64,000 bases of DNA from the human T2T-CHM13v2.0 reference genome, Homo sapiens. This document shows positions 1-64,000 of this stretch, one piece after another. The position numbers and the translations under genes are program-made. Positions within the stretch are counted from its first letter, which is position 1, and each line of letters starts with the position of its first letter. Location of the stretch: assembly GCF_009914755.1 (NCBI RefSeq), contig NC_060928.1; one strand, written 5' to 3'. Under the pieces are notes generated by a model. The model saw only the letters and a list, made by a program, of their open reading frames with translations, was not told the DNA's origin and ran no database searches.

Positions 1-197
1 GAATCAGGACTCAAACTCAATGTGTCTGATGCCAGATCCTGGCTCTTAATATGCTACTGTGTATTTTGTATGAGCAGGAGCTCTCAAGATTAATTGAGGG
101 CAACTAGCACACAGGCAAACTACCTCACTAATAACAAGTGACACGTGCTTTGCTGGCCCAGGAAAGAGAGTGACTCTCTGTCAGAGTTTGTGGAGGT

Positions 198-810
198 ATA
201 CTTATTTTCTATTGCTTCATAGTAGATTATCACAAATGTAGCAGCTTAAATCCACACCATTTATTATCTTACAGTTCTACGGGTCAGAGGTCTAGGCAGA
301 TCTCAACTGTGTTCTCTGCTCAGGAGTAGGCACTCAAGGTGTTATATGGGCCACATTCTATCTGGAGGTCCTGGGGAAGAGCTTGTTTACCAGCTCATTC
401 TGTCATTGGAAGAATACAGTTCCTTGCAGCTGTACGACTGAGGTCCGTGTCTTCTTGCTAACTTTTGGTTGAAAGTCACCATCAGTTCCTAGGGGCCACC
501 CATCTTTTCCTACCATACAGACCCCACCATCATCACAGCCAGCAATGGAGAATCTCCTTTTTGTCCAATTCTTCTCACATTTCAAATATCTTTCCAGGAA
601 GATTCTAATATATCTTCGAAGGGCTCGCCTGATTAGGTTAAGTTCACCAAGGATAACTGCCTTCTCTTGAGGGAGAATCTGGGACCTTAATGACATCTGC
701 AAAATTTCTTTGCAGCAGCACCTGTGTTAGTACCTGATTGAATAACTGGGAGAAAGTGAATATACACCAAAAACCAGGAATCTTGGGGACCATCTTACTA
801 GTCTGCCTCT
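198..810 (-). mobile_element. MLT1 (D/E/F-like) MaLR solo LTR
   Basis: Begins like the MLT1 antisense end (ctattgct...atttattatcttacagttct) and ends ggggaccatcttactagtctgcct. Confidence 0.75.
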
Positions 811-2636
811 GTGGGGCAATATATTCATTTTATGAGAATCAAATTTCTATTTACCTATTGAAATCTTTCTTCCCAGGCATCTCTCCTGTGCCTCATTATC
901 CCTCCCTGACAGGAGCTACAATTTCTCTTAATGCTGGGTGGAGGGATCCAGATGTTGCAAATGCAAAGCTTTCCTGCCATCAGAGTCTGCCGTCAGACAA
1001 TACCAGAAATCAGTGTTTCCTTCTGAGAGGTAGACAAGAGTACATAAAGAAGTGACCAGATTTTGATGGTCTGAAATACTGTTCACAAATATAATAAGTG
1101 AAGGAAATACGGGTGTCTAGCCTTGGGAAAAAAGGCTGAGTGGAGACATTAGGAGACATCTCTGAAAAATTGAAAGGCAAGAAAACCAATCACAGAAGCA
1201 TTTGTTTCCTCACAAATGCATTCTGTTGGTGCATGGTCTTCTTCCCACAAGAAGGAACACGCCTCCTAAACTTATGAAAGCAAAATAGAAAGTGCTAAAT
1301 TGTATTACATCACCTTTATTGCCATTCATCCTAGTATAGCTCTAGAACTGAGTTTTGCTCTTCACGAAGAATAGCTCTAATGGGTGTCTACTTCTCCCAT
1401 TCACAAGAAGCAAGTCTTCGATCTATCATTAAAGAAAAATTCCAGGGATATTCCCAGCGTATTTATTTCATATGATATTTACAACATTAATAGGTAGCTC
1501 AAATAAAATGGAGCTTGTAAATGGTAATTAATAAATTTAATCACTTTGAACTATTACATCAGTTTCAGAGGCAAACCAGCTTCTGAGCTTCTCCATTATT
1601 TTCACTTATCCCTTTGGTCATTTTCACATTTATATAGCTTTGACGAGTTAAGTGATCTTGCATTTTTAACACAGCCACCGTGGCTTTTCTGACTCTTATT
1701 AAACTGAATGGTAGGCGACTTCAAAAATATACTGAAACCAACTTCATTTAGACGAGAATTGATTGTTTAAAAAATGCAGATCATACACAGCCACCTGGAA
1801 GAAAATACTCACACAGAAATTTCCAAGAAGAAACTAAAACCAATGAAAAATTGATGCTTTCCAATGAGGTAGGAATTCTAATTTAATGTGTATACCTAGA
1901 TCTGATTCTCTTGGCATCACATGCTAATTTGGTTATATATTTGTTCAATCAATTTAGAGACACGGATAAATAAAAAGTCAGTTCATTTAATTTGTAAAAG
2001 ATCAAAGCGATAGATCCTTAGCAGCAACATAACAATTCTACCTTGAACTAGTTACAGTTTCATGAATGAGCCAGATCCACATTTTTATTTGTTTGTTTTT
2101 AAGATACAAAGCAGAGAAGTAGAAATATCTTCTCTGGGAAGACTCAGGTAACACCCAAGAGACCCGTATCATGAGTTGGTATCTACCATGTTTGGAGAAA
2201 GAATAAATGTTTAACCTGAGTGTCTAGTTTTTCATTCCCCTATAAGCGTAGACTAAGATGAAGTTTCAAGTATAAGTTATTGATGTGGAAATTGAAGTAA
2301 CCCCAGGTAGGTGAATGGAGATATAAGAAATAAAAGGAACATCAATTCAAGAAGAACATGATGCAACCACAAATAATGAACATTACATAACAAAAAGGAC
2401 GTAAATTAAATTAGATAAATATCAATACAAACACAGTTATGAATGCACATGAGGAACAGCACGAGAAAATAAAAACACCTAATTAGTGAACAGGGATGTA
2501 GTGAAATGAGAGAATTGTTTCTTTGCACTAAATTTCTATTCACAACATACATAATAGTAAAAGTAAAAAAAACAAAAAACGGAAGAGAAAGCAACATTTC
2601 AGGGTGCACTGTCAGAGTAGCTTTGCCATTGACAAC

Positions 2637-3186
2637 TGCAATGGTTAATATTGAGTGTCAATATAGTTGGAGTGAAGGATACAAAGTATTGTTCCTGGGT
2701 GTGTCTGTGAGGGTGTTGCCAATATATATTAACATTTGAGTCAGTGGACTGGGAGAGACAGACCCACCCTCAATCTGAGGGGGTACCATCTAATCAGCTG
2801 CCAGCACAGCTAGGATAAAAGCAGGCACAGGAACCTGGAAGGACCAGACTGGCTGAGTCCTCAGGCCTACATCTTTCTCCCATGCTGGATGCTTCCTGCC
2901 CTCAAACATTGGACTCCAAGTTCTTCAGCTTTTGGACTATTTGACCTACACCAACCAATGATTTGCCAGGGACTCATGGATCTTCGACCACAGACTGACG
3001 GCTGCACTGCTGGCTTCCCTACTTTTGAGGTTTGGGGACTCGGACTGGCTTCCTTGCTCCTCAGCTTGCAGACGGCCTACTGTGGGACTTTATCTTGTGA
3101 TCATGTGAGTCAATACTCCTTAATAACGTCCCCTTTATATATACATCTATCTTATTAATTCTGCCCCTCTAGACAACACTAATACA
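2637..3186 (+). mobile_element. MLT2A-like ERVL solo LTR
   Basis: tgcaatggttaatattgagtgtcaa...ctaataca; 5-bp TSD acaac/acaat. Confidence 0.9.
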
Positions 3187-4579
3187 ACAATTAACTGCAG
3201 GTCAATTCCATTTGGTAAACTCTGGAAGCTTGTATAGAGCACACATCTCTATTCTATTTGAGGGTCAAGGAAACTGTGATATTTATAGATTAACTCACAT
3301 TCAAGTATGGTTGAGGGCTGCCCCATGAGGTGTGAAGTGTTAACCTCCCATATGTTCCAGAAGCCGAAAGAAACACTCTGGAAAAAAAAATGCAAGGGTT
3401 TGAATTTGGAGATCAGGCAGGTGTTCTTGCTGAAGTGGTAAGGGAACTGTAATATAGCCAGGGTACCAAAAGCACAGCCAGAGAGTGAGTTCAACACAAC
3501 ATCTTTTTAGAGTGAAAATAATTATGTGCTTGGAAAATATGTCCAGGGTATTAACAGGAGACTTACCTAAGAACTCAGACTCAAAACAGGAAAGGAGAGA
3601 ATTGTAACTGAAACCAGAATGGAGAACTGAAGGCTTTTGCCTATGGTCATCTGAATGTCTTTCTGAACATCTGAGCAAGTATAGCTGACATAGCAAAATA
3701 ACAAAAGAAAAGGTAAATGGAACCATTTCACGCTTCAGTTTGATTCCCCTCTAATCAGGTCATTCCACATTCCTGGAATGTAAGACTTCCCAGTATCTGC
3801 TTTTGAATGACATACCCAAGAGTAAACTTTTTACCATCACTTTCCCAGATCTCATGCACACTCTGAATTTTTTTCTCTCTCCATGATCAAAACACACTCC
3901 ACTTGCTCTTCTTACTGTCACAGAGTATTGTGGTTGCATGTCTATCTCTTTGTATCCTGGGACAGTGTGTGAGGTCCACAGTGGCTGGAATGTTTACATG
4001 CATCCTTCAGCCACACATTGCCTAGTACTCAGGCACTATGTGTCAGAATCTCCTTTGCTTTCCAGTGGGGCTAGAATACAGACAAGCTGAGCAACAGGTC
4101 TGCCAATGGCCCTCAGCCAAAGAATAGGGGTGAGTCCCACCTCATCTGAGGCCAGGGCATATTGAATGAATGGACAAATATTAAGCATATACCTATAAAA
4201 CTCCAAAGGTAGAGCCATAGCCAGATGCTCAGATGAGGGTGATGTATTTTTCTATTCATTGAGCAAATATTATTGCAAGCCTTCTCTGATCTCATCAAGC
4301 ACTGGCAATCTAGAGTGTAAAAAAAATCTTGAGGGAGACATTCAAATATAAAGTAAAATTTAAAAAAAGTAATAGAGACCACAATAAGAGTGAGTACCTG
4401 TAGAACAGAGTACATTACAAGCATCATAGGAGCTCTGAGTCTCTATGCACTTAGTGGCTGCTTCCACATTCTAGTCGAATGCAGTGAGCACTGTGCAGCT
4501 CTTCCTTGAGAAAGGTGAACCCCCACCCTAAACTTAAACATGTGCATAAGTATTGAGTATCAGAAACCTAATATTAGCC

Positions 4580-4665
4580 AAATATGGCCAAATATTCAAG
4601 TATAACTAATTATGTAACTAAATAAATATGGCTAAATATTCAAGTGCAACTAAACGTAACTAAAT
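4580..4665. repeat. Two-copy ~44-bp tandem duplication
   Basis: aaatatggccaaatattcaagtataactaa... repeated at 4624 as aaatatggctaaatattcaagtgcaactaa... Confidence 0.8.
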
Positions 4666-4950
4666 TATGCAAGCAAAAAAAAAATCAAAAAGTTTTTCCC
4701 CTATTCCTTCACTTCTCTACATACCCCCACCCTGCAACGAATTCTTTATCCTTTGTGTTTAGAGCTAGGTTCTGACATTATCATCTCAAAGATGGATAGC
4801 CTAACAAAATCCCAGTCTTTGAATAATGATTTTCTTTTGGAATAATTCTACTACTTATGTATTTTTCTGATCTATAACGTTTTATGTACCTGTGAGGAGA
4901 TTCTAATTTCCCTGAAAAGTGAAATCTGGAAATCTGGATGGTCTGAGGTC

Positions 4951-5770
<820 letters not shown>

Positions 5771-5899
5771 TTACATAACACAGAAGCACAATTTCCAGTT
5801 AAAAGATAACAGAGTAAAAGCATGTTACTCTACTGTTCTGTCTTGAACCAAATAGAGGAAGGAGGAATGCCAAATAACTCAGCATGCAACATGCCATAA

Positions 5900-6810
5900 A
5901 AAGAAAACAAATCACCAAGTAATAAATGGGTAAATGATGTAAACAGATACCTCAGCAAGGGAGGCATATGGAAGGCAAAAAAGTACATGAAAATATGTCC
6001 AACATATTTCCCTTAGTCATAAGGGAAGTGCCAACTAAAACCACACTGAGATACCACTAGAATGTATTAGAATGGCAAAACAGAACAAAAAGAAATAGAA
6101 ACCTGACAGTACCTGGTGATGGCAATGATAAAGATCAATTAGAACTCTCACACATCGCTGATGCAAACGCAAAATGGAACTCCTTTGGAAGCTAGTTTGG
6201 CAGTTTCTTCTGATGTTAAACATACACTTTTCACGTAACCCAGTAATTACACTCCCAAATGGAATTTAAACAAAGTAAAAACTTAAATTTATATAAAAAC
6301 TTGAACATGAATGTTTATAGAAGATTTATTCACAATCATCAAAAGCTCGACAAATTCAATGTCTCGCTTCTTGACAATGGATTAAAAAACTGTGGTATAC
6401 ACATGCAGTGAAATAAATGAAAGCGAATTACTGATATACATACAACTAAAAATAAATATCAAATTCACTGTGCTAGATTAAAGAAGCAGGCTTCAAAATG
6501 CTAGATAGTATATGGTTTGTGTTATATGACATTGTGAAAATGGTAAAACCATCGTAACAGAGACTAGATCAGTTATTGACAGCAGCTCTACATTGGGAGG
6601 GTTTAACAAGAAGGGAGGAATAAGCATTGGGTGTGTGTGTGTGTGTATGTGTGTGTGTGTATGTGTGTGATTGAACTGTTCCATATCTTGATTTTGGTGG
6701 TGATTACATTCCCACATGTGCTTGACACAACTCAGAACTGTAAACTACACTGGCTAAATCGTACTCTATGTGCATTATACATTAAGTTAAAATGTAAAGT
6801 AAAATAAAAG
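5900..6810 (+). mobile_element. L1M (MC/MD-like) 3' end
   Basis: ORF2 C-terminus and 3'UTR motifs (aaaaccacactgagataccact, aaactgtggtatacacatgcagtgaaat); contains (TG)n 6630-6669. Confidence 0.8.
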
Positions 6811-6986
6811 TGAGTCATCTTAGACACAAATCTTAGAGTAAAGGTGTCACAATAAAACCCAAAATCTCTTAACTGGTTAAGCGCATCATGCCAAAAATTT
6901 AGATTAAGAATATACTGACCCACTAAATTTTTATATTAAATAAAAACTATTCAGTGCAATAGTCATATTAAGAATATAGTTTTCTT

Positions 6987-7363
6987 CCTGTGTCCATGTG
7001 TTCTCATTGTCCAATTCCCACCTATGTGTGAGAAAATGCGGTATTTGGTTTTTTCTCCTTGCGATAGTTTGCTGAGAATGATGGTTTCCAGCTTTATCCA
7101 CGTCCCTACAAAGGACATGAACTCATCATTTTTTATGGCTGCATAGTATTCCATGGTGTATATGTGCCACATTTTCTTAATCCAGTCTATCATTGTTGTG
7201 GGGTCGGGGGAAGGGTGAGGGATAGCATTTGGAGATATACCTAATGTTAAATGACGAGTTTCTGGGTTCAGCACACCAACATGGCACATGTTTACATATG
7301 TAACTAACCTGCATGTTGTGCACATGTATCCTAAAACTTAAAGTATAATAATAAAAAAAAAAA
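6987..7363 (+). mobile_element. Short L1PA (PA3-5-like) with 5' inversion (twin priming)
   Basis: Antisense segment 6987-~7198 joined to sense 3'UTR plus polyA; perfect 17-bp TSD aagaatatagttttctt at 6970-6986 and 7364-7380. Confidence 0.95.
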
Positions 7364-8379
7364 AAGAATATAGTTTTCTTACGGAAACCATGGCATCAGT
7401 TGGTTAGGGGGTGGGAGGGAGTAGGAGGAGGAGAAGGAGAGAGAGAACACACTGGTGACAGATAAATCACTGAAATATAGCACAGCAAGAAATTTTTTCT
7501 TCAACAGAGAAATCCAGTAATGGTTACTGGAACATGGAACTTACTGGAATCAATCAAACACATAATAATCCCACTGATTTTTTAAAGAAACTTGAACTGT
7601 TAAAACTCATCCACCCTACCCTAAAAATTATTTTCAAAAAATTCTTAAGAGTCAACAATTCTTTGAGTGGGAAGTAAACAGTAAAAAATTAGTACAGTTC
7701 AAGGAGGATATATTCCCTTACACTCTCTTAGAATGTAGTAAAGAAGGATAGTGGGATGCAAAGACACACCAATAAGATGGAGTTAAGGAGCATGGAGTCC
7801 CATAGGTAAAGATCTTTCTAAAGGGTATAATCATAATATAATTAAGCAATAAGTTCATACCTAGGTAAAGGGAGCATGCAGTGTCTGACCAGTGGTATGT
7901 AAGAATTGCTAAGGACCAGTGAGAAGCTGTTCTCTCATTTTTATCTTTCTAAATGGGAGTATTTACCATAGTTACCCATGATGGTTAATTTATGTGTCAA
8001 CTTGCCTGGGCTAAGGGATACCCAGATAGCTGACAAAACATTTCTGGTTGTTACTGTGATGCTATTTCTGGAAGAGATTAGCATTTAAATCAATACATTG
8101 ATTAAGAAGATTGCCCTCACCAGTGAGGGTGGCCATCGTAAAATTCACTGAGGTCCTAAATAGAACAAATAGGTGGAGGAGGGGAAAACTGGTTTCCTGT
8201 TTGACCTCTGATACTCATTTTCTCTTGCTCTCAGACATTGGTGATCCTTGTTCTTGGGCAGTCAGGCTCATACCTGCCATCTACCACCTGAGGTAATCCC
8301 CACCAGCTTTCTGGGTTCCTCAGTTGGTAGGTGGCAGATCATATAACTTCTCTGCCTCAGTAATCATGTGGGCCAATTC

Positions 8380-8400
8380 CTCTCTCTCCTTCTCTCTCTT

Positions 8401-8444
<44 letters not shown>
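8380..8444. repeat. (TC)n(CA)n compound microsatellite
   Basis: Direct reading. Confidence 0.95.
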
Positions 8445-8448
<4 letters not shown>

Positions 8449-8803
8449 GAACCTGACTTATGATGGTTCAACTTATAATTTTTCAACTTCATGAAGATAT
8501 GAAAGCAATACCCATTCAATAGAAACTATACTTGAGCACTCATACAATAATTCTGTTCTTCACTTTTAGTATAATAGTCAATAGATTACATGAAGCATTA
8601 AATATTTTATTATATGTTAAACTTTGTGTTAGATGATTTTGCCCCACTGAAGGCTAATGTAAGTGTTCTGAGAATGTTTAGAAAAGGTTAACCTGAATAA
8701 TGTTTAGTAGATTAGGTGTATTAAATGCATTTTGATTTATGATATTTTCAACTTACAATGAGTTATTAAGACTGAAACCAATTGGAAATAGACGAGTACC
8801 TAT
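8445..8803 (-). mobile_element. MER47A (TcMar-Tigger) non-autonomous DNA transposon
   Basis: gacttatgatggttcaactta...ttaggtgtattaaatgcattttgatttatgatattttcaacttacaatg matches MER47A antisense. Confidence 0.8.
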
Positions 8804-8805
8804 CC

Positions 8806-8816
8806 GTCTATCTATG

Positions 8817-8907
<91 letters not shown>

Positions 8908-8914
8908 ATCTATC
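8806..8914. repeat. (TCTA)n tetranucleotide STR with interruptions
   Basis: Direct reading. Confidence 0.97.
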
Positions 8915-8960
8915 TGATCTCTTATTGGTTCTATTTCTCTGGAGAACCATAACCAACATA

Positions 8961-9580
8961 TTATTCTTTCTCTGTTCTTTATTAGATGTCTGTAAGTGAC
9001 AATTAGGCTTCTTGTTCATAGCTGTCTAGACCGAGTGAAAGAAGTATGGACTTACAGTGAGTATTGTGCAGTATCTGGAGATTCCAGACTTTGAGCATAA
9101 TGAGCTTCCTGGCTCAATCTTGGAACCTGAATTGCCTACCTTGGGAAAGCCATGACTATGTTCTACATGTTAGAAGAAGGGAGCAAAGGACTGTTTGATC
9201 AGGAGAGCAATCTTGGGCAGAGATATAATCAGAAAGACACATTCTATATACTTACCCATATTTTCTAACCTCTTCACAGTTAGGATCATGTGACTACATG
9301 TTATCAGTGGACTGTAAACAGTAGTGAGAATATAATTTTTTTGTTAAAAGTGTATAAGAGCTGTCTGCTTAATCATATGGCTATTTCTTCCTCTGTTGTG
9401 GAGACCTAGATGTTCTTGCATTCCAGTTGATGAAACTGCAAGGTAATGGAACATATATCAGCTTGGTTCCTAAGTGAATGGAGCAGAATTATCCCCCACC
9501 AATATCGACATGTAATGTAATATATATAACCTTGTTTTTATAGGCCAACGAAGCAATATATAGCTATTCTAAATAAAACA
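8961..9580 (+). mobile_element. Old MLT1 internal 3' end plus MLT1(I/J)-like LTR
   Basis: Degenerate MaLR motifs (cagttaggatcatgtgacta, cagcttggttcctaagtgaatggagcag); the same internal sequence appears to continue left of the MLT2 at ~7750-7978. Confidence 0.5.
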
Positions 9581-10699
9581 TCTTGCAATCCCAAATATTA
9601 TTATGTCTCAAAGTGGCATAATATTAGGAAATGAATTACAGTTTTTCTGAAAATACAGCTAGACGGAAGATGTATTCTGGCTGGAGAGGCATATTTTATT
9701 CAAAAGTTGTCTTGTATGCAGGACATCTCTGCTTTAAGGTAATTGAGTTGATTACCTCCTCATGGTTTTGGGGTTGCAATCATGACCTTGTACTTTGAAA
9801 ACATTCTGACTGCTGTACTCCACTAGGATATTTCTGTTTACTGAACATCTTTGGATTTTCTTTCCTAGCACTGATTTTGTCACTTAACCATGTAACATCC
9901 TCTAAAGTTCAACTATATTCTGAAAATAAGCATGGTTTATCTTTGTTCTACTGCAATTATAAACTCTTTGAAAAGAGGAATCTTTTTATGACATAGTAGT
10001 TTATTTCAATTTAATCAGATGGAATTAAAGTGGAAATAATTATAAAGAAGATGGTGCTGTGTTGCTTTACAAAAATGAAATAAAAAGTGGCTCTTCAAGA
10101 ATATATTCAACAACAATTTACTGGACACAAAACTTATATTATTCTTTGGGTGCAGGGACTGCTGTTCAATCTGCCCAGAGATTGTGAGCTCTTTCCTAAG
10201 TACATCTGGCTTTAGCTGTTAGATTTGAGATATATTTGCACCAATCAGTTTTCTGAAAAGAAAAACAAAGTCTTTTAGAAATCCCAGTGCTCACCATGTC
10301 AGACCTTTGACTTGATTTAATGTATTCAAGAATACAAAATTATCATCTGCTGTGTAAATATGCTAAGAATCCATGAGATTTTGTGACTCATAATTTGAGT
10401 TGATTAATCTCATGAGCTCTGAGTAAACAGACAGACTTTCCACTGAGAATATAAATTCATTTGGTAAGAATATAAATTAAAAAGACAACCAGTCAAAGGA
10501 GCCATGTTTACTTACAAAACCCAGTAGGTAGATAAAATAAACTATCATTAAATGTGCATTCATTATGTGTCAAAACTGTACTCACATCATAAAAAACAAT
10601 CATTTATTTGTCAAAAAATCCTGCATAGTAAGTGCTATTGTTACATTTGAATCAACTTAACTAAGAGAAATGTGCCTACAATACAGTAGACTCTATTGA

Positions 10700-10804
10700 A
10701 GTTTGGACCATTATAGTCATGTGAGCCAATTCCTTCAAATCTATGTGTATATATGTTTATTCACTCTTTTGTTTCTGTTTCTCTAAAGAACCATGACTAA
10801 TACA
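10700..10804 (+). mobile_element. 3' end of an MLT2-type LTR
   Basis: catgtgagccaattcc...ttctgtttctctaaagaaccatgactaataca. Confidence 0.7.
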
Positions 10805-11105
10805 GATTTTTGTATTGAGAAGTGGGATACTGCTATAACAAATACCTAAAAATATGAAAGGGGCTTTGTAACTTTTTAATGGGAAGAAGGTGAAAGAGTT
10901 TTAAGATGTATGCTAGAAAAACATCTAGATTGTCTGGAAGAAATTGTGAAAAGGAATATGAACGTCAAAGGCGATTCTATTGAAATCTCAGATGGAAATG
11001 AAGAAAATGTATCAAAAGCTAGACACAAAGTGATTCTTGTTATAAGGTGACAAACAACTTGGCCAAATTGTATTCTAGTGTATTGTAGACAGTAGACATT
11101 ATGAC

Positions 11106-11505
11106 TGTTTGCCCATTTGCATTTCTATAAAGGAACCTAAGCCTGGGTAATTTGTAAAGAAAAGAGGTTTATTATCGGTCATGGTTCTGCAGGCTGTGCA
11201 GGAAACATGGCTCCAGCATATGCTCCTGGTGAGGTCTCAAAAAGCTTCCAATCATGGTGGAAGACAAGAGGGAGCAAGCATGTCACATGGTGAGAGAGGG
11301 AGCAAGGGTGGGGGAAATATCAGGCTTTTTTGAACAACCAGATCTTGCATGAACTAACAGTGAGAACTCACTTATTACCATGGGCAGGACCATGGTAATA
11401 AGGGTGATTGAGCCCCATGACTCAAATACCCTTCAGCAGACCCCACTTCTGACATTAAGGATTATATTTCAACATGAGATTTGGAACCACAATCAAACCA
11501 CATCA
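11106..11505 (-). mobile_element. MSTB-like MaLR solo LTR
   Basis: ctgggtaatttgtaaagaaaagaggtttatt...tttcaacatgagatttgg; TSD atgac/gtgac. Confidence 0.9.
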
Positions 11506-11934
11506 GTGACAAACTTGGATATTTAGGTGAGGAGATTTCTAAGCAAAATGCTGAAGGCATGACTTGGTTTCTCTTTGCTGCTTATAGTAAAATGCAGGAG
11601 GAGTGAGATAAATTGAAAGTAAATCATTAAGAAGAAAAGAACCAAAATTTGGACATTTGGAAAACTCTCTCATCCCATACTTTTAAAAATGAACAAGTAT
11701 GTTTGGGAGAGAATACCAAGGGTGTGGCTGGACAATTGCTCCATGAAACAATGACCGGTGTCACTCACAGGTCTAATTAGCCATTTCAGCAGAAGTCAAG
11801 GCTATAAATGAAGATAGCTTTACCAGAAGAAACACTGCTGGCCTGGGCTAATGGGAAAACAGATGGTAAAAATAAAGTAAGGATATAGGAGTTCTGGGAT
11901 TCTATAGGATAAGACAATAGAGGTACTCAGCTGC

Positions 11935-11968
11935 AAAAAATAAATAAATAAATAAATAAATAAATAAA
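11935..11968. repeat. (AAAT)n
   Basis: Direct reading. Confidence 0.9.
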
Positions 11969-11989
11969 GTTATTCTTTAAGGAAATGGA

Positions 11990-13015
11990 AGATCATATGA
12001 AAATTCTACTTGTTTTGTTTTTTTTAAAAAATCTCCATACTCTTTTCCAAAATGGCTGCACTAATTTACATTTCTACAAACAGTGTCCAGGGTTTTCTTT
12101 TCTCCACATCCTCACCCACACTTGTTATCACTCCTCTTTTTGATAATAGTCATTCTAACAGGTGTGAAGTGATATCTTACTATGGTTTTAATTTACATTT
12201 CCCTGATAATTTAAAATGTTGAGCATTGTTTTAAATACCATATCTATTCATATCTCTTATTTTTTAATCAACAGAAAAAATTATATATGTTAATAATATA
12301 CAACATGATATTTTGAAGTATATACACACTGTAGAATGGTGATTATCAGAGGCTAGGGTGGTTGGGGAGTGGAGTTTGGGAGATGTTGGTCATATATCTT
12401 CTTTTGAGAAGTTTCTACTCAGATCCTTTGCCAACTCTTAAATTGCATTATTTATTTTTTTGCTATTAAGTTTCCTGAGTTTCTCACATATTTTGGATAT
12501 TAGCCTCATATCAAGGGATGGTCTGCCAATTTGTGGGTTGTGTCTTCATTCTGTTGTTTTCTTTTAGTGCAGAAGCTTTTTAACTTTCTGCAATCCCATT
12601 TGTTTATTTTTGCTTTTTTGGCTTGTGCTTTTAGAGACCTATCCAAGAAATAGCACATAATACTGTACAGTCTTACTTGTATGTGGAATCTAAAAAATAT
12701 CAGTCTCAGAAACAGAAATTACCAGAGACCAAAGAGGGGCAATGGAGATGTTGATCAATGGGAAACAAGTTTCAGTTAGACTACAGGAATATGTTTTTTG
12801 TGATCTATTGCACTGCATGATGGTCACAGTTAATAATAATGCACTGTATATTTCAAAATTGTGGAAAAATAGATTTCTAGAGTTATCACTAAAAAATAAT
12901 AAATCGGTGATGTAATATATATGTTAATTAGCTTTATCAAATCTTTCTATAACATATACATAGACCAAAACATCACATTATGCACTGCAAATATACACAA
13001 TTATTTGCCAATTAA
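11990..13015 (+). mobile_element. L1MA 3' fragment with 5' inversion (antisense ~11990-12650, sense ~12652-13015)
   Basis: Antisense ORF2 end followed by sense L1MA 3'UTR ending caaaacatcacattatgcactgcaaatatacacaattatttgccaatt. Confidence 0.8.
12259..12389 (-). mobile_element. ~130-bp twin-primed L1MA 3' fragment nested in L1MA
   Basis: Antisense 3' end joined to sense 3'UTR at tagaatgg; TSD tcatatctctt/tcatatatctt. Confidence 0.7.
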
Positions 13016-13586
13016 TGAATGATCCCAAAGGTGGAGCTGTCTTTGCCTGAATCAGAGGGTGGGCCCATCTCAGTTTCTGCAGGCCAGGCTGCTGACACCT
13101 TGGGATAGAGTTTCTACCCAGGGTTATAGGGACAGGACTGTCACACAGGGTGAAGGGGGCAACAATGCCACACCTGTGAACCTGGAAGGTGAGGCTGCCT
13201 TCCTGATGCACCCAGAGGACAGAGCTACTAAGCCAAAAATCATTACTCTCAAGCATTAAAATCGAATGGATCTGCCCTGATGGGTTTTGGACTGGCTTGA
13301 AAATCATGATTCCCTTTATGACTTTTCCCTTTATAAATGGAAATGCTTCTCCTATGCCAGTCCAACCGTTGTCTTTTGGAAACAGACAACTAGACTGATT
13401 TCATAGGTTTACAGATGGAAACTTTGCCTCAGTATGAATAGCATCTCATCCACACTTTAGGTAATATTAATAGAGATTTTGGACTTAAGATTATTGCAAT
13501 GGGTTAAGACTCTTGGACTGTTGGGATGAGGTTGAATGTATTATGCTTGTGAGAGGAACAGAAATATAGAGGTCTAGAGGGTGAAA

Positions 13587-13946
13587 TGTAATGGCATAAA
13601 TTGTGTTTCCCACAAAGGTAAATGTTGAAGTCCCAACCCCCAGTATCACAGAATGTAACTATATTTGAAGATAAGGTCTTTCAGGTGGTGATTATTAAGG
13701 TGGTACACTAATCCAAAAGGCCTGATGTCCTTATAAGAAAAGGGAGAGATATTAGAGATGCATGCATGCAGAGTAAAGGCCCTGTGAAGACACAGCAGGA
13801 TGACAGCTTTCCTCAAGTCCAAGAGAATGACCTCGAGAGAAACCAAATTTGCCAAAACCTTGATCTTGGGTTTCTAGCCTTCAGAATTGTAATAAATTAA
13901 TTTACGTTGTTTAAGATTCCATTGCAGCCCTGGCAAAACTAACACA
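13587..13946 (+). mobile_element. MLT1B-like LTR (3' LTR of the MaLR above)
   Basis: tgtaatggcataaattgtgtttccc...atgttgaagtcccaacccccagta...gcagccctggcaaaactaacaca. Confidence 0.88.
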
Positions 13947-14043
13947 ATGCTGCTATTGTTATATTCAATAAATTTAATGAAGGGAAATGCTGCTAATACA
14001 ATGTTGCTATTGTTGTTTTCAATAAATTTAATGAAGGGAAATG
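13939..14043. repeat. 54-bp two-copy tandem duplication across the LTR end
   Basis: ctaacacaatgctgctattgttatattcaataaatttaatgaagggaaatg repeated at 13993. Confidence 0.85.
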
Positions 14044-14044
14044 T

Positions 14045-15410
14045 GTGTAAAACATAATGTACCCATTAGAAGTACATGAGTCTATGAGTGTTTACAAACA
14101 TATACATACATGAAACCTCCAGTACAATCAGATAGAAAACATTTCTGTCACCCAAAAATGTTTCTTTTTGCCTATTTGCAGTCAATCCCCTCCCCAAAGC
14201 AGGCCTCACACAACCATTGATCTGCTTTCTGTGACTAGAGATTGTTTTTATCTGTTCTACAATTTAATATCAATGGAATAATATACATTATTTAGTGTCT
14301 GGTTTCTTTCAGCTGGCAAGTAGTTGCGTAGATTTTCCAATGATTCTTATTGTGCCAACTGTTTGCTCTTTGCTTTTTGCCTCCTGTCCATCTGTCACAT
14401 TCTACTATTAAAGATTTGTTTTATCTCCAGTTGGAGGCTGATATAGTTTGACTCTGTGTCCTCACCTAAATCTCATGTCAAATTGTAATCCCAGTGCTGA
14501 AGGAGGGGCCTGGTGTGAGGTGATTATATCATGGAGGCCGTTTCTAATGGTTTAGTACCATCCCCCTACTGGTGCCTCCTGATAGAGTTCTTCTGAGATC
14601 TAATTCTTGTAAAGTGTGTGGCACCTTCCCTTTCTCGCTCTTTCCGGCTGGGCATGTGAAGATATGCTTACTTCTCCTTTGCCTTCTGCCATGATTGTAA
14701 GTTTCCTGAGGCCCCCCAAGAAGCAGAATCCTGTACATTCTGTAGAACTGTGAGCCAATTAAAGCTCTTTTCTTCACAAATTACCCAGTCTCAGGTCTAT
14801 CTTTATAGTAGTGTGAGAAGGGACTAATACAGAGCCCTTTGTGAATAAAGGGCTATCAGCATTCATGTACATGTTTTTGTATGGCTATCTATTTTCATTT
14901 TTCTTACATAACGTGTATATGTCCAATTTTTAGGTTTTATGGTATACCTATGTTTAGTTTTATAAGACACTGTTATACTGTTTTCCAAAGTGGATGTACC
15001 ATTTTAGATTTTCATCAGTAAAATATGTTGATTGTTAACAATGTTCCACAGCCCAAACAAACACGTGGTATTCTAAGTCTTTTATATTCTAGCCATTCTA
15101 GCAGGTTTTCATGATATCCCATTGTGATTTAAATTTGTATTTCCTCAGTGAATAATGATGTTAAATATTCTGCTATGTGCTTACCATATTCTCATATTCT
15201 TCTTTAGTGAACTGACTATTCAAGTCTTTTGCCCATTTTAAAAGCTGGCTTGCTTGATTTTTTCCTACTGAGTTGCATGAGTTATTTACATATTCTAATG
15301 TAAGTTCTTTTTCAGATAAATTTAATAATGTGTTCTCCAATTGTGTGACTTGACTTTTCATTTTTAAAATTGGGATTTGTAAAGGAAGTTTTAAATTTTG
15401 CTGAAGACTA
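14045..15410 (-). mobile_element. L1M (MB/MC-like) 3' fragment interrupted by MSTA
   Basis: Antisense 3'UTR and ORF2 end motifs. Confidence 0.75.
14439..14831 (+). mobile_element. MSTA MaLR solo LTR
   Basis: tgatatagtttg...aatggtttagtaccatcccc...ctaataca; TSD gaggc/gagcc. Confidence 0.9.
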
Positions 15411-15414
15411 TATA

Positions 15415-18400
15415 TTTTTTGTTGTTGTTTTTACATTTATAATGTCTTTATTGAAATAACATTGTCATACAATAAAGTAAAAATATGTAAACAATTATTT
15501 GATAAGTTTTGGTACATGTATACACCTATAAAACCACTATTACATGTAGATAATGGACAAATCCATCACAGCCAAAAGTTTTCTTCTGCATATTGTCACA
15601 TCTCTGCACATCCCCTTCCCCACTGCTAATCCTCTTCCCCAGGCAATCAGTAACCTGCTTCTGTCAGTTTAGATTAGTTTGCATTTTATGGAATTTTACA
15701 TAAACAAAATCCCAAAATACGTACTCTTTTGGTGTGGCTTTTTTCACTTGAGAAATAAAAATAAAATCTTAAACCTCCCAATCAACTGAACGAATCCTAA
15801 TCTCCATCTTGGCCAAGGGGAACCCAGAGAAACTTTAAAAACTGAGTTCCTGGCCATGACAGAATGGGAGGTTGGATACACCTCAGTATAACTCCTCTTT
15901 ATTAATCTTTAACCCAAGTGCTTTCCTAAGGAGTAAACAGAAACCAGCTGTAAAAAACAAAAAATGTAAAGCACATTCCTTTGTCTCCTTAGGCCAATCA
16001 TCTGAAGCCAGCAGCAGATGTGACAGCTCACCAGATTTACTGTGCATCTCTTCCTAAAAACTGACCATGATCACCAGACTAGTTTGGAGAGGACGCACAG
16101 AGAGGATTTTTGCATCCTTGGCATCACCTTTTGATGTCAGTGGGTTGAAAACTCTGCTCTTAGATCATGCTCACGCTGCCATTTTTAAATCATTTGACTC
16201 ATGAAGAGGCACAAAGCTCAATTGCACATGTGCACATTTCTCCTTTTATAATTATGACTCCGCTTATAGATTATTAAATATGTATATTCAGCCACCCTAT
16301 TCACCATAAATTCCGGTCTTACTCTTCCCTCACTCGAAGTGCTTGTTTCCAGATTCTGTCAGAGACTGTGCCTCCCTAGCCTGTCCGAATGGCCACTTTG
16401 CAGGATACAACCCTTTAGAAAAAACAAAGTTCTCCTTTGCAAATTTTTTAACCTTGTGACTCTTCAGTCGACATACTTAATATAATTATTTTGAGAGATC
16501 CAAAATATAATTATGTATATCAATAATGTATTCTTTTTATTGAAGAGTAGTATTCCATTATATGGAAATACAATTTGTTTACTCACTTACATGTTGATAG
16601 ACTGCATTGCTTCCAGTTTTTGACTATCGAAAATAAAAATAAAGCCACTACAAGTATTTATGCAGAAGGCTTTGTTTGAAAAAAATACCTTCAGTTTTGA
16701 AATACCTAGGATTGCAATATCTGTGTCCTATGGCAGGTATATTTTTAGCTTTTAGTTAAATGGCGACTGTTTGCAAAGGTAGTTGTGCCACTTTATATTC
16801 CTACCAGCAATTTAATGAGCATTTCATTTGAATCACATCTTCACCAAAATTTGGCATGGTTGGATTTTTTTAATTTTAGGTATACATACATATATATATA
16901 TAATTATATTATCGCGGTTTTAATTTGGGTTTCCTTAATAACTAATTATAATAGGTATCTGTTTATGTGCCTATTTTCTGTATGTATATATTATTTGGAG
17001 AAATGTCTATTTAGACATTTGTCCATTTGTTTATTAGTTTCTTTTATTTCTTATTGACCTTTGAGATTTATTTGTACATCCTGAACTCAAATTATTTTAC
17101 AAATATGTGATTTGCTAGCCATTTATATTAGCCTGTGACTTGTTTTTTTATTCTTTTACAGTGTCTTTTGAAAAGTAAAATCCTTACTTTTGATGAAGTC
17201 CAATTTATTGACTTTTTAATGTTAATATGTTGTGATGTTTTGTCTAAAAATCTTTGCCTAACCATTACTGTGTCATCTCCATTACTGCTTTACTTTTATC
17301 TATAAGTTTATAGCTTTAGGTTTTTCATTTCAGTCTGTAATCCAATTTGCATTCATTTTGGAAATGTGAGAAGTAAAGCTCTAATTTTCTTTTTTTTCCC
17401 ATAAGAATATTCAAATTTTCTAGTACTGAGTATTAAAATTACTATGTTTCTTCATTGAATTATCACTTTGTCAGAAATTAACAGATTTTAAATTTGTAGC
17501 TCTTGTTCTGGGTTTTCTATTTGTTTTACTAGTTTATTTATAGTAATAGCACGCTGTCTTGCTTAATGTAGTTTTATAATACTCTTGAAACAAGATAGTA
17601 AAAATTCTCAAACAATATATTTTTATATCTCAAAGTTGTCTTATTCCAGTTTCTTGCATTTTTATATGAATTTTGGAATTAGCTTTTTAATTTCTGCAAA
17701 ATGCTCTACAGAAATTTTGATAAACATTGCCTTGAAACTATACATTGATCTATGGAGCATTGACATTTTAAAATATTGAATTGTCTGAGCCATGAAATCA
17801 GTAATCTTTTTATTTATTTAAATTTTTTAAATTTCACTCACCAATGTTTCAGATTATACTTTGCCAAATTTATCTATGAATATTTAATTTTTCATACTAT
17901 GGTCAATTACATTGTTCTAATTTCAATTTCTGATTGTTACTAGTGTATAGAAATATAGTTGAGTTTACATATTGATCTTGTATTCTACAACTTTGATAAT
18001 TCACCTACTATTTTAGTAGCTATCAAAAATAAATTTAATAAAATTTCCTTCATAATCATGCCATCTATGAAACAAATAAACACATACCCAAGGACAGTTG
18101 TATTGTTTTCCAATGTAGATGCCCATTATGTTATTGATATTATTATTTGACTTGTTACAATGAGTAGCATTTTTAGTACTAGTCATTGTAAAAGAAATGA
18201 GTGGTATATGTTTACCTTGTTCATGATCTTTAAGGGAAAGCATTCAGTCTTTCATCATTAATAATAATGTTAGCTGTGTGTTTTTCAGAGGTCTTCAAAC
18301 AATTTCAGAAAGTTCTCTTCTATTCTTAGATTGCTGAGTATTAACTTCGTGAATATAAATTGAACTTATCATAAGATTGTTCTCTATGAAATTATCATGT

Positions 18401-18985
18401 AATTAGCTTCTTTTTATTCCATTAAAGTGTTGAACTACACTGATTTGTTTTTGAATGTTATAATCTTATATTCCTGGCATAATACCCACTTAGTTATGGT
18501 GCATTATCCTTTTTATATATTTCTAGATAATATAAACTAGTCTTTTGCTGAGGATTTTTTTATATAAGTGTACTAAGAATATTGGATGGTAATGTGATTT
18601 TTTTCTTGTAATATTTTTGTTAGTTTTGGTATTAGAATAATGTTGGTCTCATTAAATGCATTGGAAAGTGTTTCCTATTCTTCTAGTTAAAAAAGTGTAC
18701 TATTGGTATTCCTACCTTAAATGTTTGAGATTATTCACTGACAAGGCCATCTAGCTTTGGATGTTTTTATTTTAAAATGGCTTTCAATTTTGGGTTCAAT
18801 TTCTATTTTAGACATAGAGCTATTACAAATTTTTAATCTTTTCAGTTTTTATATTGATGTCTCCAAAACTCTTGCATATTTTAAATTACATTGATGAAAT
18901 TTTTGTCATAGTATATTGATAGTATTATTCACTATTATGCTCCTAAGACCCTATAGCGATGTCCTCTTTTTAATTCCTTGGAAAT
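15415..18985 (-). mobile_element. L1MC/MD-like element (3'UTR plus ORF2 remnant)
   Basis: T-rich antisense L1 with gggaaagcattcagtctttcatcattaa and similar ORF2 motifs; interrupted by an ERV1 LTR. Confidence 0.8.
15749..16473 (+). mobile_element. ERV1 MER4-group solo LTR (MER72/MER49-like)
   Basis: tgagaaataaaaataaaatcttaa...cttggccaaggggaacccagagaaac...gtcgaca; 4-bp TSD cact/tact. Confidence 0.8.
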
Positions 18986-18989
18986 ACAC

Positions 18990-19800
18990 ACAGAATGAGT
19001 CTCTGCACTAACTGGGTCCACTGTGAGTAAGACTTGAGATGAAACTTGACCTATTACCTGAAGACCATGAACTCCAATTTCCCCAATTTTTATTGGTAGG
19101 ACATTAAGGTGTTTTGGATTCCCAGGCACTGACATCTTAAAGCCAGTTTCTTACGCTCCTCAACCAAATCTGTGTATTTTCTTTTCCAAATGCATTATCA
19201 CTCTAGCAAATGACCATAAATCTCTTTTGAGGAGATTTGGAGGATGATAGGAAGCATTTACTTCTCACAATGGTGTAAGGTCATTTCCTGAAGGTGACTT
19301 GTTCTCCCTGTCATTCAAGAATTTTTTGTGTGTTTGTTTGTGAATTTACTGACATCTAGCTGAGTGAGATGCTGCAACTTCCTACCATGGAAGTTGATGC
19401 AGGTTTTTCTATAATATAGATCATGACACAATCTAGTAGGCACTCCAGACTGGCTTGAAGAAGATGTGTCCATGGCTCACAAGTTTAGTGAGTTGTCATC
19501 CAAATAGGATTTGCTGTATATCTGCCCTCTGGAGTGAGGGTGAGCTTGCCAAAGGGAAGCCTTGCTGCTGCTGGTCACTGGCCGCTGGTAAAAACAAGTG
19601 CTCTCTCTGTGGAAGTCCAACAGGATGAGCATGCTGGAAGCAGGAAGAGAAATGCTTTTGTATTCCAGTGAAGCTGAAGCAATTTCTATTGATTAAGCCT
19701 AATATCAGGCCATCTGGTAAAGTACAAATGCCTTAAAAGATTTTCCCTATTACACACAAGGAAGAGAGAATTTGGAACTTAGAGTCCATTAGTTGGTTAT
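18990..19800 (-). mobile_element. ERVL internal fragment plus old ERVL LTR remnant
   Basis: ctgggtccactgtgagtaagacttgag...gttttggattcccagg resembles ERVL gag/protease region; 19480-19800 resembles LTR41/52-type LTR. Confidence 0.5.
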
Positions 19801-19809
19801 TACCCAATT

Positions 19810-20229
19810 GTCATATATTTTACTTGTCCATATGTTCTGCCATTCCAATATGCATCACTATTTTTTCTTATTTAAATAGTCAATTATATTTAAAATATTT
19901 TAAACAGGAAATACTTTTATTTACCTATTTACTATCTCTTATGCTTTGCATCTCTTTGTGTAAATTAAAATTTCCACTGGAAGCAATTTCTCTCCTCTCC
20001 TCTTGATTAACTTCCTTAACCTTTTCTCATAGCGCAGGCCTGTGAGCAACAGATTGTGCCAGATTGTCTTTGTCTAAAAAAATTTTTTTACCTTCATTTT
20101 TATTTCATATTTTTGATAAAGCTAGTATTTGAGGTACAAAACATTTTTTCCAGCATAAATATGATGTCTTTTGTCTTCTGGCTTGCACTGATTGCTGGAG
20201 TATTAGAGTTCTCCAGAGAAACAAACAAT

Positions 20230-20267
<38 letters not shown>

Positions 20268-21282
20268 ATTAAGGAGGTTGGAACGTTCAAATCTACAGTG
20301 CTGTGTGGGGCCATAGAGTAGAGACTCAAGAGAGCCAATGATGCAGATGAAGTCTGAAGGTAAGCTGCTGAGAATTCCCCCTTGGTAAAGGAGGCCAGTC
20401 TTTTTGTTCTAGTCAAGTCTTCAACTGATTTTATGAGCCCTACCCACATTATGAGGGCAATCTACTTAACACAAGGTTCACTGATTTAAATGTCAGCCTC
20501 ATCCAAAACACTGTCCACACAGACACATAAAATTATCTATTGCAGATCATTCTTATTTTTGTTTCCTTTTATATACAATGTCTTTTCACTTTTAATGTTA
20601 ACATTTTCTTTGTATCACTAGTGTTCAGCCTATTTAATTATGATATGCCTCAATGTATTGTTCTGTATGCTTATTTTGGTTGAAAGTTCATTCATGATCT
20701 GATCAACTAATTATATAATATATAATTATATATGCTATATATAATTATATATTATATATGCTATATGCAAAACACATTTATAAGATCTGTTTTGAAGTCA
20801 TTTTCCATTAACATCATTTTATCTATCGTTTTTGACTCTGCTTTTATTGATTGATTATAGGCCCCATTTTTTCTTGTTTCTTTGCATACTTAATAATTTC
20901 TGATTGGATATGAAACACTGTGAATTATATGTTTTCCAACATCTGAAATTCATCTTCTTTAAAAGGATACAGAACATTGCTTTGGATGACACTGACATTT
21001 TATTGATAAGGCTTAACCTTTGGACTCTTGTTGTGGCAGCTCTAAGTTGCTTCTACCCCAGGGTTTGTTTAGCCCTACCACTAAAGTGTTAGCCTTCTCA
21101 GGTCTCTAATGACTGCCTCAGGGGTTCAATGAGACTGTTCTGACTCGTAGAAATACTAGTATCTTCCAGCTCTGGGAATTCTTTACCTAATAGTACTCTG
21201 ATATTTCTTTGCCTGGTCTTTTGAAATCACATTCTCTATGTTGCAGCAACATGTTCAAGGGGATAGCTAAGCAGATTTTTAG

Positions 21283-21337
<55 letters not shown>

Positions 21338-21640
21338 CTCTGTTTTATAGTACTCATCCCTGAAAATTCTAACTGCTTTAGCCTCCCCAAACTTTCTTTT
21401 ATCTTCTCAAATGAGACCTCCGCTCCCTCTACCACATTATGAAAAGTACCCGCAGAACAAAACCCAGGGTGATTCACCTTATTTGCTTCTTTTCTTTCAG
21501 AGCTAACGATCCCACACTCCTTATTTTATACTGTCTGAAAATAATTGCTTTATATATTTGTCCAGTTTTCTAGCTTCTTACAGAAGGAAATTACGTCCAG
21601 TATCAGTTATTCCAAATGACTAGAAATGTATGTCCTTTAA
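19810..21640 (-). mobile_element. L1M ORF1/5' region remnant interrupted by MLT2
   Basis: Degenerate antisense L1M motifs; contains TA-rich tract 20705-20765 and (TG)n 21285-21332. Confidence 0.55.
20198..20544 (-). mobile_element. MLT2C/D-like LTR containing (TG)n
   Basis: gtattagagttctccagagaaacaaacaatagg...ccctacccacattatgagggcaatc...gacacataaaatta. Confidence 0.85.
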
Positions 21641-21779
21641 GTTGGTTTATATTATTTTAATTTTATACTTGAATAAATAAATGCTCAGGGTTTTTTTCTT
21701 TTTGATTGTCAATCCTCTAGTTTCACATTTTAGAAAGTAAATGCCTAAATACTACAACAATCACCATTTGGAGAATCTA

Positions 21780-21896
21780 CCCAGTATCAAGCAAAATGCT
21801 AAACATGCAACATATCATATTTCATCTCATCTTTTGACAATGCCTTGGAAGTTTTATCATCCCACTTTCTAAATGAAGTAATTAAATACAAGGCAA
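21780..21896 (-). mobile_element. MIR 3' half (5' half at ~24935-25011 on +)
   Basis: ttttatcatcccactttctaaatgaagtaatt is MIR core antisense. Confidence 0.6.
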
Positions 21897-21972
21897 TATC
21901 ATGGACTAAATATTAGTGTCACCACTCCCCCCGCCATTGATATTTTGAAATCTTATCCCCAGGCTGTGATGG
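21897..21972 (+). mobile_element. MLT1A LTR 5' piece (remainder at 25012-25326 on -)
   Basis: tatcatggactaaat...tattttgaaatcttatccccaggctgtgatgg. Confidence 0.8.
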
Positions 21973-22505
21973 TGTTACAGGAAAGGGATCTTGATCCAGA
22001 CACCAAGAGTGGGCTCTTGGATCTCGCATAAGAAAGAATTCAGGGAGAGTCTGCTGTGCAAAGTGAAAGCAAATTTATTAAGAAAGTAAAGGAATAAAAT
22101 AATGGCTATTCCATAGACAGAGCAGCCCTGAGGGCTGCTGGTTGCCCATTTTTATGGCTATTTCTTGATGATATGCTAAACAAGGGGTGAATTATTCATG
22201 CCTCCCCTTTTTAGTTGCCATGGCATTTGTAAACTGTCACGGTGCTGGTGGGAGTGAGTGTAGCAGTGAGGGTGACCAGAGGTCACTCTCATCACCATTT
22301 TGTTTTGATGGGTTTTGGCTGGCTCCTTTACTGCAACCTGTTTTATCAGCAAGGTCTTCATGACCTATATTTTGTGCTGACCTCCTATCTCATCCTGTGA
22401 ACTAGAATGCCTTAACCATCTGTGAATACAGCCCAGTAGATTTCAGCCTGATTTTACCCAGCTGCTATTTAAGATGGAGTTGCTCTGGTTCACAGCTGTC
22501 TGACA
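21973..22505 (-). mobile_element. MER41A ERV1 solo LTR
   Basis: Close match to MER41A antisense; ~23-bp internal deletion near 22213 relative to the second copy. Confidence 0.95.
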
Positions 22506-22645
22506 AATATAAAGGAAATGGTCAACCCCCACTAACCGTCATGACCTGAGCCAGTCCCTCTGGGTTAAAATTTAAAATTGCCCTGGTCAAAAAGAAAGTC
22601 CATTCAGAAGGCCAGGGGGCCTTAGCATTTTATTGTTGGTTTACA
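22506..22645 (-). mobile_element. MER4(B/D)-like LTR 5' piece
   Basis: Reverse complement reads tgtaaaccaacaataaaatgctaaggccccc...gaatggacttt. Confidence 0.8.
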
Positions 22646-22776
22646 GGGTTCTTTATGCAGGAACATTAAGTACAAATCAAGGCTATCCTGGAAAACAAGG
22701 ATGCCTGGTCATTCTATTTATAGTGGATGTTTTCTCTGAAGTTTGGACCATTGCTGAGACCTGTGCGACGTTGCAT

Positions 22777-23209
22777 TGTAAACCAAAATGTACATGACAC
22801 AGGTCTCAAACAATTTAGAAGTTGATTTTGCCAAGGTTAAGGAATATGCCAGGGAGACAGATCCGTGCTCTTCTCTAAAGATAAATTTGAGGGTTTCAGT
22901 ATTTAAAGGGGAAAAGCAGGGTAGATGAGAAAGAGGGAGGATATGGTCACATTACTGAATCCATACATTGCAAGAGAAAAGGAGTAGGTAGGAGAATAGT
23001 CAATTATGGATTCATCTGGTGCTCACTAATTGACACTTTACATAAGATAAGGTGAACATAGAGTATCTACCTATGCAGATATTTAACCTTCTATCTCTAC
23101 GTGATGAGAAACAAAGGGAAGGCAGCTTCTTGCATGGCTCAGCTTTCAGGTTAATTTTTTTCTTTTGGCAGAGTGAATTGGGATCCCAAGTTTTTATTTT
23201 CCTTTCACA
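22777..23209 (-). mobile_element. MER4A/C-like ERV1 solo LTR
   Basis: Ends gaattgggatcccaagtttttattttcctttcaca; perfect TSD gcat (22773-22776, 23210-23213). Confidence 0.88.
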
Positions 23210-23577
23210 GCATCAACCCTGGGTTAGGTAACACCATCTCCACGGAAATGGCCTGACATCTTGTATAAAAACTAACCTTACAGTGACCACCAAATAGGCG
23301 CAAAATGTGTACAGGTGGGGAGCTGCAATATAACTTCAGGCTTCCCCAAAAAATGTTTCATCTGAGACTCTATGGTTGAACAACAGTCAGATAGGTTACT
23401 GGATGTGGCCCTTTTCAAGTAATGCACTAATTTATTCATTTCTGCAAGACAAATCATGTAAAAAAAAGACGAATAATCAGGCTTAAGGGTTAAACATGAG
23501 CCAGGTAGTCCTGAGACTTAACTCTGGGGAGAAAACGGCAATCACTGAACCATTTCTAAACATATAGGTAATAATAG

Positions 23578-24232
23578 TGAAACCACCTTTGCAAAAATCA
23601 TATCAGTAAAAATAACTGTATAGTGATCTAACCCACCCCTACCCCCATCTTACCTTTCCCTTAATTATTCCTGGGATTTTGGACCAAGCTAGAGAGACAT
23701 TTAGGCTCTGGTTTAAATGATAACAGCCCTTCCCCAAAATTCAACCACCTTTATAGAGCTAATGAAAGACTATCAGGCTGAGGGAAGAGAGAAATCTGAA
23801 TTCTACTAAGGTATAGTCATAGACTGCCAGCCATTCCTGCACCTAACAACCACTACAGTAGATTAGTCTTCTGAGATATCTTTTCAGGGTTTTTTTTTTG
23901 CATGTCTAACATCCATGGCTCCATCTGTACCTGCCAAGCCTGCTCCTGTGGCCTTACGCAGAAGTGATTCAGCACGCAGGAGGACAGCTTTGAACTCCTA
24001 TGATTCATCTTTGCCCCAGTCAATCAGTAGCAAGCCTAGCAACCACCACCCCTTCCTCCAAATTGCATTTGAAAAACCCGTAACCTACAAGTGTTGAATG
24101 AGACTGATTTGAGTACAAACTCCATCTTCCACTTGGCAAGGCCAGCCTTGTGTGTATTAAATTCTTTTTTTACTGCAATGCTATGGTCTTTCTTTGTGCA
24201 GCAGGCAGAAAGAAGCCCTCTGGCAGTTATAA
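23578..24232 (+). mobile_element. LTR8-family-like ERV1 solo LTR
   Basis: tgaaaccacctttgcaaaa start; gagactgatttgagt...ctccatc; ends ggcagtta. Confidence 0.8.
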
Positions 24233-24387
24233 CATAATCTAATCATTAAATATTTTCTTGGATATAACATAGAAAATAAATTTTGCTGCACGGGTGTTGC
24301 AGGTGATAAGTTATCACAAGTATATGGTCATAGATAATATTAACTTGAAGTAACGTGGTAGAAGGAGACAAAAAACATAAAAGTTGT

Positions 24388-24463
24388 ATGTTTTGTACTA
24401 GTTTTGTATAACCATATTAATTTATGTAAATTAATATGGTTATACAAAACTAGTATAAAACAT
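24388..24463. repeat. AT-rich palindrome, 37-bp arms, 2-bp spacer
   Basis: 24388-24424 is the reverse complement of 24427-24463 with 1 mismatch. Confidence 0.95.
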
Positions 24464-25011
24464 GAAACTACTATAAAACATATTAGTTTATGTAAATTAA
24501 TGTTTATATAAAACTAGTAATAACTAATATGATATACTAGTTATATCAAAAGGAAGGATATGAATTAGGAGTAGAATTAACAAACATGGATAGGAATTTT
24601 GTAAAATTTGTGGCTTGGTATCACCCACTGAGAGGAAATATAGGACAAAAATTTGTTTTTGGCAAGGTCTATGAGTTGGGGAATGGGGAATAATTAATGA
24701 AAGTGGAAAAGAGAGAAAAACAAAAAGAAATAATTCTTGTACGTCATGATTGTGCCAGGTTCTGCCCAATTTAACTTCAGTTGTGTATATTTTTTGTTTC
24801 ACAAAGTAATTCCACTATCCAAAGTGAATTAATATAATTTATTTTTCTGAATAGATAATATTTATCTTATCAGATAATATCTATCTTATAATTTATCTTT
24901 TTGAACTGTTTCATTGACATGGGTCAGCATACTGTTTGAGAACTGGATCAGAGATTAAGGAAATACTTGGGTTTGATGCCTACTGGACTTTGCAGTATTA
25001 CTTAACCCATC

Positions 25012-25326
25012 TGTCTTAGTCAGTTCAAGCCTTTTATAACCAAGTATCAGAGTCTGCATGGCCATGACAGATTTATTTCTCACAGTTCTGAGAGAACGAG
25101 AATCAGGAATGAGAATGGGAAGAAGCTGGGAATTCTAAGTACCTGCAGATTTGATAACTGGTAACTGACCACTTTCTGGTTGACAGTTGTCTTTACCCTG
25201 TGCCCTTACATAATGGAAGGGGTGAGGAGCTCTCTGAAGCCTCTATTATAAATACAACAATTCCATTCATAAATATTCTCTGTGCTCATAACCTAATCTC
25301 CCAAAGGCCCCACCTCCAATTACCAT
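25012..25326 (-). mobile_element. MLT1A LTR main piece
   Basis: tgtcttagtcagttc...atttatttctcacagttctg...ctcccaaaggccccacctccaattaccat. Confidence 0.85.
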
Positions 25327-25879
25327 TGTCAGATACGTGTGAACTAGAGTAACTCCATTTTAAATAGGAGCTGGGTAAAATGAGGCTGAAACCTACTGGG
25401 CTGCATTCCCAGATGGTTGAGGCATTCTAATTCACAGGATGAGATAGGAGGTCAGCACAAAACACAGGTCATAAAGACCTTGCTGATAAAACAGGTTGCA
25501 GTAAAGGAGCCGGCCAAAACCCACCAAAACCAAAATGGCAATGAGAGTGACCTCTGGTCGTCCTCACTGCTACACTCCCACCAGCGCCTTGACAGTTTAC
25601 AAATGCCATGGCAACATCAGGAAGTTACCCTACATGGTCTAAAAGGGGAGGCACGAATAATCCACCCCTTGTTTGGCATATCATCAAGAAATAACCATAA
25701 AAATGGGCAACCAGCAGCCCTCAAGGCTGCTCTGTCTATGGAGTAGCTATTCTTTTATTCCTCTACTTTCTTAATAAACTTGCTTTCACTTTGCACTGCA
25801 GACTCGCCCTGAATTCTTTCTTGTGCGAGATCCAAGAGCCCCCTCTTGGGGTCTAGATCCGGACCACTTTTCTGTAGCA
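25327..25879 (+). mobile_element. MER41A ERV1 solo LTR (full length, 553 bp)
   Basis: tgtcaga...ctgggtaaaatgaggctgaaacctactgggctgcattccc...aataaacttgctttcac...ctgtagca. Confidence 0.95.
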
Positions 25880-26119
25880 CATTGATCCCAGGTGTTTAGA
25901 AAAACTCAACCAATTGTCAAACAGAAAATTTAAAATGCTACCTGAAAGCCTCCCCTCCCCCACACCTCCACTGCCTCCCACAATGTATAAAATCCCAACC
26001 ACCTCGGACACGTGTTCTCAGCATCTCCTGAGGGCTATGTCACAGACCATGGTTATTCATATTTGGCTCAGAATAAATCTATTCAAATATTTTACAGAGT
26101 TTGACTCTTTTCATTGACA
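25880..26119 (+). mobile_element. MER4(B/D)-like LTR 3' piece
   Basis: actcaaccaattgtcaa...catatttggctcagaataaatct..tcaaatattttacagagtttgactcttttcattgaca. Confidence 0.85.
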
Positions 26120-26311
26120 TTCTATAAAATATTCTAGTTTTAAAAAGTATGTCACTTTTTCTACAAGAGCATTTTAGCTAAAACAAAATTAGCCTTACTT
26201 TGGTCATTATTGTGAGGTCTTTAGGGTGCAGGCTGTTACAGACCTTGAATTATTCAGGAACTGCCTATAACATACATGTTTCACTGGGGCCTTAGAAGAT
26301 ACAGGAGGCAA

Positions 26312-26606
26312 ACAGGGATGGTGACTCGCACCTATAATCCCAGCACTTTGGGAGGCCAAGGTGGGTGGATCACCTGAGGTCAGGAGTTTGAGACCAGCCA
26401 ACATGGTGAAACCCTGTCTCTACTAAAAATTCAAAAGTTAGCCAGGCGTGGTGGGGGGCACCTTGAATCCCAGCTACTCAGGAGGCTGAGGCAGGAGAAT
26501 TAAAATGAGCCAAGATCATTGGTTGCAAGGAGCCAAGATCACACCATTGCACTCCAGCCTGGAGGGACAAGAATGAAACTCTGTCTCCAAAAAAAAAAAA
26601 AAAAAA
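26312..26606 (+). mobile_element. AluS (Sq/Sp-like) with rearranged right monomer
   Basis: cccagcactttgggaggccaagg...acaagaatgaaactctgtctc plus polyA. Confidence 0.93.
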
Positions 26607-27761
26607 GGAAATGAAGGCTGACATCTGCTTTTGCTCAAGAACACTCATGAGGGCCTCATTTTAAATTATTAGTACCAAATTTTGGTAAGCAGTACTAGGT
26701 TGGCTGTCCTTGATCCCATTCCTCACTTAAAAGAAGGTGGAGATTGTGTAAGGACTGATTAGAATTAGAAATCTTCACAGAATTACAGGGTGAAACTCAA
26801 GGTGATCCTGTGGTGTTGTAAGTGGGTACTTAAATAAGGCCTATGTCCTGATGCTAGGGAAATTTATGAAATTAGAACTGAGAGCAAAGATGAAGAATAC
26901 TAATGGGAAGCCATGCTGAATATAATAGATTTTCCAGGCCTGGGTTAGATGTTTATTTAATGGGAGAAGAATCTCCTGAGTGGGATTATCTAACCCAAGG
27001 TGGTAAACAATATTAATTTGAACACTGGGTACATGTGGCCAACTCAGAATGTATTAACTTAGCAATACATAAAAACAAAAATATCCAAGGCAGTAAGCAA
27101 AAGGGAAGTAAAAACAAAGTAGAGGTTCTGATCAGACAAAAAGTGTTAGGCTTATGTGTGTTCCAGAAGGAAAAAGACCAAATTCTACAACCACAGCCAG
27201 GCCCTCGGTAAGGAGTAGAACAGCAGAGGGAGGCACAACTTGAGAACTGCAGCCACTAGTGAATAAAAGAATAAAAGATGTAGCAGGATGAGACACTTCT
27301 TGAGGCCCGGAACACCCAAAAAGGAAAGGCAGACAGTGCCTTGAAGAACATGTAGAAGAGGCATTCTTCTTTGCTAGGCCGCTAAAGGAACACATTTCAG
27401 GAACATCACTAGCACCTTCGGTACTGAAATCTGCTGAACATGATTCTCCAGCTGAAAAACACTTGAGCAAGAGAATTTCATGAACCCATGCTATCCCATA
27501 GCCAGAGTTTCTGACAGCTGCTCCCATAGCATGAGACCACTCCTCAAACACGGTAGAGGCTGTGCCATTAGCCAGAGTTGATGAACAATGAAGAAATGAG
27601 ATTTTAGAAACACAGGGCATGGAAGGAAATGGAAACTGATAAGTTTTGAATAATCATGCCAGGAAATAAACATATGTGATCCCGAGCTTCTGATCCAGGG
27701 ACCTGGGCTCCCGCCATCACAGTTTTCTAAACTTAGCAAGAAGGTTTTTAAGGCTACTAAG

Positions 27762-28268
<507 letters not shown>

Positions 28269-30381
28269 CCCCAGGAGAAACAGTGTTCATGGGGTGCTTC
28301 CTCCCCTTTGATATGGTAAATGCATTCTGTCCAAATCATCTTCTTATTGGGATATTGCTAAAGACTGAATTAAGGGCTGTACTTTATAAATTTTGTAATC
28401 CTGAAATACATTGCCTGACATCCTGGCAAGACTAAAAGAGAAAAAAAAAATCTCCTTTTACTATCTTTCCCACAAATATCACTGATTTTTAGGTATTTAG
28501 CAGCACCGAAGACTGAGATCTGGAAAAGTAATTTTGTTTTTGGATCTGGAGATAATCTTATTTCTAAATTTTGCTGTCAGATTTCAGTGCTGTAATAATT
28601 TCATATGTACTATAATCTCATTTGATTGTAAGGTAATATCAGTTCTTGTGCTATGAAGGAATTACAGCCCTGTCAAGAAGAGGGAGCTCAGACATCAGGA
28701 ACGCCACCCTCTGGCTAAATCTAAGCAAAACAAGAACCTGAACAAGACTTCAATTGTTTTGCATTTTTAGCTGAAAAGGTGAAAACATTTAATTTGTAGA
28801 TTTAATTCTTTAGTTTTGGAAATCTTTGGGCTTTAACTTGCAAGGAGATTTAATCTTTGAAATTTAATGTGTTCCTAGGGACTTCTTAATGAGCATGGAT
28901 TTATATATTTAAATTTGGAGCATCTCTATATTGGTATCATTGAGATATCAAAAATATTGTTATTTGATTTTCTTTAAAAAACCTTACAAGCTGATATTAA
29001 ATAGTGGCTAGACATATTTTGAGATGAACAACAGAATAAGAATAAAATATTTGCCTTTGGGTATAAGAATTTGTCTGGACATTACATTGATTAAATCCTC
29101 AGTGGATTTAAGCCCATCACCCACCATGATTTCACGTTGACAATGGGCAGTGGCCACGTCCACCTCTCTGTCCCCTTTCTCCCTCTGCTACTGGTGTTCC
29201 CTTCACCCACCAAATAAACTGCATGCTCTCAGAGTCTAATTTAGAGGTAACGCAAAGAAGAGAAAAAAAACAAAACATTGGTTGAAAGAGCAGATCAATG
29301 AACATGTAAACATTCCTTACATATAGATTTTTTAGTGGAGGAGGCAGCTGTGTTAAGGTCAGGAAGAAATTCAGAGACAATAGTGCTATCTCTACAAGGT
29401 CTTTCTCTCTATCCCTTCACATCTTCACTATTTGTGTCACTGACCAGTCAGCAGATTATCTTGGCTTTATTTCCACAGTTTTCCTCTGACAAGTCTCACT
29501 GCTTTGCCTCTTGAATCTCTATTTAGTCTATTACTAGAAGAATCCTTCAGAATATGAGATCAGGGCATCAGCTTTAATACGAACTCCACAATCCCTTCTT
29601 TAACCAGTACTTGCTGAGTATCCCCTAACTGCTAGTCCCTGTTCTAATGCTTAGGATGCACCCGAGAACAAAGCCAAACCAGGAAGTCTCGATAGAGTCA
29701 AATCACTTATATCTTGGGTCAGAAATCAGAACTACTATTCTAAGAATACGCACTATGAGAAAGAGGAATGATAGTCTCCCAAGCCACAACAACACACATT
29801 CCCTTTGGAACTCTGTTATCCAACTTGAAACAGATCCTTTACGCAAGCCAAAATAAGAAAGTCAGCATCAATGCTAACTGTATTTTTTTAAAGGAAAATA
29901 TTATTATATATATTTAAGGTACACAAGATGATATTATGGGATACATATACAAAGTAAAAAGGTTACTAGAGAGAAGCAAATTAAAATACATGTCACTTCA
30001 CATAATTATCCATTTCTTTGCTTTTGTTGCAGAAGCAGTTATGACACACTCATTTAGCATGAATCAGAAATATAGGAAAATTTTATTGCCTATAATTCCC
30101 ATGTTGTATGTTAGGTCTCTCGATTTGTTCATGCTACATATTTGGATCCTCTGATCTATTTCTCCTCATTTCCTCCCCACATCCCAACCCATGCACATGG
30201 TAACTAGTTTGTTTTCTATCTGTATGAATGATTTTTTTAAGATTCTATGTGTATAAGGGGGATCATACAGTATGATTTTTCTGTGTCTGGTTTATTTCAC
30301 TTAACATAGTGTTCTCCAGGATATATTGTAGCAAATGGCAAGATCTCATTCTTTTTTAGGGCTAAATAATATTCTATAGTT

Positions 30382-30595
30382 TTATGTACACACACACTCT
30401 TATACTTCATAGTCATATATATATATACACATGCACATATAGACATATATGTATATTGTATATATGTATATCATATTATATATCATATATTATACATATA
30501 TGTATATATGTATATATGTATGTATATTTTATATATGTATGTATATTTTATACATATGTATATATGTATATATTTTACATATATGTATAGATAAA
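30382..30595. repeat. TA/TATG low-complexity tract
   Basis: Direct reading. Confidence 0.9.
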
Positions 30596-30897
30596 ATATA
30601 GAACAGAAAAAATTCAAAACCTACAGGCCTATCTTTCTGATGAACATGTATGTAAAAATCCTTAATAAAATATTAATTAACCAAATCCACCAACATATCA
30701 AAATGTGTATACTTTATCCCCAAGTGTGAGTGATCCCTAGTATGCAAGGCTGGTTTAACGTATGCACGTCAATTGACACAATACATCACATTAACAGAAC
30801 AAAGGATAAGACCACGTTTGTCTCAATTATGCAACAGTACCATTTGACAAATTTCAACATCTTTTATCGATAAAAACTCTTAACATTTTAAGAATAG
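30596..30897 (+). mobile_element. L1 ORF2 (RT) fragment in opposite orientation to its host
   Basis: ctacaggcctatctttctgatgaacat...atgcaaggctggtttaac...catttgacaaatttcaacatc. Confidence 0.85.
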
Positions 30898-30929
30898 TTT
30901 ATATATGTACATGAAATATATCTATCTTG

Positions 30930-30973
<44 letters not shown>

Positions 30974-30980
30974 GTCTATG
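30930..30980. repeat. (TCTA)n STR
   Basis: Direct reading. Confidence 0.95.
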
Positions 30981-31258
30981 TATAATATAGTCGTTTCCAT
31001 ATCTTGGCTATTGTGAATAATGCTGCAATAAACATAAAAGTACAGATGATTTTATTTCTTTAGAAGATATGCCCAGAAGAGGGATTTGTGAGTCATCTGG
31101 TAGTTCTTCAGAAACCTTCACACTGTTTTCCATAACGGCAGTACCAATAAACATTCTCATTAACAATGTATAAGAGTTTTCTTTTTTCCACACCTTGAGA
31201 AAGGTTTATTATCTTTGACTTTTTGAAAATAGGCATCCTAACAAGTGTGAGGTGGTAT

Positions 31259-32087
31259 TGAAATGGGAAAAGTTTGCTTGTCCCCCTCACAGGGCACGCG
31301 ATGGGGGTTTGGCTCATTTATTCAGTGTCCCGCTGCTCAAACCTCTAGTGGGAGCATGAAAATGGGCAGGTTGTGGGGTTCTGACCCCATGGCAGTGTCT
31401 ACGGGTGAATGTTCACAGCTGAAGCCCCAGTGGGTATGTGTTACATGGTGCTCTTTCAGTTTAGCCGTCAGTGGGCGGCTTGTGTTACCTCAATTAGACC
31501 CCTGCCTTATCGCAAGGATAGAGGACTTTCTGTATCCTAGGGCTTCTTGCTTTGGTATACTGGATGAATGGAATCACACGTGGGCTTGGAGAATGAGCTC
31601 AAGGTTTTATGGAGCGGAAGTCGCTCTCAGAAGATGGGGGAGACAGAAGGGAGATGGAGTGGGAAAGTGCTTTTTGCCTGGAGTCGGGTCTTTCAGCGGC
31701 CAGGTTCCCCTCCAACCACGCAGGCCAAACTCTGCATCATTCCACTGGTTGATGGCCTGCCAGCTTGCCGACATCTGCCCGTAACTGTTGGTAAGCTCTT
31801 ACACCGGTGTGTTCCTCTCGACATCCAGTTGCTTGTGTCTTCTTCTGCCCGTGTGTTCCTCTCAACATTCAGTCACTTGTGTGCATGCCAGCTAGGGTCT
31901 CAGGGTTTTTATAGGCACAGAATAGGGGCATGGCAGGCCAGGGTGGTCTTGGGAAATACAACATTTCGGCAGGAAAACAGAAATGCCTGTCCTCACCTAG
32001 GTTCCTGGGCACAGGCCCCGGGGGTGGAGCCCTAGTCAGGGACCCAATCTCCTTCTATCAGCACTTTCTTGCCCTGCTCCCATATCA
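31259..32087 (-). mobile_element. LTR1-family (HUERS-type ERV1) solo LTR
   Basis: Reverse complement tgatatggg...ctagggctccaccccc...ctaggtgaggacaggc...gcctataaaaaccc; perfect TSD gtat. Confidence 0.88.
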
Positions 32088-34360
32088 GTATCTCATAGAG
32101 GTTTTGATTTGCAATTCCCTGATAATTAATTATATTGACCACCTTTGTATCTACCTGTTGGCCATTTCAAGATACATTTTGAAAAAAATATCTATTCAGG
32201 CCTTTTACTGATTGTTTAATGAAATTGTTTTTCTACTATTTGTATGAGTTCTTTACAAATGTTGGATATTAATTCTTTATCAGATACACAGTTTCCAACT
32301 CGTTTTTCACAATTCATACTCTGCTGTTTCATTTTATTTATTATTTCTTTTGCTGTGCAGAAATTTTTAGTTTGATGTATTCCCTTTTTTTTAATTTTTG
32401 CTTAGTGGTCTGAGCTTTTAGTATGATATTGAAGAAGCCATTCCCAAGGCCAATATCTAGGATATTTTGCTTTATGTTGTCTTCTAGGAGTTTTGCAGTT
32501 TATGGTCTTACATTTAGGACTCTTCTTTGAGTTCATTTTTGTGTATCTTGTAAGATAAGGGTCCAATTTTATTCTTGTGCATATAGCACCATTTATTGAA
32601 AAGACTATCCTTTTCCTATTGTGTCCTCTTGGTGCCCTTGTCAAAAATTAGTTGACCATAAATATTTGGATTTATTTCTGTGCTCCATGTTTTGCTCCAC
32701 TGGTTTATGTTTCTCTCTCTCTCTCTAATTTCAGTGCCAAAAAGTTTTGATTACTGTAGCTTTGTATTATAATTTTAAATCAGGAATTATGATGGTTCCA
32801 ACTTTTGCTTTTTCAGAATTGTTTTGGCTATTCAGGGTTTTTATGTTTTCATGAACAATTTAGGAGTTTTTTTTCTATTTCTGTAAAGAACGACATTGGA
32901 ATTTTTATAGAGGCTGCATTGAATTTGTGTATTGTTTTGGGTAGTATGCATGTTTTAATAATATCCTTCAGTGCATGAACATGAGGTATCTTTCCATTTA
33001 TTTGTGTCTTCTCCAATTTTTTCATCAATGTTTTATAATTTTCAGCATACAGGTCTTTCCCCTTTGTGATTAGGTTCATTCCCAAGTATTTTTACTTGGG
33101 AGAGTTCAACAGTGAAGCCATCTGGTCCTTGGTTTGTCTTTATTGGGAGATTTTTGATTAGTTCTTAAAACTCTTCATTTGTTATTGGTCTGTTCAGGCT
33201 ATTTTCTCCTCACTCAATCTGGATAGGTTGTGCTATTTTAGAAATGTATTCATTTTCTCCAAATTGTTTAATTTTTTGGTATGTAATTGTTTACCATAGT
33301 CCCTCATGGTCCTTTTTATTTCTGAGGCATCTATTATAATTTCTTCATATTCATTTTTAATTTAATTTATTTTAGTATTCCCTTTTGTTTCTTAGTTAAG
33401 ACTAGCTCTTGGTTTGTATGTTTTAATTATTTTTTATAAAAATAAAGACAACTTATTTTTGTTGATTCTATGATTTTTCTATTTTCTATTTGATTTATTT
33501 CTGTTCTGATTTTTATGATTTTTCTTCCTTCTGCTTATTTTGGGTTTAGTTTGTTCTTTCTCTAGTTCCTTGAGACAACTTGGGATGTTTCTTCTTTTTG
33601 AATGTGCACATTTGTTACAGAAACTTTCCTTTTAGAATTGCTTTTGTTATGTTATATATGTTTTGGTATGTTGTACTTTCCTTGTTTGTATCAAGATTTA
33701 AAGAAAAATCCTTTTGATTAGGTCTTTGACCCATTTGTTGTCCAGGAACATGTGGTTTAACTTCCATATATTTGTACTTTTTAAAAATTTCATCCTGTTA
33801 TTAATTTCTAGTTTCATACCATTGTCATCTGAAATGATACTGTGTTTGACATCAATCTTCCTATATTTGGTAAGACTTGTTTATTGGTCTAACATATGGT
33901 CTATTCTAGAGAGTACTCTATGTGCTCTAGAGAAAAAAAAATGTGTATTCTGTTGCTGTTGGATGGTAAGTTCTGTATATGTCGGTTAAGTCCATTTGGG
34001 CAAAAATGTAATTAAAGTTCTATATTCTTAAAATTATTTTTATGTCTGATCAATCTATTTATTGTTGAAAGCGAAGTAATGAAATCCCTTACTATTATTG
34101 TATTGCTACCTATATGTTTTTTCATGTCCATAAATGTTTATGTATTTAGGTGCTTCAATGTTAGGAAGATATATATTTACAATTTTTATGCTATCTTAAT
34201 AAATTCACCTTATTATTAAATAATGCTTTTTAATGTCTTGTGACAGTTTTAACTTGATGCCTATTTTATGAGATATATGTATAGCCTAACCTTTCTGTCT
34301 TTTGGTTACCATTTGCTTCGAAGACCTTCAACCATTCCTTCAGTTTATGTGTCCTTAAAT

Positions 34361-38706
<4,346 letters not shown>

Positions 38707-40193
38707 TGATAACTCGAACTCATAGTTGAAGGTATTTTTCTTGGGTTTGGGGTTGGCATGGCCCACAATCAGCTACAGAGACAATGGGATCCAGGGCTCA
38801 GGTGTTCAGAGAAGCTGTGGTGCCAGTTTCCTGGTCTCAGGGTCTTGTGAAACTCCTATAACACCTGGAACATGAGGCACAGGTTCACTAACTAAGCCCA
38901 GGGTGGATGCTGTTTTTCCAGTAAGCCAAGATTTATTCCTCTGAGGCATATCCCAGTAGCTTGGGCCTAGGGAGTTATAACGTAGCTGTGGTTCTGTCCC
39001 TGGCAGGAAGGCCACAACACTGGCATTGGCTTTGAAGAAGAAGAGGTGTTTTAGAGGCTGGGGCCTCAGAGAGCAATGCACAGCTGCAATTGGAGAACAA
39101 GAACAAACAATACCACTTGGGATCCAGGGAATGAGCTACCACAAAGTTGTAAATGTGGACCCTGGAATGGTAGGACACAGTAGTATCCTTTGCTCTGCGA
39201 GCCAAGATGAAACAACTGGAAGGACCCAGAAATGTCAAGATATGGCTTGGGCCCAAGGGAAGGGGAGAAAAACAGTGATGACTCTGCTTCCCAGAAAGGC
39301 AAGGCATGTATATGGCTTGACCTCAGGGGGCTAGTCCAGTTCTGTGTAGGCATGGCACTGTGGCTGTATGCCTGGAGAGTGGAGTGGCACAGCTTAGCCT
39401 AGGCTCCAATTCTCTGAGATGTAAGGCACCTCTGCTTGGTCCAAGAAAGTGTGGCTACATAGGTAAATGAAGCCTGTAGATCCCTGGGAGCTGGGGCACA
39501 TTGTCAGCAGTGGTACCAGGAAGCATGACTGCTCTAGTGTGCCAGAAACCTGGGTCACTGGGAAGCACAGTGTCACTTCAGCTTGGCCCTAAAGGCAGGG
39601 TTCACCAGAGACCAGAGAAAAAGATGGAGTAGCTCTGTAGTATCTTGGCCCTAGGGGATTAGGCATAGCAGCAGCTTGGTTCAGAGATGGCATGATACCA
39701 GGTGGGCATCTTGCATTGGTGGAAGGTCTCATAAATAGAAAGTGCAATTACCACTCGCTTCTGGAGCAGGACACACTCTAGCAGTGACTCTAGTCCAAAG
39801 ATGGTGCAGTGCGGTAGTAGTACAGGCCATGGGGAGGGTGTGGGGTGCAGTGTTGACTTCTCTAGGAGTAGCTTTGTCTGTGGGCTCTGGAGAGCTCCCT
39901 TTGCTGGGCTTGGAGCCCGTGGGGACTACAGCAGTCTCCAGTGATGAAGACTGCAAGTGTCCACAGTGGCTATGGGGGCTGCTGGTATCTTCTTGCTTAC
40001 CCCTTAAGGAAAAGGAGGGAGTTCCTCCTAGTTTTGGCTGATCCAGAATTGGGGAATGGAGTGGCAGAGGCAAGATGTGCTCTCCTCTAAGAAGTTGTCT
40101 TGGGTTTCTGTGCTTTACAGGATTTTTGCTGCTCCTTTGCTGTTCTAAAGTACTTACTGTTAGTTATTTTGATTAAAATGCAGCTGCTTATTC

Positions 40194-40196
<3 letters not shown>

Positions 40197-40228
<32 letters not shown>
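40197..40228. repeat. (TG)n
   Basis: Direct reading. Confidence 0.95.
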
Positions 40229-40230
<2 letters not shown>

Positions 40231-41269
40231 GGAAACAGTGCTAGGAGCTTTTGGTTGGCTATCTTCCTCAAAGCTAACACAATTTTGGTGTTAATTTACA
40301 AGGCATTCATGTGACCTGATTAATGGGATGTACCATACAACAGAATATATTCTTAAAACACTTAAAAATTCTCAGGATGCTCCCCGTGAGGCCTCCTTAT
40401 GGCCTATCTTTCCTCAGACCTTTGTTCTTCTTTCTCTGAATCACACGTGGTTTGATTAATATCAAACCTTTGGGAATATTTCTCGAGAAAATATCTTTTC
40501 TCTCCCCTTTTTCCGCAAGGTTTGTATAGGTTACTTAATAGTGCAGTCAGTTATTGTTTTATCATCAGATGAAAGGTTCCTTTTTTTTGTTCTTTCCTCA
40601 GATTTTTTTCTTGGTTGAAGGAGACAATATGAATCATTTTTTCTTCCCCAAAGGAGAAGAAAGTGGAGTTTGATAAAGGTCAAAAAGAGATAGCTGAAGG
40701 GCGGTAAATTCATTTATTATCTCCCTTGGCACTTTTAGCTGCTTTTTGAAAAATAAGAATCTGTCAGAATAAAGAATTTTAAAATAACATGTGTTCACAC
40801 TAAAAACATGAGTTGTATTAACAAAATGTTACTTTTTTTAATTCCTCAAGTATTTTCTGTAGTAAACACAAGTGATAGCTTGAAAATATGCATAGTATCA
40901 GATCTTGTAAGAGCCAATTGCTGAGTTTTTCAATGTAAGCTAAACTTGACTCAAAAGAAGGTAATTTGCTGATGATGTATTCTCACATATTTCTGTTTAT
41001 ATTTTTCTTACCCCTGCTTATTCTAGATGGAAAAAAAAACATGCAACTCTGTATCTAGGTGAGAAGTTTTGGTATCTCCCTTTACCCTAGGAAGAAATAA
41101 AACATTATATAATTACAGAGGTAAGTCATGTACATAGTAGGAAAATACACAAGCAATAATGTGATGGAACTAACAGCATGATAAGTGTTCAACTGAAATC
41201 TTTGCAAGATAATTGATATATTGAATTAAACACATTTTGTGATGAAGAGCATTAATCTACTGGTTAACC

Positions 41270-41690
41270 CTATCAGTCAGGTTTTGCTATAAAACAGCCA
41301 CAAAATATCAGTGGCATACATCAGAAGTATTTAGTCTCACACATTTGCCAGTCCACTGGGACTTGGTTAATTCAGGATTAACTAGCTGGGCTTGCCACCA
41401 AGATGCAGGTTGGGCTCAGCACTGTTCCACATCCCTTTTAGACTATGATTAACTGAAGCATGTTCTTTTCGTTATGAAACTCAGGAGCTCCAGGAAGTAA
41501 ACTCAATCGTTCAACAGCATTTATGCTTCTCTTTGGGTCACCTCTGGTAACGTCCATTGGCCAGAGCAAATCCGGCCAGCCAAACACAAGATCAAGGAGC
41601 TAGGAAGTACACTTCATGCACATGAGGGTGAGGTGAGGGAGAGAAAGTAGATGTATTCATGTAATTTTGAACATGAATTGATCTGACACT
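41270..41690 (-). mobile_element. MLT1(I/J)-like LTR
   Basis: tatcagtcagg...aaatatcagtggc...cgtccattggccagagcaaat. Confidence 0.65.
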
Positions 41691-42295
41691 TATCTACTCC
41701 AGGAAACATTCACTGAGTATTTTAATTCTTTCATTCTGAAAAATTAAACATTTCAACCAGTTTTTCCTGTTTTGTCCGTATGACTTTTATACTTTGTATG
41801 CAATTGTGCATAGCATACTCCATTGTAATATACTTGTTTATATTTCAGTCTCTCATTAGAGAGGACATCAGGATGCTTTATTCTATCCTGTATATAAAAG
41901 AATCAGTATATTTAACAAAATTTTAGTAGATAAATGGGCTATAAGATGTGTGCGACTACTATGTCATACTCGTTTTATATTTGCAGAAATGAACTAAATG
42001 ATATTTTAATGTTTTTATAAATCTCATTATTTCACAGGCTTAATAAGAGATTTAGCTAAATAAAATGTTTAGAACATTGTAAACACCCAGTAAACATTAG
42101 CTGCTCTTATTAATATTAATGGTCTTATTAGATTTAAATTTGCGAAGCTAAATCTAATCCTTTTATCACTATTTTTATTTATAGCAATTGCTTATCACTA
42201 CTATTATTATGCTTATTACAGTACAGATTATCTTTACCAAATGGCTCCTAAAATTAGATAGAAGAATTTAAATAAATAAGTTAAATACTACTTTC

Positions 42296-42603
<308 letters not shown>

Positions 42604-43299
42604 AAATACTAATTCCTTAATGTGTGCCCCAACTTCAAACAAACTTGAATTTCTATGAAAAATCCTAGTTTTATGAGAATAATTTATTTCTCTGTAGAGG
42701 GAGAAATTGTATTTGATCATATGCACATTATGAGTCAAATATTTTGAGTATAATCATAAATATGCTACAGAACTAGAAAGTAAAGGTTATACAGACCACA
42801 GGGTGATATGGAGTTTCCTGTAGTTTTCCTAAGGGGAGATGATCAAAGAAGCCAGAGATGATTTATAACTAGCCTCTGTGGTATGCTAAACAGAGAAGCT
42901 AAAGCATGTGATCGAGAAGTTGATGGGGTTTCCTGATGGAATATGCTCTGAAATGACCTTATTACGTGCACAACTAAGCCAGTGTTAATGTGTGCATCAG
43001 TGAGAGAGTTAGAAAATCTTCTTAACGAGGGTGAATGGGTTCAAAAGGCTATTTGAGGCTTTGGGGTGGTTTTTTTCTTCTTATTTTTGTTTTAAGCTTG
43101 AATTCCCTCTGAGGGTATACTCCAGTCCAGAAAGTTCAAGGGTAAGAGAGCTCAAGCAGAAAGTAATAGCCTTATTAGGACAAAGAATTAAGGGGTTAGA
43201 TTTTGGGATTACTAAAGCAGCTAGAAATTCAGGGAGGGTATACCAGAAAGATGTTTTAGAAGGAGCTGCTCCAAAATCTGTATAGAAAATCATCTTAAT

Positions 43300-44812
43300 T
43301 CTTATCTGACTCCAGAAATGTGTGTATGCAGGTAATGAATCCAAGGAATACAGTTGAAAGCAACAACTAAGAGACTGTAAGGGTTGAGCAGAATTAGTAA
43401 AAGCCATCCTTCGTGCTTTGTCCAAGTGCTTTGGAGAGGGTTTTGATAAATCCCTCTAGCTTTCCACTGAAATTCCAGAAGCACCATGATTTAGGAGTAA
43501 GAACATTCTAAGTCTAAGGAAAAATTTAAATAGTGCTCAAAAGCCTAAACTCAAGTTACCGCAGGACCAAGACAATCCTTCCATAATTTAACTGCTCACT
43601 AGAACCACATCCAGCATTCTACAAAAGAAGATAAAAGAACATCAGATCTTTCAATGTATGATTCAGAATATGAGCACAGAACAAAATACTGCTAGGAATT
43701 CAGAAAAGAAGAAAAATATGACCTATAGTCAAGAGAAAATTAGTAAAAATAGATCTCTATATATCCTAAATGTTGAAATAAGAAGACAAGAACTTTCAAG
43801 TAACTACGTCAAACACGTTAAAAAATTTGCAGAAAAAGTTAGTCAAGAATTAGCAGAAAAATATGAGGAATGTCAAACTGATTAAAAAAGCAAAGCCTTA
43901 ATAACTAAACGAAGCCTGGAAGTAAAACATGTGATAGCTGAAATTAAAAAAAAAAGAAAATAGTAGTAACGATGGTAATGGTTAATTACACAATGTATAA
44001 AAAAGAATTTGTGAACAGGAAGTCAAAGTAATCAAAACTAATCAAAAGAAAAGTGATTTTTAAAACCGGCAGAATTTTGATGAATTATAAAATAGTATTA
44101 AACAGTGTAATACACATGGAATTCAGGTTTCATAAAGGAGTAAAAGAGAAAATAGTGCAAGCAAATATATTTCAAAAAATATTGAGTGAAATGTTCCCAG
44201 TGTTATTAAAACCACTAATCTATAGCTCAGTGAAGGACAAGCAGGATAAATACAGACGACATGGTATGGCTCTGTGTCCCCCCTGCTCCCCCGGCCAAAT
44301 CTCACATTGAATTGTAATAATCCCCACACATCAAAAGCAAGGCCAGGTGGAGGTAATTGAATCGTGGGGGTGGATTCCTCGATACTGCTCTTGTGACAGT
44401 GAGTAAGTCTTAAGAGACATGGTGGTTTTATAAATGGGAGTTTCCCTGCACAAGCTCTCTTGCCTCTCACCGCATAAGACATGACTTTACTTCTCCTTTG
44501 TTTTCTGCCATGTTTGTGAGGCCTCCCCAGCCATGTGAAACTGTGAGTCCATTAAACCTCTTTCCTTTATAAATTACCCAGTCTCAGGTATGTCTTTATT
44601 AGCAGGGTGAGAATGAACTAATACAATAGAGAAATAAAATGTTAATGAATTTAATAATCAGACTTCTGAAAACCAAAATAAAGAAAAAAATGTAAAAGCA
44701 GCTAGAGGAAAAGACATTTTGTACCATGAACAAGAATACAAATGTTGACTTATTTTTCATTATAGAGAGTCTTGAAAGTGGAATAGCATCTTTAAAGTGC
44801 TAAAAGTAAATC
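43300..44812 (+). mobile_element. Old L1M 5'/ORF1 region interrupted by THE1
   Basis: A-rich degenerate ORF1 motifs (aaaagcagctagaggaaaagacat, gtggaatagcatctttaaagtgct). Confidence 0.6.
44257..44625 (+). mobile_element. THE1C/D MaLR solo LTR
   Basis: ccaaatctcacattgaattgtaataatcccc...ctaataca; TSD acaga/ataga. Confidence 0.92.
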
Positions 44813-45248
44813 GCATATTAGTTTCCAGTGGCTATGGTAACAAATCAAAGTACACATAATGACTTAAAATAGCATAAATTTATTATCTTACACTTCCAGG
44901 TGTCAAAAATCTGAAATCAATTTCACTGGACTAATGTCAAAGTGCTGGTAGAGCTGGTTTCTTATGGAGGCTTTTGGAGGTAGATCCCTTTCCTTGCCTT
45001 TTTCAGCTTTTGCCTGTATTGCTTGGCTTGTAGCCCCTTCCTTCATCTTCAAAGCTACCACCTTGTCTATGCTTCCCTCAATATAGTCTTTTTCCCTCTC
45101 TCTAACTCCTCCTGTGTTCCTTATATAAGGATTTTCACAATTACTTTGGACCTATCAGTATCATTTAGGGAAATCTCTTATTTAAAAATTATTAACTTAA
45201 TCATGTATGCAAAGTCTTATTTGATCTGTAAGGTAACATTCACAGATA
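44813..45248 (-). mobile_element. MLT1C/D LTR (truncated)
   Basis: tattagtttccagtggctatggtaacaaa...aaggtaacattcacag. Confidence 0.8.
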
Positions 45249-45417
45249 ACTGCATGCTCCAGGGTCCATCTGCATTGTGCAAGGGCTAGACTTACTAATT
45301 AGATGGATATGTGTCAGGGCCCACAACTTCTGCATCCATTAGTACTTTAAGGGAGGCACTGTTTTCAGCCATCTGACATGCAATTTGTTTTTGATCCACT
45401 CTCTTGACTGCAAGGGT

Positions 45418-45775
45418 GTGTTGACTGTTTTGCCTGCTATAACAAATTACCATAGACCAGTTTGCTTATAAACACCAGAAAAGTATTACTCACAATTCTG
45501 GAGGCTAAAAGGTCTAAGATCAAGTTGCTAAGAGACTTGATGTCTGTTGAGGAGCTGTTTATCATAGACAGTGACTTCTAGTTCCATTGTCACATGGTAG
45601 AAGGCACAAATGATCTTTAAACCTCTTATAAGGTAAGGATGCTAATCCCATTCATAGGGACTCTGCCCTCATGACACAATAACTTCCCAAAGTCTTCACC
45701 TCCTAATACCATCACCTTGGGGGTTAGAATTTCAACTTACAAATGTAGGGGGAAGACAAACACTTAGCCCACAGA
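45418..45775 (-). mobile_element. MLT1A LTR
   Basis: ctgctataacaaattaccatagac...cctaataccatcaccttgggggttagaatttcaac. Confidence 0.85.
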
Positions 45776-46032
45776 AGAAGGAAAGGATCTAGTTTTGAAA
45801 AATTATATTGGCCTTCTCCATGAGTGCTCTCACACTACCAGCCAAGGAACCAATGCAGGGGTTGCAGCAACTGTCAAGTATGTCAATTCCAAGCATATAC
45901 TTTGGGAGTGGGAAAATGATCACTGATGTGCTTTATAAACCAAGTAATGCAATGTTCGCCCTAATTTTGGGTCAGGACTTAATTTATAGTCTGGCCACCA
46001 AGTGTTTCTCTCAAATAGAAGGGCCATGATGA

Positions 46033-46666
<634 letters not shown>

Positions 46667-47397
46667 TGTAATTATTTTCTAATGTTACAAGTTGAGTATT
46701 GTTTGTTGGCTACTCATCTATTTTGCCCTTAGAAACTCTGTGTGTTTTTAAACATCCCCATAAGTCTGTGTAGGTCAGGCCATTTGTCTTCCACTTCAAC
46801 CCTACTCTCATTATGACAATTTTAACTATCTAAGTTCTGGAAGTTAAGTGTCACCACAGAGTTTTTATTATTTGGGGGCCCTAGTAACCCCATTTTGGTC
46901 AGTGAGCCAAGTTTTGCAATGACTTTGCTACTGTCAGTTGTGGCTTACCTAGGAGCCAGGAAGAGTAGTGGGGTAGATTCTAAGGCGGATACAGAAATGT
47001 TAGAAGTAAAAGCCTCTTCCTGGTCTTTTTTATAATGAGGATGTGCTAGATATTAATAGCAAAGTACGGGCCACTTCTGTAGGCTCAGAGTTTGACCTTT
47101 TAAAATTTTAATGGACACCCACTCAAGGTTCCCATTATTTTCTATCCAAAGTCTTAACCTTAGCATATCAGAACTGCATGGATTTAGTGTTTTTCTTCCT
47201 CCAGAGCTCAGTTACTCTCACTGTCAAACTGTGGGTGCTTGGTCCCAGTTTGACACTACCTAGTACCAAGATCTGTCTGTACTATACTGACCATCAGTGA
47301 TGGTCAGTATCTATGTGAATAGATTGGTGATAAATAATTTTTATATAACCCTTATTTTCACATTTAATTTCTCAAACATCTCACAGTAAAAATAATT

Positions 47398-47776
47398 GTA
47401 GGTGATTTATTTTTAGGAAACAGATACTAAGATAGGGGTTTTAATATGTAAATATATAGCAGGGATCAACTTCCTGAGAAAAGGAAGAAGAAACAGAAAT
47501 ATTTTGCAACAGGGGAAGCCAAATTGTGATGCAGGCCTAATAAGGCTCAGCCAATCCAAAGGGCAGCTCTGAAGCATATTTGGCTCATCAGAGTTTCTGA
47601 ATTGAGCTAAAATGGGCACATGTTTAAATCCCTTTTATCAGTCTTGGGATATAGGCCATCCACAGGAAGGATGTGTCCTTTTACCAGACAGCCCTCTGCA
47701 GCTGAATCAAACCCTGATGTATCAATGTCCTCTCTTAAAGAGGGATCTAGATGGCATATCTTTCAGGTCCACTACA
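47398..47776 (-). mobile_element. LTR16-like ERVL LTR
   Basis: ggaaacagatactaagat...tgtgatgcaggcc...ctcagccaatcc...gcagctctg...gtccactaca. Confidence 0.75.
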
Positions 47777-47839
47777 ACATAAAACACAGGTAAGGGAACA
47801 CAGTGTCAAGCACTTGAATATGTCTTCAATAAGAATATA

Positions 47840-48820
47840 TATTACTATTCAATGAGTCTATGAGAAAAATGCTCAACATGCTTAGTCATCAGAAAGACGC
47901 AAATTAAAAACACAGAAATAAGTGATTTCATACATAGAGTGGTAAAAAATAACAACTATGAAATACGGGACAAATGTTAAAGAGGATGTGGAGCAACTTG
48001 ACTTGCAAGTGTTGATGGTGGGAGGTAAAAAGTAGAACCATTTTTAAAAATTGCTTGGAAATTTCTAGTAAAACAACATTCAATTACAGTTGACCCATGA
48101 ATAACACAGGTCTGAACTGTATAGATCTAGTATACACAGATATTTTCAACCAAACTCTGAACTAAAATATAGGACTTGCATAGATGCTGATTACTGTGTA
48201 CCAACGCCCTGAGTATACTGAGGGACAACTGTACCTATGTCCCAGGAATACCATTCCGATGTAATTTCTCAACAGAAATAAAAGTATGTAATCACAAAAA
48301 GCCTTACATAAGAATTTTCATAGTAGCAGTAATCATAACAGCCAAGAACTGGCAATAATCCAAATGCCCATCAAAAAATGAACAGATTAAAAACTGGTGG
48401 TATATTTATACAATGAAACACTATTAAGCAAAAGTTAAAAAAAAATTTAAAAACACTTAAAATTACAATCTACTGATATGCACAGCTACATAAATGAACT
48501 TCAGAAACATTGTGGTAAGCAAAAAGAATCCACACATAAAAGAGTGTATAAATATGATGCTAAAGTATGATGCTATTTAACAAAAAGTTAAAGAAGATGC
48601 AAAACTAACGTATAAGAAGAGAAGTCAAAACAGAGGTTGTCTTAGGATGTATAATTGGAAAGAGGCTCAAAGGTACTTTTCGGGTGGTTGGATGTTACAT
48701 ACATTAATATAGGTTTTGGTCATGCAAAGGTATGTATTTAACAAAATTTATCAATGTGTATACTTAAAAACCTTGTGCTATGTTGTATATAGATTATTTC
48801 CTAATTAAATAAAAATATTA
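47840..48820 (+). mobile_element. L1MD/ME-like 3' end
   Basis: aaatgctcaacatgcttagtcatcag...ccaaatgcccatcaa... Confidence 0.75.
48087..48231 (+). mobile_element. MER8/Tigger2-type MITE
   Basis: TA-cagttgaccc...gagggacaactg-TA terminal inverted repeats with TA TSD. Confidence 0.8.
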
Positions 48821-49359
48821 CCCTCCCTTCAAAAATGCTAACTGCAAGTAAAAAAATTATGCATCTTGAATAGATATAAATAAATTTTAGTAAGAAAATT
48901 ATTACATACATACAGGCAAGCACAAAGATTAAGAATGCAAGGACTATGTGATATTAACTGTAATAAATTCAGTTCAAAAACAATTTAAAGCAAAGGACCC
49001 TATAAAATACAATAAAAAGGAATAAAAGAGCACAACACCAAATGGTGAATTTTGCAAACATTTAAGCATAATCATTATAATATATTAGTATACATTACAA
49101 AAAAGACAGGAACTTACAAAGAAAAGTTATAAAATTAAAATAGTAGTAAGAAAATGTTATTTCTAATATGCAGTCAATGACAGAACAATATACAAAAATG
49201 GAAAACAACCTACATTATGTAATTGGTAACTTAGATTTAATTGAGTTAATTTTTTTTTGCATTCCAGGACTTACGGAATGTTTACTATGAGTATTAAAAG
49301 TCACAAAAATACCATCACCTTCAACAACAAAACAGGCTAAAGCCAATTTCAAAAAGTAG

Positions 49360-49605
49360 GTATATAGCATAGTAGTGGGCTCTGAAACCAGGCTGATCAC
49401 AAATTCCAGCTTACTAGCCAAGTGACTTAGGGCCAGTTACACAACCTCAGTTTCAGTTTCTTTACCTAATAATATAAATGAAGAAAATAATAATAGTCTC
49501 TACTTCATAACGCTGGAAATATTAAGCAATTTGATGAATATAAAACATTAAAAATGGTGCTTAGACTAAAGTAAACCCTCTGTCAACATTATCATTACTA
49601 TTATT
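49360..49605 (+). mobile_element. MIR
   Basis: gtgacttagggccagttacacaacctcagtttc core. Confidence 0.75.
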
Positions 49606-50429
49606 GCAGAGTACCCTATTTATGATGATGATTGATACAATTGCAGTCATAAAATCCTAGTAAGGAAGACTTCTGCCAATAATTGAAGCATAATGTGTTG
49701 AATCACAATTTTTTTCTATGTCTTTTACCACTCACAAATTTCCTTTAATGTAGTGCATTTTCTCAAGATTCCAGGGACAAGTGGGATAGGTCTAATGTGA
49801 ACGTACTTCCAACCTGCAGGTCAGTGTTTTGACCATCTCTTGCTTTTATACCACTAATATAAGGTCAATGCAGCACATGCTTCTTAACTGCTAAGAATTC
49901 GAATCTACAAGATATTGAAAGGGGCAGCAAGAACCAAGTTGAGGTGACCGTCTAATGCAAACTGGCTTACTCTGTTGTGCTCTCAGAAAGGCAAATGAGA
50001 AACTCTAACATCTAACATTCCTTTAACAGGACACATCACTTTCAATTTTTCAGAGAAAATTAAGTCTCAGTGACTTAAATCTAAGTCATTGTCACAGAAC
50101 TGAGCTGTGTGACATTGAGCAAATGACTTATTAGCTATGAGTCTCAGTGTCTTCATTTGTAATGATAAAGTAAACTTGAAAAACTTACCTCTAAGAGGCA
50201 ATGAAATGGATGCTATAGGATCATTAATTGCTAACTATCCTTTCCCTTCTTCTCATCCTGTGAAAAGTTACCAGATTGCACCTGATATTCAGATATAAAT
50301 GACCAATGCCAGGTTATTTCTGAAGACCAAATACTTACATTCAGAATAGATACTATAGGTACTAAATTTCTAAAGGGAAAAGGAGAAATGGCTTGGGAAA
50401 TGGAGGCAGAAAAGCCACACCACGTCTGT

Positions 50430-50675
50430 CCTAGTCTAAAGAAGTGTTTAAGAGTACAGACTCTAGATTCAGAGGATTGAGGTCCCACTTTCTGCCTTTC
50501 AAATGTACAAGTCTGGTTAATTTATTCAAACTTTCTAATACAACAAACTTATCTGTGGACTAAAGATGATAATATGTCCTACTTATTAACTTTTGTGTGA
50601 AATAGAAAATGTAGTGAATAATTAGCAGAGGGTCTGGCAAGAGATAGATACTGAGATCTCTTAGGTATTATTAAC
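50430..50675 (+). mobile_element. MIR (another fragment at ~50095-50220)
   Basis: ttaagagtacagactctagattcaga...ttagcagagggtctggca. Confidence 0.6.
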
Positions 50676-51139
50676 AATGTATGTTTCCTTCCAGCTCTGC
50701 ATACAAAACCAGACTACAGTAAAGGGACACTTGGTCTGTTCACAAAAATAATCGTCATCACTATTTCTCTCTGGCACTACCTAGAGAAAGAATTGCCAGT
50801 CAGCGATCTGGATCTCACATCTAGATTTAATCCCATGGAAGACAACATGAAAAGCTTCTTAATAAATGAGATAAGACCTGAATCTGGGTTTTACGTTTTT
50901 CTCTAATTCTACCAGGACATGGTAAATGCTAGCTAAATAAAAAAAAAAATGCAGTTGTGTTCTGGCAGTTTACAATTATCTTGCATTTTTATAGTGCCAA
51001 TTTGCAAAGCACTTTCATTTACACCACATCACAAAACCGTTAAATTGCCCTTCAAAGGCAAGTCAGAGTAGGCATTCCTATTGCTGTGATACTAATGAAA
51101 CTGAGTACCAGAGATAATAAAGAGAGATAACACCAACTG

Positions 51140-51352
51140 AGTCTTTATTAAATGTAAAGCATTGGTCTAAATATGTTACGTACATTAACTTGCTTAGTAC
51201 TCCAGCACCCCTATGAAGAAGGTACTATTGTTATCTCCATTTTACAGATGAGAAAACTGAACCCTAGAGAAGTCAAGAAACTTAAGTGTAAAGTAAGGAT
51301 TTTAAGCACAAGGAGTCTAGTCCCAGAGTTCAAGTGTTTAGCACTGAACCAG
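51140..51352 (-). mobile_element. MIR
   Basis: ccctatgaagaaggtactattgttatctccattttacagatgagaaaactga. Confidence 0.8.
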
Positions 51353-52159
51353 CAGCCAGCAGGACTACTGTGTTGAGAGGAAGTAGAAACAGTGCACTTT
51401 AATTACTTCCAACTCACTTGTTATGAAATTAGGAAAAACATTAGTAATAATAATAATACTGAGTAATGTCACTGGCAAATAATGACTCATTGCTGTCCCT
51501 TTACACAAATGATAATAAGCTAGGATATATCATACGAAGTACACATTTCAGCAACAACAGGGATTGCAACAGCAACAGTAGCAGACAATTAAATACCTGT
51601 GGAACTTCAGGGATTCAAAAAACATGAATAAGATTTAGGACTCCTTCGAGGAACATAAAAGAAGACATGAATAAATGGAAGGACATATTTTATGACTGGA
51701 TAGCAGGAGTTGGAATTGTAAAAATGATATTTCTCTCTGAACTAATCAGTGAACCTAATGTGATGCAATAAAAAAGAAAAAAAAAATTTATTTTTTCCTG
51801 AAACTAGGTGATTTGATTCCAAAATTTATATGGGAAAATCTATACGTGACATTAGCATTTAAAGTTTGAAGGGAAAAAATTTAAGAGAAGACTAGCATAT
51901 TACCTATCAAAATGAGTGATCAAACTCCAGCACTTAGAATAATTTTATATTTTAGTCCTCAAGAGAGACAGATCATTAGGATAGAACATCAAATTCTAAA
52001 ACATTCCCAGCTAAGTATGAGAAGTGGAGAAAGAATGAATAGCATCAAAATTACTAGCTGCAATCTGTGGTGGGTGGCATAGGAAGGAGGGCTAAAAAAT
52101 CCCCAAACTAAATAAATTAAACACCCTAACCCTAATATTTCTTATTGTTTCCTTCCTCT

Positions 52160-52490
52160 GTTTTTTTTTTTTTTCCTTTCTTTTTTGGTTGGAAACAAGG
52201 TGTTGCTCTGTCTTCCAGGCTGGACTACAGCTGTGCAATTACAGCTCACAGCAACCTTGAACTCAGATGTGCTCAAGTAATCCTCCTACCTTTGACTCCT
52301 GAGTAACTGAGCCTACAGGTGCATGCCTCTGTGTCTGGCTATTTTTTCTTTCTTTTTTTTTTTTTTTTTTTTGTAGAGATGGGGTCATGCTTGTTGTCCA
52401 GGCTGGCTGGCCTCAAACTCCTGGCCTCAGCCATCCTCCTGCCTCAGTCCCCCAAAGCACTGGGATCACAGATATGAGTCACTGTGCCCA
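52160..52490 (-). mobile_element. AluJ
   Basis: ttgctctgtcttccaggctgg...ttgtagagatggggtc...caaagcactgggatcacag. Confidence 0.9.
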
Positions 52491-52763
52491 ACCCTTCTTT
52501 TGTTTTTTATGTGAAAAATAATAAATAAAATACTTAAGTATTAAGGAGCAAAATAATAAATGATATAAAAGAAAACATAAAATATCAATGAAAATATTGA
52601 TGAGAAAGGCCTCTCTGAGTAATACAGCCAAAAAGCACAAAATGATAGATACACTGCTAAATTTGACTACATAAAACATTAATATATTCTGCATCCTCAA
52701 ATGGACAAAATGTCAAGCCCAACACAAACATGACGTGTCAAAAGTTATTTTCCACATAGATGG

Positions 52764-53140
52764 TATATTAGTCTGTTCTCATGTTGCTATAAAGAACTGC
52801 CTGAGACTGGGTAATTTATAAACAAAAGAGGTTTAATTGACTCACAGTTCAACATGGCTGGGGAGGCCTCAGGAAACTTAATCATAGTAAAAGGGGAGGC
52901 AAAACACGTCCTTCTTCATAAGGCAGCAGAAAAGAGAAGAATTAGTGTCCAGTGAAGGGGAAGCCCCTTATAAAACAATCAGATCTTGTGAGAATTAACT
53001 CACTATTATGAGAACTGGATGGGGAAACCACACCCTTGATTCAATTATCTCTACCTGGTCTCTCCCATGACATGTGGGGATTATGGAAACTACAATTCAA
53101 GATGAGATTTGGTGGAGAGGGACACAGCCAAATCATATCA
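52764..53140 (-). mobile_element. THE1D-like MaLR solo LTR
   Basis: Perfect TSD gatgg (52759-52763, 53141-53145); typical THE1 antisense. Confidence 0.93.
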
Positions 53141-53527
53141 GATGGGAAAGGGCTAATTTACTTTAAAATCTATTACTAAAGTTTTAGATACTTAGAAAAA
53201 TTAACTGAGGATCTCAAAAGTGAATTCATTAAAAAATAAATTAAAATGTCTTATAAATATGTCTAAGAATGTTAATAAACTTAAATAAATGCAAATTAAA
53301 ACCCCAATATACCATTTTTAATTATCAGTGTGGTACATTTTCAAAAGTGCTATGATATACAGAACAGATTGTGATGATATACAAAATTGTTGATATACAG
53401 AAAGATGAGTATTTGGAGAATCACATTGCTGGCTATATTGCAAATTGTTGGAACCGCTTTGAAAGGGACTATGGCAAAATTAGGCAATATTTAAAATACA
53501 CATTTATATAAATCCTTATATACTTAC

Positions 53528-54597
53528 TGTTGCGGGAAGTCAGGGACCCCAAACGGAGGGACCGGCTGAAGCCATGGCAGAAGAACGTGGATTGTGAAGA
53601 TTTTATGGACATTTATTAGTTCCCCAAATTAATACTTTTGTAATTTCTTATGCCTGTCTTTACTGCAGTCTCTAAACATAAATTGTAAAGATTTCATGGA
53701 CACTTATCACTTCCCCAATCAACATACTTGTGATTTCCTATGCCTGTCTTTACTTTAATCTCTTAATCCTGTCAGCCGAGAAGGATGTATATCATCTCAG
53801 GACCCTGTAATAATTGCATTAACTACACAAATTGTACAGCGTGTGTGTTTGAGCAATATGAAATGTGGGCACCCTGAAAAAAGAACAGGATAACAGCAAT
53901 TGTTCAGGGAATAAGAGAGTAAACCTTAAACTCTGACTGCTGGTGAGCTGGGCAGAACAGAGCCATATTTCTCTTCTTTCAAAAGCAAATGGGAGAAATA
54001 TCGCTGAATTCTTTTTCTCAGCATGGAACGTCCCTGACAAAGAGAATGTGCACCTAGGGGTAGGTCTCTGAACTGGCCCTCCCGGGGCGTACCTGTCTCT
54101 TATGGTCGAGATTGCAGAGGTGAAATAAACTCCAGTCTCCCATAGCGCTCCCAGGCTTATTAGGAAGAGGAAATTCCCACCTAATACATTTTGGTCAGAC
54201 CGATTGATCTCAAAACGCTGTCTCCTGATAAGATGTTATCAATGACAATGGTGCCCAAAACTTCATTAGCAATTTTAATTTCGCCTCCATCCTGTGGCCT
54301 TGTGATCTCGCCCTGCCTCCACTTGCCTTGTGATATTCTATTACCCTGTTAAGTACTTGATGTCTGCGACCCACACCTATTCGTATACTCCCTCCCCTTT
54401 TGAAACTCCCTAATAAAAACTTGCTGGTTTTTGTGGCTTGTGGGGCATCACGGATCCTACCAACGTGTGATATCTCCCCCGGACGCCCAGCTTTAAAATT
54501 TCTCTCTTTTGTACTCTGTCCCTTTATTTCTCAAGCCAGCCGACGCTTAGGAAAATAGAAAAGAACCTACGTGATTATCGGGGCAGGTCCCCTGATA
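53528..54597 (+). mobile_element. MER11 (C-like) HERV-K11/HML-8 solo LTR, 1070 bp
   Basis: tgttgcgggaagtcagggacccc start; perfect 6-bp TSD acttac; many CpGs retained. Confidence 0.93.
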
Positions 54598-54957
54598 ACT
54601 TACATAAACTCTTATACACTTATATAAACACACACTTAATATAAACTCTTATATTTAAGTGGTAATTCTGAAAATTAGTGATAAGAACCATAAGGCATCC
54701 AGCACATTTTCTGATCCATGTCAGGTGCTGCATTAAAGATGATCACAGGGAAGATGGCAGCTGTGTGTGCTGTTAATATCTTCATTTTTCAGATGAGAAA
54801 GTGAGAGGCAAACAGGTGTGAGCCTAACTTTAGGTCACAGCATTGGTGATGCTGGGTCCCTAAATTCAAATCCTAGTCTACTAGTTTCAAATTTCATACT
54901 GCGTATCTGATTTTAAGAGTATCATGAAATGTCATGATTGTACGTGGTAAAAGTTAA

Positions 54958-55427
54958 TTTATCAGTTATCTATTACTACACAACAAGTCACCTCAAAACT
55001 TAGTGGGATTTTTTCTCAAAATTCTGTGGACTGGCTGAACTCAGGCAATTATTCTGCTGGTCTTTTATGGGTTCACTGATGTAGCTATAGCATCTGGAGG
55101 CTCAACTGAGGCTAGAGGGTCTAGGATGGTCTTATGAACTTGTCTAGACTTAAGGTGCACTTTGGCTGGGCATCTCTCTCCATGTGGTAACTCATTATAG
55201 AGCAGTCTAGACCAGGCTCCTTAATATGTGACAGGTGAGTTCCAGGAAGGCAAGTACTGATGCACAAGTACTTATTTAGCTTCTGTTAATGTCACATTTG
55301 CTGAATTCCCATTGAACAAACTAAATTAAATAGTTAAACCCAGAATCAACAGAAAAAGGAATTATACAAGAAAGTGAATGGTTAAAGGCATCCTTCCTTA
55401 AGATGCATTAACGTACAACACACCACA
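54958..55427 (-). mobile_element. MLT1H-like LTR
   Basis: atcagttatctatt...cctcaaaacttagtgg...ctctctccatgtgg...tcacatttgctgaattcccattg. Confidence 0.7.
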
Positions 55428-55479
55428 ATGCTATGAATGGGGCGCATGCATCAGATGAGGTTTTAATTGGTTTAGAACA

Positions 55480-55668
55480 AAGATCAGCACACTATGGACT
55501 GCTTTCATTTTTTTTTTTTTAAGTATTGAAGTATAGCCATGACTGTTTTTCTGTGGAGGCTTTTGTGCTATAACAGCAGAGTTGAACAGTTGCAAGACAG
55601 ACCATTTGTCCAGCAAAGCCTGAGATATTTACTATCTGGCCCTTTATGGAGAAAGATTGTAGACCTAG
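55480..55668 (-). mobile_element. MER58A
   Basis: cagcagagttgaacagttgcaagacagacc...aaagcctgagatatttactatctggcccttta. Confidence 0.8.
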
Positions 55669-58224
55669 GATGCCTAGCAGGCACTCCATTCATGCATCAC
55701 ATAGTTCTACACCAACTCTTTCTGCTTTAGCAACCTATTCCATTGCTAAAAATACTCTTCAGCCTCCCTTTCTTGGAAAACCATAGCTTATTCTTGTTTT
55801 TCAATATATGAGCTCTATTGTTTTTAAATGTTACTACATCTTTATTTCACTAGACTTTAACCTTAAAGTAGTGTTAAATGTAAGTTATAATCACTGCAGT
55901 AGAGCCCTAAGGATGATACAATCACTTTACAACAAGGATGCCTATAGGCATTCCCTGTGGTGTAACACTGCATGCTGTAATTCCAAATGAAACTTTTAAC
56001 TTTGTAGCAATAAACAAATATAATGAGAGAGCACTTTGTTTGGAGATTCATTTTGATGTTTTGTATTAGGCTCCCTCTAAATAGCAATAAGGCTTTGGAA
56101 AATAAATTACTTTTTTCAATTTTGCTGTGGACCCTACAGACAAGATGCATTTAGAGGAGAGTTTATGAAATGCTCCAGGAGACTGAAATCCTCCCTTCTG
56201 CTCTCCTGGCATACTCTGTTGACAATATAGTGACTGGAAACTCTAAAAATATAGAAGTCATTTGTCTCTTTATGGAAACAGCTTACTCGAGTATCATATT
56301 ACTTATTAAATCAACAGCTTCAATAAAGCACGTCACCCCACTCCACTACACATTACGATTTAGTAAGGATTAATGTTTGCTTGTCAGCTGTAAAAATTTT
56401 TCCTCATTCCTTTAACCTAAATGTGCCCTTTTATTTTAAACCATCTCTTTGCTGCTGTTGCTCCGTCTACCTAGAATGCTCTTCTCTTTCTAGTCACCTA
56501 ATAAATAGCATCTGAAGACCTTTCTTATGCCTCACCTTTCCTTCAAATCCTTTTCTGGTTGCCCATGCAGTTACCTGTAAGGAAAGACAGCCTAGATGGG
56601 GCTCTGGCTCTGCAATTATCTCCATTTGATCTTGGGAAAGTTAATCTCTCTGATCCTCAGTTTTCTATCTAAAAAAAAAAAAAACAGGAAAATACTACCT
56701 TCCTTGTAAGACTATAAAGATAAAAAGATTATGTTCAAAATAACAACAGCAACAACAAAACATGGGCTTTGTGAAGGGCTAGAGTAGAAAAAAAATGTGA
56801 ATTTTTAGCTCTTCCTTTTTCTTCTTTTTTTTTTTGTAATTGTATATCATTTGTCCACATGTCTACTTTAGTACATATCTTTTTTAATGCAATAGTTATT
56901 TGTTAAAAAACTCTTCACATATTTCTAGGTTGTGGACATCATGATATAATAGATTACCATTTAACTTCTTCTTTAACTGACACTTCTCCAGGAAGGCATA
57001 TTATGAATAGTAAATTGTATATGGAGGGAAGGAAGGAAAGAAGGAAGGAAGATAGTATAGAATCTGGAAAATGAAATTTGTGGATTATTAATGTAACTGC
57101 ACATAAAGCCATGCCTGTTAAAAGAGTACAGTTGGCAAAGGAAACTCTATAACTGATCAATATTTTAAAGAGATAGATGAATAATTCTGAAGAAAATTTT
57201 AAATGACTTTCCAACCTTCCTAAAATTCTAGGACATAATCATTTATTTTGAAAGCTTTCTTCTCTTGCCATAGTTCAGTGCTTTAAAAAATAATATTTGG
57301 TGGAGTAGATGGAATAAATATTCGACCGATTGGCAGCAAAAATGGAAAAGTCATTCTTATTCAGTGAAGAATGTGGCAGAATAAAAGCTCAGACGGGGTA
57401 GACCTGGTCTTTAAAATGCAACCTGTCTGCTGTTTGAATTCCCAACCCCATTTGAATCCCCAATTTCCACAGCCCTTCCATCTGATTCTCCTGAGGGGCT
57501 TCCTGAGAAGTGACAAGTCTGGATTACTCAAAATATTGGCACCAGATCCATCTTCCGAGGAGGGGCCTCTGGTGTGTCTAGTTAACTTTCTGTACACCGA
57601 GTGTGAACACAGAGTTGCCGTCATTTGTCGTCTGCATTTTGGGTCCCTCTGCTTTTAAGTGAGGCCACATTTAGCTCACAAAACCAGTCAGTCCTCAATT
57701 TCTCTTGCTCTGCTGAGTTCTTTCTTCCATTTTATTACTGTTTGACCCAGTCCACATTACTCCCACTCCTCTTTGTGCAATTTTTAAGGAGTTAGATACC
57801 AGCCAAGCCTAACTGGGCATTGCCACCACCACCACTGCTATCTCTGCAGGCTTGTTGTATCTCAGGTATCTCAGCCTGATGTCGTCTGCTCGGCCATACC
57901 TGAGCCTGCAATCTCAGTCTCACACAGTCACTGTGGACTTCATTTAGCATCAATATAGTGACCATATGATTTGCTGTCCAAGCTGGGACACCTTCAAGAA
58001 TAAAATAAATATTTAATAAGTTTGTCCAGACAATGTATGTAAAACAGGCCCATGTGGAAAAAAACAAGTATCTTCATCCTTGCTCAAGTTCACAGATCTG
58101 CCATCTCTGAGCCCTCTATTCTCCATTCTGGTCAGCTAGATATTATGTAGCTCACCTTCCAGTAGCTAACAAAAGCTATTATCTACACTTAAGAGCTTCT
58201 AGCCAGTTTTGAAGTGCACCAAAC

Positions 58225-58720
58225 AAATCCCAGTTAGAAAAGCAGAATCTATACTCCTTTCAAACAGAGGGAAGTTACTGTAAGGAATTGGATACCTAGG
58301 TGATAGAATTGTTGACAGGCACACAGGAGGTGGTGAAGCAATTTAGAAATTAGGTAAGCTGCTACCACCCTCTAGAAGAAAAAATAAAAGAGAAGGCAAT
58401 GTCTTCAGAGCTCAAGGTCCATGGCTTTGCCCAGTGAAAATTAGAATCAAGGGGAGTCTGCCGAACGGGTCCCAAAATTATAGAGGACAGATTTCTTGCA
58501 AGAGAAAAAACTTGAAGAAGAAAAAAATGGAAGAAACAAATGCCCTTACTTCTATGTTCTTACTGCCCTCCAGTCTCCTGCCTATGCTTCCGCTGGGTGA
58601 ATCATAAAAATTCCAGCTTCCAAGAAAGCCCATAAAAAGCCATCTATTGAGGTCAGCTTGGCTATAAGGAGCAGAACAGAGCTAATGACAAATTTCAGAA
58701 TCAACAGATGACTGCAGCAC
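58225..58720 (-). mobile_element. Old ERVL LTR (LTR40/52-like)
   Basis: ttcaaacagagggaa, aagctgctaccaccc, ccagtctcctgcc motifs. Confidence 0.45.
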
Positions 58721-59269
58721 AATAATTTCATCAAATCCACATAAATGTGTACCTCTTTTGTAGACTGTATAAATCATGTGTGAACAACCTGCTTGCATTT
58801 CATTGACACTCATAGAGACCACATATGAATGTAATTGGAACTACTGTGTTTGAGTCAATTTTCTTGCAAACACTAAGTTAGAAAAACTCGTTGCTATTAG
58901 CATTCAATGCATGACAAATAACAATATGATAGAACAAGGACAAGGACAAGGAAAAATAACAATGACCTGGCCAAATCACTCAACTAATGCTTCTACCAAG
59001 GGAGCATCAATCCAACATGACTGATTACCTCAAAGAAGTTCTCTGCAGAGAATATTGATCAGAAAATCTCTCAGGCAGCACTCACCCCAGATTGCATCCA
59101 GCTCCTCAGTGAAGACCATCCAGGGAGACCAACTGCTGCCATCATCCAAGAATTTAGAGATTCTCAGTCGCTGCAGGGAAAGGCATGAATCTGTGCCATG
59201 ACAAGATTTGGGCATACTTAAATTCTGGGGAAGTTTTGTTTTAATGATGTGTAGCAACGGTGGCATATA

Positions 59270-59480
59270 TTAAATTCATTGACTTTGGAGTAAGAAAGAC
59301 CAGGATTTGTGAGCCTAACTTCTTAAGTTATTAGCAGCTTGACCCTTAGTCAAATTTTGTAAATTCATATCACTATTACCTATCACATAAGATTCCTGCA
59401 ATTGTATACTGAAATTACAGTTAGAGAAGGCCCACCACATAGTCAGGTCTATAAATGTTAGCTGCTATTATAATTTTCTT
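59270..59480 (+). mobile_element. MIR
   Basis: gactttggagtaagaaagaccagg...ataaatgttagctgctattat. Confidence 0.7.
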
Positions 59481-60489
59481 TATTATTTTTAGTCATTCTT
59501 CTATTAATGGAAATTGGCTGTCCCCAAATCTGCTGAAATTGCCGTTTGCACTGAATCCTTGAAGGTGGGAAGACAGGCTAAATAAAGGATATCAAAAATA
59601 GACAGTCAGACATCTGAATAAGATAAAACTAAACAAAAGAAAAAACGTTCTTTTTAAAAATGATGACAAAATTCAGTAATACTCCTTAGCTTGAATTACA
59701 GAAAGCAATGAGGTGGGAAATGTCAAATTCTTTCTAAAAGAAAAGAGAAAAAATAGACCAATGATACCATAACTCTTGTTTCTTATGCCAGCTTCTTCTG
59801 AAGCTTGCATAAGTGTTTTTGTCTTTTTCTTCTTTTAAACCTCTCATTTTTGTTAAATTGTAATAAACTTTTTTCTACACACTTACCAAATACTCTGCTC
59901 ATTTAGGCTAATATCTGTAACTGCGTTACAGTCCTGAAATGCTAGTGACATGTACCTTATGATTGAGTAAGAGAGATATTATGTGGGCAGGGAAGAGGAG
60001 AAGATGGGGGATTACTTTGTTTGACCTCCCTTGTCTTCACTTCCCTCAGATCTTTTGCTATTTTTTACACTTAACTGATAAATATCAACAGTATTTTCTA
60101 TTTATCCCTCATTCTTTCCAGTGAGAGTCAATTAAAACTATTCGAAATGACTTCAAAATGCCCCATTCTCCTTGCCATAATGTATGTGGTTATGAAATTG
60201 AAAAAAAATAACATAATAGGATAATAAAACTGATTGAATATTATGTTTCATTTGTATGGTAAAGGAGATTAGACTATCAACAAACTGCAGGTGAGTTAAA
60301 TGGATGTAGAATTGATAGTTTAAGAGCATTTTCTTTAATGTCTGTTCTTTCATTTACTGTATAATCTTTGACAAGTCTATCCATATTTTCAGGTCTTAAT
60401 CATCTATAAAATTAGACATTTAGCTAGAAAATCTCTGAATTTTTTTAGTACTAACAATTTAATGATATTACATGTGTAATGACACTTGC

Positions 60490-60511
60490 TATATATATAT
60501 ATATAGACATT

Positions 60512-60545
<34 letters not shown>

Positions 60546-60846
60546 TGTATATATAAGAGTGCATCTTCACTGGGGTGGTGGATACATAAGCCAACACAGA
60601 AGATAAAATTGCACAGAATCAAATGCATGCATACTCATATATGCATGTGTGTGTAAACACACATACAAGTAAAACCGGGACTATATGAATAACGTTAATG
60701 GATTATATCAATGTCACTAACCCGTTTGTGATATTATAGTATAGTTTTGCAAGACGTTATTGGAGAATCTAAGAAAAGAGTAAAGGGGAAATCTGTATTT
60801 TTCCTACAACTCATGTGACTCAAACATTATTTCAATATAAAGTTTA
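60490..60846 (+). mobile_element. (TA)n(TG)n tract followed by L1MC 3' end
   Basis: ttgtgatattatagtatagttttgcaagacgtta...tacaactcatgtga. Confidence 0.75.
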
Positions 60847-60849
60847 AGA

Positions 60850-62385
60850 TGAAAGAACTGCTAGAATAATAAGTGCATTTTGAAAAGTCTGATGATAGAG
60901 AGTCAAAATAGAAATACCAGTGGACTTTTGACATACTAGCAGTAACCACTTAGACTATTAAATTAATAAATACATTATATTTACAATAGGATCACACCTC
61001 TAATACCTAGAAAGACATCCAACGAAAGCTGCACAAGATCTATACACTGAAAAATAACAACAAATACCTAAATAAATGGAGAAGTATACCGTGTTTATGG
61101 ATTGAAAGACAGTATTTTTATGATGTTCATAATCATCAAATTGATGCCAATTAAAAGCAGCCTCTTTTCAAGAAATCAACATTAAAATTATCATTAAAAT
61201 GTTTATGGAATTGCATATAATGTAGAATAGGCAAAACAATCTTAAAAAAGATAAAAACTGTGCAGCACCTGCACAACCTGATTTCAATAATTACTATAAA
61301 CCTAACACATATAAATTAATGTACCATTAGTGAGGACGTAGGCATATGGCAATAGTGAGTCACTGACATGATGATGAGCCTATTCACAGTGTGACAGAAA
61401 AGAATGTAGAGAAATAGACCCACCCACATCTAATCAATACATTTTTTAATCAAGGTCTGAGTTAATGGGGAAAGAAAATCTTTTAAGAAACAAAAACAAA
61501 AACAAAAAATAAAAAACAGTGCTGGAAAATAATGGGTATCCATTTGAAAAAAAAATGTACCTGAGCCCCTCTTCACTCCAAATACAAAGTTTAATTTTCA
61601 ATAGATCAAAGTCCTAAATAAAACCTCTGGCCTTAAAATTTCTAAGAAAATAATTAGAGAAAACTATAGTCATAAACTTCATGGCAGGAAAAAATTTCTT
61701 AGTACCAAGAAAGCTATCTGTCTATGTATGTATCTATGTATGTATGTATCTATCTTTGTGTCTTTATGTCATTATTCATATATGATGAGTACATACACAT
61801 ATATCCCTTATATGGACATGTATTAGTTTTCATCTACTTCCAATAAAATATAACTAATTCATCAAAATTTTAAAATTCTGCTGAAATAAAACAGTGTTTA
61901 TAAGTGAAAAAGAAAAAATATCTGACAGCTAACATCATACTCAGTGAAAAAAGACTGAAAGTTTTTCCTCTGATATCAGGGACAAGTCCAGGATGCCTAC
62001 TTTCAATGTTTTTATTCAACATAGTACTGAAGTTGTAGCCAGAGCAATTCAGCAAGAAAAATATAAAAGGCATCTAAATTGGAAAGGAGAAGTAAAATTA
62101 TCTCTATTTACAGATGACATAATATAATATGTAGAAAACCCTAAATATCTCCTCCCCAAACTGTTAAAAGTAATATAGAAATTTAGTCAAGTTACAGCAT
62201 AAAAAAATCAACACATAAAATCAATTGCTTTTCAATACTCTAAAAATGAGCTATCTGGAAAGCAAATCAAGATAACTTCATTTATAATAGCACCAAAATA
62301 ATAAAATACTTCGGAAAAGTTTACCAAGGAAGAAAAATGCTTTCACACTGAAAACTGCAAAACATTTATGAAAGAAATAAAAAAG
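60850..62385 (+). mobile_element. L1M ORF2 fragments (two pieces, junction ~61910)
   Basis: cctaaataaatggag...; acagctaacatcatactcagtg...cagatgacat (RT FADD region). Confidence 0.8.
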
Positions 62386-64000
62386 GTGGGGGGGGGTTGT
62401 CAGAAAGATGGTAGACTAGGTGATTACTCACTTATATCCCCCATAACAAGAAGTCTGCACACATCCACGGATAAAGTCTCTCTGTGGGAGCCTTGGGGTT
62501 AAGGTGCAATTCTGTGATATCCTGATGGAGCCCCAAACCTAAGAGGGTCATTTTGAGAGTACAGACCCACAACTAGGTGGCAGACCTGCTCATTTGGCTC
62601 TGGATTCAGACCCAGAAATAACCTCACTCCCCAAAATGCTTGCACATAGACTCAAGTTGAGTAGTCAAATCTGCTATCAGAACCATCTGTCAGGCCATCC
62701 AGGAAGAATCATGCACACTAGTGCCTTGGCAGACAAACCCACTGACATTGGTTTCCACTGTGGGTTTAAAAGTTATCATGTCGTTTGTCTCCAGCCCCAC
62801 TCAGATATGGCCCGTCTAAGTACAGCTCAATCAAGGACCCAGAAAGACTCATTCATTTGTGCCACTGGGACAGGGTTGCTGGACTCTATCCCACAGCAGA
62901 TCCTGAAGGAATTCTGTCTCTGTCTCAGACCCTCTCTGCCACAGCCTAAAAATTATCCCACTCACGGAGAGAACCCCTGGGACACATGCCAATCTGAGCC
63001 TCTGAGACAGATATGCCAGCTTCTGTCCACAATAGATCTTGAAGAGGCCCGGTCTCAGCTCTAGTCATTCTCTGCTGCAGCCAGGCAGTAATCCCAAAGG
63101 CACAGGAATCTGCTGGGAGACTCACCTGTCTATAACTTGATGCTTATCACTCACCAGACTTGCCACTCTCAGTCCCACACAGATCCTGAGGGAGCCCTGT
63201 CATGGCTCCAGCCCCTGCTTGCCACAGTCTGGGAGTACTCCCCTCAGAAATTTGCTGATATACTAGTACATTTCTGCCGTCTTTGTAGGCTATCTAGCTT
63301 CCAGTCCACAGCAGATTCTGAAGGGGTCGTGAAAACTCAATTCCAACCCCTCTTGGTTGCAGTCAGAGAGCAATCCAAATGGCAGAAAGAACCACTGGAA
63401 GGTGCAACACTCTATGCCAAGGGGATAGTCTTACTGAGCTCCATCTCAGATCTGATCCAGAAGGGGCCCTGTCTGGGTACTGACCCTTCTCTGTTGGAGT
63501 CCTGAAGTTATCTTGCCTATACAGGCAACTGCTAGAACACATGCATGGACCTGTTTGCTGGCCTCTCTCATAGCAGATCTTGAAGTGACCCTAAATCTCA
63601 GGTTCAGCCCCTTTCAGCTACAGTTTTGGAGCAATCTTGCTCTCATTGAGGTCTGCTTAGATTCTCACCCCTAGTACGACTGGAACAGACTTGCCAACAC
63701 TGACTGCACCATCCGTTCTGAAGTAGTCTTGAAGCTCAGTTTCAGGCCCTCACAGATGGTTTGATAGCAGTTCTGACTACCCAGGGTCCCTCTGAGAGAC
63801 ATGCCTGTCTGAGTTCCCATGGTAGGCTTGCCAATTTCACTACCACAGTATATCTCAAATGGCCCTGGCTCTTGGTCATGGCCCCACTAGTTGGCACAGT
63901 GAAAGCAGCTCTGACCACCTGGAGACCCGGACTGAGGCCCATTGTGCATTGCTTCTATGGGGTAAAACCCTGACCTTGATCTCATTTTTTATCTTTAAAT
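62386..64000 (+). mobile_element. L1MA/L1M 5'UTR with degenerate ~135-bp tandem monomers (runs off the window)
   Basis: G-run plus aagatgg start typical of L1 5' ends; recurring cagatcctgaag...ctcagc/ccagccc motif. Confidence 0.6.

What the first reader, a model, noticed from the sequence alone, without database searches (positions are those of the whole stretch)
21973..25879. ~2.8-kb inversion mediated by two inverted MER41A solo LTRs (swapped TSDs)
Seen: two MER41A copies lie in opposite orientation (21973-22505 minus, 25327-25879 plus) and neither has its own TSD. The flanks pair across copies instead. ccat (25323-25326) precedes the right copy's 5' end and atgg (21969-21972, ccat reversed) abuts the left copy's 3' end. 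tatt (reverse of aata, 22506-22509) pairs with catt (25880-25883). An MLT1A LTR is split at ccat into a minus piece (25012-25326) and a plus piece (21897-21972). A MER4-type LTR is split at t/catt into a minus 5' piece (22506-22645) and a plus 3' piece (25880-26119). Reversing 22506-25326 restores both hosts and both 4-bp TSDs. Known: ERV1 LTRs make 4-bp TSDs, and ectopic recombination between inverted repeats inverts the spacer. Inference: this haplotype carries the derived orientation, which may be lineage-specific or polymorphic/recurrent.
Basis: partly seen in the sequence, partly recalled or inferred. Interest (0 to 1): 0.85.

Follow-up and report, generated by a model that had tools for sequence, protein, structure and literature searches.

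The report
Old inversion between two inverted LTRs
Two copies of an ancient retroviral LTR lying head-to-head on human chromosome 4 bracket a 2.8-kb stretch that was flipped by recombination between them; this is a well-known kind of rearrangement, it lies in a gene-poor region, and one of its two junctions is not as clean as first thought.

Summary
The inverted repeat is real. Left LTR 21973-22505 (-) and right LTR 25327-25879 (+) differ at 46 of 528 aligned bases. Neither has its own 4-bp target-site duplication (TSD). One crosswise TSD is perfect: atgg at 21969-72 and ccat at 25323-26.

The MLT1-type LTR really is split there. In 17 of 29 natural copies the two pieces abut with exactly a 4-base overlap. 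So 22506-25326 is inverted relative to its flanks.

The second half of the claim fails. The two MER4-type pieces belong to one roughly 600-bp LTR family and are collinear after flipping. However, about 149 bp of family sequence is missing between them: 0 of 24 natural copies are contiguous. That LTR also lacks its own TSD. So tatt/catt (3 of 4) is not a demonstrated TSD.

The two LTRs are no more alike than unrelated family members and share no long identical tract.

Best reading: two independent insertions followed by recombination between the inverted LTRs, probably long ago. Age, lineage specificity and polymorphism could not be tested here. The mechanism is known (Lee et al. 2008), so interest is low.

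The parts
21897..21972 (+). Measured homology to natural copies starts at 21901. The last 4 bases (atgg, 21969-21972) are one copy of the TSD.
   Evidence: The alignment to the sequence upstream of the other piece ends with exactly a 4-base overlap in 17 of 29 natural copies.
21973..22505 (-). Left MER41A-like solo LTR, 533 bp, with TGT...ACA ends. It lacks the 23 nt that the right copy has at 25616-25638 and has 4 extra nt.
   Evidence: It is 87.0-90.7% identical to 12 other genomic copies and 91.3% to the right copy.
22506..22645 (-). 5'-terminal roughly 140 bp of a MER4-type LTR of about 600 bp. 22645 is the family's 5' terminus. tatt (reverse complement of 22506-22509) abuts the left LTR's 5' end.
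22646..25011 (.). Rest of the inverted segment. It holds two other interspersed repeats (about 22773-23216 and about 23573-24235) and a locus-specific AT-rich palindrome (24377-24474). No proviral internal sequence was detected.
25012..25326 (-). 3' piece of the same MLT1-type LTR. ccat (25323-25326) is the second copy of the TSD.
   Evidence: Natural copies align from the very first base next to the right LTR.
25327..25879 (+). Right MER41A-like solo LTR, 553 bp, full length relative to genomic copies.
   Evidence: It is 89-93% identical to the 39 full-length hits at other loci and 88.4-92.0% to the 12 copies aligned.
25880..26119 (+). 3' part of a MER4-type LTR. It starts about 149 bp downstream of where the other piece stops in family coordinates and ends at the family's 3' terminus. 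It has a further internal deletion of roughly 55-65 bp.
22506..25326 (.). The segment now in inverted orientation. The true crossover lies somewhere inside the two LTRs and cannot be placed from this haplotype alone.
   Evidence: Inference.

Best explanation
One went into an MLT1-type LTR with a normal 4-bp TSD (atgg). The other went into, or next to, a MER4-type LTR.

Homologous recombination between the two inverted copies then flipped everything between the crossover points. At that time the copies were either solo LTRs or proviruses that later collapsed to solo LTRs. The flip left two chimeric, in-register, full-length LTRs whose flanks pair crosswise. This is the same logic as retrotransposon recombination-mediated inversion described for Alu and L1.

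Shown here: the inverted LTR pair, the exact split of the MLT1 LTR with a swapped TSD, and the orientation and order of the MER4 pieces.

Inferred: that the crossover was homologous, and that the event is old, from when the copies were more alike.

Unexplained: the loss of about 149 bp of MER4 sequence flush with an LTR terminus. Candidates are a deletion already present in the MER4 copy, an aberrant second integration that deleted target DNA, or a deletion made during or after the inversion.
For: - The inverted repeat is confined to the LTRs.
- Both LTRs are full length and in register with natural copies.
- The family makes 4-bp TSDs: 8 of 16 natural copies have 4 of 4 matching and 5 of 16 have 3 of 4.
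- atgg/ccat pair crosswise at 4 of 4.
- The MLT1 pieces abut with exactly a 4-base overlap in 17 of 29 natural copies, and the score beat all 200 shuffles in 20 of 29.
- The MER4 pieces are the 5'-terminal and 3'-terminal parts of one LTR family, and in natural copies they lie in the same order and orientation.
- The left and right LTRs behave like two unrelated family members. They are 91.3% identical, against 87.0-92.0% to 12 others. They share 3 minority states, and 27 of 171 pairs of unrelated copies share 3 or more.
- No proviral internal sequence lies next to the inner LTR ends.
- The mechanism and the swapped-TSD hallmark are documented, and 12 of 49 such inversions carried deletions (Lee et al. 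2008, PMC2603318; passages read).
Against: - The second junction is not clean. About 149 bp of MER4 family sequence is absent: 0 of 24 natural copies are contiguous.
- tatt/catt match at only 3 of 4, which chance gives about 5% of the time.
- The MER4-type LTR has no TSD of its own (accc vs ttct, 1 of 4). Of 18 natural copies with both ends found, 15 have 3 or more of 4 and only 1 has 1 of 4.
- Its 5' piece is more diverged from natural copies than they are from each other (median 78.2% vs 86.3%), while its 3' piece is typical (85.3% vs 86.1%). The two pieces may therefore not come from one LTR copy.
- No un-inverted orthologue was seen, so neither the chimerism of the LTRs nor the direction of change is shown directly.
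Confidence: 0.75

Rival explanations
1. Inversion with inverted duplication of a single LTR. Only one LTR ever integrated, in the MLT1 element. A staggered-break or replication-based rearrangement then inverted the neighbouring 2.8 kb, copied the LTR to the far end in inverted orientation, and lost about 149 bp at the second breakpoint inside the MER4 LTR.
For: - The layout P-Q-rc(M)-rc(Q)-N matches the present order exactly.
- It explains why the second site has no convincing TSD and has lost 149 bp.
- Only one perfect TSD exists.
Against: - The duplicated unit would have to begin and end within 1 base of both LTR termini. Random breaks would not do that.
- The two copies differ by 8.7%, as much as unrelated copies do. 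The duplication would therefore have to be about as old as the insertion itself.
Confidence: 0.07
2. Single provirus split open. The right LTR was the 5' LTR and the left LTR the 3' LTR of one provirus integrated in the MLT1 element. A later rearrangement removed the internal region and joined the inner LTR ends to a MER4 LTR 2.8 kb away.
For: - The MLT1 junctions (right LTR's 5' end and left LTR's 3' end, with a 4-bp TSD) are exactly those of one concerted integration.
- The right copy is the left copy's nearest relative among 13 compared (91.3% vs 90.7% or less).
- catt after the right LTR equals the first four bases seen after one natural copy (L108) that is followed by internal-like sequence.
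Against: - It needs breaks exactly at both inner LTR boundaries plus a deletion flush with an LTR end.
- No trace of internal sequence remains.
- The shared minority states (3) are within the range for unrelated copies.
- catt is also accounted for by MER4 homology.
Confidence: 0.05
3. The inversion is recent, human-lineage-specific, or still polymorphic or recurrent.
For: - Inverted repeats about 550 bp long and 2.8 kb apart are the right architecture.
- Small repeat-mediated inversions can be polymorphic: 10 of the 49 loci in Lee et al. 2008 were polymorphic within a species (passage read).
Against: - The LTRs are 8.7% diverged. The longest identical run is 38 bp, within the 33-68 bp range expected from randomly placed differences, so no conversion tract is visible.
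- Lee et al. report that sequence identity matters for such events.
- The family is 45-60 million years old according to a passage in PMC6292174. Most of the time available for recombination, and the best substrate for it, lay in the distant past.
- This was not directly tested.
Confidence: 0.05
4. Assembly artefact, or an older break-and-rejoin inversion into whose two breakpoints LTRs later inserted.
For: None was found. These are listed for completeness.
Against: - The atgg/ccat duplication on the two MLT1 halves is what one integration leaves, not what a break leaves.
- Two later insertions exactly at two old breakpoints is very unlikely.
- The repeat arms are 8.7% diverged, so they are easy to tell apart in long reads (inference).
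Confidence: 0.02

Closest known systems
Retrotransposon recombination-mediated inversion (RRMI), Lee et al. 2008, PLoS One 3:e4047 (PMC2603318; passages read)
   Same: - Two homologous retroelements in inverted orientation sit at the ends of the inverted segment.
- The elements become chimeric, and their TSDs no longer match each other but pair crosswise.
- The size (2.8 kb) is within the reported range of 166 bp to 81 kb.
- A quarter of the reported events (12 of 49) also carried deletions.
   Different: - Those 49 cases are Alu and L1 pairs with 7-20-bp TSDs, and they were ascertained as human-chimpanzee differences with the ancestral state seen in an outgroup.
- Here the elements are ERV1-type solo LTRs with 4-bp TSDs, no outgroup was seen, and the missing 149 bp lies flush with an intact LTR terminus.
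Rearrangements between endogenous retroviruses inferred from mismatched flanking duplications (Hughes and Coffin 2001, HERV-K). Recalled from memory.
   Same: The reasoning is the same: an LTR or provirus whose two flanks do not form a TSD has recombined with another copy.
   Different: As I recall it, that work concerns much younger HERV-K proviruses and uses LTR phylogeny. This locus is an older family and is reduced to solo LTRs.
Non-classical ERV insertions with target-site deletion (Shin et al. 2013, PMC3625200; passages read)
   Same: An ERV-derived insertion that lacks a TSD and is accompanied by loss of target DNA (6 bp to 10,207 bp). This is a possible precedent for the missing 149 bp.
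   Different: Those insertions are truncated at both ends and carry junction microhomology, consistent with capture at a DNA break. Here both LTR termini are intact to the last base.

Membership tests
Repeat-mediated (non-allelic homologous recombination) inversion of the RRMI type | Homologous elements in inverted orientation at both ends of the inverted segment, with homology confined to the elements | tested here: met
   The arms span 21972-22506 and 25326-25880, and homology ends at the LTR termini.
Repeat-mediated (non-allelic homologous recombination) inversion of the RRMI type | Each element lacks its own TSD, and the TSDs pair crosswise | tested here: inconclusive
   Own pairs match at 1 of 4 and 2 of 4. 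The crosswise pair ccat/ccat is 4 of 4. The crosswise pair tatt/catt is 3 of 4, which chance gives about 5% of the time.
Repeat-mediated (non-allelic homologous recombination) inversion of the RRMI type | Flipping the spacer restores continuity of the interrupted host sequence at both junctions | tested here: inconclusive
   The MLT1 junction is restored exactly (17 of 29 natural copies). The MER4 junction is not: about 149 bp is missing, and 0 of 24 natural copies are contiguous.
Repeat-mediated (non-allelic homologous recombination) inversion of the RRMI type | An un-inverted ancestral state in an outgroup or other haplotype, with the present elements being chimeras of the ancestral two | not testable with these tools
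   No primate genomes or human haplotypes are held. The tool reports that G000 'has no relatives here'.
MER41A / ERV1 (gammaretrovirus-like) solo LTR | TG...CA termini and 4-bp TSDs in the family | tested here: met
   All 16 natural copies start TGT and end ACA. TSD matches: 4 of 4 in 8 copies, 3 of 4 in 5 copies. The other 3 are followed by a shared sequence, probably internal.
MER41A / ERV1 (gammaretrovirus-like) solo LTR | A match to the curated MER41A consensus (Dfam/Repbase) rather than to MER41B-G | not testable with these tools
No repeat library is available. What is measured: about 550 bp in length, more than 3,700 first-look candidates in the genome, and 89-93% identity among copies.
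MER41A / ERV1 (gammaretrovirus-like) solo LTR | Solo state: no proviral internal sequence next to either inner end | tested here: met
   The inner ends abut MER4-type LTR sequence directly. The spacer holds only two other, more diverged repeat families.
One MER4-type solo LTR split by an insertion | The two pieces are contiguous in family coordinates, share a 4-bp TSD around the insert, and the LTR has its own TSD | tested here: not met
   The median gap is 149 bp. The LTR's own flanks are accc vs ttct, matching at 1 of 4, against 3 or more of 4 in 15 of 18 natural copies. The two pieces are unequally diverged.

The most novel reading that the evidence does not exclude
The two LTRs are not two insertions. 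They are the 5' and 3' LTRs of one provirus (or one LTR and its exact inverted copy). A single rearrangement joined their inner ends to a MER4 LTR 2.8 kb away, with breakpoints at the LTR termini, inverting the host DNA and deleting about 149 bp. That would point to an LTR-end-specific way of making inversions, perhaps involving integrase, rather than ordinary homologous recombination.
Probability: 0.06. Interest if true: 0.5.

Novelty: new member of a known kind. Interest (0 to 1): 0.2.

Why it matters
It matters little on its own. The locus lies in a gene desert: the annotation supplied with the finding lists no gene within 100 kb after the window, and only an uncharacterised lncRNA whose nearest exon ends at 16164. 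The mechanism, recombination between inverted retroelements, is textbook.

The locus is a tidy worked example of two points:
- Swapped 4-bp TSDs plus split older repeats can reveal an inversion from a single haplotype.
- A 4-bp 'TSD' matching at 3 of 4 is weak evidence unless the host repeat is shown to be contiguous.

If the inversion proved polymorphic, it would add one small entry to inversion catalogues. The flush 149-bp loss at an intact LTR end is a minor curiosity about how old ERV integrations can go wrong.

Tried and rejected
I used searches and short stretches instead.
- I asked whether the missing 149 bp of the MER4-type LTR sits elsewhere in the window. Seven natural full-length copies hit only the two known pieces, plus a weak 63% match at 15746-15905.
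- I asked whether the right-hand MER4 piece belongs to a younger, shorter related family rather than to the family of the left-hand piece. The shorter family does exist; it starts about 165 bp into the longer one. Even so, the right-hand piece scores like a member of the longer family: 85.3% to it, against 86.1% among its members. Rejected.
- I asked whether the two MER41A-like LTRs are sister copies or have been homogenised. They share 3 minority states, all non-CpG, but 27 of 171 pairs of unrelated copies share 3 or more. There is no excess.
- The genome search with the left LTR did not list the right LTR, and the reverse was also true. Only 40 of about 3,700 candidates are scored, so those lists are not rankings. 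I compared copies directly instead.
- Literature searches for this locus or for MER41-mediated inversions found nothing specific. Inversion catalogues and their supplements were not examined, and Table S1 of Lee et al. is an old .xls file that cannot be read here. 'Not in print' therefore rests on those three searches only.
- Correction to my notebook entry: the right counts are 20 of 29 (not 22), and 15 of 18 (not 16 of 19).
Full report
**What is there**

The window holds exactly two copies of a roughly 550-bp LTR. They lie in opposite orientation: 21973-22505 on the minus strand and 25327-25879 on the plus strand.
- The repeat finder reports inverted arms that together span 21972-22506 and 25326-25880, at 88-95% complementarity per arm. 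It finds nothing beyond the LTR ends.
- In a pairwise alignment the copies are in register from TGT to ACA. They differ by 46 substitutions in 528 aligned positions (8.7%). The left copy also lacks a 23-base stretch and has a 4-base and a 1-base length difference.
- Each flank, read in the LTR's own orientation: the left copy is tatt[LTR]ccat and the right copy is ccat[LTR]catt.
- So neither copy has its own 4-bp duplication. One crosswise pair is perfect and the other matches at 3 of 4 positions.

I recognise the LTR as MER41-like only from memory. What was measured:
- The right LTR finds 39 full-length copies at other loci at 89-93% identity, out of about 3,800 first-look candidates.
- All 16 natural copies fetched with flanks start TGT and end ACA.
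- Of those 16, 8 have a perfect 4-bp duplication and 5 have 3 of 4. The remaining 3 (0-2 of 4) are followed by similar sequence beginning (T/C)ATTTCT, identical in two of them. I take this for proviral internal sequence.
- So the family makes 4-bp duplications, and 3-of-4 matches are common at its age.
- One passage in PMC6292174 describes MER41 as a gammaretroviral LTR that entered anthropoid primates 45-60 million years ago, with 7,190 copies.

**The MLT1-type junction is exact**

The stretch running leftwards from 25326 matches old LTR copies across the genome starting at its first base. For 29 such natural copies I aligned window 21880-21972 to the 120 bases upstream of that point.
- In 17 of 29 copies the alignment, projected to base 21972, ends exactly four bases past the base aligned to 25326.
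- In 20 of 29 copies the alignment score beat all 200 shuffles.
- The other 12 copies gave projected overlaps of -1, 5, 5, 5, 6, 6, 11, 11, 12, 21, 21 and 57, mostly from short or non-significant alignments.
- One MLT1-type LTR was therefore interrupted by one integration that duplicated atgg. Its two halves now lie 3.3 kb apart, on opposite strands, each next to a different LTR copy.
- This alone shows that 22506-25326 is inverted relative to its flanks.

**The MER4-type junction is not exact**

The piece 22645 down to 22506 and the piece 25880-26119 belong to one LTR family.
- Among 29 natural copies, homology begins sharply at the base equivalent to 22645 and ends about 605 bases later, at the equivalent of 26119.
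- In natural copies the two pieces lie in the same order and orientation.
- Of the 58 loci examined, 24 contained both parts. In 20 of these the parts are separated by 134-157 bp, and in 4 by 446-724 bp. The median over all 24 is 149 bp, and none is contiguous.
- The missing stretch is not elsewhere in the window.
- This LTR has no duplication of its own: accc against ttct is 1 of 4. Of 18 natural copies with both ends found, 15 have 3 or more of 4 and only 1 has 1 of 4 (in the other 11 of 29 the 3' end was not found).
- Its 5' piece is more diverged from natural copies (median 78.2%) than they are from each other (86.3%). Its 3' piece is typical (85.3% against 86.1%).
- tatt/catt is therefore not a demonstrated target-site duplication. 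Chance gives 3 or more of 4 matches in 13 of 256 cases.

**Relationship of the two LTRs**

- Against 12 other copies, the left LTR is 87.0-90.7% identical and the right LTR 88.4-92.0%. To each other they are 91.3% identical.
- They share three minority states, all outside CpG. With 19 comparators, 27 of 171 pairs of unrelated copies share three or more.
- Differences are spread over the whole length: 23 sites where only the left copy departs from most others and 14 where only the right does.
- The longest identical run is 38 bp, against 33-68 bp expected from random placement of the differences.
- So there is no sign of sisterhood, homogenisation or a recent conversion tract.

**Mechanism**

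The best explanation is two independent integrations followed by homologous recombination between the inverted copies. This swaps the flanks and inverts the spacer.
- It is the mechanism Lee et al. (2008) describe for Alu and L1 pairs. They list mismatched TSDs as the hallmark, stress sequence identity as a factor, and found deletions at 12 of 49 events (passages read).
- Intact termini at all four LTR ends argue that integrase made all four junctions. That is why I rank duplicative or single-provirus models low.

The flush 149-bp loss has three candidate explanations, and none is compelling:
- The MER4 copy already carried that deletion and the LTR happened to land on its junction. This keeps tatt/catt as a decayed real duplication but needs a coincidence of roughly 1 in 100 (my estimate).
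- The second integration itself was aberrant and deleted target DNA. The documented non-classical HERV-K insertions with target deletions are truncated at both ends, unlike this LTR.
- A deletion during or after the inversion happened to end at the LTR terminus.

**Age**

This cannot be read from one haplotype. Three observations make an old, fixed event the more likely reading:
- The copies are now 8.7% apart, with no long identical block.
- Identity favours such recombination.
- The family is tens of millions of years old.

This is inference. Alu pairs of similar divergence do recombine. I put recent, lineage-specific or polymorphic status at about 5%.

**Novelty and limits**

- Three literature searches found no description of this locus or of MER41-mediated inversions. 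Inversion catalogues and their supplements were not examined.
- No primate or pangenome sequence could be reached, so the decisive test, the orientation in outgroups and other haplotypes, remains to be done.
- The kind of event is well known and the locus is intergenic, so interest is low.

Noticed in passing
window 24377-24474 (wider 24370-24525): A near-perfect AT-rich palindrome lies inside the inverted segment: two 48-nt arms, 90% complementary, with a 2-nt spacer. As single-stranded DNA it folds at -37.6 kcal/mol, z = -9.5 against shuffles. It has no other copy in the genome by the own-genome search. A partial third copy of the arm sits at 24476-24513.
   Followed up: partly
window 22646-22649 and 26120-26123: The MER4-type LTR whose two ends abut the MER41A-like LTRs has no TSD of its own (accc vs ttct, 1 of 4). 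Its 5' piece is about 8 points more diverged from natural copies than its 3' piece. The two pieces may come from different insertions, or the locus may have had an earlier rearrangement.
   Followed up: partly
window about 25953-25967: The 3' MER4-type piece has a second internal deletion of roughly 55-65 bp relative to natural copies. In natural copy L066, 78 bases correspond to about 14 bases here.
   Followed up: no
loci L033-L060 (natural copies found with window 25880-26125): A younger, shorter related LTR family shares the 3' two-thirds of the roughly 600-bp MER4-type family. In 17 of the 21 copies that could be placed it starts about 165-185 bases into the longer family and lacks the part homologous to window 22506-22645. 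Within that family, identity in the 3' region has a median of 92.7%.
   Followed up: partly
loci L106, L108, L113 (natural MER41A-like copies): Three natural copies are followed by TATTTCTGGTGA (twice) or CATTTCTCTGTC, probably the start of the proviral internal region. The first four bases equal the tetramers tatt and catt next to the window's LTRs. For catt after the right LTR this is also explained by MER4 homology. It is probably a coincidence.
   Followed up: no
window 22213-22214 (left LTR) vs 25616-25638 (right LTR): The left LTR has a private 23-base deletion. Natural copies align to the right LTR over its full 553 bases, so they retain this stretch.
   Followed up: partly
window 15746-15905: Weak match (63% identity) to the 5' part of the MER4-type family. 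This is probably an older related fragment unconnected with the inversion.
   Followed up: no
window 22773-23216 and about 23573-24235: Two further interspersed repeats lie inside the inverted segment. One is about 440 bp with many genomic copies at 78-82% identity. The other is about 650 bp with copies at 74-77%. Neither was named.
   Followed up: no
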